IMG/VR virus record: IMGVR_UViG_3300032293_001706
Span: 96,001 to 160,000 of that record
DNA: 64,000 bases
Strand: one strand, 5' to 3'
Source: a virus
Shown piece after piece: positions 1 to 64,000 of this stretch (its first letter is position 1; every line of letters begins with the position of its first letter). The translations under genes were made by a program, and so were the position numbers. The notes beneath the pieces are model-generated. The model saw only the letters and a program-made list of their open reading frames with translations, did no database searches and had not been told where the DNA came from.

Positions 1-2
1 TT

Positions 3-1754
3 GCAACAAATGATTCCAGTAATTTAACAGAATCCGTTTCAAAAGCGGTATTAAGAAAGTTATTAAATGAATCAAATTATTTTCAATTTATTAAAGAAAA
101 TAACCCATATATTTATGACTCATTAAAGGAAAAACTTAAATTTTTTCATCCGTCGTTCCATTCTATTACACCTGAAGGGCTGAACTCAAGATTAACATTT
201 TTAATGCAATGTACAAGACCTGGCGATACAATACCAACAAAACAGGCTGATGGTACATTTTTAGATAAAGATGCTAGAAACACATCCTTTGGGGCTCCAC
301 CAATATGTGTAATTAGAATTGGTGATTTCTATCATACTAAAGCGGTAATAAATAATGTTAAATTTAGTTATGAAGACAAGACCCTTGATTTGAATCCTGA
401 AGGTATCGGGGTTCAGCCAATGATAGTCGGTGTTTCAATAAGCTTTAATTTTATCGGAGGTCAGAGTCTTAAAGGACCAATCGATGAATTACAAAACGCA
501 CTTTCTTTTAATTTCTTTGCAAATACTGAAATGTATGATGAAAGGGCGACTGTATTGACAGAATCTGCATATGATAAACAATTTATTGAAAACACACAAC
601 CTGAAGGAACAACAATTCAAAATACAAATACTGATTTATCAAATGAAGCTGGTGAATTTATTGGTAGGCTAAATGGTGATTTAAGTCCAAGTGGTTTAAC
701 AGGAAATAATGATTATAAAAATGTTATAGATAGTTTAATTGGTAGTTATGAACAATTATATAATGGAATCTATGATAAATTAGAACAGATAAATACTGAT
801 TATAATTGGTCTGTTCTTCAGATATATACCTCTGAAAGAATATATAAAGAAGGGGTGTTAAAAACACCTACAGTAAAATCTAAAAATATTTTTGGTTTAT
901 CAAAAAATTATAAACAAAAAATAAATGACATCTTTACAGAATTATATTTAGATATACAAGAAGAAAATCTTAGTATCTTTAATAAATTACCTGAAAATAT
1001 AACAAAGATTAAAACTTTAAAAAAACAATTAACAAATTTAGTTTTAGAAAAACAAAAAACATTTTTTGATGGGTTAGAAACAATAACAAAACAATTGTCA
1101 CAATCTCAAATAGAATATGTAAGATTAATTGATAAATTAAATTTTTTATCTAATAATGCCGATGGAGTTATGGATAAAAAAGGTAACATTAATTTATATA
1201 ACACATTGTCTTCAGCAACGATTAACAATTTACTTATTAATTCCGATTCAATAACTGATGCTTCTTCAGTCATGATAAATCAATTAATATCGAATCAAAT
1301 TATTGAAGACCTAATTGATTATAACATTCTTGGACTTTCAGGTGTAAACACATTTGATAAATTTTCAAATTCATTATCAGATAAAAGATTCTACACAATA
1401 TTTGGATATGACTTATTGAATAATTATAACGAATTGGAAACAAAAATAATTGGAGAATTAACTCAAAGTCCGTGGAGAAAAAATATATCGGATAATTTGA
1501 ATACTTATTATGGTAAAAAAAATACGGGTTACATTAATGAGCAAGGGATTAAAAAATTCAAGGATTTCAAAAAAACTAATCCTAAATTTTCATCATTATT
1601 ACCGAGTAACTGGAATGAAATAGTAAAAACTAATAGACCAAATAGTTTGCAATTACAAACACCAATCAACTCTACAATCAAAACCCAATTTGAAGAATTA
1701 TATTCAGGAGTAAATTCTCAAGGAGATAAATTTAATGGTAAATTTACATTTTAA
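3..1754 (+). CDS. 5'-truncated baseplate/tail-tube initiator-like structural protein
   Basis: The frame is open from position 3 (ATNDSSNLTESV...FHPSFHSITPEGLNSRLTFLMQC), so the ATG at 204 is internal. The APPICVIRIGDFY..INNVKFSYE..PMIVGVSISF segment resembles gp48/gp54/tube-type domains. It lies directly upstream of gp53-like and hub genes. Confidence 0.55.
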   Translation, partial: ATNDSSNLTESVSKAVLRKLLNESNYFQFIKENNPYIYDSLKEKLKFFHPSFHSITPEGLNSRLTFLMQCTRPGDTIPTKQADGTFLDKDARNTSFGAPPICVIRIGDFYHTKAVINNVKFSYEDKTLDLNPEGIGVQPMIVGVSISFNFIGGQSLKGPIDELQNALSFNFFANTEMYDERATVLTESAYDKQFIENTQPEGTTIQNTNTDLSNEAGEFIGRLNGDLSPSGLTGNNDYKNVIDSLIGSYEQLYNGIYDKLEQINTDYNWSVLQIYTSERIYKEGVLKTPTVKSKNIFGLSKNYKQKINDIFTELYLDIQEENLSIFNKLPENITKIKTLKKQLTNLVLEKQKTFFDGLETITKQLSQSQIEYVRLIDKLNFLSNNADGVMDKKGNINLYNTLSSATINNLLINSDSITDASSVMINQLISNQIIEDLIDYNILGLSGVNTFDKFSNSLSDKRFYTIFGYDLLNNYNELETKIIGELTQSPWRKNISDNLNTYYGKKNTGYINEQGIKKFKDFKKTNPKFSSLLPSNWNEIVKTNRPNSLQLQTPINSTIKTQFEELYSGVNSQGDKFNGKFTF

Positions 1755-2071
1755 TGGAATATTTTAACAGATACAATCAATTTTTAATAGACGGAGAACA
1801 GACAGTTGTTCCATATGTTACTTTACCACGAAAGTCTACAGATATTAAATATATCTACAGAGCGGGTACAAGTAGATTAGATAAAATAAGTCAACAATAT
1901 TATAACTCACCATATTTTGGTTGGTTAATTATGGTTGCAAATCCTGAATTTGGAGGATTAGAATGGAATATACCTGATAATTCCGTAATTGTAATACCTT
2001 ACCCTTTAAATGCATCAATTCAGGATTATAATAATGCAATAAAAACTAGATTCTATTATTATGGCAGATAA
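1754..2071 (+). CDS. LysM-like baseplate wedge protein (T4 gp53/tail X-like)
   Basis: RLDKISQQYYNSPYFGWLIMVANP..IPDNSVIVIP fits the LysM/gp53 pattern; TAATG overlap with the upstream gene. Confidence 0.7.
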   Translation: MEYFNRYNQFLIDGEQTVVPYVTLPRKSTDIKYIYRAGTSRLDKISQQYYNSPYFGWLIMVANPEFGGLEWNIPDNSVIVIPYPLNASIQDYNNAIKTRFYYYGR

Positions 2072-5000
2072 CTTTGGTGGAGGTGAAAATATATTTTATA
2101 TTGATGATGCAAACATCGTTTTAATTGACCCAAATGCAATTATTGATTCAGATGGTCGAAAAAAAGATAGAGTAATAAAACAAGAAAATCTTGTTATGTA
2201 TGCAAACTTGGAAGTCGAATCGGTTCCAAGAACAAAATTATCAGTAGGTCAAAGTGTTGATAGTGGTATAAGTAATTATACGATTGCGTCAATTAATTTT
2301 CTGAAACCACAAGGTAAAAACGTTTTTGATACAAGTTACACAGACCAACTAACCGCAGGAAGAAATTTACAAGGTACTGTAAACCAACTATCGTTTGATA
2401 AAAATGATAATCCGCAACAATTAAATTATGTTGATACACAGTTATTAGGTATAAAATCAATAAATGTTGATATTAAAAACAATGGAGTTCCAACCGTAAG
2501 TATGACATTAGTTGACATACAAGGAAGGGCATTGTTTGAAACAGGTGGAAACTCCCCCTATTCTGTATTTTTATATTATCCATATCCATTATTTAGGCTA
2601 ACCCTAAAGGGCTATTATGGTAAGGCAATTCAATATGAATTAATGTTAAGAAGTTTTAACGCTTCATTTGAACAATCAACAGGTAACTATAACATTGATT
2701 TACAATTCATTGCAAGAACTAGCGCGATTTTAGATGATATAAGACTTGGTTATTTATTTGCGTTACCAAATATGTACCCAAGATATGAAGTACCTGTAAT
2801 AAATAGTGATACAACATCACAACAGGCAACCGCAAGTCAACAACAAATTGGTGTAAATGTCGCACAACAATCAACAATTGTTAGAACATCAAGAGGGTAT
2901 AACAAAATAAAAGAAGTATTTGAAGAATATAAAAAGGACGGATTAATAGATAGTTCAGTTCCTATTATGACTTTAAATGAAATGCAGATTAATTTATCAA
3001 AATACACACAATTTTTAAATGATGAGTTTGAAAAATTACCATTTGAAGATTTAGTCGCTCTTCAAAAGTATAAGGAAACTGTTGATACGTTTTCAACGGA
3101 GATTGAAAAATGGAGAACCACATATACCGACAATGGTAACATTTTGGTTTTGACAGATAAAACTAAGATGTATCAACTTAAAAATTTAACGATAAATGAC
3201 GAAAGTAGTAATACTACAAAATCAAATACCGCAAATGCGGAATTAGAAAAAATATTAAATAATAATAAAGGTATTTTAGAAACCATTCCAAGATGGAGTA
3301 AAGAAATTGCAATACCTGATAATTTTTTTAAGATAACTAATTTTCAGAAAAAATTTACAGAAGGTGAGATAGATTACATACAAACTTTTTTTAATGTAAG
3401 AGGAAGAGTTGTTAATGACCCAATAAATGATGAGGAATTTTTACAATTTAAAGATAAATTAAAAAATAGATTAATTGAAGAAAAAGTATTACCAACATCT
3501 GAAAATTCTGATAACAGCAGTGTTTCAACTCCAAATCCTTATTACTATACCTTTGATTTGTTTAGTAATGATTATATAAATTTGGTTTCCGTAATAGAAC
3601 AAAATAATCAAAAAGAAAACGAGAGATTAAATGGTATACTACAAGATAGGGTGAAGAAAAATGGTAATGTTAATAATTTACCTTTTAGACCAACAATTAG
3701 AAATGTTGTCGGTGTTATCATTGCATCGGTTGACGCTTTTTATAGGTTAATGGATGAAATACATGAAAAGGCTTGGAATGAGAGAGATAATCCTGATAGA
3801 ATAAGGTCGATAATTAGTAACGATACACCATCACCTGAAGGTAAAAATTCAACACAAACAACAACTAAAAATATTACAAATTTTGTTTATCCTTGGCCTC
3901 AATTTGTACAAAAAAAAGAAGGTTCAGGTAATTCAGAATATCAAATAACATATCCTGGTTCAAAATCAGTTTTGAATTTTACTAACGGTTATGATACAAG
4001 AGTATGGCCTGAAGTTGAGTTTGTCGAACAATTTTTATATGGATTAACAGTTAAAGATTTGGACTACAATTCAGACAATCAAATATCGCCAACATTAAAA
4101 TTAAACTACACACCATCTTCAGCAATCGAATTTGAGTATGTTGATAAAATATATTCAAACACAGCGGTTTATGATTTTGTGTATGAAATGTATGAAAGAC
4201 TTTTGTTAAATACTTATTATTCGGGATTATATTATAGTGAAACTAATTTCGATTTAATTAATTCTGGGTCTGACATGGAATATAGTAATATTTCAAATTC
4301 AGGATTACCAAACGGTGAATTGAAAAAAATTTTAAGTGACCAACTAACTAAACAAAATCTTTATGATTTCTTGAAATCGACTTCAGGACAAAACAATGAA
4401 GGGCAACTTTGGAACAATTTTTTAACACAAAGTTATAACACAGGTTACATAATACAAAAGATTAAAGAGCAGAGTGAACTATATTCTGACAGTGAATATA
4501 AAAATTTAACAAAAAATCCTATTAAGTTAACAACTCAAGATACTATTGTAAATTTTTTAAAAGACCCTACAAGTTCAAACAATACATTAATGGATACGTA
4601 TCCATTTATAATACCTCAATTTCAACAAAAACTACCAGGAGCCACAAGTATAAATTTTTATGATACTATAAATACGTATACGTTAGATTCACAAAATCTA
4701 TTTATTACCAACCAAAAAAATAATTTATTACCATTAACTAAAAATTCTTCAGCTCTAAATGGATATAATAATCCAAACATTGGTGATGCGGATATTAATG
4801 GATACTTTAATACTAATTTTAGTAACCCTAATAGGAGAATGGTGACAGAAGGTAATGTTTTTTATTCAGATAACAATAGATTAACTGAAACTCAAACAAC
4901 GAGTATGTTAAATACTCCATACTTTTTAAATTCACTTATGGAATCATCAGAATTAAGTGGTGACACTAAGTATGTTAAACCGGCTTATTTATTACTTAAC

Positions 5001-8000
5001 TCATTACCTTTAACCACTTTATATGAAAGATATTTAGATATCGCAAATAATGTTAAGGATGAATATATTTTTGCGTCTTTAAATAAATTTTCGGCAATTC
5101 ATAAGTTACCATATGCTTGGATTTTAAAGATAGGTTCTGTATGGTACAGATATAAAGAATATGTAAATAATAATGTTGATATTTTAGATAGTATTTGGAA
5201 AGATTTTAATTATAAAAAAGCTTACGACCCACAGAGCTCAAATGATAAAAAAGTTTACAGTATAATACAAAATAACTCAACAACAAAATCTAATTTTATT
5301 CTAAACGACACACAAAAAATAAATGTAGGATTTTATCCTGGTTTATATAACAGCGTTTATAAGATAATTACAGATTCTGATTTATTTAATAACGATGTTG
5401 ACAATAAAGACAAAAGTTTTTGGGATAAACTAAAGGTTTCTCTTGATAGTAGTTTACAAACTAAAAAACCTGAAGGAGACATAAATCCATATTTTTCAAC
5501 ATTTAAAATAACGACTGACGAGAGTGATGATTTTGGGCCATCAAACATCGGAAAATATCTTGTAATGCCATCTTGTGGGTTTCTACCATTTCAGCAGGCG
5601 TATTATCAAGTAACCACCAATGGTAATAATGATAATGTGTCCAAGGAAAAAGTTAATGTACCTCAAACTTTTAATGGTAGTACTAAAGTATTTTGGGAAG
5701 CACCAAATTATGGTTGGTTTGATAATACAAAAATCAATAAACCAAACTTTAATGAATACCTAAAATATGTTGTGGCACAAGACAATCAGCCAGAACAATT
5801 TGAGTTTTACTTATCAAAAACGAAATATAGTAATATTGAAGACATTTTTGGTGTCTTTGATTATAACCAATTAGATTTATTTGAAAATGAGTTTTTAGAG
5901 TTTTCAAAAGAAGATGGTAGTTCACAGTTAGTTCAAAACTCCGATATTGCTTATACAAATTTTAAACAATTATTTAAAAAAATGATGATTGTTGAAATTG
6001 CAGACGCTAACAATCTTTCAGACATAAGTAAAAAACAATCAACAATAATTACAGAAACATTAAATAAATTTATGGAAATACCCGTTTATTTAAAAAACGG
6101 AAACCCAAAAAAGTTTGATAGGATAAATTTTGGTAATTTCATAAATGGAAATTCTGGTGGTAGTGGAGTAACTAGAATGATACCAAGTCAAAGAAAAAAT
6201 TATGGTAATTATGTACCAAATTCAATTCAGACATCTAAAACTAACAATGACATTAATTGGAAAACACTCAAACTATATGTTGGAGATTCAACCATTTCAA
6301 ACCTAAGTCTAACTGACAACTCATATGTTTATGACTTCTTTATAGATAACAATATTGCGTTTACAGAACAAAATATAAAAGACCTGTCTAAGTTAATTAA
6401 GATATATGCAACACAAAAAAGATTAAACAATGGTGAATATAACTCTCAAAGGTTTAAGGAAGATATAACCAAATTAATGAGTGATACATATGAAAAAAGA
6501 ACAAATATTGAAACCCAACTTAGAAGTAGATTAAGTAATTTAACAAATGGAACACAAAACAATGAAATCACCATTAACAAATATGAAGGGGATGAAACCA
6601 AATTGGAAATGTGGGAATTATTTAAAGCAATAAATGATAAATGGGTCGCAGGTATTGATTTTAAACGAAGAACAATATTTGAAGAATTTTTATTTTTTGA
6701 TAGGGCTAATAGAGATATTGGTGATGATTTTATAATTAAAGTGGATTCGGTTAGAAAATATTGTACTTGGGAAAACTCAAATACTTCTGTAATGAATTTG
6801 ATTAGTATGTTATTAAGGGATAATAAGATGAATTTTTTTGTTATGCCGGCATATATTAATTTTTATGGAAAACCTTCAAAAAGGTTTACAACACAAAATG
6901 AAACAATATTAAATAACGCAAATGATGTTTTTAGTACGTTTGGTTATGTTGATTATACATCATCCGCGCCAAAATTTTTATGTCAATATATAGGTAGGCC
7001 ATCAGAAACGTTGTCAATGGACAATGACCCAAAATATCCATTTAAAAGTGATTCATTTGATTTAGGTCAAAACGCTGGAAACCCAATTAGAAATACAAAT
7101 CCTGTAACAAATCAATTTAATAACAATAAAGCGGTTGGGTTTGTTGTTGATTTTGGGGTTACAAATCAAAATGTTTTTACATCTTTTGAAATATCACAAA
7201 ATCAAAACGTAACATCTTCAGAACAAATTCAGATTGTTGTTGATATGGGTCGTTTAGGAGGTAATAAAAAAACTTCACAACAGACAACAGCATTATATGA
7301 GTTATATAAAAATAGGGTTTATAATTCAACAATTAAAACATTAGGTAATGTAATGATACAACCAACAATGTATTTTGTTATAAGACATATGCCAATGTTT
7401 AATGGGACTTATGTGATTAGAAATGTAAAACACTCGATTTCACCTGGAAATTTTGAAACCACATTTGAAGGACAAAGAATATCTGCACTTTCAAATTCAA
7501 AAATAAATAACGAGTTGGCTTCTTTAAATGAGGACTTTACAAAAAAATTAAACGATAAAGTAAAAACATTGGTTTCTAATAATCAATTAGTTGTTAGAAA
7601 TAATTCAAACCAATATGTTACAGGACAAGACGCCAAAAATATAAATATATCAATTAGAATACCATATCAAGGTAATATTGTAACCGCGATAGATAGTAGT
7701 GAACAGACATGTAATGAAAATCTTTATGGATATCCTGATAGTCCACAATCTAAATTAGAGTTAAAAGATTTTAATTCAAGAAAAGTAAGTAAAACTGAAT
7801 TAATTAATTTAATACGTACAAACATTGAAGATAAAAATATGAGATTGTTTTTATATTCTTTATTCTTCCTAACAGGGTATGATATATATCAAAATAGTTT
7901 TGAAATTAAGTTAAATAATATTTTTGGAGCGACAGGGGACATTCAATGGAATTCATTGGAAAATGTTAACGGATATAGATGTCTATTAACTAATGAAAGA

Positions 8001-8321
8001 TTTCCGATACCGTATTTAAATTTTGAAACTTTGGATAAATGTTTAACTTTCATGAATTCATATTTTAAAGAACTATTAACTGTTTATTTAAATGACAAAA
8101 CAAATTTCGTATGTACTACCGATGATAGTTATAACCCTAATAATTTGGATAATGATTTTTATAGAACATGTATTACAAATATTTTTGTTAAGTTATTTTA
8201 TGATAAATGGTATACGTCAGGTTCATCAACCAAATATAATGAGAATACTTCATATAATACTTGGATATTAAATACTAGTTTTATTCTAAATGAGAAACAA
8301 ACTAAATCACTTTTGATATAA
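2061..8321 (+). CDS. Very large baseplate hub protein (gp27/gp44-like), 2086 aa
   Basis: N-terminal LLGIKSINVDI..PTVSMTLVDIQG and late TIKTLGNVMIQP..FNGTYVIRNVKHSISPGNFETTFEGQR match hub-type signatures; baseplate gene context. Confidence 0.6.
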   Translation: MADNFGGGENIFYIDDANIVLIDPNAIIDSDGRKKDRVIKQENLVMYANLEVESVPRTKLSVGQSVDSGISNYTIASINFLKPQGKNVFDTSYTDQLTAGRNLQGTVNQLSFDKNDNPQQLNYVDTQLLGIKSINVDIKNNGVPTVSMTLVDIQGRALFETGGNSPYSVFLYYPYPLFRLTLKGYYGKAIQYELMLRSFNASFEQSTGNYNIDLQFIARTSAILDDIRLGYLFALPNMYPRYEVPVINSDTTSQQATASQQQIGVNVAQQSTIVRTSRGYNKIKEVFEEYKKDGLIDSSVPIMTLNEMQINLSKYTQFLNDEFEKLPFEDLVALQKYKETVDTFSTEIEKWRTTYTDNGNILVLTDKTKMYQLKNLTINDESSNTTKSNTANAELEKILNNNKGILETIPRWSKEIAIPDNFFKITNFQKKFTEGEIDYIQTFFNVRGRVVNDPINDEEFLQFKDKLKNRLIEEKVLPTSENSDNSSVSTPNPYYYTFDLFSNDYINLVSVIEQNNQKENERLNGILQDRVKKNGNVNNLPFRPTIRNVVGVIIASVDAFYRLMDEIHEKAWNERDNPDRIRSIISNDTPSPEGKNSTQTTTKNITNFVYPWPQFVQKKEGSGNSEYQITYPGSKSVLNFTNGYDTRVWPEVEFVEQFLYGLTVKDLDYNSDNQISPTLKLNYTPSSAIEFEYVDKIYSNTAVYDFVYEMYERLLLNTYYSGLYYSETNFDLINSGSDMEYSNISNSGLPNGELKKILSDQLTKQNLYDFLKSTSGQNNEGQLWNNFLTQSYNTGYIIQKIKEQSELYSDSEYKNLTKNPIKLTTQDTIVNFLKDPTSSNNTLMDTYPFIIPQFQQKLPGATSINFYDTINTYTLDSQNLFITNQKNNLLPLTKNSSALNGYNNPNIGDADINGYFNTNFSNPNRRMVTEGNVFYSDNNRLTETQTTSMLNTPYFLNSLMESSELSGDTKYVKPAYLLLNSLPLTTLYERYLDIANNVKDEYIFASLNKFSAIHKLPYAWILKIGSVWYRYKEYVNNNVDILDSIWKDFNYKKAYDPQSSNDKKVYSIIQNNSTTKSNFILNDTQKINVGFYPGLYNSVYKIITDSDLFNNDVDNKDKSFWDKLKVSLDSSLQTKKPEGDINPYFSTFKITTDESDDFGPSNIGKYLVMPSCGFLPFQQAYYQVTTNGNNDNVSKEKVNVPQTFNGSTKVFWEAPNYGWFDNTKINKPNFNEYLKYVVAQDNQPEQFEFYLSKTKYSNIEDIFGVFDYNQLDLFENEFLEFSKEDGSSQLVQNSDIAYTNFKQLFKKMMIVEIADANNLSDISKKQSTIITETLNKFMEIPVYLKNGNPKKFDRINFGNFINGNSGGSGVTRMIPSQRKNYGNYVPNSIQTSKTNNDINWKTLKLYVGDSTISNLSLTDNSYVYDFFIDNNIAFTEQNIKDLSKLIKIYATQKRLNNGEYNSQRFKEDITKLMSDTYEKRTNIETQLRSRLSNLTNGTQNNEITINKYEGDETKLEMWELFKAINDKWVAGIDFKRRTIFEEFLFFDRANRDIGDDFIIKVDSVRKYCTWENSNTSVMNLISMLLRDNKMNFFVMPAYINFYGKPSKRFTTQNETILNNANDVFSTFGYVDYTSSAPKFLCQYIGRPSETLSMDNDPKYPFKSDSFDLGQNAGNPIRNTNPVTNQFNNNKAVGFVVDFGVTNQNVFTSFEISQNQNVTSSEQIQIVVDMGRLGGNKKTSQQTTALYELYKNRVYNSTIKTLGNVMIQPTMYFVIRHMPMFNGTYVIRNVKHSISPGNFETTFEGQRISALSNSKINNELASLNEDFTKKLNDKVKTLVSNNQLVVRNNSNQYVTGQDAKNINISIRIPYQGNIVTAIDSSEQTCNENLYGYPDSPQSKLELKDFNSRKVSKTELINLIRTNIEDKNMRLFLYSLFFLTGYDIYQNSFEIKLNNIFGATGDIQWNSLENVNGYRCLLTNERFPIPYLNFETLDKCLTFMNSYFKELLTVYLNDKTNFVCTTDDSYNPNNLDNDFYRTCITNIFVKLFYDKWYTSGSSTKYNENTSYNTWILNTSFILNEKQTKSLLI

Positions 8322-8326
8322 CGATA

Positions 8327-8333
8327 TATTTAT
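8327..8333 (+). promoter_or_regulatory. TATTTAT putative late promoter
   Basis: Motif just upstream of the ATG at 8347; recurs in many intergenic gaps. Confidence 0.5.
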
Positions 8334-8346
8334 AATAAAAAATACT

Positions 8347-8574
8347 ATGAATAGTTTAAAAAACGTATTAGATAATTATTTGCAAAAAGACACAGTTATT
8401 GCAGAAAAAGATTTGGGAAACGGATATAAAGAAGTTTGTGATTTACAAACAGGTGATTGTTATACCGTAAGACTAAAAGACGGTTTAATTGAAAGAGTCG
8501 ATAACACATTAAAATTAAACAGAACTCTACAAGTGGAAACACCACACGGAGTTAAAACATTATTAAGAGACTAA
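8347..8574 (+). CDS. Hypothetical protein, 75 aa
   Basis: ORF fills the gap, has typical codon usage and a TATTTAT upstream. Confidence 0.6.
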   Translation: MNSLKNVLDNYLQKDTVIAEKDLGNGYKEVCDLQTGDCYTVRLKDGLIERVDNTLKLNRTLQVETPHGVKTLLRD

Positions 8575-8578
8575 AAAA

Positions 8579-9250
8579 ATGAAAACAACAATATCAGAAG
8601 AAATTATCAGAGAGCTTAAAAGACATAACCAAATTAACAAATATATTGTCGAACAGGGAGCTCCCACAGAACCTGAGACACCACCTACACCTGATGAAGT
8701 AACACCACCTACACCTGATGACGCAACATTAGGGGGTGTAACACCATCTCCAGCAGAACCAACAACTGAACCAGGTCAACCTATTGATATTGCAAACGAC
8801 CCTGATGTTGAAGAACTAACAGACGAACCAAACGATACTGTAAATGATACTGTAAGTGATACTGAAAGTGGAACAGAAGAATTGGACATTACCGAACTTG
8901 TTAATTCACAGAAAAATATAGAAAACAAACAAGAAGAATTTATGGGTTCAATTATGGGTAAGTTAGACGACTTAGAACAGAAATTGGCACAAATGGACAA
9001 CATCTTTCAAAAGATAAATGACATTGAAAGTAAAGTTGAAAAGTATAGACCAAAAAGTGCTGAGGAAAAATTACAGTTAAGGTCATTAGATTCATACCCA
9101 TTTAATCAAAAACTTACAGATTTTTTTGATGAAAAGTCCGAAGAGATGGAAAAAACAGGAAAAAATCAATATGTTTTAACAACCGATGACGTTGAAGACG
9201 TTGATGGTCGACAAATTAGAAAAACTTTTGACCAAGCAATTGGAACCTGA
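8579..9250 (+). CDS. Acidic Pro-rich protein with coiled coil, possibly scaffold/assembly-related
   Basis: Pro/Glu/Asp-rich linker including a short duplicated TPPTPD motif, followed by a heptad-like LDDLEQKLAQMDNIFQKINDIESKV stretch. Confidence 0.5.
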   Translation: MKTTISEEIIRELKRHNQINKYIVEQGAPTEPETPPTPDEVTPPTPDDATLGGVTPSPAEPTTEPGQPIDIANDPDVEELTDEPNDTVNDTVSDTESGTEELDITELVNSQKNIENKQEEFMGSIMGKLDDLEQKLAQMDNIFQKINDIESKVEKYRPKSAEEKLQLRSLDSYPFNQKLTDFFDEKSEEMEKTGKNQYVLTTDDVEDVDGRQIRKTFDQAIGT

Positions 9251-9317
9251 TTTGATTTATTAAGATTATTTCTTATACTTATTTTACAACTAAAATAACT
9301 ATTTAATACAACAAATT

Positions 9318-10175
9318 ATGATGACAGATTCAACATTTGATGCCGTATTGGCGCAGTACGAACAAAACTCAAAACCTTTTGGTGATACACCAAAAATGAC
9401 AGAAGAAGAAAGAATGAAGCGGTATTTCGCGGCAATTCTTCCCAAAGGAGAAAATTCAGGACAACGAAGAATTAGGATTCTCCCAACCAATGACGGAAGT
9501 TCCCCATTTAAAGAAGTGTGGTTTCACGAAATCCAAGTTAATGGTCAATATCAGAAATTTTATGACCCTGATAAAAACGAAGGTGAACGTTCACCACTTA
9601 CCGAAGTTTATGAAGAATTGATGAAAACAGGTAAGGAAAGTGATAAAGAATTGGCAAAACAATATAAAGCACGTAAATTTTATATCGTCAAGGTAATTGA
9701 TAGGGACCATGAAGAAGACGGTGTTAAATTTTGGAGATTTAAACACAATTACAAACAAGACGGAATTCTTGACAAAATCATTCCAATTTGGAGGTCAAAA
9801 GGAAATCTTACAGATGTAAATCAAGGAAGAGACCTCACAATTCAATTGACCAAATCTAAAACCCCAAAAGGTAAAGAATATACTTCAATTCAAACAATTA
9901 TGCACGAGGACCCAAGTCCACTATCAGAAGATAAAGAACTTTCTGAAAAGTGGGAAAAAGATACAACTGTATGGTCAGATGTATATTCTAAAAAACCTAT
10001 TGAATATTTGGAAGCAATTGCTCGTGGAGAAGTACCACGTTGGGATTCTGAAACCAAAAAATATGTATACGGTGAACAAACAACCGAGGTATTTGGAGGT
10101 AACGATATCTTTTCAGAGCAGGTATATTCTGACCCACAAATTGGGATGGGTGCAGACGAAGAATTACCATTCTAA
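9318..10175 (+). CDS. Single-stranded DNA-binding protein (T4 gp32-like)
   Basis: RIRILP..PF.EVWFH, RKFYIVKVIDRD and GRDLTIQLTK motifs, acidic C-terminal tail, next to RecA. Confidence 0.8.
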   Translation: MMTDSTFDAVLAQYEQNSKPFGDTPKMTEEERMKRYFAAILPKGENSGQRRIRILPTNDGSSPFKEVWFHEIQVNGQYQKFYDPDKNEGERSPLTEVYEELMKTGKESDKELAKQYKARKFYIVKVIDRDHEEDGVKFWRFKHNYKQDGILDKIIPIWRSKGNLTDVNQGRDLTIQLTKSKTPKGKEYTSIQTIMHEDPSPLSEDKELSEKWEKDTTVWSDVYSKKPIEYLEAIARGEVPRWDSETKKYVYGEQTTEVFGGNDIFSEQVYSDPQIGMGADEELPF

Positions 10176-10183
10176 TTTTAACG

Positions 10184-10228
10184 AGCATGGACACATACAT
10201 AGACATTGTGTCCATGCTTTTATTTTTT
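10184..10228 (+). terminator. Rho-independent terminator
   Basis: AGCATGGACACA (10184-10195) / TGTGTCCATGCT (10207-10218) perfect 12-bp stem followed by TTTATTTTTT, just after the SSB stop. Confidence 0.75.
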
Positions 10229-10256
10229 TAACAAAAAAACAAACAACGCATAGACA

Positions 10257-11261
10257 ATGGCAATTAAAAAAAATGATTTTAGCTCGCTGAAGAAAAAATT
10301 TTCAACTTCAGCAAAATATAAACCGCAAAGATATTTTGATTTAGGTAAAGATTTCTTGGATGCGGTTGGACTTCCTGGTCCTGCAATAGGACACTTGAAT
10401 ATGTTCTTGGGACATTCGGATACAGGAAAAACTACCGCAGCGGTTAAAGCTGCTGTGGCAGCACAAAAGATGGGTATATTACCTGTGTTTATTATTACCG
10501 AACAAAAGTGGAGTTTTGAACATGCAAAACTTATGAGTTTTGAATGTAACGAAGTGGTTGATGAAGAAACAGGTGAAACAGACTGGGATGGATTCTTTAT
10601 ATTCAACAATAACTTTCATTATATTGAACAAATTACTGACTATATTAACGAATTGTTGGATGCTCAAGAAAAGGGGGAATTAGATTATAGTTTATGTTTT
10701 ATTTGGGATTCAGTTGGTTCCATTCCATGTAAAATGACTTACGAAGGCAAGGGCGGTCGCCAACACAATGCCGCGGTTCTTGCTGACAAGATTGGTATGG
10801 GTATTAACCAAAGAATTTCAGGTTCAAGAAAATCAGATTCAAAGCATGAAAACACATTGATTATTATTAATCAGCCATGGGTTGAACTTCCTGACAATCC
10901 ATTTGGTCAACCAAAAATTAAGGCAAAAGGTGGTGAAGCAATTTGGTTGAACTCATCTTTGGTGTTTTTATTTGGAAACCAAAAAGGAGCTGGAACCAAT
11001 AAAATTACCGCAACCAAAGACAAACGTAGTGTTAAGTTTGCAATACGCACAAAGATATCCGTATTAAAAAATCATATTAATGGATTGGGATATGAAGACG
11101 GGAAAATAATTGTTACACCTCATGGATTCTTAGCGGGAAAAGACGCTACAGAAGAAAAATCATCAATTGAATCATATAAGAGAGAATATGCTGATTATTG
11201 GAATAATATTATTGGTCTTGATGGTGATTTTGATTTAAAAGAAGAAAAAGTAGAAGAATAA
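10257..11261 (+). CDS. recA: RecA/UvsX-like recombinase
   Basis: Walker A GHSDTGKT, Walker B FIWDSVG, IIINQ and GGEAIWLNSSL motifs of the RecA family. Confidence 0.85.
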   Translation: MAIKKNDFSSLKKKFSTSAKYKPQRYFDLGKDFLDAVGLPGPAIGHLNMFLGHSDTGKTTAAVKAAVAAQKMGILPVFIITEQKWSFEHAKLMSFECNEVVDEETGETDWDGFFIFNNNFHYIEQITDYINELLDAQEKGELDYSLCFIWDSVGSIPCKMTYEGKGGRQHNAAVLADKIGMGINQRISGSRKSDSKHENTLIIINQPWVELPDNPFGQPKIKAKGGEAIWLNSSLVFLFGNQKGAGTNKITATKDKRSVKFAIRTKISVLKNHINGLGYEDGKIIVTPHGFLAGKDATEEKSSIESYKREYADYWNNIIGLDGDFDLKEEKVEE

Positions 11262-11299
11262 AAAAGTTATAATTATTCTACTTTTAGAATATTCGTAAA

Positions 11300-11306
11300 T
11301 ATTTAT
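11300..11306 (+). promoter_or_regulatory. TATTTAT putative late promoter
   Basis: Motif ends 4 nt before the ATG at 11311. Confidence 0.5.
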
Positions 11307-11310
11307 TAAT

Positions 11311-11463
11311 ATGGGAAGAAAGAAAAAAGAAGATATTGAAAAAAAAGTTAAGATTGGAATTTCTGTTGACCCCGAACTTCCACAATACTTTAAAGATAAA
11401 TCAATTAATCTTTCTTCTCTTGTTAATAAACTATTAAAAGATTATATTAAAAATGGAAACTAA
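11311..11463 (+). CDS. Small ribbon-helix-helix-like DNA-binding protein, 50 aa (missing from the ORF track)
   Basis: Hand translation gives MGRKKKEDIEKKVKIGISVDPELPQYFKDKSINLSSLVNKLLKDYIKNGN*. It has an alternating beta strand (KIGISVD) and an NLSSLVNKLL helix typical of RHH/CcdA-like proteins, and overlaps the HNH start. Confidence 0.65.
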   Translation: MGRKKKEDIEKKVKIGISVDPELPQYFKDKSINLSSLVNKLLKDYIKNGN

Positions 11464-12116
11464 AGTTTGTTCTAAATGTAAAGAAGAAAAAAAAGTTTGT
11501 GATTTTGGTAATTCAAAAAAATCAAAAGATGGATTATTGTATTGTTGTAAACAATGTAATAGTGAAAGAGGTAAAAAATATGTTAAAGAAAATTATGAAA
11601 AAACATTAGAACAACATAGAAAATGGAGGTCTAAAAATCCTGAATGGGTTTATGAAAGATATAAAAATTATAGGAAAAATAACCCTGAAAAAGTTAATGA
11701 AATGCTTAAAGAGTGGTATAAAAATAATCCTCAAAAAAGAAAACAATATCGTGAAAATTATAAACCTAGGAAACAAGAACGAAGAAAAGAAAGAAATGAA
11801 AACGACCCAATTTTCAACCTAGTAAATAGAGTCAGATACAGGATAATAAAATATCTTAAAATAAAAAATATAACTAAAAAAAAACAAAACTTTTGAAATC
11901 GTAGGATGTACACCACAAGAACTAAAAGAACATTTGGAAAAAAAATTTGTATCTGGTATGACTTGGGAAAATAGAAACGAATGGCACATCGACCACATAA
12001 TTCCATTATCATCGGCAAAATCAGAAGATGAAATATTGAAATTATGTTACTATACGAATCTTCAACCACTATGGGCAAACGATAATATCAGAAAGAGTAA
12101 CAAAATTTTACAATAA
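11453..12116 (+). pseudogene. HNH homing endonuclease split by a +1 frameshift
   Basis: 11453-11896 has an N-terminal CSKC..CCKQC zinc motif and a basic helical region. Removing one A from the A9 run at 11876-11884 restores KNITKKNKTFEIVGCTPQELKEHLEKKFVSGMTWENRNEWHIDHIIPLS...NLQPLWANDNIRKSN, an intact HNH domain. Confidence 0.8.
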
Positions 12117-12133
12117 CGAATACTAAAAAAAAA

Positions 12134-13132
12134 GTGATTAAAACATTAATAGTTGATGCGGACAACCTGTTTAAAATTGGATTTCATGGAGTTAAAGAAT
12201 TTTATCATGAAGGACAACATATTGGCGGAATTTTCCATTTCATCAATGTAATTCAAAGATTTCTTTCAGATTATAATTACGATAAGATTGTAGTGATATG
12301 GGATGGTAACAACAATTCATCACAAAGGAAAAATATATATCCCCAATATAAAGAAAACCGTCGTATAACAATGACGGAAGAAAAAAAGGATTCTTATCAT
12401 TATCAAAAAAATAGGGTTAGACAATATTTGGAAGAAATGTTTGTCAGACAAATTATAATTGATAATCATGAGTGTGATGACATTGTTGCTTACTATTGTA
12501 GTATAAGTAATGAAAAAATTACAATTCTTTCATCAGACAAGGATTTAACACAATTAATAACTCCAAACGTACACATATACTCACCGATAGCGAAACAATG
12601 GATTACAGATAAGCACAAGATTAAATTGGGTAATATTGAAGTTCCTATCCAAAACGTAAAAACTGTAAAGATTATTTTGGGTGATAAGTCAGATAACATT
12701 GAAGGTATATATAATTTTGGTGAAAAAAAACTGTTGAAGTTTTTTCCCGAAATAGTTGATAATGTTCTTACTATTGACAATATTTTGGAAAAATCAGAAC
12801 GTATTTTAAGTGAAGACGAAAAACAAAAACCGATTAGAGATTTATTGGATGGTAGAACCAAATCTGGTTCACTTGGAAAAGAATATTTTACAATACGAGA
12901 AAGTATTGTAAGTTTGTCAAACCCTATAATTACAGAAGAAGCGAAAAGAGAAGTAGAATCATATTATAGTGAAAACATTGACCCTGAAGGTCGAAACTAC
13001 AAAAATTTAATGAGAATGATGATTGAAGACGGTTTCTTCAAGTATCTCCCTAAAAAGGATGATGCTTGGGTGGAATTTATTCAACCAATTTTAAAACTAA
13101 CAAGAAAAGAAAAAAACAGATTTAAAAAATGA
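12134..13132 (+). CDS. 5'-3' exonuclease / flap endonuclease (T4 RNase H, Pol I 5' nuclease family)
   Basis: IVDADN, HECDDIVA, SSDKDLTQL and LGDKSDNIEGI motifs; GTG start. Confidence 0.85.
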   Translation: MIKTLIVDADNLFKIGFHGVKEFYHEGQHIGGIFHFINVIQRFLSDYNYDKIVVIWDGNNNSSQRKNIYPQYKENRRITMTEEKKDSYHYQKNRVRQYLEEMFVRQIIIDNHECDDIVAYYCSISNEKITILSSDKDLTQLITPNVHIYSPIAKQWITDKHKIKLGNIEVPIQNVKTVKIILGDKSDNIEGIYNFGEKKLLKFFPEIVDNVLTIDNILEKSERILSEDEKQKPIRDLLDGRTKSGSLGKEYFTIRESIVSLSNPIITEEAKREVESYYSENIDPEGRNYKNLMRMMIEDGFFKYLPKKDDAWVEFIQPILKLTRKEKNRFKK

Positions 13133-13593
13133 CAGATATGAAAGAAAAACAGATTGATGTTACCAAAATGGAATTTTTGGTGAAATTGAATGAAAACATT
13201 GTTATTCAAAGGTTTTTTAACGTTAAAAACTTTAATGATGATTCGAAAAAATCTATGGAGGTGCACGAATATCTAAAAGAGACTTGCCAAATGTTAGAAA
13301 ATCAGTTGTGGGTTAAAACACATGACTACATGAATGAGAATATGGAATTAATTATGAGCGACCCGACAATTATGAATACATCCAAAACCGACGGACCTGA
13401 ATGGTTTAACGTTTCGGTAAAGGTTGGAGAACAGACAATTTGTCAGAGAGGGTTTGATGCAAAACCATATCCGCCAAAGGCGAGATATACGCTGGATATG
13501 AGACCAGTTGTAAAAAATGTTTTAAATGATTTAACTGACATTTTTTCAGCTAAAAATTTTTCTAAAAATTATATGAATTATACTCTTGGTTGA
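13129..13593 (+). CDS. Hypothetical protein, 154 aa
   Basis: ATGA overlap with the exonuclease gene; fills the gap before the helicase. Confidence 0.65.
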   Translation: MTDMKEKQIDVTKMEFLVKLNENIVIQRFFNVKNFNDDSKKSMEVHEYLKETCQMLENQLWVKTHDYMNENMELIMSDPTIMNTSKTDGPEWFNVSVKVGEQTICQRGFDAKPYPPKARYTLDMRPVVKNVLNDLTDIFSAKNFSKNYMNYTLG

Positions 13594-13596
13594 TAG

Positions 13597-13603
13597 TATT
13601 TAT
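13597..13603 (+). promoter_or_regulatory. TATTTAT motif
   Basis: In the gap before the helicase ATG at 13628. Confidence 0.4.
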
Positions 13604-13627
13604 CTTCACAAGTCAAATTAGAATTAT

Positions 13628-15004
13628 ATGGGAAACGACAAAAATTTTGGTTATTTAGGTAACACATTTCAAATACAATTAATAAATCAGTTAATTGTCA
13701 ACAAAGATTTTGCTCGCTCCATAATTGACGTTCTGGATTCAAAATATTTTGATAATCAATATTTTAGAATCATCATTCAAATGATAAAGGAATACTATAT
13801 TAAATATGAAAGTGTTCCAACATTTGATACCTTAGACCAATTAACTCGTTCAGAAATAACATCAGAACAAGCAAGAAAAATAGTTCAAGACACTATTTCA
13901 CAAATTAAAGAATCCAAAATTGAAGGTCATCAGTTCGTAATTGAAAAGGCGCTGAAATTCTGTAAACAACAAGAGTTACAGAAAGTAATGACTAAAGCCC
14001 AAAAAATCATTGATAAAGGTGATTTTGAAAGTTATGACCAATTGGAAGAAATGGTAAACAAAGCACTTCAGGTTGGTGAAATAAATAGTGGTGAACAAGA
14101 TGTATTTTCAAATTTAGATGAAGTATTGGATGAGGATTATAGACACCCAATTCCTATCGGAATTCCTGGTATTGATAACTTGTTAAAAGGTGGATTGGCA
14201 AAAGGAGAATTAGGTGTTATTCTCGCACCGACAGGTGTTGGCAAAACCACCGTACTCACAAAAATTGCCAACCACGCATTTAATTTAGGTTATAATGTAC
14301 TTCAAATCTTTTTCGAAGATAACCCCAAAATTGTTCAAAGGAAGCACTTTACATTATGGACGGGTATTGCTCCTGATGAGTTATCCTTCAACAAGGAAGA
14401 GGTTATGGGTAAGGTTAGGACAATTAGAGAAAATTCCAAAAATAGATTAATCTTAAATAAGTTTCCTTCAGACACTCTTACAATGTCACAGATTAAAAAT
14501 CAGGTAAGAAAAATGATTGCTGAGGGTACAAATATAGATATGATTGTTTTGGATTATATTGACTGTATTGTTCCCGAAAAAAATATGGGTGATGAATGGA
14601 AAAGTGAAGGTTCTGTTATGAGAGCATATGAAGCACTTTGTCATGAACTTGACATTGTTGGTTGGACCGCAACACAAGGAAATAGAAGTTCTATTTCGTC
14701 AGATGTTGTAACTACAGACCAAATGGGTGGGTCAATTAAGAAAGCACAAGTAGGACACGTTATTATTACAGTTGCAAAGAGCCTGGCACAAAAAGAACAG
14801 AAGCTCGCGACAATAGCTATTACCAAATCAAGGATTGGAAGTGATGGTATCGTGTTTGAAAATTGCAAATTTGATAATGAACTTTTGGAAATAGATACTG
14901 AAAGTTCGGTAACATTCTTAGGTTTGGAAGAACAGAAGGAAGAGAGAAACAAAAACAGAGTAAGAGAGTTACTCGATAAAAGAAAAAAAGAATCAATAAA
15001 TTAA
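13628..15004 (+). CDS. dnaB: Replicative DNA helicase (DnaB/gp41-like)
   Basis: GELGVILAPTGVGKT Walker A, IVLDYID Walker B, WTATQGNR and KSRIG motifs. Confidence 0.85.
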   Translation: MGNDKNFGYLGNTFQIQLINQLIVNKDFARSIIDVLDSKYFDNQYFRIIIQMIKEYYIKYESVPTFDTLDQLTRSEITSEQARKIVQDTISQIKESKIEGHQFVIEKALKFCKQQELQKVMTKAQKIIDKGDFESYDQLEEMVNKALQVGEINSGEQDVFSNLDEVLDEDYRHPIPIGIPGIDNLLKGGLAKGELGVILAPTGVGKTTVLTKIANHAFNLGYNVLQIFFEDNPKIVQRKHFTLWTGIAPDELSFNKEEVMGKVRTIRENSKNRLILNKFPSDTLTMSQIKNQVRKMIAEGTNIDMIVLDYIDCIVPEKNMGDEWKSEGSVMRAYEALCHELDIVGWTATQGNRSSISSDVVTTDQMGGSIKKAQVGHVIITVAKSLAQKEQKLATIAITKSRIGSDGIVFENCKFDNELLEIDTESSVTFLGLEEQKEERNKNRVRELLDKRKKESIN

Positions 15005-15027
15005 CTTAAAACAAAAAAATAATTATT

Positions 15028-16890
15028 ATGGACGCATCACAAAAGATACTGTCAGACTTAACCGTTTACATGAAATATGCAAAATTTGTTCCCGAACTAA
15101 ATAGAAGAGAAACTTGGGAAGAATTGGTTACAAGAAACATGGATATGCATATTAAAAAATATCCTAAACTTGAAAGTGAAATTAGAGAAGTATACAAATA
15201 TGTATATGATAAAAAAGTGTTACCCTCAATGAGGTCAATGCAGTTTGGAGGTAAACCGATTGAAATCAGTCCAAATAGGATGTTCAATTGTGCGTACCTA
15301 CCAATTGACCACTTGGATGCGTTTGCTGAATCAATGTTCCTATTACTTGGTGGAACAGGTGTGGGATATTCAGTTCAGAAACATCATGTCGATAAACTAC
15401 CTGAAATTAGAAAACCAAATCCAAATCGTTCAAGAAGATTTTTAGTAGGAGATTCAATTGAAGGATGGGCAGATGCCATCAAGGTGCTAATGAAATCATA
15501 TTTTGGTGAACATCTATCAACACCTGAATTTGATTATTCTGACATCAGACCAAAAGGGGCAAGACTGATTACATCAGGTGGTAAAGCACCTGGTCCACAA
15601 CCATTGAAAGATTGTATTCACCAATTAACAAAAATTTTGGATGCGAAAGAAGACGGTGAAAAACTAGCACCAATTGAAGTTCACGATATAATTTGTCATA
15701 TCGCTGACGCCGTGCTTAGCGGTGGAATCCGAAGAGCGGCACTGATTTCCTTATTTTCGGCTGACGACCATGAAATGATTGCAGCCAAGTCAGGTGCTTG
15801 GTGGGAACAAAACCCACAAAGAGGTAGGGCAAATAATTCTGCGGCACTTGTTAGACACAAAATAACCAAAGAAGTTTTCTTGGATTTGTGGAAAAGAGTT
15901 GAAGCTTCAGGTGCAGGAGAACCTGGGATTTATTTTACAAACGATAAAGATTGGGGTACTAATCCATGTTGTGAAATTGCTTTGAGACCAAATCAATTCT
16001 GTAATTTGTGTGAAGTAAACGTATCCGATATTGAATCACAAGAAGATTTAAACGCTCGTGTAAAGGCTGCATCATTTATTGGAACACTTCAGGCGGGATA
16101 TACCGATTTCCATTATTTGAGAGACGTTTGGAAACGTACCACAGAAAAAGAAGCGTTGATAGGGGTTTCAATGACAGGCATCGGTTCAGGAGTTGTGTTA
16201 GGTTATAATATGGTAGAAGCTGCTGAGGTTGTTAAAGAAGAAAATGCTCGAGTTGCGGAACTTATCGGAATTAATAAATCGGCAAGAACAACCACTGTTA
16301 AACCAGCTGGAACAACATCTTTAACACTTGGAACATCATCAGGTATTCACGCTTGGCATAATGATTACTATATCCGTAGAATTCGTGTAGGTAAGAACGA
16401 ATCAATTTATCAATACCTTTCAATTTATCATCCTGAATTGTTGGAAGATGAATATTTCCGTCCTCACGATACTGCGGTAATTTCTGTACCACAGAAAGCA
16501 CCTGAAGGGGCTATTTTAAGGACAGAATCACCATTCCAACTTTTGGATAGGGTTAAGAAAGTAACACAAGAATGGATTAGGCCCGGACATAGAAGTGGTT
16601 CAAATACACATAACGTTTCTGCAACAATCAGTTTGAAACCTGAAGATTGGGAAATGGCGGGTGAATGGTTTTGGGAGAACCGTGACTATTACAATGGTCT
16701 GTCTGTACTTCCATTTGATGGAGGGTCATACATTCAGGCACCTTTTACCGATTGTACTAAAGAAGAATATGATGCATTGTTTAGTAAACTACACACAATC
16801 GATTTATCAAAAGTTGTTGAGTTAACCGATGAAACAGATTTAAGTAATGAATTAGCGTGTAGCGGTCCTATGGGTTGTGAAATTAAATAA
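15028..16890 (+). CDS. nrdJ: Class II adenosylcobalamin-dependent ribonucleotide reductase (monomeric RTPR type)
   Basis: FNC, GGIRRAA, TNPCCEI..FCNLCE and TVKPAGTTS motifs, and a C-terminal redox pair ACSGPMGC. Confidence 0.85.
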   Translation: MDASQKILSDLTVYMKYAKFVPELNRRETWEELVTRNMDMHIKKYPKLESEIREVYKYVYDKKVLPSMRSMQFGGKPIEISPNRMFNCAYLPIDHLDAFAESMFLLLGGTGVGYSVQKHHVDKLPEIRKPNPNRSRRFLVGDSIEGWADAIKVLMKSYFGEHLSTPEFDYSDIRPKGARLITSGGKAPGPQPLKDCIHQLTKILDAKEDGEKLAPIEVHDIICHIADAVLSGGIRRAALISLFSADDHEMIAAKSGAWWEQNPQRGRANNSAALVRHKITKEVFLDLWKRVEASGAGEPGIYFTNDKDWGTNPCCEIALRPNQFCNLCEVNVSDIESQEDLNARVKAASFIGTLQAGYTDFHYLRDVWKRTTEKEALIGVSMTGIGSGVVLGYNMVEAAEVVKEENARVAELIGINKSARTTTVKPAGTTSLTLGTSSGIHAWHNDYYIRRIRVGKNESIYQYLSIYHPELLEDEYFRPHDTAVISVPQKAPEGAILRTESPFQLLDRVKKVTQEWIRPGHRSGSNTHNVSATISLKPEDWEMAGEWFWENRDYYNGLSVLPFDGGSYIQAPFTDCTKEEYDALFSKLHTIDLSKVVELTDETDLSNELACSGPMGCEIK

Positions 16891-17092
16891 TAAAAACATA
16901 TCGCAACAAAATGATGAAGGGGGAGGTTATAAACTTTCCCCTTCTGATTTTTATATTGAAAACGGAAAATATGTTTTCACAAAAGAATTTCATTTAAAAA
17001 GAGGTTATTGTTGTGGTTCGGGATGCAAAAATTGTCCTTTCAATCCTCGTCACAAAAAAGGCAATACCAATATATTTATTGATAATGGCTAA
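16877..17092 (+). CDS. Small Cys-rich protein (DUF5522-like)
   Basis: FT.EFHLKRGYCCGSGCKNCPF motif; true start uncertain. Confidence 0.65.
   Translation: MKLNNKNISQQNDEGGGYKLSPSDFYIENGKYVFTKEFHLKRGYCCGSGCKNCPFNPRHKKGNTNIFIDNG
16916..16953 (+). terminator. Hairpin after nrdJ, possible terminator or attenuator
   Basis: GAAGGGGGAGGTT-ATA-AACTTTCCCCTTC forms a 13-bp stem with G-U pairs, followed by a T-rich tract. Confidence 0.4.
17073..17079 (+). promoter_or_regulatory. TATTTAT putative late promoter
   Basis: Immediately upstream of the ATG at 17085. Confidence 0.55.
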
Positions 17093-17555
17093 TGGTGTAA
17101 CATACGGTATAAATTTTCCCTTTGTGGATTCTTTGGTAGGTGATTATGTATCATTATCACAAAATCCTGACCAAGAACTTAGAAGTAATTTAATTCATCT
17201 TCTTTTAACAAGAAAAGGAAGTAGATATTATTTACCTGATTTTGGTAGTAGATTATATGAATTTATTTTTGAACCATTTGATGGGATAACTTTCGAGGCG
17301 GTTAAGGATGATATCAGAGATACCGTAGGAAAATACATACCAAATTTATTAATTGATGAAATCATTGTATTACCGTATAATGAATACGAATCAGAATATG
17401 GTAATACGGGGACAATAAATAATGAAAATTTAGGTAATGGTGTTTATAGAGTTGCGGGAAGAGGAACCACAGAATATACTGCGAAATTAAGAATTGACTA
17501 TACCATAACCGATAATACCTTTCAATCAAGAGATTTTATAATTATCAACATATAA
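17085..17555 (+). CDS. Baseplate wedge protein gp25-like
   Basis: GINFPF..NLIHLLLTRKGSRYYLPDFGSRLYEFIFEP is the gp25/GPW signature. The ATG at 17085 is preferred over 17013 because of the promoter motif. Confidence 0.85.
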   Translation: MANGVTYGINFPFVDSLVGDYVSLSQNPDQELRSNLIHLLLTRKGSRYYLPDFGSRLYEFIFEPFDGITFEAVKDDIRDTVGKYIPNLLIDEIIVLPYNEYESEYGNTGTINNENLGNGVYRVAGRGTTEYTAKLRIDYTITDNTFQSRDFIIINI

Positions 17556-17556
17556 T

Positions 17557-19374
17557 ATGGCAGAAAAGAAAATATCATATACCGTAAGAGATTTTGCGGC
17601 AATCAGACAAGAATTAATTGATTATACAAGGAAATATTATCCTGACCTTGTTGGAAACTTTAACGATGCATCGATATTTTCGGTATTAATGGATTTAAAT
17701 GCTGCTGTTACAGATAATTTACATTACCATATTGATAGAAGTATTCAAGAAACTGTGTTAGAATTTGCACAGCAAAGAAGTTCACTTTATAATATTGCAA
17801 GAACTTATGGTTTAAAAATACCAGGAAATAGACCATCAGTTGCGGTTTGTGATATAACAATAAATGTTCCTGTTAGTGGTGATAGACCAAACATTAATTA
17901 TATGGGAACAATTAAAGCTGGTTCACAATTTGTTGGTGCGGGACAAACATTTGAAAATTTAACGGATATCCAATTTTGGAGTCAATATAATTCATCAGGA
18001 CAACCAAACCAAAAAGTAATCCCTGTTTTGGATGGAAACAACAGAGTTATAAGTTATAACATTACAAAAAGAGAATTTTTGGTAAACGGGACAACCAAAG
18101 TATTTAAAAAAGTTATTACGCCTTCAGACGTTATTCCTTTCTTACAAGTGTTCCTACCTGAAAGGAATGTATTAAACGTAACATCAATTATTGAAAAAGA
18201 TGGAATAAATTATCAAAATATTCCACCATATTCTGATTTTATATCACCTACAGGAAGATGGTATGAAGTTCCTGCACTTGCAGAATCAAGGGTATTTGTT
18301 CCAAACGCTGGAAGAACTGCAAGTCAAGGAATTATACCTGGTGTTTATATTGATACCGACACAAGATTTATTACTGAATTTACACCTGAAAATTTTATGA
18401 AGATTACATTTGGTGGAGCAAATTCAACCGCAGACCAACAATTACAATCCTTTGTTCAAACAGGTATAACACCAAGATTGAATGATTATCAAAACAATAT
18501 TAATTTAGGTCTAATTCCAAGGGCTAATACAACTTTATTTATTCAATATAGAATAGGAGGGGGTTTGGAAAGTAATCTTGGGGTTAATGTTATAAATTCT
18601 GTGGGTAATTTAAATATGGTTTTTGATGGGGCAACAAACCCTTCAGAACAATCAAGAGTAATAAACTCTGTTCAAATAACAAACGTAACTGCCGCAGTTG
18701 GAGGTGCAAATCCACCTTCAATCGAAGAAGTAAGAAACTATGTAACATTTAACTTTGCATCACAAAATAGGGCGGTAACAATTGGTGACTATTATGCATT
18801 AATTAATAGAATGCCTGGAATATATGGTGTTCCTGCGAAAGTAAGTGTTATGGAAATGAATAATCAGATTTACATTGCTGTATTGAGTCAGGACAATTCA
18901 GGAAAGATGACACAACAAGTTCCACAAGTGTTGAAAGATAATATAAAAACTTATCTAAATGAATATAGAATGACAAACGATAGTTTGACAGTTCAAGTAG
19001 GAAAAGTAATTGATTTAAGATTTGAAATAAATGTGACATTGGAACAAGTAACAAATCAAAGTGCAATTATTGCCGACATTATAGATAATGTATCGACATA
19101 TTTATCACCTGTTTCAAGAGAAATGGGACAAAATGTCATAATCTCTGAAATAAGAAGGATAGTTCAAAACATTAAAGGTGTTGTGTCTGTTTCAGAAATT
19201 AAGGTGTTTAATATGGTTGGAGGACAATATTCATCTTCACAAACAGCACAAGTATACTCTAATCCGACAACAAAAGAAATAAAATTAATTGATGATACCA
19301 TTTTTGCACAACCTACAGAATTCTATCAAATAAGGTATGACAATAGGGATATCGGTATTAGAGTTAAAAAATAA
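17557..19374 (+). CDS. Baseplate wedge subunit gp6 / baseplate J-like
   Basis: RDFAAIRQELIDY, YRIGGGLESN, GGANPPSIEEVR and QNRAVTIGDY motifs. Confidence 0.85.
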   Translation: MAEKKISYTVRDFAAIRQELIDYTRKYYPDLVGNFNDASIFSVLMDLNAAVTDNLHYHIDRSIQETVLEFAQQRSSLYNIARTYGLKIPGNRPSVAVCDITINVPVSGDRPNINYMGTIKAGSQFVGAGQTFENLTDIQFWSQYNSSGQPNQKVIPVLDGNNRVISYNITKREFLVNGTTKVFKKVITPSDVIPFLQVFLPERNVLNVTSIIEKDGINYQNIPPYSDFISPTGRWYEVPALAESRVFVPNAGRTASQGIIPGVYIDTDTRFITEFTPENFMKITFGGANSTADQQLQSFVQTGITPRLNDYQNNINLGLIPRANTTLFIQYRIGGGLESNLGVNVINSVGNLNMVFDGATNPSEQSRVINSVQITNVTAAVGGANPPSIEEVRNYVTFNFASQNRAVTIGDYYALINRMPGIYGVPAKVSVMEMNNQIYIAVLSQDNSGKMTQQVPQVLKDNIKTYLNEYRMTNDSLTVQVGKVIDLRFEINVTLEQVTNQSAIIADIIDNVSTYLSPVSREMGQNVIISEIRRIVQNIKGVVSVSEIKVFNMVGGQYSSSQTAQVYSNPTTKEIKLIDDTIFAQPTEFYQIRYDNRDIGIRVKK

Positions 19375-19422
19375 TATTCACAAGGATTTTTCTTAAACTA
19401 CTATTGAAAATAGATATTAAAC

Positions 19423-19429
19423 TATTTAT
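19423..19429 (+). promoter_or_regulatory. TATTTAT putative late promoter
   Basis: Upstream of the ATG at 19441. Confidence 0.5.
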
Positions 19430-19440
19430 CAAAAAGTAGT

Positions 19441-22400
19441 ATGGCAAAATCTTATAGATTAAAAACATCATTAAATTCACAAGGATTAACAGACCAAACG
19501 TTAAGAGTTAAAATTGACCAAGATTTTGATTTCTTGGAGATTTTATCTTTGAAACTAACACAAACAGATGTATATAAAAGGTTCTGTTCTGATTATGGTG
19601 TTATTGCGGGAAGAGTAGTTGCAAACGGAGGATTTGGTATACCAAATGCTAAAGTTTCTGTGTTTATTCCTATTGATGATGTTGACTTAAACAATCCTGT
19701 TATATCAACATTATATCCTTATCAAGCTCCAACAGATAAAAATGAAGATGGGTATAGATATAATTTATTACCATATGAACCATCATATGAAGGACACGTA
19801 CCAACAGGAACTTTTCCATCAAAAAATGATGTCCTAACAAGAAAAGAAGTTCTTGAAATTTATGAAAAATATTATAAATACACCGTAAGAACAAATGAGT
19901 CGGGTGATTATATGATTGTTGGTGTTCCATTGGGGGACCAAAAAATAGTTCTTGATGTCGATTTATCAGATATGGGTTGTTTTTCTTTAAGACCAACCGA
20001 TTTAATAAGAATGAATCGTGGTAATAGACAACAGTTTGACGGTAATAATTTTAGAAGTTCTGAAGACCTTAATAGTCTACCACAAATTGTAAATGTGGTG
20101 AGAGCGGTAAATATTGGTTCATTTTGGGGTGAATCCGATGAATGTAATATAGGTATAACAAGAGTTGATTTTGATTTACGAGACCAAGGTATTAATATAG
20201 AACCGACAGCGGTTTTTATGGGTTCGATATTTTCATCAAATGATGAAGACTACTTAAAAAATAATTGTAAACCAAAAGCAGAACAAGGTGATTTATGTGG
20301 TTTAGTTACAGGACCAGGAACCTTATTAGCTGTTAGACAAAGTGTGAATTTGGACCAATTTGGTAGACCAATTCTTGAACAATATCCATTACCATCAGGT
20401 GGAAAAGTAATTGACGAAAATGGGGCATTTGTCCTTGATTTACCAATGAATTTGGATTATTTAATCACCGATGAATATGGAAATTTGGTTGTTTCACAGG
20501 ACCCAAAAGTAGGTATACCATCAAAGGCGAAATATAGATTTAAAGTAAAATATAATAGTAGTGTAAGAGACATTGCGACACTATCAAATCCAACACAAAT
20601 TATTAATCCTAATTTATTAAATTTGGGGGCGTTAGCACCTAGAGGTTCGGTATTAAGAGGTAATTATTTAATACCTAATATTAAAGAATACGGTTGGGTT
20701 AATGATGTTGACCCTGTAACAAAAGAAGGTGTAAAAAGAACAATAACATTAGAATTTTCAAGTAGTCAAATTGAAGAAATAAAAACATTTGTTACACCAT
20801 CAAATACCGCATATCGTGTTGATTATATATCAGGAGCAACAGGAGTACAATTTAGAGTTGATAATGTTTTAGATAACTCTAAATGGTTGGAAACTAAAAA
20901 TGGTGGAACAATAAGTATAACAACAATTAAAAAAACCAATATTGAAAACGTTGGTGGTGTTAATGTTGAAGTCCCTGAAAAAGTTAAATTGGTATTAAAT
21001 GAATACGATTATGATTATGTCCAATTTCAAAAATCATATTCATTCAGTTTAGATTGGGACGATTATCCAAATTATGAAGATGCTGTAAATTGTAATGATA
21101 CTTTTTATGAATTTAAATATAATAAAGTTTACACGGTTTCACAATTAATAGATGAATATAGGAAAGGAACAAATAGAGCAAGATTCCTTTCAATTAAAGA
21201 AGTCCTGCAAAGAAATTGTCAATCAGAAACAAATAAGTTCCCTGTTAATGACGGAGTTAGAAACTTTGATTTGTTATATTTTATTATTTCAACTCTTTTC
21301 AATATTTTAAGTATTACATTCACAGTTTTAATTCCTGTATATAGTTTAGTTAAATTTTTGTGGAATAGATTTGCGGTAATTCTTGCCGCTTTCTTTATTG
21401 CGTATACCGTATATAGGGTAGCATCTTCGGCAATTGTAATTGCTGGTTATATCAATGCTGGCGGACCTGTACTTGGAGGTATTCTTAGGGAGGCAGGGGA
21501 ATTATTACTTTGGGGAGGTTTAGGGGCCGTAATAACAACATTCTTTAAAAGAATTACAAAATTAAATTTACCACCTTTAAGACTACCAATGTTAACTTAT
21601 CCTGATTGTTCATCATGTGATTGTGGTGAATTTGATGTTTCTGAAGGGCCTGGAGACAATGAATTTAATACAAGTCCTTTGGCAGATATTAACATACCGT
21701 CAACGTTTAAGCCGTATCAAAACGACCCTGACGTTGTTCAAAACTTAATAAATCAAGGATATGGACAAGTAGTTGCAGGACGTGATGATAAAGATGACGA
21801 TAGTGATGTTAGTGAGGCGAGAACACCAAGATATAAATTGTTGGATAGTGAATATTGGAGCTCAACAGAAGTTAATCCTTTAAATTCAGGTACTTGTGGA
21901 GCAAGTGGTTTTAATAGTTTAACAATACCCGAAAGAATTAATTTATATAATACAAAAGGACATTATTTTAATACTCAACCTGGAGGAGGTTCAAATAGGA
22001 TTAAAGTTTATCCAAACTATACTATTAATAAGAGTACTGATGCATATTACGAGGACCAACCCTTGGTTGTCATTATGGACCCAAATTTTCTACTAAACTA
22101 TAGTGCAGGAACAATCTTATCATTTGCATCTGCGGGAAGTACAAAAGATAGTAATATTACAGGTACAACACAAAATAAAAATGGGTTAGGAAGTTATAAT
22201 GTTACGGGTACAACACCAAATAATGACTCAATCTCAATCACAGTAACATATGCAAATCCAAACAACGATAATTCAAGTATTACAAAAACATTTATTGTTA
22301 ATAATGGATATACAGGATTAACAACCTATAGTTATCCTGCAGATATTGAATACTATCAAGTTGTTACTGGCTATACTTTAAATGACTTAGATACTGTTGT

Positions 22401-24696
22401 TCAAAACAACACAAAAGATAATTCATTTTATGATAATAGTTTTTATAACAGAATTATTAGAGGACAAATGAATATTGGTTGGGGATTTAGAGATGAGGAT
22501 AATGATAGGTATATCGATTACAGTACTTGTGAAGGAATTAGTTATGTAATGGATAGAATACCTGATGATATTAGAAAAGAGTTATCGGTTGTTGTATTAA
22601 TGAAAGGTGTTGACCCGTATTCTACAAGACAAAAGACAAAAGTAGATGTATCAAGAATTTTTGGTTTACAAGAAGGTAGTTTAATGGCTGACTCAAGGTA
22701 CAAACTTAACATACCAATACAATCAGGTCTTAATCTTGATAACTACTCAAATTACACAACAAACCAAAATACAAACTTGTTTTATCCTTCTTATTATTTT
22801 ACACCATCTGTTCAAACAACAGAAAAAGAATGGAGATATTCATCATTTACAACAAACAATCATTTATTATACAGTTCTTTTGATACTTCTAACGTGGGTA
22901 ATAGTTCCACATCAAATAATATTGTAAATAATTCGTCCGATGGATACTTTAATAATGAATACATCCAAGGTGGAAGTTTGATGGTAAGAACAACCAAAAA
23001 ACAAACAATCCTACCAAAAAGAAACGGAAGCGGTGGAGTTGAAAGAGAAATTGGTAACTATCAATTTTATAGGAGCGTTTATAATTATACCGCAACAACA
23101 ATGTCATTAACATCCAATTTAAATATTGTGATGAGAAGTGATAGGTTACCTCGTTCAGACAATTTTGATAACAACTTTGTTTTGGCTCAAAATAAATCAT
23201 TTGCTATTTATGTTGTACCTGAAACAGGATTTGTTAATATACCAATAGGTTCAATATCTAATATTAATGATTTTAGTACCGATAATTCAATAGATTTTGA
23301 AGAAGCCTACGGGGAAGAAACAACAAGTGCGTTAAGTACGTTTAGCTGTAATAAGATGGTTCCAATCGGTGCTTATAAACAAAACGATAATGGAACTTTA
23401 GAATTATTACCAGAAACAGATGATGTTTATTGGATAACTGATAGTCGTAAAAACAAAAGAGTTGTTAATGGTTGTTATCAGTTCTGTGCAGAAGATTTAA
23501 CATTCGGTGCTGACTTAAAAAATCTTGCAGAATGGAAATCGAGGTTTTTACTTGGGTTTGCAATTTGTAGGAATGTCTTTGGATTAACATTTACAAACCA
23601 ATGGATAAATGGTTCACTATATATGCCAGGATTCCAAAATGATAAAATTTATTCAGGACCGTTAAATGTTTCAAACCCAACGTACAAATATTGTAAAGAT
23701 AAAATTGTTTTTAGAATTGAAAACAATAGTTTCTTTTATCGTTCATCACCATATAATTCCTCGATTGGTTTTGTTGGAATGCCGGCGGATACAAATGAAA
23801 GTGAAAAGGGGAACAAATATTATTTGGGTAATCCAACAACAGTTGTTGATTTAGGACCAAAAGATAATATTATAAAAAACATTTGTACTCAACCTGAATT
23901 TCAGGGGTATGTAGCAGGTAAATTACCAGCAACATCATATAACTCAGTTTCAGATTTATTACAATTGTTTACAATGAGTAGATTATCAAATTCATCTTGG
24001 TTGGGTAAACTTTTAGGTGTTGGAGGAAATGCTTCAGTACAAGGACTTTTCTCAAGAAGAGGTGATAAAATAGATGGTGATTTTGCTCAATTGATAAGTA
24101 TAAATTCAGAGTTTGGTGTTGTACCATTTACACCTGAAGGATATTCGAGCCAAAGTACATTTTTTAATGTTTCTAAAAAACCAATTGTTGGTGTTTTCTT
24201 CACAGGTGACACGGCAGATAGAGATTATGTATCACCAGGAAGAGAGATATTTATTGATACCACAACAAAGGTAGGTGTAAATAACTTTGGAAAAAAATCA
24301 CAAATTGTTCCAATGTATCAATGGAGTTTAGATTTAAGTCCACAGAAAGATTCTAAACCTTTATTATTTGGGTCTGACCAAAATGATTGGTTTACTGATA
24401 GGGAAAGCGGTAAGTTTTATGAGATAAAATATCAGGGTATTGATAGGTTAAATGGTAATACATATTTCGCAAGTCCAATATCAAAACCAACAACTCAAAG
24501 ACCTGGTTATATATATGCATCAAAACCATCAGTTGATTCAAATAATAATATAACAGGATTTACATATGATGGGTTTTATAATCCATCTGCTGATTCAACC
24601 TTCTTAGTTGGTGCTCCAAATCATTTTTATTTTGGTTTGAAAATAGGAAAAACCGCTCTCGATAAATTTATCCAAGATTATGCAATTGAAATATAA
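19441..24696 (+). CDS. Large virion structural protein (1751 aa) with internal hydrophobic segment
   Basis: Follows gp6-like gene. GVIAGRVVANGGFGIPNAKVS and RTNESGDY resemble a carboxypeptidase-regulatory-like beta-sandwich. Cys-spaced segments and a long hydrophobic region are present. Confidence 0.6.
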   Translation: MAKSYRLKTSLNSQGLTDQTLRVKIDQDFDFLEILSLKLTQTDVYKRFCSDYGVIAGRVVANGGFGIPNAKVSVFIPIDDVDLNNPVISTLYPYQAPTDKNEDGYRYNLLPYEPSYEGHVPTGTFPSKNDVLTRKEVLEIYEKYYKYTVRTNESGDYMIVGVPLGDQKIVLDVDLSDMGCFSLRPTDLIRMNRGNRQQFDGNNFRSSEDLNSLPQIVNVVRAVNIGSFWGESDECNIGITRVDFDLRDQGINIEPTAVFMGSIFSSNDEDYLKNNCKPKAEQGDLCGLVTGPGTLLAVRQSVNLDQFGRPILEQYPLPSGGKVIDENGAFVLDLPMNLDYLITDEYGNLVVSQDPKVGIPSKAKYRFKVKYNSSVRDIATLSNPTQIINPNLLNLGALAPRGSVLRGNYLIPNIKEYGWVNDVDPVTKEGVKRTITLEFSSSQIEEIKTFVTPSNTAYRVDYISGATGVQFRVDNVLDNSKWLETKNGGTISITTIKKTNIENVGGVNVEVPEKVKLVLNEYDYDYVQFQKSYSFSLDWDDYPNYEDAVNCNDTFYEFKYNKVYTVSQLIDEYRKGTNRARFLSIKEVLQRNCQSETNKFPVNDGVRNFDLLYFIISTLFNILSITFTVLIPVYSLVKFLWNRFAVILAAFFIAYTVYRVASSAIVIAGYINAGGPVLGGILREAGELLLWGGLGAVITTFFKRITKLNLPPLRLPMLTYPDCSSCDCGEFDVSEGPGDNEFNTSPLADINIPSTFKPYQNDPDVVQNLINQGYGQVVAGRDDKDDDSDVSEARTPRYKLLDSEYWSSTEVNPLNSGTCGASGFNSLTIPERINLYNTKGHYFNTQPGGGSNRIKVYPNYTINKSTDAYYEDQPLVVIMDPNFLLNYSAGTILSFASAGSTKDSNITGTTQNKNGLGSYNVTGTTPNNDSISITVTYANPNNDNSSITKTFIVNNGYTGLTTYSYPADIEYYQVVTGYTLNDLDTVVQNNTKDNSFYDNSFYNRIIRGQMNIGWGFRDEDNDRYIDYSTCEGISYVMDRIPDDIRKELSVVVLMKGVDPYSTRQKTKVDVSRIFGLQEGSLMADSRYKLNIPIQSGLNLDNYSNYTTNQNTNLFYPSYYFTPSVQTTEKEWRYSSFTTNNHLLYSSFDTSNVGNSSTSNNIVNNSSDGYFNNEYIQGGSLMVRTTKKQTILPKRNGSGGVEREIGNYQFYRSVYNYTATTMSLTSNLNIVMRSDRLPRSDNFDNNFVLAQNKSFAIYVVPETGFVNIPIGSISNINDFSTDNSIDFEEAYGEETTSALSTFSCNKMVPIGAYKQNDNGTLELLPETDDVYWITDSRKNKRVVNGCYQFCAEDLTFGADLKNLAEWKSRFLLGFAICRNVFGLTFTNQWINGSLYMPGFQNDKIYSGPLNVSNPTYKYCKDKIVFRIENNSFFYRSSPYNSSIGFVGMPADTNESEKGNKYYLGNPTTVVDLGPKDNIIKNICTQPEFQGYVAGKLPATSYNSVSDLLQLFTMSRLSNSSWLGKLLGVGGNASVQGLFSRRGDKIDGDFAQLISINSEFGVVPFTPEGYSSQSTFFNVSKKPIVGVFFTGDTADRDYVSPGREIFIDTTTKVGVNNFGKKSQIVPMYQWSLDLSPQKDSKPLLFGSDQNDWFTDRESGKFYEIKYQGIDRLNGNTYFASPISKPTTQRPGYIYASKPSVDSNNNITGFTYDGFYNPSADSTFLVGAPNHFYFGLKIGKTALDKFIQDYAIEI

Positions 24697-26465
24697 TGAG
24701 TAAAGTTAATAACGATAAATTAATAGTATTACCTAGATTAGAATATAAATTATCTACAGATAGATTATTGTCCATTCCAATAACTTTGGATGGTAATAGA
24801 AAAGAGTTAATTGATTCTAATCGAGTTAGAAATGTTGACGCATATCAACAATCGGTTGTCGAAAGAAACGAATCACAAACTTATCGAATTTGTGGTAAAA
24901 TAACAGAACTTTTTTCAAATACATTACAAGGAACAACAAATTATGAGAATTTTAAGAACTATATGTATTTAACAAATCCGATTGATGTTCTAACAAACAA
25001 TAATGTTTTATTTGATAATAATGGACAAAGAGTTGTGGATACTTTTGGTGTAAAATGGGATGGTTATCCACAATATCACGAATTTAGTTTTATTAGGAAT
25101 GATATTGACAACCCTCAAATTGATTTCCAACCTAAAAGTTCTTCAACATATAATTGGTCCTACTATTTAAGTTATGTTTATTCTGCTAGTACAACTCAGA
25201 AAATGAGTTATGTGAATAAACAATTAAATGGTAATCCTGTAAATTTTATTGCATCTGATGGAATACCTTTTACCATCGTTAATACAGTATCAAATGGAAC
25301 TAACTATATTACATTCAGGTGTGCTGGAAAACATAATTTAACACCCGCTCAATATGTTGAATTATCTATAGATTATGATGGAAATAATTTATTTCAGGTC
25401 GATGTTATTGGGGAAGCAGGGTACGATAATGAAGACACAAGTTTCTCAATTACCAATTACGGATATACGGGTAGTACATTTGCAAATGGTGTATCAGGGA
25501 CTTTTAAAAGAATTACAGACATTGCAAATTCTGCTGAAACAAAATCACAATATTATGTGAGGTTACATAAATTATTAACTGATGACACAGGTATTGTTGT
25601 TAATAAGTTAGCCTTTGAATATAATCCGTTTTTAAAGAAAGAAAAATTGGAATATTCTGCTCTAACACCTAATTTAACACAAAGAGTTTCGTTATTGGAA
25701 GGTTCACAATCCTATGGTTTCACCGTAGTAAAAGATTTTGATGTTACAAATTTAAAGACAAACTTTAATAAACCTGTAACTAGTCTATTTTTAACAATCG
25801 TAAATAAAGGATATTCAGGGTGGTTCAATAAACCAAATCTAAATACAAACACGGCAATTCAGTACGGATGGAATTTAAATTTTCAAGGTGAAAATATTGA
25901 TGATTGGTGGTCCGTTAATAATATAGATAGTTTTGAAAATATACCTGTAAACTCATATTCTCGTACAACTGATAGTGGTACGTATGTTTTTTATTATAAT
26001 TCTTCCTTAAATACTGGGGATACAATATTTGGGGATTTCTGTGAGTATAACCAAAGTGAACAGTTAGAATTTATTGTATCTGAATGTAATCACAAATTAA
26101 CTTTTAATGATACTTTGTATCAGATAGAGTCACAAAATAACGCAATCCCTGAAGGATATTTTTATCAACCACATTATGAAATACCATTAAAAGTATATTC
26201 AAATGAAATAAGTGTGGCTTTTGATGACCAAACAACTATTATACCTAATTGGGCGTATTTTTCTCAATCTGATAATTTATGGAAATGGAGAAATATTTTA
26301 GAACCAGGTGAAATAGAAGATGATATAAATGGTCTTAATTATCCATTTTTAAATGGTGCTCATTATCCATTTACACAATTTACATTTAGATTAACAACAC
26401 CATTTAGGAATACAAATATAACCGTACCGGTATTAATTGACCCAATTTCTGACGACTGTGAATAA
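24696..26465 (+). CDS. Putative baseplate/tail structural protein, 589 aa
   Basis: TAATG-coupled in the structural operon; aromatic and Asn/Thr-rich composition. Confidence 0.55.
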   Translation: MSKVNNDKLIVLPRLEYKLSTDRLLSIPITLDGNRKELIDSNRVRNVDAYQQSVVERNESQTYRICGKITELFSNTLQGTTNYENFKNYMYLTNPIDVLTNNNVLFDNNGQRVVDTFGVKWDGYPQYHEFSFIRNDIDNPQIDFQPKSSSTYNWSYYLSYVYSASTTQKMSYVNKQLNGNPVNFIASDGIPFTIVNTVSNGTNYITFRCAGKHNLTPAQYVELSIDYDGNNLFQVDVIGEAGYDNEDTSFSITNYGYTGSTFANGVSGTFKRITDIANSAETKSQYYVRLHKLLTDDTGIVVNKLAFEYNPFLKKEKLEYSALTPNLTQRVSLLEGSQSYGFTVVKDFDVTNLKTNFNKPVTSLFLTIVNKGYSGWFNKPNLNTNTAIQYGWNLNFQGENIDDWWSVNNIDSFENIPVNSYSRTTDSGTYVFYYNSSLNTGDTIFGDFCEYNQSEQLEFIVSECNHKLTFNDTLYQIESQNNAIPEGYFYQPHYEIPLKVYSNEISVAFDDQTTIIPNWAYFSQSDNLWKWRNILEPGEIEDDINGLNYPFLNGAHYPFTQFTFRLTTPFRNTNITVPVLIDPISDDCE

Positions 26466-27288
26466 TTATAGATTTAGATTAGAACAACAAGATAAAGGTA
26501 TTGAAATTCCAATTACAGTTAGTTGGGATGTTAATGGAATAAATGAAAGTATTGATTTATACGAAGATGAGGTTATCAGACAAGTAATTAATCCAATTGA
26601 TAATTTCGAAACAACAAGATATTCACATAATCCTTGGAACGAATCGATAACAAATAAAACACAAACATCTACAAACTATGAGTTTTATTTTTATAGTGCA
26701 ACCACAAATGCGGATATTGTTAATGAAACAACTAACGTAAATTGGGTAACAGATTATAGAGCAAATAACATTTCAACAATTGATATTTTATTCCAAAAAG
26801 AGGTTTTTAAAAAATCATTTTTTAAGTTAGATTTTTATGATACTAAAAATACAAGTAATCAACAAATATATCTAACAATTATTATACCCACAAGACAAGG
26901 TAAAACAATGATTGTACCTTATGGTGTAAGTAATGTTGAAATAAAAAAACCTGTATATGAATTGGATTTCTTGGGAGATAAAGAAGGGTATTTTATTTAT
27001 TGGTTAAAGGATACTCAATTTGTTAATTTATCTACTCTATATATGAGTGCAAAGTTCTATGATGCAAATATAGGACAATTCAAGAGAATGATGACAGAAC
27101 CACAAGGGTCAATGAGTAACAAGTTTAATTTTAATAACGAAGATTATTTTTATTATACACTTAATTTAAATTATGATAATTATACATATGAGGTTTATCT
27201 AACAAATCCAACAGTAATAGATAAAAGAGTTGGGACAAAAGATAATCCAATAAAATGGTTTGAATACGTAAATCCACCACAAAAATAA
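26437..27288 (+). CDS. Putative structural protein (probable GTG start at 26458)
   Basis: Operon position and composition. Confidence 0.55.
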   Translation: MTQFLTTVNNYRFRLEQQDKGIEIPITVSWDVNGINESIDLYEDEVIRQVINPIDNFETTRYSHNPWNESITNKTQTSTNYEFYFYSATTNADIVNETTNVNWVTDYRANNISTIDILFQKEVFKKSFFKLDFYDTKNTSNQQIYLTIIIPTRQGKTMIVPYGVSNVEIKKPVYELDFLGDKEGYFIYWLKDTQFVNLSTLYMSAKFYDANIGQFKRMMTEPQGSMSNKFNFNNEDYFYYTLNLNYDNYTYEVYLTNPTVIDKRVGTKDNPIKWFEYVNPPQK

Positions 27289-27293
27289 TATAA

Positions 27294-28436
27294 ATGAATA
27301 CAGATATTTTCAAAGTTTCAATATCCCAAGAATTTTTACAATCTGCCAAAGTTAATTTGGAGGTGAGTGGAAAAACGGTTCCGATGTATACTGGTATGAC
27401 TTATCTGTTAACAGGTGGTACAAATGGTACGTCACTTTTAACAGGACTAACAATCCCTGTAATGTTTCAACAATCCTATAAAGACATTGGATATTATTCA
27501 GGGTTTGACGGTGCGATATATCAAAAAGATATTAATAACAATTTTATTTATAGTGGGACTACAGGTTCACCACAAAATTACAATTTGTATCTATTTAATA
27601 CATCTCAAGAATATGCTCAAGATATTGTATATACAGTAGATTGGGGTGATGGGTCACCTTTTGAAGTTATTAAAACAAAGGCGCCTGATTATACAGTACA
27701 CACATATCCGTTCAATCCAAATATTGGAGAATTAAAAACATATTCAGTATCAATGAGTGGTTCAGGTCCTTGGGGTATAACAGTAACCAAAAAAAATATA
27801 ACAATTCCTTATACTCAATTAGGAGTACCAAATGAAGAGGGAGAATCATTTTTTATACCTATGGGAACATATTGGTCAGGAACACCAATATCATATAAGT
27901 GGATATTTACAGGTGATAGTTACAATAACTATCCTGCTCAGGTAAGTTCATCATATCCTAATTTTAAGAAAACACCTTTTTTTGTTACAGGATTTACAAA
28001 TTCACAATTAAACCAATTAAGACTTTATGGACCAAAACCATATGTTGAAGGTGTTCCTGTAATAAAACAAGGAAAAATCGTTGGGTTGGTAAATAGAATC
28101 GCACCTAATTATACGGCATATACATATAATGACCAACTTTATTATGATTATCCTGAAGGGTATACATTATTCATTACAGGATATTCAGACCCAACAAATC
28201 CTGATAAAATAGTACCAATTACATCAGGATTAACACAAGAAATGATAACATTAATACCAATTGTAAAAGAAGAAATATTATTAGGTATGGTAAGTGATAC
28301 AGAAATACAATCAAATGTATTTATAGATAGAGGAAAATTATCGGTAACCGAAAGTCTGTTAAGACTTGGAGAAGTTGATAGTATGAATGACCTCATAAAT
28401 TATGGATATGGATACTTTAAAATAACGGAAATCTAA
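27294..28436 (+). CDS. Putative structural protein with PKD-like motif
   Basis: YTVDWGDGSP..HTY is PKD-like; operon position. Confidence 0.55.
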   Translation: MNTDIFKVSISQEFLQSAKVNLEVSGKTVPMYTGMTYLLTGGTNGTSLLTGLTIPVMFQQSYKDIGYYSGFDGAIYQKDINNNFIYSGTTGSPQNYNLYLFNTSQEYAQDIVYTVDWGDGSPFEVIKTKAPDYTVHTYPFNPNIGELKTYSVSMSGSGPWGITVTKKNITIPYTQLGVPNEEGESFFIPMGTYWSGTPISYKWIFTGDSYNNYPAQVSSSYPNFKKTPFFVTGFTNSQLNQLRLYGPKPYVEGVPVIKQGKIVGLVNRIAPNYTAYTYNDQLYYDYPEGYTLFITGYSDPTNPDKIVPITSGLTQEMITLIPIVKEEILLGMVSDTEIQSNVFIDRGKLSVTESLLRLGEVDSMNDLINYGYGYFKITEI

Positions 28437-29347
28437 TGGCTTTAGGAACCTATGGGATAACAAGACCTGCTGACATGTCACCTGAAGATGTGGAAATCAT
28501 AATGATTTATACACCTTCAAGAGATTATACTGCAACTCCTGTTATCAAGAAATTAAACGCAGCACAAATACTAACACCTTACTTTAACAACTCTAGTACG
28601 GGTGGAGGAGCAAATGAAATTCTGGGGGGTATGTATAATTTAAGACTACCTTCAAATGAATTTAATAATATTGGAATCTATTCATTAATGATTAGGCCCG
28701 CAGAAATCAGAACAACATTAACTGATTGTGGTGTATTGGCATCACTTCCTTCTGTTAAAGGTTTAATTGTTGATTTAAATAATGTTCCTGTAACATTCAG
28801 GTCAAGATTTATATCTCAAGGACTTGTTGGATATAGAGTTGAATATTTAAATAGTGACGGTACAAAAATACCTAATTTTTACAGAGTTATCACATCATCA
28901 TTTTATGTGGATACTGTTAACACTCAACCAACAGGTGCTAATGTGAATAGTGTAAGATATAGGTACATTGATTCACCAGCAGCAAGAAATTTGGTTTTTA
29001 TGACAGTGACACCATCAAGTTCACCATCTAATAATCCTGCAGCAATACCATATATAGGTCAGCCTGGTCAACAAGTTATTCTAACAAATACATTCTTTAA
29101 TCCGTTTATGATAGAAATTGAAATGGCGGAATATGACCTAAATTCAGTTGCTATTGCTCTTTATGGTAATCAGGTTAAGGCGGTTGAACCTGGATTATAT
29201 ACCATTTATGATTCACAAAGTAGAATCTATAAACAATATAACCTATTTGAAATCAGAAGCGACTTTAATGATACATTATATGAAGTTCGTCAAGATAGGG
29301 GTAATAATATCGATACAAGTCAAAGTTTTGATAATATAGTTCAATAA
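28436..29347 (+). CDS. Putative baseplate structural protein, 303 aa
   Basis: TAATG-coupled on both sides. Confidence 0.55.
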   Translation: MALGTYGITRPADMSPEDVEIIMIYTPSRDYTATPVIKKLNAAQILTPYFNNSSTGGGANEILGGMYNLRLPSNEFNNIGIYSLMIRPAEIRTTLTDCGVLASLPSVKGLIVDLNNVPVTFRSRFISQGLVGYRVEYLNSDGTKIPNFYRVITSSFYVDTVNTQPTGANVNSVRYRYIDSPAARNLVFMTVTPSSSPSNNPAAIPYIGQPGQQVILTNTFFNPFMIEIEMAEYDLNSVAIALYGNQVKAVEPGLYTIYDSQSRIYKQYNLFEIRSDFNDTLYEVRQDRGNNIDTSQSFDNIVQ

Positions 29348-32271
29348 TGACTAGAATAGTTGTTCCAAATACAGGTGCGGGATTTAATAGTCCTACTGAA
29401 AATTTAGTAGGTTTTCAGTCAGTGCAAGGTGGTGGTTTGACAAATACAAACTTCACATTTGATTATGGTATTACTGAAAAGATAAATCAAGAATATCAAA
29501 CAGGTGTATTTTCAGAACCTATTACACTTTCTACGTTAAACATTGAAACAATTGAGGAAGCAAGAGTTACTGCATCCAAAGATTTAAAAGTATATCCAAA
29601 TTTTGATTTAACGGAAGTAACAAACTTCACACTATATGGTTCATTAACAAAAAGACTTGAAGTATCGTTAACACAAATTATCAATTTCTTTCCCGCAGCA
29701 CTTGAAGTTGACCAAGTGTATTATGATTACACAACAGGTTATACCGCAACAAATGTAATTTATAATCAGAATGAAGATTTTACAACATTTGATATTGATG
29801 TAACAAGAATAAAAAATATTTTCGATATTGATTATTCTGTTAATGCTGAAAGAAATATATTATTAAGACCAACACCTGTAAGTCCGTTAAGGGCACTTAC
29901 AACAAGATATCAAGACTATTCATTATTCATTTCAACTGGAAGTACAGAATATAGAGTAATTTTATTTGAACCTAGTGATAGTTTAACAACAGGAACAATA
30001 ACATTTACTGTTTCAGGTAATCCGTTTTCGAGTCAAACATCAATTATTGATTCACTTGTTATTAGACCTAGTAAGTTAAAAACTGAAATGGTTTTTGCAA
30101 ATGATTTTGATGAGGTTGAAAAATTCTTATTAAATAGATTTGTTACACCAAAATATACATCACAATTTAAAATACCTCGTCAAACAGATAATGGAACTTA
30201 TTATACTGCATATGAATATCTTACTTGGCCGTTATTTGGTATCTGGAATATTGATATCCTAACTGCGGCATATGATTCATATGTTGAACAATTGGCACAA
30301 TTTGGTGCTGAAATAGATGATTTTAAAACAAACTTAATAAGTAGGTTTTTAACAACAGGAGCGTTTCATGAATTTGATACTCCTGACCAAAAAATTGAAA
30401 AGGTTCTTCAAATTTATTCAAGAAGTTTCGATGAAACAAAAAAATTCATTGACGCATTGGCAACAATGACTTCTGTTTCATATGTATCAGGTGATGACAT
30501 TCCATCGGCATTATTGATATATTTGGCAAAAACATTAGGATGGGATACAAACATATCTCCAATTTCAAATGAAGATTTTCTAAAATCGGTTTATGGGGTT
30601 AAAAATAAATCAATTTATGAAGGTTGGACAAGAGACCAAACACCAACAGAATTAAATTTTAAATATTATAATAAATTAATTTTAAATTCCGCTCACTTAT
30701 ATCGTTCAAAAGGAACAAGACGTTCAATTGAATTCTTAATGAAAACTATTGGCGCTCCACAAGCACTTGTCGAATATAATGAAACAATTTATGTTGCGGA
30801 TAGAACCATTAAATATTCAGATTTTTTAACTAAATATGCTAAAATATCTGGAGGTACATATGTTCAGAACATACCAGGATATTTGGTAGGAAGTGAATAT
30901 AAGTTTAAAGGACAAACATATACCGCCTTTACAACAAGTCAAAGTATTACAAATTCTCAATTTACATTAAATGATTATCCAATAAATGAAGATGGGTATC
31001 CTATAATGCCACAAGCAACTGATGACTTCTTTTTCCAAAAAGGAGGAGGATGGTATCAACAAACAAAGTTTCATAATTCAGGACAACAAGCGGTTGTAAC
31101 TAACCAAAATTTCACAGGTGAAAGTCCAAACTCACAACTTCAAACAATACCACCGTCATATGGGACAGATTATTTAAATAGGTTTATAAACTTTCCAAAT
31201 ATGGATGGTCTTGGTTTTAATCTAAGACAAGTTAAAACAAATGATAAATCAACATACACAACATCAAGTTCATTTGATTCAAATACATTGGTTGTTAATA
31301 CAAAAAATGTTGATTTATTTTTAAATGTTGGACAAGGTATTACATATAGTGTATGGGAAAATTCACGAGACGAAGAATATCCAATACCATATTCAGGACT
31401 TTCAAATCCATATCCAACACCAGGAAATTTAGATTGGACGGTTATAAATCCACAACCACAAATTGAAACTTTCGCAGAATTTGCACAAACATTCTATAAA
31501 AACATGATAAATGTAAGAAACAGATGGTATACCACAGATGGTAAATCATCGGGTTATCCAACATTACAATCTGTTTATTGGAATTACTTACAATCATTAG
31601 AAAAGGCGGGTATTGACATTAGTCATTACACCTATCAAAAAATGATTGATTATACTATAGGTATTGGTGACTATTGGACAAAATTGGTGGAACAAACAGT
31701 ACCATCAACAACAATATGGAATGGAGGTATAAAATATGAGAATTCCGCTTTTCACAGACAAAAATATGTTTATAGAAGACAAAGAGGATGTATCTTTACT
31801 GCGGTTCCATGTACTCCATGTCAAGCAATAGGACCGATATTTATGAATGATTGTATTGATGAAACAATTTCAGGGGCAACATATCCTTGGAGTGGAACAT
31901 CATCAACAATAGAGTCATTTTCAGACGCATTAATTAAATCTGTTAATCAAGTTTTATCATCAAGTGGTTATACATTATCAGAATGTGTAAAAGAATCTTT
32001 AACTTCAATATGGTATGTTGATTTGAGATTAGACAATACTGTTTTGGTTCAAGAACCGTTTTATACAGGGTATGGTATAAATGATATTCCAAGTGATAGT
32101 GATTGGTTGACCGCTCTTGAAAACAAACTTATGTATCTTTATCAATACGGATTAAATTATAATGTAAACGCTGAAAGAGTCATATTATCAAATTCAGGTT
32201 GTATGGAACTATTTACAAACAAGACCTTATCATTAAATGTAGGTATAAACGTATCAATCAATTGTAATTAA
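29347..32271 (+). CDS. Baseplate wedge protein gp7/tail-I-like, 974 aa
   Basis: LIYLAKTLGW..LYRSKGTRRSIEFLMKTIG resembles the gp7/P2 gpI conserved core. Confidence 0.6.
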   Translation: MTRIVVPNTGAGFNSPTENLVGFQSVQGGGLTNTNFTFDYGITEKINQEYQTGVFSEPITLSTLNIETIEEARVTASKDLKVYPNFDLTEVTNFTLYGSLTKRLEVSLTQIINFFPAALEVDQVYYDYTTGYTATNVIYNQNEDFTTFDIDVTRIKNIFDIDYSVNAERNILLRPTPVSPLRALTTRYQDYSLFISTGSTEYRVILFEPSDSLTTGTITFTVSGNPFSSQTSIIDSLVIRPSKLKTEMVFANDFDEVEKFLLNRFVTPKYTSQFKIPRQTDNGTYYTAYEYLTWPLFGIWNIDILTAAYDSYVEQLAQFGAEIDDFKTNLISRFLTTGAFHEFDTPDQKIEKVLQIYSRSFDETKKFIDALATMTSVSYVSGDDIPSALLIYLAKTLGWDTNISPISNEDFLKSVYGVKNKSIYEGWTRDQTPTELNFKYYNKLILNSAHLYRSKGTRRSIEFLMKTIGAPQALVEYNETIYVADRTIKYSDFLTKYAKISGGTYVQNIPGYLVGSEYKFKGQTYTAFTTSQSITNSQFTLNDYPINEDGYPIMPQATDDFFFQKGGGWYQQTKFHNSGQQAVVTNQNFTGESPNSQLQTIPPSYGTDYLNRFINFPNMDGLGFNLRQVKTNDKSTYTTSSSFDSNTLVVNTKNVDLFLNVGQGITYSVWENSRDEEYPIPYSGLSNPYPTPGNLDWTVINPQPQIETFAEFAQTFYKNMINVRNRWYTTDGKSSGYPTLQSVYWNYLQSLEKAGIDISHYTYQKMIDYTIGIGDYWTKLVEQTVPSTTIWNGGIKYENSAFHRQKYVYRRQRGCIFTAVPCTPCQAIGPIFMNDCIDETISGATYPWSGTSSTIESFSDALIKSVNQVLSSSGYTLSECVKESLTSIWYVDLRLDNTVLVQEPFYTGYGINDIPSDSDWLTALENKLMYLYQYGLNYNVNAERVILSNSGCMELFTNKTLSLNVGINVSINCN

Positions 32272-34391
32272 TGGCTAATTTTTTATATAATTTTTCAGTA
32301 ACTGGTGATTGTAATAATTCAGGCTCAGGAGCCATTAATATATCTTTATCGGGTGGTGTTGCACCATATACAGTAGATTGGGTAAATCCTAACTTAGGTT
32401 CAGGTAGCACAAAAACAGGATTAAATTCAGGGACATATGTTGTTCGTGTAAACGATTCATTAGGGGATACAAATAATGAGTTTTATATTAATATAATTGT
32501 TTCAAGTGGAGGATGTTTAAATGTATCAACAGTTTCAGGAACAACTTGTGGAGAAAATAACGGAGTTGTTACTTTAAGTGGAACTTCAAATGCATATCCA
32601 ATTACAATTAAATTATTTAGTGGTACGACAGAAGTATTATCAGGTATAACATATAATGGTGTGTTAAGTTTTACAAATGTACCTTCAGGTGTATTCAGAG
32701 CGTATTACCAAGATTATGGTGGTTGTAGTGGGTATTCAGAATCGATTATCGTCCAACCATCAAGTGAACTTGATTGGGGATTTTATGTTGTAGACAATAC
32801 TAGTTGTTATGGTAATGTTGGTAAGTTACAAATAACAGGACTTACGGGTACTGCTCCATATACATACTTATGGAATAACGGTCAGACAGGAACAACAATA
32901 ACTGGATTAACAGCAGATACATACTCTGTCACAATAACAGATTATTATGGTTGTCAAAAAACGAAAAGTGCAACTGTAAATAATGCTGACCCATTAACAA
33001 TTGCCTCAATAACCGCAACAAATCCAACTTGTTTTTCGGGTAATGGGACGGTTACATTAATACTTACGGGAGGTACGGGACCTTTCTTCTATTCAGGTAG
33101 TAATGGTACAACATTAATTTCATATGCAACACAAGTAACATTTTCAGGTTTCACACCTGGTGTTGCAACTTTTCTTGTTACTGACGCTACTTTATGTAAT
33201 ACAACTAGCTCGGTTTATTTACAAGCAGATGCGGGATTCACAGTAACTAACATACTTGTTAAAAATTCTACATGTTCAGTAGAAGGTGGAAGTGTTACAG
33301 TAAATGTGGTTGGGAATGGTCCATTTACATATACTTTAATATATCCTGACTCAACAACAAATGTAGTAACTCAAGTTTCACCAACAATAGTATATGACAA
33401 TTTAGATGAAGGCGAATATACAATTGTAATTGAAAATACGACAGGATGTCAATATAGTCAGACATTTAATGTTTACACTCAAGATAAATTTTCCGCAACA
33501 ACTTTTGTAACTGGAACGACTTGTGGATTAAACAATGGTATATGTTATCTTGAAGTTGGAAGCGGATATACAGGACTACTTGATTTTATTATAACAAGAA
33601 ATGACATACCGTTAATCCAATATGTTGATGTTGCATTTTCATCAGTAACGTTTAACAATTTATCTTCAGGAAATTATAAAATACAAATTAGAGACGAGGA
33701 TAATTGTTCGGTTTATAGAAACATAACAATTCAATCATCAAATAGTTTAGAATATATTTTGGTTCCAACAAGTTGTGGTAATAACAACAACGAAGGAACG
33801 ATAACTACCACAATATTTAACGGAACACCACCTTATACTTATCAATGGTCTGAAAACGCAAATAACGCTACCACACAGAATCTAACAGGATTAAGTGGTG
33901 GGACATATACTTTAACAATAACAGATTATTCAGGATGTAGTTTAACTAAAAGTGTTATTGTACCTTGTACACCACTTGTTTCAGGTTATGTTTATTTATC
34001 AGTTTTATCAGATGGATTTACGGTAACACCAAATTCTGAAAGAGATTTTTCATCTATGGTATCTGAAGGTTTTTACGATTTAACAACAGGTAATACAAAT
34101 TGTATTTTATCTTCTGCGACATATACAGCATTTGTTGAAGTAAGTGGAACAACATATACACAACCATTCTTCACAGGAACGACATTAAGTGGAGTCCCAA
34201 CAGAGTCACAATGGATACAAGCACTTGAAACAATATTGTCAGGGGTTACGGGTGTTAGCACATATACTTTTGATACCGTTAATAATGTTGTAACAGTTAA
34301 ATCAGTTTGTAATGGTACTGAAGATGATTTAAGTGATTCAGAGTTTGTAATAGGATTAACTATTGATTATAATATTAATTGTGAAACTTAA
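32271..34391 (+). CDS. SprB-repeat fibre/adhesin-like protein
   Basis: Repeated GG..PYTY.W.NG.T..T.TGL.AGTY.VTITD..GC Ig-like SprB units. Confidence 0.75.
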   Translation: MANFLYNFSVTGDCNNSGSGAINISLSGGVAPYTVDWVNPNLGSGSTKTGLNSGTYVVRVNDSLGDTNNEFYINIIVSSGGCLNVSTVSGTTCGENNGVVTLSGTSNAYPITIKLFSGTTEVLSGITYNGVLSFTNVPSGVFRAYYQDYGGCSGYSESIIVQPSSELDWGFYVVDNTSCYGNVGKLQITGLTGTAPYTYLWNNGQTGTTITGLTADTYSVTITDYYGCQKTKSATVNNADPLTIASITATNPTCFSGNGTVTLILTGGTGPFFYSGSNGTTLISYATQVTFSGFTPGVATFLVTDATLCNTTSSVYLQADAGFTVTNILVKNSTCSVEGGSVTVNVVGNGPFTYTLIYPDSTTNVVTQVSPTIVYDNLDEGEYTIVIENTTGCQYSQTFNVYTQDKFSATTFVTGTTCGLNNGICYLEVGSGYTGLLDFIITRNDIPLIQYVDVAFSSVTFNNLSSGNYKIQIRDEDNCSVYRNITIQSSNSLEYILVPTSCGNNNNEGTITTTIFNGTPPYTYQWSENANNATTQNLTGLSGGTYTLTITDYSGCSLTKSVIVPCTPLVSGYVYLSVLSDGFTVTPNSERDFSSMVSEGFYDLTTGNTNCILSSATYTAFVEVSGTTYTQPFFTGTTLSGVPTESQWIQALETILSGVTGVSTYTFDTVNNVVTVKSVCNGTEDDLSDSEFVIGLTIDYNINCET

Positions 34392-35626
34392 TGGCGTCTA
34401 GATTAATAATACAAAATATAACAGGAACAACACCTTATTATGTGTATGTATGTGATGTGTTTGAAACATTATGTGAATATCTCGGAGTGTTAACAGGAAC
34501 AACTTTGGGTAGAACTTTCACTCTATCTTCATTATATGACACAGCACCGATAATTAGAGTTAAATTAATCGATAATAATGGTTGCGAAGTAAAAAAAGAT
34601 ATTTCGTGTGATGAAAATTGTACTTTCCAATTGGAAATATACAGCGTAGATGATAATATATGTTTGGCTTCTCCAACACCTACACCAACGGTTACTCCAA
34701 CAATCACACCATCAATAACACCAACACCATCTGTAACACCAACAGTTACTCCAACAACATCTATAACACCTACACCAACGGTTACTCCAACAATCACACC
34801 GACACCATCACCTACTTGTCCAGCAGCGGCATCGATAGTTAGTGATGGGTTGGTTGCATATTTGGACCCTGCAATTTGTAATGGTTTTACACAAGCGACA
34901 AACACATTAGAAGATGCCACGGGTAATTTTAGTGGGGATAATTTTGACTTGAGGGCTTATGTAAGACCAACAACTAGTACATCAACATTATATACTGGCA
35001 CCTCAATTTATAGTAACATTGGTGGGGGTTCGCTAACTATTAGTGCATCAACAGGGTATTTTTACGAACAAGTGAATCCATATGGATACAGTGCATATTC
35101 ATTCTCAATATGGTTTTACCCATTTAATAATATTACAAGTGCAACATCTGCAAATAATCTATTAGAACTTAGAACGTATCCTAATGCTAGTGGAATTCAA
35201 TACTTAGGTCTTGGTAATGTAACAGGACCTTCAGTGTTAAACGGTGAAATTGTTACAATATTGGGGGATTATCTTCAACCAGGAAATACATATCCTAGAA
35301 CTGCAGTAATGTCATCAGCATTTACCCAATTTAGTGCAAATACTTGGTATAACGTAACATGTAATTGGAATAGTGGTTCATCAAGATATGATATTTATAT
35401 CAACAATATACTTAGAACGGTTGTTAATTCAAGTGGGGGGAATGTTCCTGTAATAAACGCTAACTTATTAGTTGTTGGTGCGGTATGGGGTGATGGTCAA
35501 ATTTCAACCGCCGCAAGAAATATTTTTACGGGTAACATCGGTGAAATGCATTTCTATAATAAAGCTCTAACAGGTGCTGAGTTAACTCAAAATTACGACG
35601 CATTAAAAACAAGATACGGTTATTAA
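34391..35626 (+). CDS. Fibre protein: Cys-containing N-domain, Pro-Thr linker, LamG/ConA-like domain
   Basis: (PT)n tract, then SIVSDGLVAYLD...FSIWFY...WYNVTCNW..FTGNIGEMHFYNKALTGAELTQNY. Confidence 0.75.
   Translation: MASRLIIQNITGTTPYYVYVCDVFETLCEYLGVLTGTTLGRTFTLSSLYDTAPIIRVKLIDNNGCEVKKDISCDENCTFQLEIYSVDDNICLASPTPTPTVTPTITPSITPTPSVTPTVTPTTSITPTPTVTPTITPTPSPTCPAAASIVSDGLVAYLDPAICNGFTQATNTLEDATGNFSGDNFDLRAYVRPTTSTSTLYTGTSIYSNIGGGSLTISASTGYFYEQVNPYGYSAYSFSIWFYPFNNITSATSANNLLELRTYPNASGIQYLGLGNVTGPSVLNGEIVTILGDYLQPGNTYPRTAVMSSAFTQFSANTWYNVTCNWNSGSSRYDIYINNILRTVVNSSGGNVPVINANLLVVGAVWGDGQISTAARNIFTGNIGEMHFYNKALTGAELTQNYDALKTRYGY
34670..34816 (+). repeat. Pro-Thr mucin-like tandem repeat
   Basis: SPTPTPTVTPTITPSITPTPSVTPT..., including a duplicated acacctacaccaacggttactccaacaatcacacc. 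Confidence 0.9.
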
Positions 35627-35642
35627 AAAAAAATAATAACCA

Positions 35643-35649
35643 TATTTAT
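35643..35649 (+). promoter_or_regulatory. TATTTAT putative late promoter
   Basis: Upstream of the ATG at 35655. Confidence 0.5.
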
Positions 35650-35654
35650 TATAT

Positions 35655-36704
35655 ATGCCAACAACAAGACCTTTTGCATACAACACAGGTTCAACAATAT
35701 CAGGAACAGAACAAGTAGGAAATCTTGCGATAGGTCTTCAAGCTCAAGATTATTCATCAAATATTGGGGGTGTGAAATGGTGGATGGGACCTGATGAAGA
35801 TTTGGGGTATGTTATTGTTCACCAAACTGTAAGTGGTAATCAACCAAATCCTTTAGGTGTACCAGCATATGTTGGTTTTTGGAGAACTTCAGAAAAAACC
35901 GAACAAAGTTTTATTGGTTTGTCAAATTGGGTCGCAGCCGGAACCACCGCATTTACAACAGGAGACCAAGCGAAAATATGGTTAAATAGTAATGGATATT
36001 GGACATCATTTTCAACTGAAGGTAATATCATTCAAGACGACTTATTTATGGAATTAGATGCGTCAAATTATGTTAGTGGTGAATGGGTTGATGAAACAGG
36101 AAATGGTAATAACGCAACAATTAATGGGGCGACATGGGTATCAACAGATGGAGGCATTTTTGATTTGGATGGTATTAATGATAATATTCTCATCCCACAT
36201 AACTCATCGTTATCGCTATCGACAACAACTCAAAAAACAATTCAAGTTTGGGTTAAATTTGATACTTTGGGTGGATTAAGTCAACAAATTCCTGTTTTTG
36301 GAAAACTATCATCAAGCTTTGGATTTGATGGATATTGGGGAGGATTATTTTCAAATGGAGGTGTTATCAGGTGTGTAACAAATGGTACTGCAATACAAAG
36401 AGTATCCAATTCAACACTCACTGTAACAATAAATACGTGGTATTTAATTACATTTATTTCTCAAATAACATCAACATCAAATACAACTAAAGTATATATA
36501 AATGATATTGAATATATTACAACAGCACATGGTTCAGATACCTATAATGAATCAAATCCTTTATATTTAGGGTTTATAGGGACTGGAGTTGGTTCTCTTT
36601 ATCTTAATGGTAAAATAGGTGCATGTTATTTTTATACGAAAGGATTAACTTCTGATGAAGTTTCCACAAATTACAACACAACCAAATCAAAATATGGACT
36701 ATAA
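35655..36704 (+). CDS. LamG/ConA-like lectin domain virion protein
   Basis: LFMELDASNY..WVDETGNGNNAT..FDLDGIND..TIQVWVK..LNGKIGACYFYTKGLT. Confidence 0.75.
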   Translation: MPTTRPFAYNTGSTISGTEQVGNLAIGLQAQDYSSNIGGVKWWMGPDEDLGYVIVHQTVSGNQPNPLGVPAYVGFWRTSEKTEQSFIGLSNWVAAGTTAFTTGDQAKIWLNSNGYWTSFSTEGNIIQDDLFMELDASNYVSGEWVDETGNGNNATINGATWVSTDGGIFDLDGINDNILIPHNSSLSLSTTTQKTIQVWVKFDTLGGLSQQIPVFGKLSSSFGFDGYWGGLFSNGGVIRCVTNGTAIQRVSNSTLTVTINTWYLITFISQITSTSNTTKVYINDIEYITTAHGSDTYNESNPLYLGFIGTGVGSLYLNGKIGACYFYTKGLTSDEVSTNYNTTKSKYGL

Positions 36705-36708
36705 CTAA

Positions 36709-37056
36709 ATGAACTCAAAAATATACATAACATCAGTTTCAGGTTCATCGCCATATTCATTTTATATGTGTGGAATTAATTTGGAAAATTGTACATTTCT
36801 TGGAACGGGAAGTACCACGACACCAACATTAACATTTTTACCAGCAACAATTTTTGCGGGAGCATCACAAGTAATTTTAAAAATGATTGATGCAAACAAT
36901 TGTGAAATTTTTAAAGTATTAGATTGCGATTCAAATTGTACGTTTGATATTATAATATATGATTATGAAACATATTCTTGTCTATCTAAAGTTTCAATTT
37001 TACAAGAAAATGGATTTTTTATCTTACAAGAAAATGGTGACAAGATACTTATATAA
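36709..37056 (+). CDS. Small fibre-associated protein sharing the N-domain of 34391 and 54231
   Basis: Alignable ITSVSGSSPYSFYMC..C.FLG..KMIDANNCE; C-terminal duplicated ILQENG motif. Confidence 0.6.
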   Translation: MNSKIYITSVSGSSPYSFYMCGINLENCTFLGTGSTTTPTLTFLPATIFAGASQVILKMIDANNCEIFKVLDCDSNCTFDIIIYDYETYSCLSKVSILQENGFFILQENGDKILI

Positions 37057-37072
37057 TATAAATTAAAATAAT

Positions 37073-37492
37073 ATGCCAGATTTAAGAATATCGCAACTAC
37101 CGTTTATTACTTCAGCAACAAAAAATTCATTATTTGTTGTGGTAGATTATACTGTTGAACCATCAGGAACAACAAGTTCGATGGCGTATTCATCCATAAC
37201 CAATAATACGGATTATTTGGTTACAGGTGTAACTTCTTCACATACCTTAACTTGGGATAAAACATATTGGGGGATAAGTGCAACAACAAATGTTGATTTA
37301 ACATTACCGAGTACAACAGGGAAAGAAGGTTATTTTTTAATTATAAAAGATGAAGCGGGAAGTTGCGGTTCATATAGAATAAGGTTAACACCATCATCAG
37401 GTACGATTGATGGAAGTTCATATGTTGATATGAACATAAATTATATGTCTCTGACTTGTTTGGTTAGAGGTGGTAATTGGTATTTAATTTAA
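37073..37492 (+). CDS. Small tail-fibre-associated protein
   Basis: Starts MPDLRISQLP. The LTLPS..G..LIIKDEAG..IDG..INYMSLT..GGNWYLI pattern is typical of fibre beta-domains. Confidence 0.55.
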   Translation: MPDLRISQLPFITSATKNSLFVVVDYTVEPSGTTSSMAYSSITNNTDYLVTGVTSSHTLTWDKTYWGISATTNVDLTLPSTTGKEGYFLIIKDEAGSCGSYRIRLTPSSGTIDGSSYVDMNINYMSLTCLVRGGNWYLI

Positions 37493-37493
37493 T

Positions 37494-38717
37494 ATGTCAT
37501 TTATATATAATAACTCAATAAAATATTCCGATAGTCCAAATTTGGATGCATTTGGTAGATTAAGAACAAGTAATGTTACTTCATTGTTGGAGTACATGCA
37601 CATACACGATAAGTTACCTCTAACTGTATCAGAATTAACCGCAGGAACGGCAACATCTGTATATGATAAAACTAATTCACAAGTTGTTATGAGTGTATCA
37701 ACAACCAATGATTTGGTTATAAGACAAGGTAAGTCAAGAGGCATATATCAACCAGGAAAAGGACAACTTGTTGAAGCAAGTTTTTCAAATTTTCAATTAC
37801 AGACAAATGTAATTAAAAGAGTTGGTTATTTTACTTCAACAACTGGTTCACCATATAATTCGGTTTTTGATGGATTTTTTCTTGAATCAAATGGTCAAAA
37901 CAATACGATATCCTTTCAGATATGGCATAGTGGTACGACGGTTTTAAGTGCGACAACATCTACTTGGTCAACAACAGACTACAATGTTTCAAATATTGAT
38001 TGGACAAAAACACAATTAATGTTTGTTGATTTTCAATGGTTAGGTGTTGGTAGACTTAGATTTGGATTGGTTATAGATGGCGAAGTTAAATTTTTTGTAA
38101 CAAACACGGCGGCAAATAATTTAACAACGGTTTATATGAAGTCACCAAATCAACCTATTAGGTATGAAATAAGAAGTTTAGGTTCAGGTAATTCAGGTAG
38201 TTTTAATATGATTTGTGCTCAAGTATCTTTGGAAGGTACAATAAATTCATTAAATAAATCAACCACAATTCAAGCATTTACCGCACAAACTAAACCAACC
38301 GCATATGTCACATATCCAATATTAGGATATAGAATTGGAGCGTCTTATAATGGTGCAAATATTACATTAAGTGATATTCAAACATTAAACATAACCAATC
38401 CATCAAAGGGTGACTACATAACAACAGTTCAATTAAATCCTACATTAAGTTCAGGTGTAACTTGGAGAACTATACCTAATACACCAATTGAATATGCGTT
38501 GTCAACAGGGCAAACAATAACAACTGAAGGACACATTATAACATCGTTTTTAGGTTCAGGAACTGGTACGCAAGTAGATTCTTTCGAATTTATGGATAAT
38601 ATGTTAAGACCTGGAATTAATGTAAATGGTACTTTTGATGAAGTTTGGTTGTGTATTAAATCAAATACTGGTAATCAGGATTATAGAGCCGCTATTAATT
38701 TAAGTTATTACGAATAA
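37494..38717 (+). CDS. Putative virion structural protein, 407 aa
   Basis: DAFGRLRTS, YQPGKG and FQWLGVGRLRFG motifs seen in phage structural proteins; operon position. Confidence 0.55.
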   Translation: MSFIYNNSIKYSDSPNLDAFGRLRTSNVTSLLEYMHIHDKLPLTVSELTAGTATSVYDKTNSQVVMSVSTTNDLVIRQGKSRGIYQPGKGQLVEASFSNFQLQTNVIKRVGYFTSTTGSPYNSVFDGFFLESNGQNNTISFQIWHSGTTVLSATTSTWSTTDYNVSNIDWTKTQLMFVDFQWLGVGRLRFGLVIDGEVKFFVTNTAANNLTTVYMKSPNQPIRYEIRSLGSGNSGSFNMICAQVSLEGTINSLNKSTTIQAFTAQTKPTAYVTYPILGYRIGASYNGANITLSDIQTLNITNPSKGDYITTVQLNPTLSSGVTWRTIPNTPIEYALSTGQTITTEGHIITSFLGSGTGTQVDSFEFMDNMLRPGINVNGTFDEVWLCIKSNTGNQDYRAAINLSYYE

Positions 38718-38719
38718 TA

Positions 38720-38980
38720 ATGGCATCAGCATATACATTAAATATTTTTGTTGTTAATACCGATTCGGGTTGTACAAATACAACAATTAGTTCACAAATT
38801 GTGACAACCGCATGCACTGAAGAATTTTTAATTAGAATCAGTCAATATTCAGATGCTCAAGGACCGTTTAACGTGTATACAGGGTCAACATCAACCACTG
38901 CAATTTTTTCAGGTAAAACAAGAACACAAATGATTGATGGTGTTCAAATTATTGTGAATAACAACGACCCAATCTGTTAA
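38720..38980 (+). CDS. Hypothetical protein, 86 aa
   Basis: Fills the operon gap. Confidence 0.55.
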   Translation: MASAYTLNIFVVNTDSGCTNTTISSQIVTTACTEEFLIRISQYSDAQGPFNVYTGSTSTTAIFSGKTRTQMIDGVQIIVNNNDPIC

Positions 38981-39017
38981 AATTGTTTTTTAATTAAAAA
39001 AAAAATAAAAACTTCAA

Positions 39018-39041
39018 TATTTATTTATTGAAAGTATTTAT
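39018..39041 (+). promoter_or_regulatory. Cluster of three TATTTAT motifs
   Basis: Copies at 39018, 39022 and 39035, upstream of the ATG at 39047. Confidence 0.55.
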
Positions 39042-39046
39042 TACCA

Positions 39047-40669
39047 ATGAGTTTTCCATATAATAATCCGCAAACCGCAACAAGACAAAATTCACAATTA
39101 TCCGTAAATAGACAATCTAATTTCGGAGTTACGTTTTCTGTTTCAAATACAGGTGGTTATATGGAAGTTGCAAATCTATCTGATTTGGAATGGACATTTT
39201 CAGGTCAAACGGGAAATATAACAGGGTCAACAATTCCAATTCAATTTTTTAAAGGTTCAGGATTTATTCCTGATGTAATAACATTAAATTCTGATTATTT
39301 TTCTTCAGGTAGAAGAAGAATTGGAATGTTGGTTTATGTGTATGAAACCGACAAAATATATCAATATAATATTGATAATTATGAATCACTTTGGAACGCA
39401 GCTACAGGGGCGACTAACACAGTAATATTTACTGATTATGGTGCAAACGTTAGGTCGACAACACAACAAGGTATTGATTTAATAACTGCGTGGACGGGTT
39501 CAACAATTGAAGGACAAAATGGTATTACAAGAACAAACGCAAATTGGGTAATATTCAACGGTTCATATCCTGCAATTACAGGTGGAACGTATTCGGCAAA
39601 TACAATTGTATTAACAACAAATACAGGTACTGAAATTCAAATCACGGGAATTACGTCAGGTCAGGGAGCGGGGATTACAGGTGGAACTTTTGATTATAAT
39701 GCAAGAAATCTTTACCTCTACGATGTAACAGGTGGAACAATTACAATATCAGGACTTACTGACACTTACATTACAGGTGGAACATATAACACTGGTACAC
39801 AAAGTTTAACGTTAAGAGATAACTATGGTGGAACTGTGGTAATAACAGGTTTTACGACAAGTTCAGGTACGTCGGGTACTTCAGGAAGTAGTGGTTCTAG
39901 TGGAAGTTCAGGAACATCAGGCTCTTCGGGAAGTAGTGGTACTTCAGGAAGTAGTGGTATTAGCGGAAGTTCAGGAACATCAGGCTCTTCGGGAAGTAGT
40001 GGTACTTCAGGAAGTTCAGGCTCTTCAGGAAGTAGCGGAAGTTCAGGAACATCGGGTATTTCAGGTGTGGATGGAACTAATGGTTCTAGTGGAAGTTCAG
40101 GAACATCAGGTTCTTCAGGTAGTAGTGGGGTTAGTGGAAGTTCAGGAACATCAGGTTCTTCAGGTAGTAGTGGGGTTAGTGGAAGTTCAGGAACATCAGG
40201 TTCTTCAGGAACATCAGGTTCTTCAGGAAGTAGTGGTACTTCAGGAAGTAGTGGGGTTAGTGGAAGTTCAGGAACATCAGGTTCTTCAGGAAAATCAGTA
40301 ACAGGAGGAACCTTTAATTCACAAACAGTAACATTAACTTTAAATAATAATGATAATAGTAGTGTAGTTATTTCTGGTGTTACAGGTAACTATATTACAG
40401 GTGGTACTTATTTTAGCGCAACAACAACCTTAGAATTATATGATTCTACAGGTGGAACTATTTCAGTAACAGGCTTTACCGCTGGTTCAGGTGGAGGAGG
40501 TTCAGGAACATCAGGTACTTCAGGAAGTAGTGGTATTAGCGGAAGTTCAGGAACATCAGGTACTTCAGGAAGTAGTGGAACAAGTAGTGTAAACATAACA
40601 TACGGGACTGCCGCTCCTGATAATGGAACGGGAAATGATGGAGATGTGTATTTACAATATACAGCATAA
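39047..40669 (+). CDS. Tail fibre-like protein with Ser-Gly-Thr flexible repeats
   Basis: Five (I/V)TGGT(Y/F) units, long (SGSSGTSG)n tracts, and C-terminal GTAAPDNGTGNDGDVYLQY. Confidence 0.7.
   Translation: MSFPYNNPQTATRQNSQLSVNRQSNFGVTFSVSNTGGYMEVANLSDLEWTFSGQTGNITGSTIPIQFFKGSGFIPDVITLNSDYFSSGRRRIGMLVYVYETDKIYQYNIDNYESLWNAATGATNTVIFTDYGANVRSTTQQGIDLITAWTGSTIEGQNGITRTNANWVIFNGSYPAITGGTYSANTIVLTTNTGTEIQITGITSGQGAGITGGTFDYNARNLYLYDVTGGTITISGLTDTYITGGTYNTGTQSLTLRDNYGGTVVITGFTTSSGTSGTSGSSGSSGSSGTSGSSGSSGTSGSSGISGSSGTSGSSGSSGTSGSSGSSGSSGSSGTSGISGVDGTNGSSGSSGTSGSSGSSGVSGSSGTSGSSGSSGVSGSSGTSGSSGTSGSSGSSGTSGSSGVSGSSGTSGSSGKSVTGGTFNSQTVTLTLNNNDNSSVVISGVTGNYITGGTYFSATTTLELYDSTGGTISVTGFTAGSGGGGSGTSGTSGSSGISGSSGTSGTSGSSGTSSVNITYGTAAPDNGTGNDGDVYLQYTA
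39860..40290 (+). repeat. Ser-Gly-Thr low-complexity repeat (9-nt period); second tract ~40487-40587
   Basis: tcaggaagt/agtggt/tcaggaaca units in tandem. Confidence 0.9.
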
Positions 40670-40677
40670 AGTTATAA

Positions 40678-40684
40678 TATTTAT
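40678..40684 (+). promoter_or_regulatory. TATTTAT motif
   Basis: Abuts the ATG at 40685. Confidence 0.4.
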
Positions 40685-41554
40685 ATGGGAAGCTTTACAG
40701 GGTTAACAGATTTTATAAACACAGTATCAACAAGTGGTAATGTAGAAACCGTGTTATATCAAAAAATGAATTTTTGGGTTAATACGGGAACTACGGGTAT
40801 ATCTCTTTCTGCTACATTAACAACTTCTTTATGGTGTTGGGATGGAATACCTGGTTCACCAGGATACCCACCAACAACTGCAGAAATCTGTACAAGAGAT
40901 ACGGCTGGAGCAATAAAACAAGAAAATCCAACATCAGGTAAAGAATTATATTTAACAAATTTTACTTGTTTTGGTACTTTTATTGGTGTAATGTCATTGT
41001 ATGATAGATTATGTCACGTATCAGGTTTATCGGGGAATACAACTAATGTTCAAACAATAAATACGCCAGCATTAACGAGATATAGCGGAAACAGCTCAAG
41101 TGGTAATTCTATTTATATTGAGGTATATGAAACTATGTCAGGTAATTCATTTAATATTACATACACGAATCAAAACGGAGTAGGTTCTCGTGTTACGACA
41201 GTTCAAAATCCAAGAGCGGTCAATCAATTATATGGTAGAGGTATGACGATTTATGTACCCTTAGCAAGTGGAGACACTGGAGTTAGAAGTGTTGAATCAA
41301 TACAGGCGGTAAGTGCTAGTACATTACAAGGTAATTTTGGTATTACAATTGCAAGACCAATTGCAGTATCTGGAGTTGGAGTTGGTGCGGTGGTAAATGA
41401 CCGAGATTGGATTACAGGACTACCAGGAATTCCAAAAATTGAGAACAACGCATGTTTATCTATGTTATTTACGCCGTTTAATGCTCAACCTACCGTTGAT
41501 AATTCTTCAACATTATGGTATCAATATGGTTTTTTAAGTTTAGTTCAGAGATAA
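40685..41554 (+). CDS. Virion-associated paralog 1 of 3
   Basis: Shares LYDRL, YTNQ.GV, L.SGDTGV.SV and NACL motifs with the next two ORFs. Confidence 0.65.
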   Translation: MGSFTGLTDFINTVSTSGNVETVLYQKMNFWVNTGTTGISLSATLTTSLWCWDGIPGSPGYPPTTAEICTRDTAGAIKQENPTSGKELYLTNFTCFGTFIGVMSLYDRLCHVSGLSGNTTNVQTINTPALTRYSGNSSSGNSIYIEVYETMSGNSFNITYTNQNGVGSRVTTVQNPRAVNQLYGRGMTIYVPLASGDTGVRSVESIQAVSASTLQGNFGITIARPIAVSGVGVGAVVNDRDWITGLPGIPKIENNACLSMLFTPFNAQPTVDNSSTLWYQYGFLSLVQR

Positions 41555-41558
41555 AAGA

Positions 41559-42449
41559 ATGGGAGTACTTACAGATTTATCGGACATCACAAGTAGAAGA
41601 ACAGGATATCAATCAAGTAATCCTGAAAATATTTTTATTTATAAGACAAATAGTTTACCTTCAACAATAAGAAACACATTAGGTTTTAGAGTAGCATCAT
41701 GGTATGATTTATGGTTTTATGATGGTCAACCAACTTCAGGTGAAGTACCAACGTCGACTCCTACTTTATGTAATAATACAACAGAAGGCAGAATAGTAAT
41801 TACAAATCCACCTGAAGGGCAACAAAAATGGTTACTTAATTTTAATTATACTTATCCAAACACTAATGGTATAACAATATTATATGATAGATTATGTCAT
41901 GTTGGGGGGTTAACCGTTACATCAACAACAACTCAAAATATTAATACACCAACTCTAAGCAGATATAGCGGAACATCATCAGTAGGGAATAGAGTTATTT
42001 TAGAAATATTAAGTGCAACAACAATATCTAACCCTCTAACGGTTGAAATAGAGTATACTAATCAAGACGGTGTTGCGAATAGAACATTAACTGCTCAAAT
42101 ATCAACAAATGGTAACTATTTAAGATACGTAACACAAACAAGTTTACCGCCTTTATCTAGTGGAGATACGGGTGTTAGAAGTGTTGAAACTTTTAGGGTT
42201 TTAAGTGGAACATTAGGTGGGGGTTCTGGAGTTGTTTTTGGGTTAGCTATTATAAGACCTATAGAACAGTCACAAAGCATGTTGACATCAACAAATGGTT
42301 TTAGAGATACAATAATAGGTGTACCAAATGTAACTGAGGTATTATCAGGTGCTTGTTTATCTTTATTATTTTTAAATTATACCGATTTGACAACATCACT
42401 AAACAACTTAACAGGTTCATTCGGATATGTTGGTTTTGTAAATAAGTGA
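41559..42449 (+). CDS. Virion-associated paralog 2 of 3
   Basis: LYDRLCHVGGL, YTNQDGV, LSSGDTGVRSVE and GACL motifs. Confidence 0.65.
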   Translation: MGVLTDLSDITSRRTGYQSSNPENIFIYKTNSLPSTIRNTLGFRVASWYDLWFYDGQPTSGEVPTSTPTLCNNTTEGRIVITNPPEGQQKWLLNFNYTYPNTNGITILYDRLCHVGGLTVTSTTTQNINTPTLSRYSGTSSVGNRVILEILSATTISNPLTVEIEYTNQDGVANRTLTAQISTNGNYLRYVTQTSLPPLSSGDTGVRSVETFRVLSGTLGGGSGVVFGLAIIRPIEQSQSMLTSTNGFRDTIIGVPNVTEVLSGACLSLLFLNYTDLTTSLNNLTGSFGYVGFVNK

Positions 42450-42450
42450 A

Positions 42451-42457
42451 TATTTAT
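42451..42457 (+). promoter_or_regulatory. TATTTAT putative late promoter
   Basis: In the 12-nt gap before the ATG at 42462. Confidence 0.5.
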
Positions 42458-42461
42458 TAAT

Positions 42462-43313
42462 ATGGCATTTACATCATATACACAATATTATAACTCAATA
42501 ATTAATCCTGTTAATAAATACTATTTTAGAGGGGGGGAAATTAATGGAGATACTAGAGGGTTATTTAATGATTTTTTTAACCAAGTTTATCCCGTCGGTA
42601 ACTCACCAAGTAGAACGTTAACACCAGCAACTACGTTAGATAAAAATTCTATGGGAGCAATACCCATACCTCAACTATCTAACAGCTCTAATTATCTGTA
42701 TATATGTGGTGCGGATTTAGGTGTAATATCTAATAATCCTGTTATTGTTTATGATAGGTTGGTAATGTTTAGATATAATCCGACGACAAGTACCGCAACA
42801 ACATTGAATGGATTAAGTGCAACAACAAGATATAGTACCGATAAGAGACTTTTATTTTTTGTTGAAAATAACGCAAGTAGTTTTACAGCCAGAAAAACAT
42901 TTACTATTAATTATACAAATCAAGATGGGGTTGCAAATAGAATTGGGTCTGGACAAATTGCAGACCTTAATGTGATTTCATTAGCGAATGTTAATTATGG
43001 GACATTCGCGAATTTACAATCAGGTGATACCGGAGTTCTAAGTGTTCAATCAATAACAATAAATGGGGCGGCAGATTTACAATTATCTATTGTAAAACCT
43101 TTATGTGTAATAACCGGATATGGACCTCAAACCTCATCCCAATCATCAATACCAAATTTAATCAATGGAGGATTAAACGGGGGTCTTCCTATTATTAATG
43201 AAAACGCTTGTTTGGCTATCATGAGACCCCAATCACCTGCGCCGATACGACTAGCGATATCATCAACTTACATTGGAAACTCAATGGGTAATTTAATAAT
43301 TGCAGAAGCATGA
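42462..43313 (+). CDS. Virion-associated paralog 3 of 3
   Basis: VYDRL, YTNQDGV, LQSGDTGVLSVQ and NACL motifs. Confidence 0.65.
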   Translation: MAFTSYTQYYNSIINPVNKYYFRGGEINGDTRGLFNDFFNQVYPVGNSPSRTLTPATTLDKNSMGAIPIPQLSNSSNYLYICGADLGVISNNPVIVYDRLVMFRYNPTTSTATTLNGLSATTRYSTDKRLLFFVENNASSFTARKTFTINYTNQDGVANRIGSGQIADLNVISLANVNYGTFANLQSGDTGVLSVQSITINGAADLQLSIVKPLCVITGYGPQTSSQSSIPNLINGGLNGGLPIINENACLAIMRPQSPAPIRLAISSTYIGNSMGNLIIAEA

Positions 43314-43507
43314 GACTAAATAGATTTTTTAACGATTCTGCAACCGTAGAAATAAAGGCAATTCCAATTCAAGGTGTTACAACAGGAGGTAGTAAATTTT
43401 GGGTTAAAGTTAGTGGTGTTTGGAAACAAGCAATAACATGGGTTAATGTTAGTGGTGTTTGGAAAATTGCAACACCATTTTATAAAATAGGGGGTAATTG
43501 GAAATGA
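43310..43507 (+). CDS. Small fibre-associated protein with duplicated VSGVWK motif
   Basis: FWVKVSGVWKQAITWVNVSGVWK; ATGA overlaps on both sides. Confidence 0.6.
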   Translation: MRLNRFFNDSATVEIKAIPIQGVTTGGSKFWVKVSGVWKQAITWVNVSGVWKIATPFYKIGGNWK

Positions 43508-43797
43508 TAATTCAATATTATATGACATATACAGGTGCGGTAGCGAAATACGCTGAAATTTACGCAACATATCAGTTTGATAACATCTTACCTCAAATAT
43601 CAATTTCATTGTTTAATGAAGAGTATGTGTATTTGTATGACATTCCTTTGGTTGTAGATGAAAGTGTTATTTTAGAATGGAGAAGAATTGCGGAAAAAGA
43701 ACCACAAAAGGCAGGTTTTTTAGATTTTACAATCATTGCTGAATGGGCGTGTAGTAAAAGTGGAATAATACCTTTAGACCCAAACACATTTAATTAA
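43504..43797 (+). CDS. Hypothetical protein (~97 aa)
   Basis: The ATGA overlap at 43504 supports this start. Confidence 0.5.
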   Translation: MIIQYYMTYTGAVAKYAEIYATYQFDNILPQISISLFNEEYVYLYDIPLVVDESVILEWRRIAEKEPQKAGFLDFTIIAEWACSKSGIIPLDPNTFN

Positions 43798-46078
43798 TCA
43801 TATTACTAATTTTATCAAAAACGGCAATCGGGTTAATCGATTTCTGACAAATGTGTTGTTTTTTTGTTCCTTTATATACAGGACACCAATCCCAATCTTT
43901 GGTTTCAAACACAAATTCTTCATCATTCCAACAAAATATACAAGTATTATTATTGTATATTCTTGTAACGTTAGTTGTAAATTCGTGACCTTCTTTAGAA
44001 AAACCATTTATCATAAATGTGTGTTTTCCTAACGCCCAATTTAACCAAGATAAACCTGAACCCAACCCAACAAATGCTTCGGCATGGTGTAAATAATTTG
44101 CAACAGTTTGAAACGATTCTCCCCACACATTAATGGTATTGGGAATTTCAAATTTATGTTTTGTTAATGTGACAACTTTATACCCCAACTCCATAATCAT
44201 TTTTGATAATGAAACCCAATTTTCATAGGTCCATTCTTTACATCCCATAGTTGCATTTGGACCAAACACAACATATTTTTCAGAAATAGGTCTTTTAAGT
44301 TTGGGTAAATTAAGACCATAATTTAGTTCATAAAAATCCAAACCCAAAATGTCTGTCGCTGTTTGTTGTAAAGGAATAATATTTACTTGGTTTTTATTTC
44401 TATCGGTATCATTCCATTTACCGTCTTTCTTAAACCAACCTAAACGATATACTGCTTTGCAATTAACGGTTGAGCCAGGTTCAACAAATTCAATATCTTT
44501 ATATGAATCCAAACCCGAAAATAATTTATTGTGAAATGTGGACAAAATAACTTTACATTTATGTTTTTTGGAAAAATCTACAACATAAGGAACCCACGCA
44601 ATTGTATCACCAATCGAACCAGATTCCATTGATATAAGAACCCTTTGATTTTCTAATGAAAAATTTTCAATAACTTGACCATTAATTTTTATTATCCAAG
44701 GAACGTAATATTTTAATCCACATGCTATCCACATATTGTTTTTAATAAACCCCGAATGACAAATTTTATTTGTTGAAGAATCAATAAATTCAACAAAATA
44801 TTCTTCATTTTTTTCACCTAAAATTTCAACTTTTGGACCATCTAAATATGAAATAAAAACATCGTTTTTCTTGTTATCAACCAACAAGGGTTTTCTTTTC
44901 ATAAAATCATTTATGGTATCAACGGCAATTTCACCGACTTTCTCCCAACTGAAATTATCTCTAATTATTTTTGATTCTTTTAATGATTTTTGTTTATATT
45001 TTTTATGGTTTGTATAAACATCTCTTAATTTAAGTTTTAAATCGTTAAAGTCAGGTTCATAATAATTTCCAACAGAAGTGTTAAAATGGTTGTAATCAGA
45101 ATCGCTAACAGGTTTTTCACCAATAATACTAACAGGAATACCAAGACCTTCCGCAAATTCCAACTGACCTGAACAATTCGAATAAATTGATGGAACACCA
45201 CACGCCATTGCCTCCATCAACGGAATATTCCATCCTTCGGACCTGGCACAAGATACAAACGCATCACAAGACTTTAAAATGTCGATATAATCATTCCTTG
45301 ATGGAAAATGTAAAACCTTAATTCGTTTGTCAGTCAAACCATAACGTTTTAATCTTTCCTCTGTTGTTTTTAATCCGTCATTTGAAAAAGGGTTATCAAC
45401 AGAAATAATTAAATCAACAGGTTCGTCCTTATCAAAAGTTTCTATAAAAGATTTGATAATTTCTTTGGTTGATTTTCTATAATCCCAACGGCCTGCAAGA
45501 AAGAATTTAAACCTACCATCAGAAGTTAATTTATGTTTCACTTGTGGATTTGGGAAAAACTCATGACCAACACCTTCAGGAACAACTTTAATTTTATCTG
45601 AAGGGTATCCTTGTTTAATCGTTACATCTTTTTGCCATTTTGACGGAACCCATAATTCATCAAATTCAAGTAACTTATTAAAAAAATCTTGAGGTTGTAA
45701 TGTAGATTCCCAAACATTATATGCAATTTTTGGACCAACGTAATTATCATAAAATACGTAATGATTGGTTTCACATAACACAATATTTAAATCGTGAGAA
45801 GTATGGTCTTTACCATCAGGATATATCGGATAATCACTTCTTGAATTATTAGGTCCGAATAAAATCTGTTGATGTAAAATATCTTTATCAACATCATTTA
45901 AGTATGGTTCACCATTATGAGGTGTCGAATTATAACCCTTCCAAGAATTACCAATTGTAAAGTTCCTAAATTTTACATCAAAGTGTTTGTATAATTCTCT
46001 AAAAAAATGTCTTGTGTGATAGTTATATCCTGTAGTTCCAATGTATGAACCATGACCAAAAATTTTAACTCTATTCAT
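43790..46078 (-). CDS. Two-domain glycosyltransferase: GT4-like (GT-B) plus Aah/TibC-like heptosyltransferase domain
   Basis: N-half YNVWEST, WVPSKWQ and CDAFVSCARSEGWNIPLMEAMACG (GT4). C-half SGSIGDTIAWVPY..KEWTYENW..AEAFVGLGSGLSWLNWALGK resembles autotransporter O-heptosyltransferases (GT9-like fold). Confidence 0.75.
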   Translation of the reverse strand: MNRVKIFGHGSYIGTTGYNYHTRHFFRELYKHFDVKFRNFTIGNSWKGYNSTPHNGEPYLNDVDKDILHQQILFGPNNSRSDYPIYPDGKDHTSHDLNIVLCETNHYVFYDNYVGPKIAYNVWESTLQPQDFFNKLLEFDELWVPSKWQKDVTIKQGYPSDKIKVVPEGVGHEFFPNPQVKHKLTSDGRFKFFLAGRWDYRKSTKEIIKSFIETFDKDEPVDLIISVDNPFSNDGLKTTEERLKRYGLTDKRIKVLHFPSRNDYIDILKSCDAFVSCARSEGWNIPLMEAMACGVPSIYSNCSGQLEFAEGLGIPVSIIGEKPVSDSDYNHFNTSVGNYYEPDFNDLKLKLRDVYTNHKKYKQKSLKESKIIRDNFSWEKVGEIAVDTINDFMKRKPLLVDNKKNDVFISYLDGPKVEILGEKNEEYFVEFIDSSTNKICHSGFIKNNMWIACGLKYYVPWIIKINGQVIENFSLENQRVLISMESGSIGDTIAWVPYVVDFSKKHKCKVILSTFHNKLFSGLDSYKDIEFVEPGSTVNCKAVYRLGWFKKDGKWNDTDRNKNQVNIIPLQQTATDILGLDFYELNYGLNLPKLKRPISEKYVVFGPNATMGCKEWTYENWVSLSKMIMELGYKVVTLTKHKFEIPNTINVWGESFQTVANYLHHAEAFVGLGSGLSWLNWALGKHTFMINGFSKEGHEFTTNVTRIYNNNTCIFCWNDEEFVFETKDWDWCPVYKGTKKQHICQKSINPIAVFDKISNMIN

Positions 46079-46114
46079 GTTTAGAATTATAAAATTTATT
46101 TTAATTTTATAAAG

Positions 46115-46963
46115 ATGATTAAATTTGAATTACACAACCAACAAAATCCTGAATTATTTACTTTTAAAGTAGAATTGGATGAAAAATTAAATACAATAAT
46201 AAAAGAACCTTTAATTGTTAAATTTTCCACAATATCTAATGATGGAGGGTGGGAAATAAAATTGAACCCAGGTAATTGGGCAAGTTGGAATGGTGGAGGT
46301 TGTAGTAGATGGAATATAATTGTTATGGATAGTAACCGTAATATTTTATTCACCAGAGAATATAATTCACTTTATGATGGTAGTGATTTAGATAAAGTTT
46401 TTAGTTTATATTGTAAATTAAATAAAAACACAAAAGGAATTGTTGTTGGCGCTCATAATGGAGAATGGGGACATTGGACACAACCCGTATTAGATAAAGA
46501 TACAGAATGTCTTATTATTGAAGGTTCTAAACCGCAATTCGATAAGTTAGTGAAAAACTATGAAAAATATCATAATTGTACATTGATAAATGAAATTGTA
46601 ACAATAGACGGTAGTGATGTTGAATGGTATACAGGTGGAGAAGGATATACTGATTCAATAATAAAACAGGTTAACCAAAGGTTTCTTAAAGAAGAAGAAA
46701 TAAAAACAGAGTTAAGAAAAAGTGTTTCAATTAATGATTTAATTGAAAAACATGGATATCAAGATTATGATTGGTTACATACTGATATCGAGGGATATGA
46801 TGCTGAATTCATAATGGGGTTAAAATATTTACCTAAATTCATCATTTTTGAAAATGAACATTCTAAATTCATTAATACGTATAGTAAAGTATATGAATAT
46901 CTATCTGATTTGAAATATGAAATCATTGAATATGGTATTGATACATTGGCGGTAAAAAGATGA
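46115..46963 (+). CDS. FkbM-like SAM-dependent methyltransferase
   Basis: IVVGAHNGEWG, LIIEG and DWLHTDIEGYDAEF..IIFE motifs. Confidence 0.7.
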   Translation: MIKFELHNQQNPELFTFKVELDEKLNTIIKEPLIVKFSTISNDGGWEIKLNPGNWASWNGGGCSRWNIIVMDSNRNILFTREYNSLYDGSDLDKVFSLYCKLNKNTKGIVVGAHNGEWGHWTQPVLDKDTECLIIEGSKPQFDKLVKNYEKYHNCTLINEIVTIDGSDVEWYTGGEGYTDSIIKQVNQRFLKEEEIKTELRKSVSINDLIEKHGYQDYDWLHTDIEGYDAEFIMGLKYLPKFIIFENEHSKFINTYSKVYEYLSDLKYEIIEYGIDTLAVKR

Positions 46964-47955
46964 AACCTGTAGTAATAATTGATGCTTTTATAGAAAATAA
47001 AAAACAAGAAAATCTACTTGATAATTTTTTAAATTCTATATGTGGAATATATGATATATTCTTAATAAGTAATACGAAAATAAGTCAAGATATTTTGGAT
47101 AAAGTTAATTACTTTTTTTATGATAAAAAAAATAATTTATTCAAAAATGAGTATGATAATTATGAAGGTTTTTATATGTGGTATACATTAGACAGGTTCA
47201 AAATTTTCACACATGCAGAACACAAACAAAAACACGGGTTGTCGGTTTTGATAAATCTGTTTAGGTCTTTAGAATTTGCAAAAGAGTTAGAATATACTCA
47301 TTTTATTAGATTGGAAGGAGATGCAATTTTAGGGGAAAAAACAATCCAAGAGTTTAAGAATTTCTTTAATGAACTAAAAGTTAACAATAAGAAGTTGAAA
47401 TTTTATCTGAATGAAAATACTAATTCACATTCATTTCAATTTTTTGGTGGTGAAATAAACACTTTCTTGAAAAATTTTACAAAGATAAAGAAAGAAGAAG
47501 ATTATCTTTACTTTATTAATCAAAATTATGGTAATAATGATTTTATTACTGTCGAAAAACTAATGTTTGATTCTATCAAAAAAATACCAAATGATGACGT
47601 TATAATAGAAGATGATTTAATTTTAGTTCTGACTGATACCGTTTGGAATCAGTCAACATCTAACGCTCATTTAGATGAACATATGAAAAAATGTCAAACT
47701 GATTTATATAAAGTAAAAAATGACAATAGACTTATACTGTATAGTAGAAGTAATTCAGATGGAAGAATGAGTAGAAAAGTAGTTTTAAAAACTAAAAATT
47801 CTGAAATTATTTTTGATTATCAAATTAATAATTTAGGTGATTGGTTTATTAATTATATCGATGAAGAAATAACGCATATGATTTTATACGATAATAATCA
47901 TATTGTTTATGAAAAAGAAATTCGAGAAATAAAAAATTACATTGAACTTTTGTAA
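46960..47955 (+). CDS. Putative glycosyltransferase-related protein
   Basis: LFRSLEFAKELEYTHFIRLEGD (DXD-like region); inside the GT cluster. Confidence 0.45.
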   Translation: MKPVVIIDAFIENKKQENLLDNFLNSICGIYDIFLISNTKISQDILDKVNYFFYDKKNNLFKNEYDNYEGFYMWYTLDRFKIFTHAEHKQKHGLSVLINLFRSLEFAKELEYTHFIRLEGDAILGEKTIQEFKNFFNELKVNNKKLKFYLNENTNSHSFQFFGGEINTFLKNFTKIKKEEDYLYFINQNYGNNDFITVEKLMFDSIKKIPNDDVIIEDDLILVLTDTVWNQSTSNAHLDEHMKKCQTDLYKVKNDNRLILYSRSNSDGRMSRKVVLKTKNSEIIFDYQINNLGDWFINYIDEEITHMILYDNNHIVYEKEIREIKNYIELL

Positions 47956-47964
47956 AAACAAGAA

Positions 47965-48135
47965 TTATTTTTTCTTGTTATTAATTTTATAATACGTCTT
48001 CATTAGTTTGAGACTATCCTTATAGTTTTTTTCGAGTCGTTCTAATTCTTTTTCATTAACCATATTTTCACATGCGCGGTTGTACGCCTCTTCCGACTCC
48101 TTAATTAATTTTTCGATTGTTTTTAATAGTTTCAT
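47965..48135 (-). CDS. Small helical protein, 56 aa (missing from the ORF track)
   Basis: Hand translation gives MKLLKTIEKLIKESEEAYNRACENMVNEKELERLEKNYKDSLKLMKTYYKINNKKK*; TATTTAT lies upstream on the minus strand. Confidence 0.6.
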   Translation of the reverse strand: MKLLKTIEKLIKESEEAYNRACENMVNEKELERLEKNYKDSLKLMKTYYKINNKKK

Positions 48136-48140
48136 CAATG

Positions 48141-48147
48141 ATAAATA
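48141..48147 (-). promoter_or_regulatory. TATTTAT motif on the minus strand
   Basis: ATAAATA on the + strand, 5 nt upstream of the 56-aa ORF start. Confidence 0.5.
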
Positions 48148-48214
48148 TTATCTACTTAAATAAAAAAAAGATTTCTTCACTTAATAAGTGTAAAACTTAT
48201 AATTTATAAAAAAA

Positions 48215-49489
48215 ATGTTAATAATGAGAAAGATAAGAAATTCAAAAATTTTTGTTCAAATTGCATCATATAGAGACCCACAATTAATACCAACAATTAA
48301 AAATATGTTGGAAAACGCAAAAAGACCTGATAAGTTAGTTATTGGTATTGCAAGACAATTTAGTGAAGAAGACGGGTTTGATGATTTGTCCGAATATTTT
48401 TCAGATAAAAGATTTAAAATATTAAACATACCATATACCGAATCTAAAGGAGTTTGTTGGGCGAGACATTTAACCCAACAATTATATAATGGTGAAGAAT
48501 ATACATTACAAATAGATTCACATATGAGATTCGCACCAAATTGGGACGAAGAAATGATATCAATGATAAAACAATTACAAAAGAAAGGACATAAAAAACC
48601 ATTATTGACAGGTTATGTATCATCATTTGACCCTGATAACGACCCAAATGGTCGGACTAATGAACCTTGGAGAATGGCATTTGATAGGTTCATTCCTGAA
48701 GGTGCGGTTTTCTTTCTTCCTGAAGTAATACCAAATTGGAGAGAATTAAAAGAACCTGTTCCGGCAAGATTTTATTCCGCCCATTATTGTTTTACTTTAG
48801 GTGATTTCGCCAACGAAGTACAACATAATCATGAATATTATTTTCATGGTGAAGAAATATCGATATCCGCAAGAGCATATACTTGGGGTTATGATTTATT
48901 TCACCCACATAAAGTATTAATTTGGCACGAATATACAAGAAAGGGTAGAACCAAACATTGGGATGATAATAAGCGTTGGGGTACAATGAACAACCAATCA
49001 CATCTTTTAAATAGAAAATTATTTGGTATGGATGGTCTTAAACAAGAAGGACATGATGGACCTTTTGGTTTCGGACCAGTCAGAACGCTAAGGGATTATG
49101 AAAAATATTCAGGATTATTATTTGAAAAAAGAGCAGTTCAACAATACACCTTGGATAAAAAATATCCACCAAATCCTGTTAATTATGAAACAGAAGAAGA
49201 ATGGTTAAATAGTTTTGCAACCATATTTAAACATTGTATTGACATTCACTTTTCAAGTGTACCTGAAAATGATTATGATTTTTGGGTTGTTGCATTTCAC
49301 AATGAAAGTGATGAAACAATCTTTAGAAAAGATGCCGATAAGAATGAAATTAATAATATGAGAAATGACCCTGATGGGTATTGTAAAATTTGGAGAGAAT
49401 TTCAAACAATACATAAACCAAAATATTGGGTGGTTTGGCCACACTCAGAATCTAAAGGTTGGTGTGAAAGACTAACAGGTAATTTATGA
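48215..49489 (+). CDS. GlcNAc-transferase of the Skp1/Gnt1-like family (PF11397-like)
   Basis: IFVQIASYRDP, GVCWAR, LQIDSHMRF, LLTGY and FHGEEISISARAYTWGYDLFHP motifs. Confidence 0.8.
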   Translation: MLIMRKIRNSKIFVQIASYRDPQLIPTIKNMLENAKRPDKLVIGIARQFSEEDGFDDLSEYFSDKRFKILNIPYTESKGVCWARHLTQQLYNGEEYTLQIDSHMRFAPNWDEEMISMIKQLQKKGHKKPLLTGYVSSFDPDNDPNGRTNEPWRMAFDRFIPEGAVFFLPEVIPNWRELKEPVPARFYSAHYCFTLGDFANEVQHNHEYYFHGEEISISARAYTWGYDLFHPHKVLIWHEYTRKGRTKHWDDNKRWGTMNNQSHLLNRKLFGMDGLKQEGHDGPFGFGPVRTLRDYEKYSGLLFEKRAVQQYTLDKKYPPNPVNYETEEEWLNSFATIFKHCIDIHFSSVPENDYDFWVVAFHNESDETIFRKDADKNEINNMRNDPDGYCKIWREFQTIHKPKYWVVWPHSESKGWCERLTGNL

Positions 49490-50292
49490 ATAAAGTAGTT
49501 ATAACTTTAAGTACTGTACCCGAAAGATTAAACCATCAAGTAACAGACGGTTTTAACGAGGTAATTAAATCACTTTGTGAACAAAACCATAAAAATTATG
49601 AAGTTCATATAAATTTACCTTTAATTTATAAAGTAACGGGTGAAGAATATATAATTCCAAAATGGTTGGATGAATATTTAAACGAATATCAGCATCTAAA
49701 AATTTTTAGAACTGAAGATATTGGACCCGTGACAAAAGTAATTCCGACAATTAAACGTGAAAGTAAAGATACATTATTAATTGTGGTTGACGATGATTTA
49801 ATATATCATCCTGACATGATTAATGAGCATCTTAAATGGCAGAAAGAATTAAAAGGTAATGTAATTCTATATGACGGTAGAAATTTGGTTGAACCAAAAT
49901 ATGGTGATTTACGAGATTTTTGGGTGTTAACTGTTAAAGAAGTTTTAAGAGTAAAAAATTTACAACATTATAAATCAGTATCTTATTTTGTTAATTACTT
50001 CGAAGAAGATTTTTTTGAAAAATTTGTAGGTAAAACAATGTCGGACGATGTATTAATGTCCTATTATTTTAAATATAAAAAGATAAAGATGTTTGTCGTA
50101 CCCTTTAAAGAAGATATTGGTAATATCCAATCATTTGATGAGTGGTATGCATATCATGGTGTTTGTACATTTCCTGTTTTACGACACGCAAATAGTCCTG
50201 ATAATACGGGGGCAAATCATCCAAATATGTTTGAACCTAAGTTTTTTCTTCCTGAAGAATTTAAATATATTGATAATTTATCTTTGGATTAA
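49486..50292 (+). CDS. GT-A fold glycosyltransferase
   Basis: VITLSTVPERL, DIGPVTKVIPT, IVVDDDLIY and SDDVLMS motifs. Confidence 0.7.
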   Translation: MNKVVITLSTVPERLNHQVTDGFNEVIKSLCEQNHKNYEVHINLPLIYKVTGEEYIIPKWLDEYLNEYQHLKIFRTEDIGPVTKVIPTIKRESKDTLLIVVDDDLIYHPDMINEHLKWQKELKGNVILYDGRNLVEPKYGDLRDFWVLTVKEVLRVKNLQHYKSVSYFVNYFEEDFFEKFVGKTMSDDVLMSYYFKYKKIKMFVVPFKEDIGNIQSFDEWYAYHGVCTFPVLRHANSPDNTGANHPNMFEPKFFLPEEFKYIDNLSLD

Positions 50293-50297
50293 ATAAT

Positions 50298-51968
50298 ATG
50301 ATGACATTTGTAACAGGTTTATGGGATATAGGTAGGGATGAACTATCTGAAGGTTGGTCAAGAAGTTATGAACATTATTTAAATAAACTTGAACAACTTT
50401 TAAAAACAGATATTAATTTTATAATTTTTGGTGATAAAAAATTAGAAGAATTTGTTAATCAAATAAGAAGTAACGAAAACACACAATTTATTTTAAGAGA
50501 AAAGGAATGGTTTAAACAAACAGTTCCATTTGAAAAAATACAAGAAATACGAAACAATCCGAATTGGTATAATCAGGCAGGATGGTTAAAAGATTCAACA
50601 CAAGCAAAATTAGAGTGGTATAATCCACTTGTAATGTCCAAGGTTTTTTTATTACATGATGCAAAAATTTTGGATAAATTTAATTCTACCCATTTATTTT
50701 GGGTAGATGCGGGGATAACAAATACAGTTCATCCAGGATATTTTACCCACGATAAAATTCAAGAAAAGTTACCAAAAGTGTTTGATAAGTTTGGATTTGT
50801 CACATTTCCATATATTGCAAATAATGAAATACATGGGTTTTCCTATCCAAAGATAAATACTTTTGCTGATTCTGATGTGAATTTAGTATGTAGGGGAGGG
50901 TTATTTGGCGGTAGGAAAGAAATAATATCCGACATAAATACAATTTATTATAATATCTTAAATGATACAATAAATCAAGGATATATGGGAACAGAAGAAT
51001 CCATATTCAGTATTATGTTGTATAGACATTCAGATATAATTGATTATGTGGAGATTGAAGAGAATGGATTGATATCTAAGTTTTGTGAAGATTTAAAAAA
51101 CGATACATACGAAGTTAAAAATATAAAAGGAAAACGGATTAAAAACCAGAACTTAGATATAACAAAAACCGCATTATACGTAATTACTTTTAATAGTTCA
51201 AATCAATTTGAAACATTAATAAAATCAATGTTAGAATATGATGAAAATTTTATTAAAAAGCCTAAAAAATTTTTATTGGATAATTCAACGGATTTAACAA
51301 CAACACCTAGATATGAAGAATTATGTAAAGAATATGGGTTTGAACATATTAAGAAAGACAACATTGGAATTATGGGTGGTAGAGTATTTGTTGCAGAACA
51401 TTTCGATGAAACAGGACTTGATTTTTATTTTTGGTTTGAAGATGATATGAATTTTTATCCAAAAAAAGGTGAAGTATGTAAAAATGGTTTTAACAGATAT
51501 ATATCAAATTTATATGAGACATCTTTGGATATAATTAAAAAAGAAGATTTTGATTTTCTGAAGTTAAACTATACCGAATTTTATGGAGATAATGGTGTAC
51601 AATTTGCATGGTATAATGTACCAAGTGGATTTAGAAAAAAACATTGGCCTGATAAACCAAATTTACCCGTAAGAGGGTTAGACCCAAATGCTCCGAGAAC
51701 AAAATTTAATGAAATAAAATCATATAATAATGTGCCATACGCAAAAGGTGAAATCTATTTGTCGAACTGGCCAATAGTTTTAACAAAACAAGGTAATTAT
51801 AAATGTTATTTGGAAACAAAATTTCAACATCCTTATGAACAGACTTTAATGAGTTATTCTTTTCAAGAAACCATTAAAAATTTAATAAACCCAGGTGTTT
51901 TATTAATTACACCAACAGAACATAATAGATTTGAATATTACGACGCTAATTTAAGAAAAGAATCGTAA
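50298..51968 (+). CDS. HtrL/WlaTC-like protein fused to a GT-A-like domain
   Basis: TFVTGLWDIGR, SKVFLL, FWVDAGI, GGLFGG and GTEESIF (HtrL_YibB-like); second domain with LLDNST and WFEDDM. Confidence 0.65.
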   Translation: MMTFVTGLWDIGRDELSEGWSRSYEHYLNKLEQLLKTDINFIIFGDKKLEEFVNQIRSNENTQFILREKEWFKQTVPFEKIQEIRNNPNWYNQAGWLKDSTQAKLEWYNPLVMSKVFLLHDAKILDKFNSTHLFWVDAGITNTVHPGYFTHDKIQEKLPKVFDKFGFVTFPYIANNEIHGFSYPKINTFADSDVNLVCRGGLFGGRKEIISDINTIYYNILNDTINQGYMGTEESIFSIMLYRHSDIIDYVEIEENGLISKFCEDLKNDTYEVKNIKGKRIKNQNLDITKTALYVITFNSSNQFETLIKSMLEYDENFIKKPKKFLLDNSTDLTTTPRYEELCKEYGFEHIKKDNIGIMGGRVFVAEHFDETGLDFYFWFEDDMNFYPKKGEVCKNGFNRYISNLYETSLDIIKKEDFDFLKLNYTEFYGDNGVQFAWYNVPSGFRKKHWPDKPNLPVRGLDPNAPRTKFNEIKSYNNVPYAKGEIYLSNWPIVLTKQGNYKCYLETKFQHPYEQTLMSYSFQETIKNLINPGVLLITPTEHNRFEYYDANLRKES

Positions 51969-51985
51969 AAAAACAAACTAATGAT

Positions 51986-51992
51986 TATTTAT
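51986..51992 (+). promoter_or_regulatory. TATTTAT putative late promoter
   Basis: Upstream of the ATG at 52000. Confidence 0.5.
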
Positions 51993-51999
51993 ATTTAAT

Positions 52000-54222
52000 A
52001 TGGCGTGTTTAAGCGGTGTTACTAGCGGTTCAGGATGGTCTTATGTGGACTGTGTTGGAAATTTTCAATCAGGGGATACTATTGGGTTGTCAGTTTGTTA
52101 TGACCCAAATCCTATATCGGGGTATTTACCTATTAACATAACGCAATCAGAAGTAGAGTGTACTCCAACTAATTATCAATTTTCTGCTTGTTGTAATGGG
52201 GCATTATATAAAACAACCTCATTTTCGACTTTCTCAGCAGGAACTTCTTATTACATTGAGAGTGATTTATTTACAGGTTGTACAACTGTTGTAACATATT
52301 CAGGTGCGGGAACAAGTATAAACTTAACATCAACAGGAGTATCATATGCAAATTGTTCTTTATGTGTTGCAGAAACACCTTGTCCACCTGCAAGTGACTT
52401 CCAATTCAGGTCATGTTGTGACCCAACCGTTACATTTATTATAAATGATTATGTTGCGGAATTAACATCGGGTGAAGTTTATTATATTATAAGTACAGGT
52501 TTCACAGGTTGTGCCGAAGTAATACCATATACAGGTTTAGGTGAAAGATATGATGCAACTTCATTAACAGGTCCTTATGATGATTGTGCATCTTGTATGG
52601 ATGATTATCCTTGTTATTGTGTTTGTAAAAATTATTTATTAAATAATACACAAGAAGTTGATACCTATGTTTCATTTTTTGATTGTTATGGTAATGAACT
52701 TACAATTACACTACCGGCAGGAAATAGTCTTGAAATTTGTGCTTGTGAAGATACCGTATTAGTTCCACCTGGAGTTATTTTAACCGATTTAGGCGATTGT
52801 ACTTTTGAAACTCAAACACCTACACCTACACCAACAGTAACACCAACACCAACTGCAACACCAACTTATAGCGCTTGTAGTGAACAGTTTTGTTTAAGAA
52901 CTGAATATTCACAATTTAGTAATTATGACGGACAATATACAAGTGGTGGGACATATAACTCAAGACCATATTATACAGGTTCAACAACAGGAACAGTATA
53001 TTATGATGGAACACAATGGTGTTTATCAAATACTTTAGGTGGTAGTTGTGTTTTATATGGTAAGACACCTTGTTTTTCTAACTGTCCTGACATTGATGAA
53101 GAAATTTGGACCGTAGGAGTTTGTCCGACACCAACACCTACTCCAACACCAAATATTTGTGTAACAGTAGACTTTAATGCGTTATTTGATTGCGATTATA
53201 CACCTGATGTAACGGTAACGTGTGAAACACCAACACCTACTCCAAGTGTAACACCCACAATAAATCCTTGTATTGGAGTTGATGCCGATATTGATATCAT
53301 TAATACCTCACCTACTCCAACACCTACTCCAACAGTAACACCCACACCTTCATTAGTTAGAAGTGTTAATGTGTCAGGGGCAACCACATACACATTAGTT
53401 GATACAGAATTTATGTGTAATTTCGTTAGAAAAATACAAGATTGTGATACAAGTGAAATACATTACGTTTCACAAGGTATAAGAACTATTAATAACACAA
53501 TAGTATCAACAGGACAAACCTTTAGTGCTTATGTTGACGGTGTTTATAAATGTTTCACATATTTAGGAATAGTATATGACCAAAGTGCTACTCTAACACT
53601 AAATTCTATTACCAATTCATTTACAGCTTGTACAGCTTGTACAAACTCATTAACACCAACTCCGACACCAACAGCAACTGTAACACCTACAATAAGTGTT
53701 ACACCATCAGTTACACCATCAGTTACACCATCAGTTACTCCATCAGTTACTCCAACATTAACTCCGACATTAACTCCGACACCGACTAAGACAGTAACAC
53801 CAACACCTTCAATAAATTCTTCAGCAACACCTACTCCAACACCGACTAAGACACCAACTCCAACACCGACTAACACACCGACTAACACGATAACACCAAC
53901 ACCAACGAGAACACCAACAAAAACACCGACACCTACACCATCAGTGACATCAACAGTCACTCCGACACCGACATTAACGCCAACACCAACATCTACTTTA
54001 ACTCCAACACCATCACAACAACCAATTAATTATTTAGTTCAAAATTGTACTGAAAGTAACATTGCGTATGTAAGTAATTTAGGTGGATTAACAATTAATA
54101 TTGGTGATAAAGTTAAACTTTCAGGTACAGGATATGAAGGTTGTTGGGAAGTAATTAACTATACATTAAGTGTTCCATCAACAACAATAATCTCGGTTCA
54201 CGCAACATGTGATTGTAACTAA
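52000..54222 (+). CDS. Cys-rich fibre/decoration protein with multiple Pro-Thr tracts
   Basis: Repeated F..CC..(Y/F)..C..V....Y..C..C modules alternate with PTPTPT linkers. Confidence 0.65.
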   Translation: MACLSGVTSGSGWSYVDCVGNFQSGDTIGLSVCYDPNPISGYLPINITQSEVECTPTNYQFSACCNGALYKTTSFSTFSAGTSYYIESDLFTGCTTVVTYSGAGTSINLTSTGVSYANCSLCVAETPCPPASDFQFRSCCDPTVTFIINDYVAELTSGEVYYIISTGFTGCAEVIPYTGLGERYDATSLTGPYDDCASCMDDYPCYCVCKNYLLNNTQEVDTYVSFFDCYGNELTITLPAGNSLEICACEDTVLVPPGVILTDLGDCTFETQTPTPTPTVTPTPTATPTYSACSEQFCLRTEYSQFSNYDGQYTSGGTYNSRPYYTGSTTGTVYYDGTQWCLSNTLGGSCVLYGKTPCFSNCPDIDEEIWTVGVCPTPTPTPTPNICVTVDFNALFDCDYTPDVTVTCETPTPTPSVTPTINPCIGVDADIDIINTSPTPTPTPTVTPTPSLVRSVNVSGATTYTLVDTEFMCNFVRKIQDCDTSEIHYVSQGIRTINNTIVSTGQTFSAYVDGVYKCFTYLGIVYDQSATLTLNSITNSFTACTACTNSLTPTPTPTATVTPTISVTPSVTPSVTPSVTPSVTPTLTPTLTPTPTKTVTPTPSINSSATPTPTPTKTPTPTPTNTPTNTITPTPTRTPTKTPTPTPSVTSTVTPTPTLTPTPTSTLTPTPSQQPINYLVQNCTESNIAYVSNLGGLTINIGDKVKLSGTGYEGCWEVINYTLSVPSTTIISVHATCDCN
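53653..54015 (+). repeat. ~120-aa Pro-Thr/Ser mucin-like repeat
   Basis: TPTPTPTATVTPTISVTPSVTPSVTPS...; includes tandem gttacaccatca 12-mers. Shorter tracts at ~52816, 53128, 53227 and 53305. Confidence 0.9.
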
Positions 54223-54230
54223 ATATTAAT

Positions 54231-54449
54231 ATGGGAAAACAATACATAATAAACTACATAACAGGTACACCTGAATATAATGTGTATGTTTGTGATAATA
54301 CAGGTTTAAATTGTGTTTATCTTGCGACAATAACAAATTATGATATTCCATACACACAAGATATACCAGCACCTTTTGATACAATGAGTTCATTTATTAT
54401 AAAAATTGTGGACATAAATGGATGCACAATAACTAAATCGTTTTCATGA
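54231..54449 (+). CDS. Stand-alone copy of the Cys-containing fibre N-domain, 72 aa
   Basis: IINYITGTPEYNVYVCD..C.YL..IIKIVDINGC aligns with the N-termini of 34391 and 36709. Confidence 0.65.
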   Translation: MGKQYIINYITGTPEYNVYVCDNTGLNCVYLATITNYDIPYTQDIPAPFDTMSSFIIKIVDINGCTITKSFS

Positions 54450-56218
54450 GTGTAATAGTTAAAAACGAATGTGGAGTTCAAACAATTTTACCGTTAGGTA
54501 TTGATTGTTTTGTGGTTGATGCGACAACACCGGTGTCATTAGATGGAACAATATACTTAAATATTACAGGTGGTACATCTCCATATTTAATTACTTGGGA
54601 TAATGGGTCAAATTCACAAAATTTATATTCAGTATCTGCTGGTACTTATACAGCAACTGTTGTTGATTTTTATGGAGACTATACCGCAACAACAACTTGT
54701 ACAGTTGGGACCGAACAAATTTATGTGGATTATTTTAAAGATTGTTCACAAACATATAATCTATATTTAACAGGGTTGACAGACACATATACCGAGGGTT
54801 CTATCTATAGGTTAAGTGCAAATACGGGTTGTTGGGAATATTCGGGTAAAGTTTTAAGTGGTACATATACTTTAAATTTTGATAATATTTTGGAAGGTCC
54901 TTATGATACTTGTGAAGAATGTGACCCGCCAACCGAACAACCGTATTTTCCAAATTCTTTATGTTTATATACAGAGAATCCATATACGACATATCAATTC
55001 TTATTTTATGGTTATGTAAATGAAAGACCAGCATATACAGGAACATCTTTAAACAGTTTAAGTTATTCCATTCAATGGACGACAGGGTTTACAAATGAAT
55101 GGAAAGTTATTGGAAAAGAAGACAATACATTAACAAACGGAAACGATACCTATAATCCTCTTGGTAGTTGGACTTTAAATGGAACTCAACAAGTTTGGAC
55201 TGCAGTTTCAGGAACTTGTCCAACGATTAAAGAGTTAACTGCAACACACGCGACATCAGACCCAAATTGTGAAAGCACATGTAACGGAAGTAGTATAGTT
55301 GTAACAGCAACAGGTGGAATATCACCATATCAATATTCGTTTGATAATGGTTTATATAGTGTTATACCAAGTAAAACATCGTTATGTCCAGGTTCACATA
55401 CATATACAGTTTTAGATAGTAGTGGAAATACATTTACAAGTACATTTACAATTAATAAAGGGGCGAAAGTATCAACATATACTTTATCTATCACTTTTAA
55501 AACCATTGACACTCAAATTGATTACGGAACTGAGGTTAGTAGAAGACTTCAATATAATGTTAATGTTTCACCTCAATTACCATCAGGGACAGAAATAACG
55601 TTACCGATATTTGTTAATGTTTTGAAAAAAGTTTCAAGTCCTGGTGTTACGACAGTTACATATACACCGTATTTGTATAGTGGAAACACTTCAGTATCAC
55701 CAAGTTCAAACACATTAATAAATACACAAATAACAAAACCAAACCCATATAACTTTAATTATCCGTATGAAACAACAGCTTATACATACAGTGTTAATTA
55801 TAGTAATGTTATTTTAAAAAATGGTTTGACGGTTTCAGGATATGTAGATACTACAATCACAAAAGTTTCTGATGGAACACCAACTTGTAATTGCAGTTCG
55901 TATTCTGTTGAAAACCCATCATCATCAGTCCAATATTATAATTGGACTAATTGTACTGGCGGAACTGAAACAGGTTACTTCTTACAACCAGGTCAAACAT
56001 CAAATATATGTGCTTGTGGGGTTACGGCAACAACACCAAGTTCATTAATCATTACAAAAGGTGGTGGAAGTTTAAATTGTTCAGGTGCGGTCACAGATGG
56101 TAACATTACGGTAAGTGCTGGTATGGGAGCGGCGTCTATAAACGGAGTTTGTAATGCTGTTAATATTCAGACACCATCAACAGAACAATTATATAGTCAA
56201 TTATATCAACTATTCTAA
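54446..56218 (+). CDS. SprB-repeat-containing structural protein
   Basis: ITGGTSPYLITWDNG..SAGTYTATVVD and ATGGISPYQYSFDNG motifs. Confidence 0.7.
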   Translation: MSVIVKNECGVQTILPLGIDCFVVDATTPVSLDGTIYLNITGGTSPYLITWDNGSNSQNLYSVSAGTYTATVVDFYGDYTATTTCTVGTEQIYVDYFKDCSQTYNLYLTGLTDTYTEGSIYRLSANTGCWEYSGKVLSGTYTLNFDNILEGPYDTCEECDPPTEQPYFPNSLCLYTENPYTTYQFLFYGYVNERPAYTGTSLNSLSYSIQWTTGFTNEWKVIGKEDNTLTNGNDTYNPLGSWTLNGTQQVWTAVSGTCPTIKELTATHATSDPNCESTCNGSSIVVTATGGISPYQYSFDNGLYSVIPSKTSLCPGSHTYTVLDSSGNTFTSTFTINKGAKVSTYTLSITFKTIDTQIDYGTEVSRRLQYNVNVSPQLPSGTEITLPIFVNVLKKVSSPGVTTVTYTPYLYSGNTSVSPSSNTLINTQITKPNPYNFNYPYETTAYTYSVNYSNVILKNGLTVSGYVDTTITKVSDGTPTCNCSSYSVENPSSSVQYYNWTNCTGGTETGYFLQPGQTSNICACGVTATTPSSLIITKGGGSLNCSGAVTDGNITVSAGMGAASINGVCNAVNIQTPSTEQLYSQLYQLF

Positions 56219-56239
56219 TTACGGAAATACAAATCATTA

Positions 56240-56246
56240 TATTTAT
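56240..56246 (+). promoter_or_regulatory. TATTTAT putative late promoter
   Basis: Upstream of the ATG at 56252. Confidence 0.5.
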
Positions 56247-56251
56247 AAAAA

Positions 56252-58453
56252 ATGGCATATATTTTAAAAGATACTTCAGCGTTACTTAACACACAAATAA
56301 CTGATGTGGGAAGGAGAAAATTATCACAAGGTAATTTTAATATTTCTTATTTCCAATTAGGAGATAGTGAAGTTTGTTACAATTGTATTAGCGGTCAAAA
56401 TTTATCAAACTTACAAGTTTTTGTACCTGAATTTAATGCGCAAAATAATACAGGGGTTCCACAAAGTAATAGATTGGGGGTTAAATATCCAATATATCTT
56501 TCAAGTTCAACGGGGGATACAAATACATTTGGAATTCCATTTCAAGACTCACAAGTTGTTGATGTTTTTAATACACCAAAACCACGTGGGTTCTTTACAG
56601 GTGGTTCAGGAAATTTCTCCGCTTTTACAAATTCCGCATTAACGGTAACATCAAATTATAGTTTTAAATTATCAGGAGTGTCTGGTACTAGCAAATTTGT
56701 TGTTACATCAGGTGCTTGTGACGTTACCGTTACAGGTACACCACAAGTGAATCAATTTGTCACACTATTCTTTGATAATTCTGCAAATTGTGGGGTTGTT
56801 AATTTTCCTTATCCGATATTAACGTATAAAGTATGTGGGGTTACAGGTAATACAATTGAAGTTGATAGAAATCTTCCAATATTTAATACTTTTTCAGGTT
56901 CAGGAAGGGCAATTTTCTATCCATCAGGTATGACACCATATTATGACAGTTATACTCCAGAACCTTACTACGATAGCGGAGTTTTTTCATTTGAGTTAAA
57001 TTGTGAAATCCAAAATTCTGATGTTGAAGTATGGAATATGAATCAACCTTGGAGTGAAACACCGGCAGGGTTAACATATACACAATATAAAGACCATAAC
57101 GAATTTGGGTCCGTAAATTACATTGGAACAAAAGAATATTTAGGATATCAATCAGATACAGGACAGACCTTTGAAAATAAAACAGGAACAATATATCCGA
57201 CAAATACATTTTATAAAAACTCTTTCCAAGAACAAATTGATGTTTTTCCATCAGAACAAAAGGTAATATCGATTATTCATTACACAAATCAAAGTATTGA
57301 TAACTTTTATGGCGAAAAATTCGCAATGGAACCTTTTGATGATACACAATCAGGTGCTACAGGTCAAGCAAGAAACTTTAAATTAACTTTACCTACTTTG
57401 ATGTGGCACAAATCACAGAATAACACAATAGGTGAAACATTCTATGTGGACCCACCAAATTTTGAATCTTTGGATTTAGTTCAACCATATTTCATGAAAT
57501 CAAATGATGATGACAATTTTAATAATCCGGGATTAAGATACTATCATTTATGGGATACAAATGCTGACGCTAATGGTTATCCAAATAGAGTTGGTAAAGT
57601 ATTTCCTGATTTAAAAATTGTAACCATTGATGATGAAGAATTATGTGTGACACTTTCATATAAATCAAATAGAAATTATACACTGCCAGCGCCAAGAATA
57701 GGATTGGTAGTTCCCAATACATTTAATCAGAATATCTCCTCAACAGATGGGGTTTTAAGTGCTGAAACCGAAACAATGTTTGTTACATATAGATTTGGTA
57801 ATACAGGTTCAACAAATGGTATGCATTGTAATTATTACTCCAAAATTAAAGGGTCTACAATCACAGGACAAACTGATGATGTTATTGTAAGATTCGGTTC
57901 AGAGTTTCCATTTTTAATTGAAGAAATGACATCACAACCTTCAGGGTTTACCTGTAATTCAGTTAAATTAATTTGTCAAAAAGTAACAACAGGTGAAAGA
58001 CCAGACCCAATGAGTTGGGTTGAAATTGATGTTACATCGGCAATTACAGCAAACACAGGTTCAATAAATATAAGTGCGGCAGAGTTAACAGGAACAACGT
58101 TCCAAATTACAAAAAGTTCATATGAAAGTGCAAGTTTATATAGTTTAGAAAGTTATATTGATTTACCATTGTTAAATTATAATACAGGTATGACTTTTGG
58201 TGAAGAATATTATTTTTATGGTAATATTGAAACAGATGTTCAGGCAACAATATATGAAATGAGATATTTGGTTAATTTAGCAAACAGTCAATATATCCGT
58301 TCATCCAATCCAACTTGGAATTTTGGGGACAATGTGTATTTTACAGAGATTGGTCTGTTTGATAATGATAAAAATATGTTAATATATTCAAAACTACAAA
58401 GTCCCGCAAAAAGACAAGGGGTTCAACAAATAACAATAAAGTATGATTTTTAA
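56252..58453 (+). CDS. Tail-fibre attachment / baseplate protein with a split gpH-N-like domain
   Basis: N-terminal ITDVGRRKLSQG..SYFQLGDSE and C-terminal FTEIGLFDNDKNMLIYSKL resemble the two halves of the P2 gpH N-terminal-type domain. Confidence 0.55.
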   Translation: MAYILKDTSALLNTQITDVGRRKLSQGNFNISYFQLGDSEVCYNCISGQNLSNLQVFVPEFNAQNNTGVPQSNRLGVKYPIYLSSSTGDTNTFGIPFQDSQVVDVFNTPKPRGFFTGGSGNFSAFTNSALTVTSNYSFKLSGVSGTSKFVVTSGACDVTVTGTPQVNQFVTLFFDNSANCGVVNFPYPILTYKVCGVTGNTIEVDRNLPIFNTFSGSGRAIFYPSGMTPYYDSYTPEPYYDSGVFSFELNCEIQNSDVEVWNMNQPWSETPAGLTYTQYKDHNEFGSVNYIGTKEYLGYQSDTGQTFENKTGTIYPTNTFYKNSFQEQIDVFPSEQKVISIIHYTNQSIDNFYGEKFAMEPFDDTQSGATGQARNFKLTLPTLMWHKSQNNTIGETFYVDPPNFESLDLVQPYFMKSNDDDNFNNPGLRYYHLWDTNADANGYPNRVGKVFPDLKIVTIDDEELCVTLSYKSNRNYTLPAPRIGLVVPNTFNQNISSTDGVLSAETETMFVTYRFGNTGSTNGMHCNYYSKIKGSTITGQTDDVIVRFGSEFPFLIEEMTSQPSGFTCNSVKLICQKVTTGERPDPMSWVEIDVTSAITANTGSINISAAELTGTTFQITKSSYESASLYSLESYIDLPLLNYNTGMTFGEEYYFYGNIETDVQATIYEMRYLVNLANSQYIRSSNPTWNFGDNVYFTEIGLFDNDKNMLIYSKLQSPAKRQGVQQITIKYDF

Positions 58454-58464
58454 AAATTTATTCG

Positions 58465-58472
58465 TATATTTG
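58465..58472 (+). promoter_or_regulatory. Bacteroidota sigma70-type -7 box (TAnnTTTG)
   Basis: TATATTTG 4 nt before the ATG at 58477; no clear -33 TTTG. Confidence 0.55.
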
Positions 58473-58476
58473 TGCT

Positions 58477-58740
58477 ATGACAATGTGGGATAATGCTCAT
58501 TTTTTTCTTTTTAATCTAAAAGAAGGCGAAGGATATAATGATGTAATTTGTACAAAAAGAACCGCAAAAAAAATATATTTATCAAATGGACTTATTGTTA
58601 GGTATAAAAAAGTAAATAATTTTTTTTATCTAACATCATCATCCGTTAAAGTAGGTCATCGTAGTTATGATAGAATTAACCAAATTTTAAGGGATATTGA
58701 GGGTTTTTTAATTTATAAAATGCATTGTAACATTTGGTAA
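58477..58740 (+). CDS. Hypothetical protein, 87 aa
   Basis: Has its own promoter-like motif; plausible early gene. Confidence 0.55.
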   Translation: MTMWDNAHFFLFNLKEGEGYNDVICTKRTAKKIYLSNGLIVRYKKVNNFFYLTSSSVKVGHRSYDRINQILRDIEGFLIYKMHCNIW

Positions 58741-58764
58741 ATAAAAAAAATAGTAGTATCTTTG
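58733..58764 (+). promoter_or_regulatory. Full Bacteroidota sigma70-type promoter
   Basis: TTTG (58733-36), 20-nt spacer, TATCTTTG (58757-64); matches TTTG-N19-21-TAnnTTTG. Confidence 0.7.
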
Positions 58765-58771
58765 TATTGTT

Positions 58772-58903
58772 ATGGAACAGAAAGATTGGAAACAGGGAAT
58801 GTCAAATGGACACATAGCTCAAATAGTTCGTAGAAAGAATGTAATGAGGGTGGTACAGTCCAAAAAAGTGTACAACAGAAAGAAAGAACAGAAAAACTGG
58901 TAA
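58772..58903 (+). CDS. Small basic peptide, 43 aa (missing from the ORF track)
   Basis: MEQKDWKQGMSNGHIAQIVRRKNVMRVVQSKKVYNRKKEQKNW*, bracketed by a consensus promoter and a terminator. Confidence 0.6.
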   Translation: MEQKDWKQGMSNGHIAQIVRRKNVMRVVQSKKVYNRKKEQKNW

Positions 58904-58945
58904 CCCCAAAAAAAAACTGTTCCATATCTGTAACACGACGAAAAT

Positions 58946-58978
58946 AAAGAGGACCAAAAGTCCTCTTTTTCTTTTTTG
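58946..58978 (+). terminator. Rho-independent terminator
   Basis: AAAGAGGAC-CAAAA-GTCCTCTTT 9-bp stem followed by TTCTTTTTTG. Confidence 0.75.
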
Positions 58979-58981
58979 TTA

Positions 58982-58988
58982 TATTTAT
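58982..58988 (+). promoter_or_regulatory. TATTTAT putative late promoter
   Basis: Upstream of the ATG at 59007. Confidence 0.55.
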
Positions 58989-59006
58989 CATTAACAAGAC
59001 CTTTAA

Positions 59007-60206
59007 ATGGAAGAAGAAATTATATTTGAATTGTTAGATGATTTTACATCTGGTGGGAAGTTATATTATGATGATGAATATAAGTCAATATGGATGATAA
59101 ATCCAGATACAAAACAATGGATATTTGAATTCAAAAAAACAGGAACTTTATGGTATTCTTATCCGGTTTTTACCAAAATTTTTAAATACGTTTCGATGGA
59201 TTATCCTGATTTTAACCCGTATATTAAAAAGTGGGTTGAAAGAATCCTTCAAAAGGAGGCTAAAAACACCCAATCAATGGGGGGTCAGGAGACATTTTGG
59301 GTTGAAAGAATCCTTCAAAAGGAGGTTAAAAACACCATTGAACTTAATGGCTCAGCCGCCCCAACGGTTGAAAGAATCCTTCAGCAAGATAATAATTTAG
59401 ACTTAAATGAAAACATTAATGAAAGTGAAGAATCCCCATTAGTTGATGAAGAAATTATATTTGAATTATTAGATGATTTTACATCTGATGGGAAGCTATA
59501 TTATGATGATAAAACGGAATCCATATGGATGATAAATCCAGATACAAAAGAATGGATATTTGAATTCGAAAAATCAGGAGATTTATGGTATCATTATAAA
59601 GTTTTTGAAAGTATTTTTAAATACATTTCGATGGAATATCCTGATTTTGAACCATACATAACAAAGTGGGCTGAAAGAATCCTCCAAAAGGAGGTTAAAG
59701 ACACCGCAAACTCGTATTGGGTGCTGCCGATGGCCGCTGAAAGAATCCTTCAAAAGGAGATTAAAGACACCATTTTTGTGCAACATCTGCAAAACTCTGG
59801 AGTTGAAAGAATCCTTCAACAAGATAATAATTTAGACTTAAATGAAAACATTAATGATGGCGAAGAACCATCATCAGTTGATGAAGAAATTATATTTGAG
59901 TTGTTAGATGATTTTACTAATGATTATGATAAGTATCAATCTTATAATGGAGATACTTTTCTTATTAATCCTAATAAGAAAGATTGGTTAATAGAAATAG
60001 ATGAAGAAAACTATTTATGGTATAACAAAGATATATTTGTAAAAATTTTCAAATACGTTTCGATGGAATACCCTGATTTTGAACCATATATAACAAAGTG
60101 GGTTGAAAAAAAAATTAACATTAAAATTAAAGAAACTTATGATATTTTCTGGGGTAGAGGGGGTAAAATAATAGATGTAATTACAAATGGATTTAAAGAA
60201 ACATAA
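59007..60206 (+). CDS. Three-module protein containing two in-frame CRISPR-like arrays (399 aa)
   Basis: Three copies of an EEIIFELLDDFT...KW domain. Copies 1 and 2 are followed by (VERILQKEVKDT+10 aa)n; linkers read QDNNLDLNENIN. Confidence 0.7.
   Translation: MEEEIIFELLDDFTSGGKLYYDDEYKSIWMINPDTKQWIFEFKKTGTLWYSYPVFTKIFKYVSMDYPDFNPYIKKWVERILQKEAKNTQSMGGQETFWVERILQKEVKNTIELNGSAAPTVERILQQDNNLDLNENINESEESPLVDEEIIFELLDDFTSDGKLYYDDKTESIWMINPDTKEWIFEFEKSGDLWYHYKVFESIFKYISMEYPDFEPYITKWAERILQKEVKDTANSYWVLPMAAERILQKEIKDTIFVQHLQNSGVERILQQDNNLDLNENINDGEEPSSVDEEIIFELLDDFTNDYDKYQSYNGDTFLINPNKKDWLIEIDEENYLWYNKDIFVKIFKYVSMEYPDFEPYITKWVEKKINIKIKETYDIFWGRGGKIIDVITNGFKET
59235..59383. CRISPR. CRISPR-like mini-array A1 (2 full repeats, 1 partial, 2 spacers)
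   Basis: Repeats GTTGAAAGAATCCTTCAAAAGGAGG(C/T)TAAAAACACC at 59235 and 59301, partial at 59367. Spacers CAATCAATGGGGGGTCAGGAGACATTTTGG and ATTGAACTTAATGGCTCAGCCGCCCCAACG. Confidence 0.65.
59670..59818. CRISPR. CRISPR-like mini-array A2 (2 full repeats, 1 partial, 2 spacers)
   Basis: 36-nt repeats at 59670 and 59736, partial at 59802. Spacers GCAAACTCGTATTGGGTGCTGCCGATGGCC and ATTTTTGTGCAACATCTGCAAAACTCTGGA. Confidence 0.65.
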
Positions 60207-60217
60207 TGAGAAAAAAA

Positions 60218-60249
60218 GTTGGTTATGTTAAAAAATTGGCCTATATTTG
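60218..60249 (+). promoter_or_regulatory. Bacteroidota sigma70-type promoter with no downstream ORF
   Basis: GTTG (60218-21), N20, TATATTTG (60242-49). Confidence 0.6.
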
Positions 60250-60254
60250 TAATA

Positions 60255-60426
60255 GGAAATCGATGAAAAAAGTCCAAAGGTTTTGAGGACATAAAAATAA
60301 AAAACCTGATTGGAAAGGTTGAAGGTAACCCTCCCAATGAACCCGAAAGAAAATCTTCTTAGCAAGTCTACCGCGAACTAGAGTTAGACAAAAAAAGAGG
60401 GCCAAAAGTCCTCTTTTTCTTTTTTG
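60255..60426 (+). ncRNA. Candidate structured small RNA (~170 nt)
   Basis: Lies between a promoter and a terminator, with only a 7-codon ORF after its first ATG. Stems GTCC/GGAC (60272/60287), ATTGG..GGTT/AACC..CCAAT (60309-60338) and GTCTA/TAGAC (60366/60385). Confidence 0.45.
60392..60426 (+). terminator. Rho-independent terminator (paralog of 58946)
   Basis: AAAAAGAGGGC-CAAAA-GTCCTCTTTTT followed by CTTTTTTG. An A-to-G change relative to the first copy keeps pairing as G-U. Confidence 0.75.
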
Positions 60427-60429
60427 TTA

Positions 60430-60436
60430 TATTTAT
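60430..60436 (+). promoter_or_regulatory. TATTTAT putative late promoter
   Basis: Upstream of the ATG at 60455, in the same context as 58982. Confidence 0.55.
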
Positions 60437-60454
60437 AAGTAATAAGACCTTTAA

Positions 60455-61528
60455 ATGGAAGAAGAAATTATATTTGAGTTATTAGATGATTTTACATCTG
60501 ATGGAAAGTTATATTATGATGATGAATATGACTCCATATGGATGATAAATCCAAAAACAAAAAAATGGATATTTGAATTCGAAAAATCAGGAAATTTATG
60601 GTATTCTTATTCAATTTTTAACAAAATTTTTAAATACGTATCGATGGAATTCCCTGATTTTGAACCATACATAACAAAGTGGGCTGAAAGAATCCTCCAA
60701 AAAGAGGTTAAAGACACCTTTCATGGTCTTCGAAACTTTCCCGCTCCAGTTGAAAGAATCCTTCAAAAAGAGGTTAAAGACACCCGGATGGACAGCTATA
60801 CATCAACAGCGGTGGTTGAAAGAATCCTTCAAAAAGAGGTTAAAGACACCTCATCCAGTTCGCTTTTCTTAGGGAAGGTGGTTGAAAGAATCCTTCAAAA
60901 AGAGGTTAAAGACACCGAACATTTTGAAGAGCGTTTCATTGAAGTGGTTGAAAGAATCCTTCAAAAAGATAATAGTTTGGATTTAAATGAAAGTTCACCG
61001 ATTAAATTAATCCAATTATTTAAAGAAGTTTTAATTGAAGGTCAAATAGATGGAACATTAGTTAATAAAACTTATGATGGTTATAATGTTAAATTTATTT
61101 TATCTAAACATGCCGATGAAAGAAGAAATAGAGTTGATAATTATTCAGAAATAACATATGAAGAACTAATATCCGCAATTGAGGAAGCAATTCCTAAGAT
61201 TGTTGATAAAGCGTTTAAAACACATAAACGAAATATTGTAGGACCTGTTAACAATGGAATGATATATATTAGAGATAGTAAGACAGGACAATTAAATAAA
61301 AAAGACGCTCAAGAGTTTTTCATCTACAAAAAAGAATCAGAATTACAAATTAAATGTAAGGTTTTAAATTTTGATAAAAATAAGGGTTATATTGAAATTA
61401 TAATAAAAACTTTAATGAAAAGTCGTACAGATAAATTAAATATGAACGACCCGAAAAGAAACACCCTGTATTTAAATATTTTTGAAAACATTAATAACTT
61501 TGAGAATTATTTTATAATAGAAATATAA
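60455..61528 (+). CDS. Paralog with one conserved domain, an in-frame CRISPR-like array and a distinct C-terminal domain (357 aa)
   Basis: MEEEIIFELLDDFTSDG...KW, then (VERILQKEVKDT+10 aa)x4, the linker LDLNES, and a C-domain with SKHADERRNR. Confidence 0.7.
   Translation: MEEEIIFELLDDFTSDGKLYYDDEYDSIWMINPKTKKWIFEFEKSGNLWYSYSIFNKIFKYVSMEFPDFEPYITKWAERILQKEVKDTFHGLRNFPAPVERILQKEVKDTRMDSYTSTAVVERILQKEVKDTSSSSLFLGKVVERILQKEVKDTEHFEERFIEVVERILQKDNSLDLNESSPIKLIQLFKEVLIEGQIDGTLVNKTYDGYNVKFILSKHADERRNRVDNYSEITYEELISAIEEAIPKIVDKAFKTHKRNIVGPVNNGMIYIRDSKTGQLNKKDAQEFFIYKKESELQIKCKVLNFDKNKGYIEIIIKTLMKSRTDKLNMNDPKRNTLYLNIFENINNFENYFIIEI
60683..60967. CRISPR. CRISPR-like mini-array B (4 full repeats, 1 partial, 4 spacers)
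   Basis: GTTGAAAGAATCCTTCAAAAAGAGGTTAAAGACACC at 60749, 60815 and 60881, a GCTG/CTCC variant at 60683, partial at 60947. Spacers TTTCATGGTCTTCGAAACTTTCCCGCTCCA, CGGATGGACAGCTATACATCAACAGCGGTG, TCATCCAGTTCGCTTTTCTTAGGGAAGGTG and GAACATTTTGAAGAGCGTTTCATTGAAGTG. Confidence 0.72.
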
Positions 61529-61599
61529 TTATTTACTACTATTTAAATAATGTTAAATTATTTTTATAGATTTAAGAAATCTGTAAAATTTTTAACAAA

Positions 61600-62208
61600 A
61601 TGGATAAAAAAATTGCAAAATTAAAAAATTCCCCAAAAGTGTTGGGACTCGACATCAGCACAAAAGTTATCGGATTCGCTTTATTCGACATTCAAAGTAA
61701 AAAACTTCTCGAATTAACACACTTTTCGCCTGTAATCAAACCACAACCTGAAGATAAAATAGAGGAGATGATTTTGAAGGTAAACGCCTTTATCAAAAAA
61801 CTTCAAGATTACAAAGATATGGGAATTACTAAAGTTATTATTGAGGAACCATTGTTAGGTTCAAATAACGTTCATACGGTTGGAACATTAATGAGATATA
61901 ATGCAATGATAACAAAATCAATACATGATGCATTGAATATCGTGCCAAATTATATCTCAACATATAATTCAAGAAAGTATGCTTGGCCACAACTTATGAG
62001 TAAAAACGACAAAAATAGGGAAACTCTATTTGGTGGTTATCCTAAAGATATTGACAAAAAACAAGTGGTTTGGGAACTTGTTTCAAAAGAAGAACCACAA
62101 ATAGTTTGGTTGTATACGAAAAACATGACATTAAAAAAAGAATGTTTTGACCAAGCTGACGCATATACCTGTGTCAGGGGGTATATGAAAATGAATTCTT
62201 TTTGGTGA
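61600..62208 (+). CDS. ruvC: RuvC-like Holliday junction resolvase
   Basis: VLGLDISTKVIGFA, VIIEEP and DQADA catalytic motifs; 202 aa. Confidence 0.75.
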   Translation: MDKKIAKLKNSPKVLGLDISTKVIGFALFDIQSKKLLELTHFSPVIKPQPEDKIEEMILKVNAFIKKLQDYKDMGITKVIIEEPLLGSNNVHTVGTLMRYNAMITKSIHDALNIVPNYISTYNSRKYAWPQLMSKNDKNRETLFGGYPKDIDKKQVVWELVSKEEPQIVWLYTKNMTLKKECFDQADAYTCVRGYMKMNSFW

Positions 62209-62239
62209 TTTGATATCAAGATTTTTTTTATTATCTTTC
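62209..62239 (+). promoter_or_regulatory. Near-consensus Bacteroidota promoter
   Basis: TTTG (62209-12), N19, TATCTTTC (62232-39), upstream of the primase GTG. Confidence 0.45.
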
Positions 62240-62244
62240 TTAAA

Positions 62245-63168
62245 GTGGAAGATAACGCAATTTTAGTTGAACTTATTGAAGGTGTTTTTGGTAAAATAAG
62301 GAAACATTACCCAAACCACGGACAATTAAGTGTTGATTGTCCTGTATGTTCATATGATATAAAAGGTTTAGATAAACTTGATGGTAAGGGCAACTTAGAG
62401 ATTAATTATGCGGAGCATGTTTTTAAATGTTGGGCTTGTGGAGAATCAAATAACACACAAGGACATTTGGGATATCTTATTGATAGATATGGGAAAAAGA
62501 AAGACAAAGACCTATATAAATTAATTAGACCAGATGAATTCATAAGAACAGAAAAGAAATATGACAAATTAAAACTACCGAAAGATTTCAAATTAGCAAC
62601 CGACGGGAACAAATATCATATCCCGTTTAGGGAAATGAGGAATTATCTTAAAAGTAGAGGGATAACAGATGAAATGATTAAAAAACATAACATTGGTTAT
62701 TCTTTGGAAGGTGAATATGCATTTAGGGTTATCATCCCATCTTATGATAAAAATGGGGAATTAAATTATTTTACAGGTAGGTCATGGAATCCAAAATCAA
62801 AATTAAAATATAAAAACCCTGAAGCTGAGAAACAAATAGTTATCTTTAATGAAAATCTAATTGATTGGGAAAAAGACATATATATCTGTGAAGGACCATT
62901 CGATTCACTTTTTTTGGAAAACTCAATTGCTCTTCTCGGTAAAAAATTATCTGATACCTTGTTTACTGAATTGTATGAAAAAACGAAGAAGGATATAATT
63001 ATTGTTTTGGATTCTGATGCTTGGGAAGATTCCAAAAAAATATACTTTAATTTAAGTGGCGGAAAATTATATGGGAGAATTAAAGTTGTTAAACTTCCTG
63101 AAGGAAAGGACATTGCGGATTTAAGAGGTAATATACTACCTGAATACTTTATACAATTAGAAAAATGA
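62245..63168 (+). CDS. dnaG: DNA primase (zinc finger plus TOPRIM)
   Basis: CPVC..CWAC zinc ribbon, YLKSRG, RVIIPSYD, FTGRSW, ICEGPFD and LDSDA motifs. Confidence 0.85.
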   Translation: MEDNAILVELIEGVFGKIRKHYPNHGQLSVDCPVCSYDIKGLDKLDGKGNLEINYAEHVFKCWACGESNNTQGHLGYLIDRYGKKKDKDLYKLIRPDEFIRTEKKYDKLKLPKDFKLATDGNKYHIPFREMRNYLKSRGITDEMIKKHNIGYSLEGEYAFRVIIPSYDKNGELNYFTGRSWNPKSKLKYKNPEAEKQIVIFNENLIDWEKDIYICEGPFDSLFLENSIALLGKKLSDTLFTELYEKTKKDIIIVLDSDAWEDSKKIYFNLSGGKLYGRIKVVKLPEGKDIADLRGNILPEYFIQLEK

Positions 63169-63947
63169 TGGAAACAATAATAGAATTATCAAAATTTAAC
63201 GATGTTAAATATTTTGACGGACCACACAAATATTATGTAGGAACAAAAGAATATGTTTCGGCGACAACCTTTATTGGGAAATACAAGGCAAAATTTCAAA
63301 CACAATTATTGGCTGAAAAATATGCTGAAAAAAGAGGATTAGACGTTAACGAGGTAATTGCAGAATGGGAATTAAAGAAAGACATATCAACGGTAAAAGG
63401 AACTCTTCTTCATAATATGGCTGAGAATTGGTGGAATAATAAATCATTTCCATACGATTCATCATTAGTTATTAAAAAATTTGGTTATGACATAATCGAA
63501 GAGAACTATAGAAAATGTGAAACAATTTTTCATAGATTTTATGAAGATGCAAAACAAAATCTAATACCTGTAAAAATGGAATTGGTTGTTTGTGACCATG
63601 ACTATGAAATTGCCGGAATGGTAGATTGTTTATTCTATAACAAAAAGTCAGGAATGTTGGAGATTTGGGATTATAAAACAAATAAAGAAATTAAAAGTAG
63701 TAACAATTTTGGTAATAAAATGTTACATCCAATTTCCCATCTTGATGAGTGTGAAATGAATACATATTCACTTCAGTTGGGTTTATATAAACATATTATT
63801 CAAAAAAATACAAATTTAAATATTGGTAACTGTTATTTGTTGTGGATAAATGAAAATAACGATACTTATAAGATATTCACTTGTAAGGATTTATATGCTG
63901 AATTAAAATTAATGATAGAAGATTATGAAAATACCAAGAACTCGTAA
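63165..63947 (+). CDS. PD-(D/E)XK (RecB-like) exonuclease
   Basis: KGTLLH, ELVV, IAGMVDCL, IWDYKT and YSLQLGLY motifs; no Cas4 four-cysteine Fe-S pattern. Confidence 0.8.
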   Translation: MMETIIELSKFNDVKYFDGPHKYYVGTKEYVSATTFIGKYKAKFQTQLLAEKYAEKRGLDVNEVIAEWELKKDISTVKGTLLHNMAENWWNNKSFPYDSSLVIKKFGYDIIEENYRKCETIFHRFYEDAKQNLIPVKMELVVCDHDYEIAGMVDCLFYNKKSGMLEIWDYKTNKEIKSSNNFGNKMLHPISHLDECEMNTYSLQLGLYKHIIQKNTNLNIGNCYLLWINENNDTYKIFTCKDLYAELKLMIEDYENTKNS

Positions 63948-64000
63948 AGCAAAACTAAAGAAAAAGAAAAAGTATTTTGAAAAGTACACAAAGACATTAA
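63925..64000 (+). CDS. Possible basic ORF running off the window end
   Basis: MKIPRTRKAKLKKKKKYFEKYTKTL... stays open to the last base. Confidence 0.3.
   Translation, partial: MKIPRTRKAKLKKKKKYFEKYTKTL

Follow-up and report, generated by a model that had tools for sequence, protein, structure and literature searches.

The window analysed here, a stretch of 64,000 nucleotides, belongs to a lake jumbo phage and comprises positions 96001-160000 of its virus record, which is 190,552 nt long, 63% complete and has a GC content of 30%; records of related phages extend up to 270-304 kb, and Bacteroidetes hosts have been predicted for freshwater jumbo phages with a bS21 gene (PMC9723584). Two genes on its plus strand are the subject of this study: ORF1 (59007-60206, 399 aa), which strings together three modules of a domain and an array with acidic linkers between them, and ORF2 (60455-61528, 357 aa), in which one domain is followed by a four-spacer array, a linker and a 181-aa C-terminal cargo (60983-61528), which other phages encode as a separate protein of 175 aa and which matches no family. 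Both are preceded by a plus-strand cassette of a terminator hairpin and a TATTTAT motif, the latter 18 nt upstream of the start codon of ORF1 (cassette at 58946-59006; second copy before ORF2 at 60392-60454); the motif is enriched immediately upstream of structural genes and is presumably a late promoter. The domain, about 78 aa long, occupies 59007-59240 (copy 1, with its last codons in leader position), 59442-59675 (copy 2), 59877-60107 (copy 3, the most diverged) and 60455-60688 (copy 4, in ORF2), all on the plus strand. Across the whole record we counted five genes with 11 copies of the 78-aa domain, nine arrays and 26 spacers, six of the arrays lying outside the window in three further genes.

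A preliminary description of this DNA had reported three arrays with a strict 66-nt period, each directly after a copy of a domain of about 76 aa. The period proved to be exact at 59235-59402 (array 1), 59670-59837 (array 2) and 60683-60982 (array 3), all on the plus strand, and the domain (77-78 aa) does immediately precede each of them, its final codons running into the first repeat. One unit consists of a 36-nt repeat and a 30-nt spacer, that is 66 nt or exactly 22 codons. Our recount likewise gave eight full repeats, three half-degenerate terminal repeats (described before as truncated) and eight spacers, with the same spacer GC content of 115/240 against 30% in the genome. In array 1 the repeats lie at 59235-59270 and 59301-59336, with a half repeat from 59367, and the spacers (59271-59300, 59337-59366) have no source in 125 host-family genomes; array 3 contains four full repeats, and its half repeat begins at 60947. 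A decayed 36+30+36 unit (60102-60203, plus strand) also follows domain copy 3 and continues in frame to the stop codon. The central hairpin attributed to the repeats exists, but it is weak (about -3 to -8 kcal/mol). The repeat starts within the last helix of the domain, so that leader and first repeat are both coding. As in CRISPR arrays, direct repeats of fixed length alternate with unique spacers of fixed length, growth is polar from the leader, and the distal repeat is degenerate; in line with the earlier statement that the window contains no cas gene, no cas9, cas1 or cas2 ORF was found beside the arrays. In a second assembly array 3 spans an equal distance, and hence no length variant was seen. 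Searches of Rfam, Pfam and PHROGs returned nothing informative for domain or arrays, a metagenome scan with the 20-nt repeat core gave five single matches, none of them with an array, and BLAST against cultured phages yielded chance-level matches only.

The origin of the spacers was approached from one whose translation resembles part of RelA/SpoT. Degenerate scanning across species genomes produced 13 matches, 11 of these in Bacteroidota and one, in a lake Bacteroidia genome, exact in DNA; the remaining arrays were then searched against this genome and its relatives. Eighteen of the 26 spacers could be mapped, ten exactly (30/30), four with one mismatch, two with two, and one each with three and four. 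Seventeen correspond to chromosomal genes of freshwater Bacteroidia and one to another phage (a viral contig whose ERF gene it matches at 28/30 positions). For sixteen spacers the best match lies in a single genus (8 genomes), spread over G008, G066, G001/G009 and G004, where an exact 30-mer would occur by chance with 4e-11 per spacer. Source genes, named via NCBIfam and Pfam, include thrS, panB, relA/spoT, nuoE, accA, paaC and genes for type IX secretion-signal proteins. All four spacers of array 3 (plus strand) were matched, at 30, 30, 30 and 28 of 30 positions: the one at 60719-60748 to G066, where it runs antisense to a DUF255 thioredoxin-domain gene; that at 60785-60814 to G001 and G009, sense and out of frame in a PKD/type IX secretion-signal protein gene; that at 60851-60880 again to G001 and G009, antisense to thrS; and that at 60917-60946, the one with 28/30, to G001, sense and in frame in an Ig/SprB-repeat type IX secretion-signal protein gene. 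Of the plus-strand spacers in array 2, the one at 59772-59801 agrees at 27/30 positions with G066, antisense to a gene resembling acyl-ACP desaturase, and the one at 59706-59735 has no source in the 125 host-family genomes. Two spacers outside the window are 20/30 alike; they map to different genes and, as far as tested, do not have a common ancestor.

Relative to the source gene, ten spacers are sense and eight antisense, all frames are represented, and only 5/18 keep the frame of the gene they came from, close to an expectation of 22%. The matches end at the spacer edges, apart from chance bases. The preliminary description had proposed searching for external matches and a shared flanking motif; the matches were found, but no motif appeared in the 10 nt flanking 17 protospacers on each side, a small sample with flanks taken from related genomes. 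With both orientations and all frames represented, the spacers derive from double-stranded DNA, mainly of the host chromosome. Their first positions are biased (A at 2, A/T at 3), a preference absent from host II-C spacers; a start bias shared with the latter was tested for and not found.

All eight spacers of the window are free of stops in the frames of 59007-60206 and 60455-61528, as had been claimed, but the chance of about 2% originally attached to this is too low for the window alone: shuffling gives 1.2%, but real source DNA as background (host genes of 51% GC, 0.75 stop-free per 30-mer) about 10%. Taken by themselves, the eight spacers of the window lend little support to an open-frame rule. 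Genome-wide the rule is significant (26/26, p ~5e-4), with in-frame stops in 0/26 spacers of this record and 6-12 in the other frames, and it recurs in relatives, where 0/320 distinct spacers contain an in-frame stop against 97-186 in other frames; these 320 spacers came from 128 related loci, found at the DNA level irrespective of frame, and form 274 independent clusters. Ordinary II-C arrays of the host family, taken as control, have stops in 36/83 spacers, and 9/83 are 29 nt long. Units with an in-frame stop are thus nearly absent. One exception was met in a related lineage (L283), where the leader-proximal spacer carries an in-frame TAG, which is to be expected if insertion is frame-blind and selection acts later. 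In the repeats third codon positions are most variable, with a pN/pS of 0.36; synonymous-site conservation in the repeats was discounted, being confounded by the search patterns. For homologous spacers pN/pS is 0.45 in the phage frame (45 pairs) as against 1.1-1.25 in non-mirror frames, and the third-position excess with one pair per cluster (30 independent pairs) is 41/103 and not significant (p = 0.10). Translation of the arrays is well supported by these patterns, a function of individual peptides is not, and the signs of selection on the spacer peptides themselves are weak. In 7 or 8 of the phage's nine arrays the open frame could be explained by read-through to downstream cargo alone.

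A profile of the domain recovered 448 clusters at 50% identity. Among the best 150 homologues 122 contain the repeat motif, most commonly at a spacing of 22 residues. Towards the C-terminus of these 150 proteins the match to the repeat, out of 11, declines from 8.5 to 5.8 and the 22-aa period becomes less frequent (68% to 29%), and unit sharing between phages increases in the same direction. A polarised gain of spacers, which the preliminary description had suggested looking for, emerged from the comparison of L015 with L016, which differ by whole units at the domain end and have the distal units in common. Judged from these comparisons, the newest units adjoin the folded domain. Most relatives examined possess one gene with older arrays, situated among metabolic genes and devoid of linkers, and the present phage is unusual in its many copies with fresh arrays. 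Relatives hold up to ~24 units in frame with little but older units downstream; their old units diverge gradually and resemble a protein repeat.

At the level of sequence, these data establish the capture of DNA into a translated gene, in all likelihood filtered by selection: 30-nt pieces, mostly of the host chromosome and occasionally of another phage, now separate direct repeats of 36 nt. The proposal of the preliminary description that a protein-coding gene acquires sequence in the manner of spacers is borne out by the exact external matches and by whole units that are gained and lost with polarity. We favour, with a probability of roughly 0.6, the explanation that these are genuine acquisition arrays doubling as the reading frame of phage genes, into which host Cas1-Cas2 would write peptides of a host-facing protein. 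Host Cas1-Cas2 of the kind known from Bacteroidota types II-C and VI-B would probably act in trans, reading the last codons of the domain as leader together with the repeat and integrating DNA fragments freed by infection. Insertion would in all likelihood be frame-blind, with stops and off-length inserts purged by selection at the protein level.

Host Cas1-Cas2 would be the most economical integrase. Of the phage records, 34 were searched for Cas1 (completeness of at least 90% in five), 10 for Cas2, 5 for reverse transcriptase and 7 for tyrosine integrase, in each case without a match, and the conserved neighbour genes offered no integrase candidate. Cas1 is present in 19/125 host-family genomes, in systems that mostly are II-C with 46-47-nt repeats and 30-nt spacers, only one having the 36+30 arrangement; in the host genus, one genome carries cas9-cas1-cas2 with a 47-nt repeat. 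II-C acquisition usually leaves a PAM. In F. columnare a 36+30 array without Cas1 of its own is filled in trans, also with DNA of the host genome, and cross-talk across differing repeat lengths has been doubted (PMC8092290). The mismatch in repeat length, the lack of a visible PAM and the start bias count against the assignment to host Cas1-Cas2.

What the captured DNA adds to can be described from structure prediction. The domain, for which copy 4 (60455-60688) served as example, is predicted confidently (pLDDT ~95) as an alpha/beta fold of a helix, four strands and two helices, the last of which is extended by the first repeat in the model. In a fold search no solved chain scored above Z 4.7, short of the level of 5, and a viral library gave only uncharacterised phage proteins; the absence of a clear solved match for a predicted structure does not demonstrate a new fold. 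For the tail, the prediction is of low confidence (short helices and coil, pLDDT mostly < 60), and a solenoid fold of the repeats was supported by neither of two models. The acidic linkers at the module joints, among them that at 59403-59441 (plus strand), carry L/I-x-E motifs, the site of the T4 prohead protease (PMC9026906) and here candidate cleavage sites. From these motifs and the upstream cassettes we infer polyproteins that are made late, packed into the head and cut into modules. The T4 internal head proteins, cleaved by gp21 after L/I-X-E, share the motif at module joints and are likewise small and variable, with possible ejection into the host cell (PMC9026906); unlike the present proteins they lack an acquisition array, no sequence relation is evident, and the resemblance here is one of motifs only. 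Since the gene of the relatives is single-copy, lies among metabolic genes and has no linkers, packaging into the virion would not be general. With odds slightly better than even, the product would be a folded domain of 78 aa whose flexible tail consists of short helices and arbitrary 10-residue peptides; in this phage, 10/11 copies belong to L/I-x-E-linker polyproteins, for which cleavage in the prohead and ejection together with the DNA are probable. The benefit might be that a host-facing protein varies heritably, in a kind of peptide lottery played against the host's defence or recognition proteins, although we would give this somewhat less than even odds. It seems nearly an even bet, if not quite, that throughout this freshwater jumbo phage family the host's adaptation machinery serially writes random 10-residue peptides from the host chromosome into a phage protein, that useful ones are kept, and that the arrays record the bacteria infected.

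That acquisition diversifies a phage protein, as the preliminary description had it, holds as regards in-frame capture, but the peptides may be useful or merely tolerated. The arrays might instead be a decoy or a tolerated by-product, the last codons of the domain serving host Cas1-Cas2 as a substrate, whether by accident or as a sponge by which acquisition is drawn off from the host's own array, with functionless peptides whose frame is kept for the protein downstream. We regard this as unlikely. In its favour, the spacer peptides are arbitrary with respect to source frame, the tail is predicted at low confidence, most arrays here precede cargo or more domains, independent pairs yield no significant selection on spacers, and 11 copies of leader and repeat in one genome would fit a sponge. 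It has to contend, however, with relatives whose in-frame units, up to ~24, have little but older units behind them, and with repeats that are conservative at the protein level; moreover, coding capacity would be superfluous in a decoy.

An integrase other than host Cas1-Cas2, either an unrecognised phage-encoded enzyme or a non-Cas host enzyme with a 36/30 ruler, could lead to the same outcome and overlaps with the account that we favour. The lack of a visible PAM and a start bias unlike that of II-C would agree with such an enzyme, as would the fixed geometry of repeats that diverge between lineages (in one related lineage 36+30 is kept with a repeat only 15-17/36 identical) and the occurrence of Cas1 in only one of the five host-genus genomes listed. 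Nevertheless, none of the phage records searched supplies a candidate, whether Cas1, Cas2, reverse transcriptase, tyrosine integrase or a neighbouring gene, and geometry and repeat ends fit Bacteroidota CRISPR arrays, the host genomes at hand being incomplete. We consider a different integrase rather unlikely.

The possibility that the arrays also yield guide RNAs, raised in the preliminary description, concerns their opposite strand, which would have to be transcribed and processed to Cas13b-type guides against host transcripts or rival phages. The minus-strand repeat is indeed 21-22/36 identical to the repeat at a real cas13b locus (shuffle p 0.004-0.01), and, seen from the apparent leader, the half repeat lies at the corresponding end in both; the exact 66-nt unit matches the VI-B geometry of 36+30 with a poly-U loop (10.1101/092577), which is present on the minus strand. 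As VI-B and II-C repeats are themselves 21/36 identical to each other, the likeness to VI-B is not specific. Of the complementary GUUG/CAAC ends, one fits and the other is off by one base (GGUG, minus strand). Phage arrays targeting the host have been reported (PMC7162821), and one spacer here matches another phage. Yet a profile that does detect G303 found no Cas13b among the 125 host-family genomes and the 20 phage records searched, nor in this record (63% complete) or five relatives at least 90% complete, and the genes adjoining the arrays of this phage are others; the 10 sense and 8 antisense spacers show no strand bias, as opposed to 27/36 mRNA-favouring Cas13b spacers (10.1101/092577); no Bacteroidota-type promoter faces array 3; and old repeats drift synonymously. 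On these grounds, we take it that the arrays do not act as Cas13b guides, and the dual use is highly unlikely.

The type VI-B array of F. columnare, filled in trans by II-C Cas1-Cas2 (PMC8092290; 10.1101/092577), has the 36-nt repeat and 30-nt spacer in common with the phage arrays, as well as the lack of its own cas1/cas2, polar growth and the drawing of spacers from both strands, the host genome included; the cas13b locus examined here adds a similar repeat and equal leader polarity. The phage arrays differ in being phage-borne, without cas13b and with no visible PAM, in one repeat end (CACC, not CAAC), in their protein-coding leader and array, and in spacers filtered for an open frame. They also occur without the cas9, cas1 and cas2 that accompany type II-C arrays along with a tracrRNA, and would acquire like a VI-B array while belonging to neither type VI-B nor II-C. 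Compact orphan arrays of huge phages (PMC7162821) likewise are short, reside in jumbo phages without acquisition genes and contain some host-chromosome spacers, but have been treated as non-coding sources of guides, whereas here the array is the reading frame of a gene, with no effector and no strand bias.

An ordinary protein tandem repeat with fast-diverging linkers, to which the gradual divergence of old units in relatives would point, or a diversity-generating retroelement target can practically be dismissed, the former being refuted by spacers identical at 30/30 positions to unrelated host genes, in several frames and on both strands, and by whole-unit gain and loss, where the preliminary description would have expected from such a repeat no external matches, gradual divergence and no change of whole spacers, and the latter having neither a template or second copy in the genome nor a reverse transcriptase in the 5 phage records searched. 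Diversity-generating retroelements do likewise vary a defined stretch of a phage protein by a dedicated mechanism; here, adenine-specific differences to a template repeat are absent, and whole foreign 30-mers are added by which the protein grows.

We found no description of translated CRISPR-style arrays, or of protein variation by in-frame capture of host DNA, in the literature searched, subscription journals being largely outside its coverage. If the favoured explanation is true, it would constitute a route to diversity distinct from retroelements, inversion and recombination, in which foreign DNA is captured in fixed 22-codon steps, every 30-base piece adding a new 10-residue peptide to a phage protein, and a process of immune memory would become a writer of protein sequence. 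Even with neutral peptides, the arrays would assign uncultured jumbo phages exactly to their hosts and preserve the order of past infections, in the present case several species of one Bacteroidia genus, and they indicate that coding sequence is able to serve as leader and repeat. Genes with translated arrays are easily overlooked: in the protein collection, ORF2 is present only as its last 183 residues, having been shortened, probably, by the masking of its array as CRISPR.

Array genes of the same domain family occur elsewhere in the phage. One of them, on the stretch L001 (8434-10611), adjoins head genes and holds at least five spacers; since its first domain starts upstream of the first ATG and the reading frame is open there, this gene probably uses a non-ATG start codon, and the C-terminal 260 amino acids of its product resemble a nucleotidyltransferase (phrog_36119). 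The fifth gene (L003:19219-20000), which is cut by the contig end, has one domain and an array in which eight fresh spacers alternate with repeats that do not differ from one another. Sources were traced for 8/8 of these spacers, and the gene is the nearest to the single-copy gene of relatives. The same stretch also carries an ORF of 403 amino acids (L003:547-1758), whose N-terminus resembles IS200/IS605 TnpB.

In the window, array 2 and array 3 each open with a repeat (59670-59705 and 60683-60718) that carries the same two variant bases, which the later repeats lack; this is a hint of recombination between domain copies. ORF2 is represented as a gene in the protein collection only by positions 60977-61528 (entry P0152), and this partial entry suggests that the array is masked during gene calling. 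Ahead of ORF2, the terminator hairpin (60388-60418) matches stretches in several genomes of the host family (L096, L101) at 94-97%; the sequence is of low complexity and the match may be due to chance. Downstream of ORF2 (61600-63947) lie a RuvC-like ORF, a primase and a PD-(D/E)XK nuclease, with no apparent tie to the arrays.

An array of a related lineage (L283:733-900) has a divergent repeat and an unchanged 36+30 rule; here, an in-frame TAG in the leader-proximal spacer terminates the protein. A further array of this lineage is found at L284:8390-8620.

The best candidate for the adaptation module is a type II-C-like locus with adjacent cas1 in a host-family genome (L261:8212-10753), comprising 39 repeats of 36 nt and spacers of 30 nt. 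Another 36+30 array, with 33 repeats, was observed in a Bacteroidia genome (L260:5935-8083) near an ORF of 1126 amino acids, which matches Cas13b only weakly; this is possibly a divergent type VI system. A cysteine-rich protein of 740 amino acids with long Pro-Thr tracts is encoded at 52000-54222 of the window.
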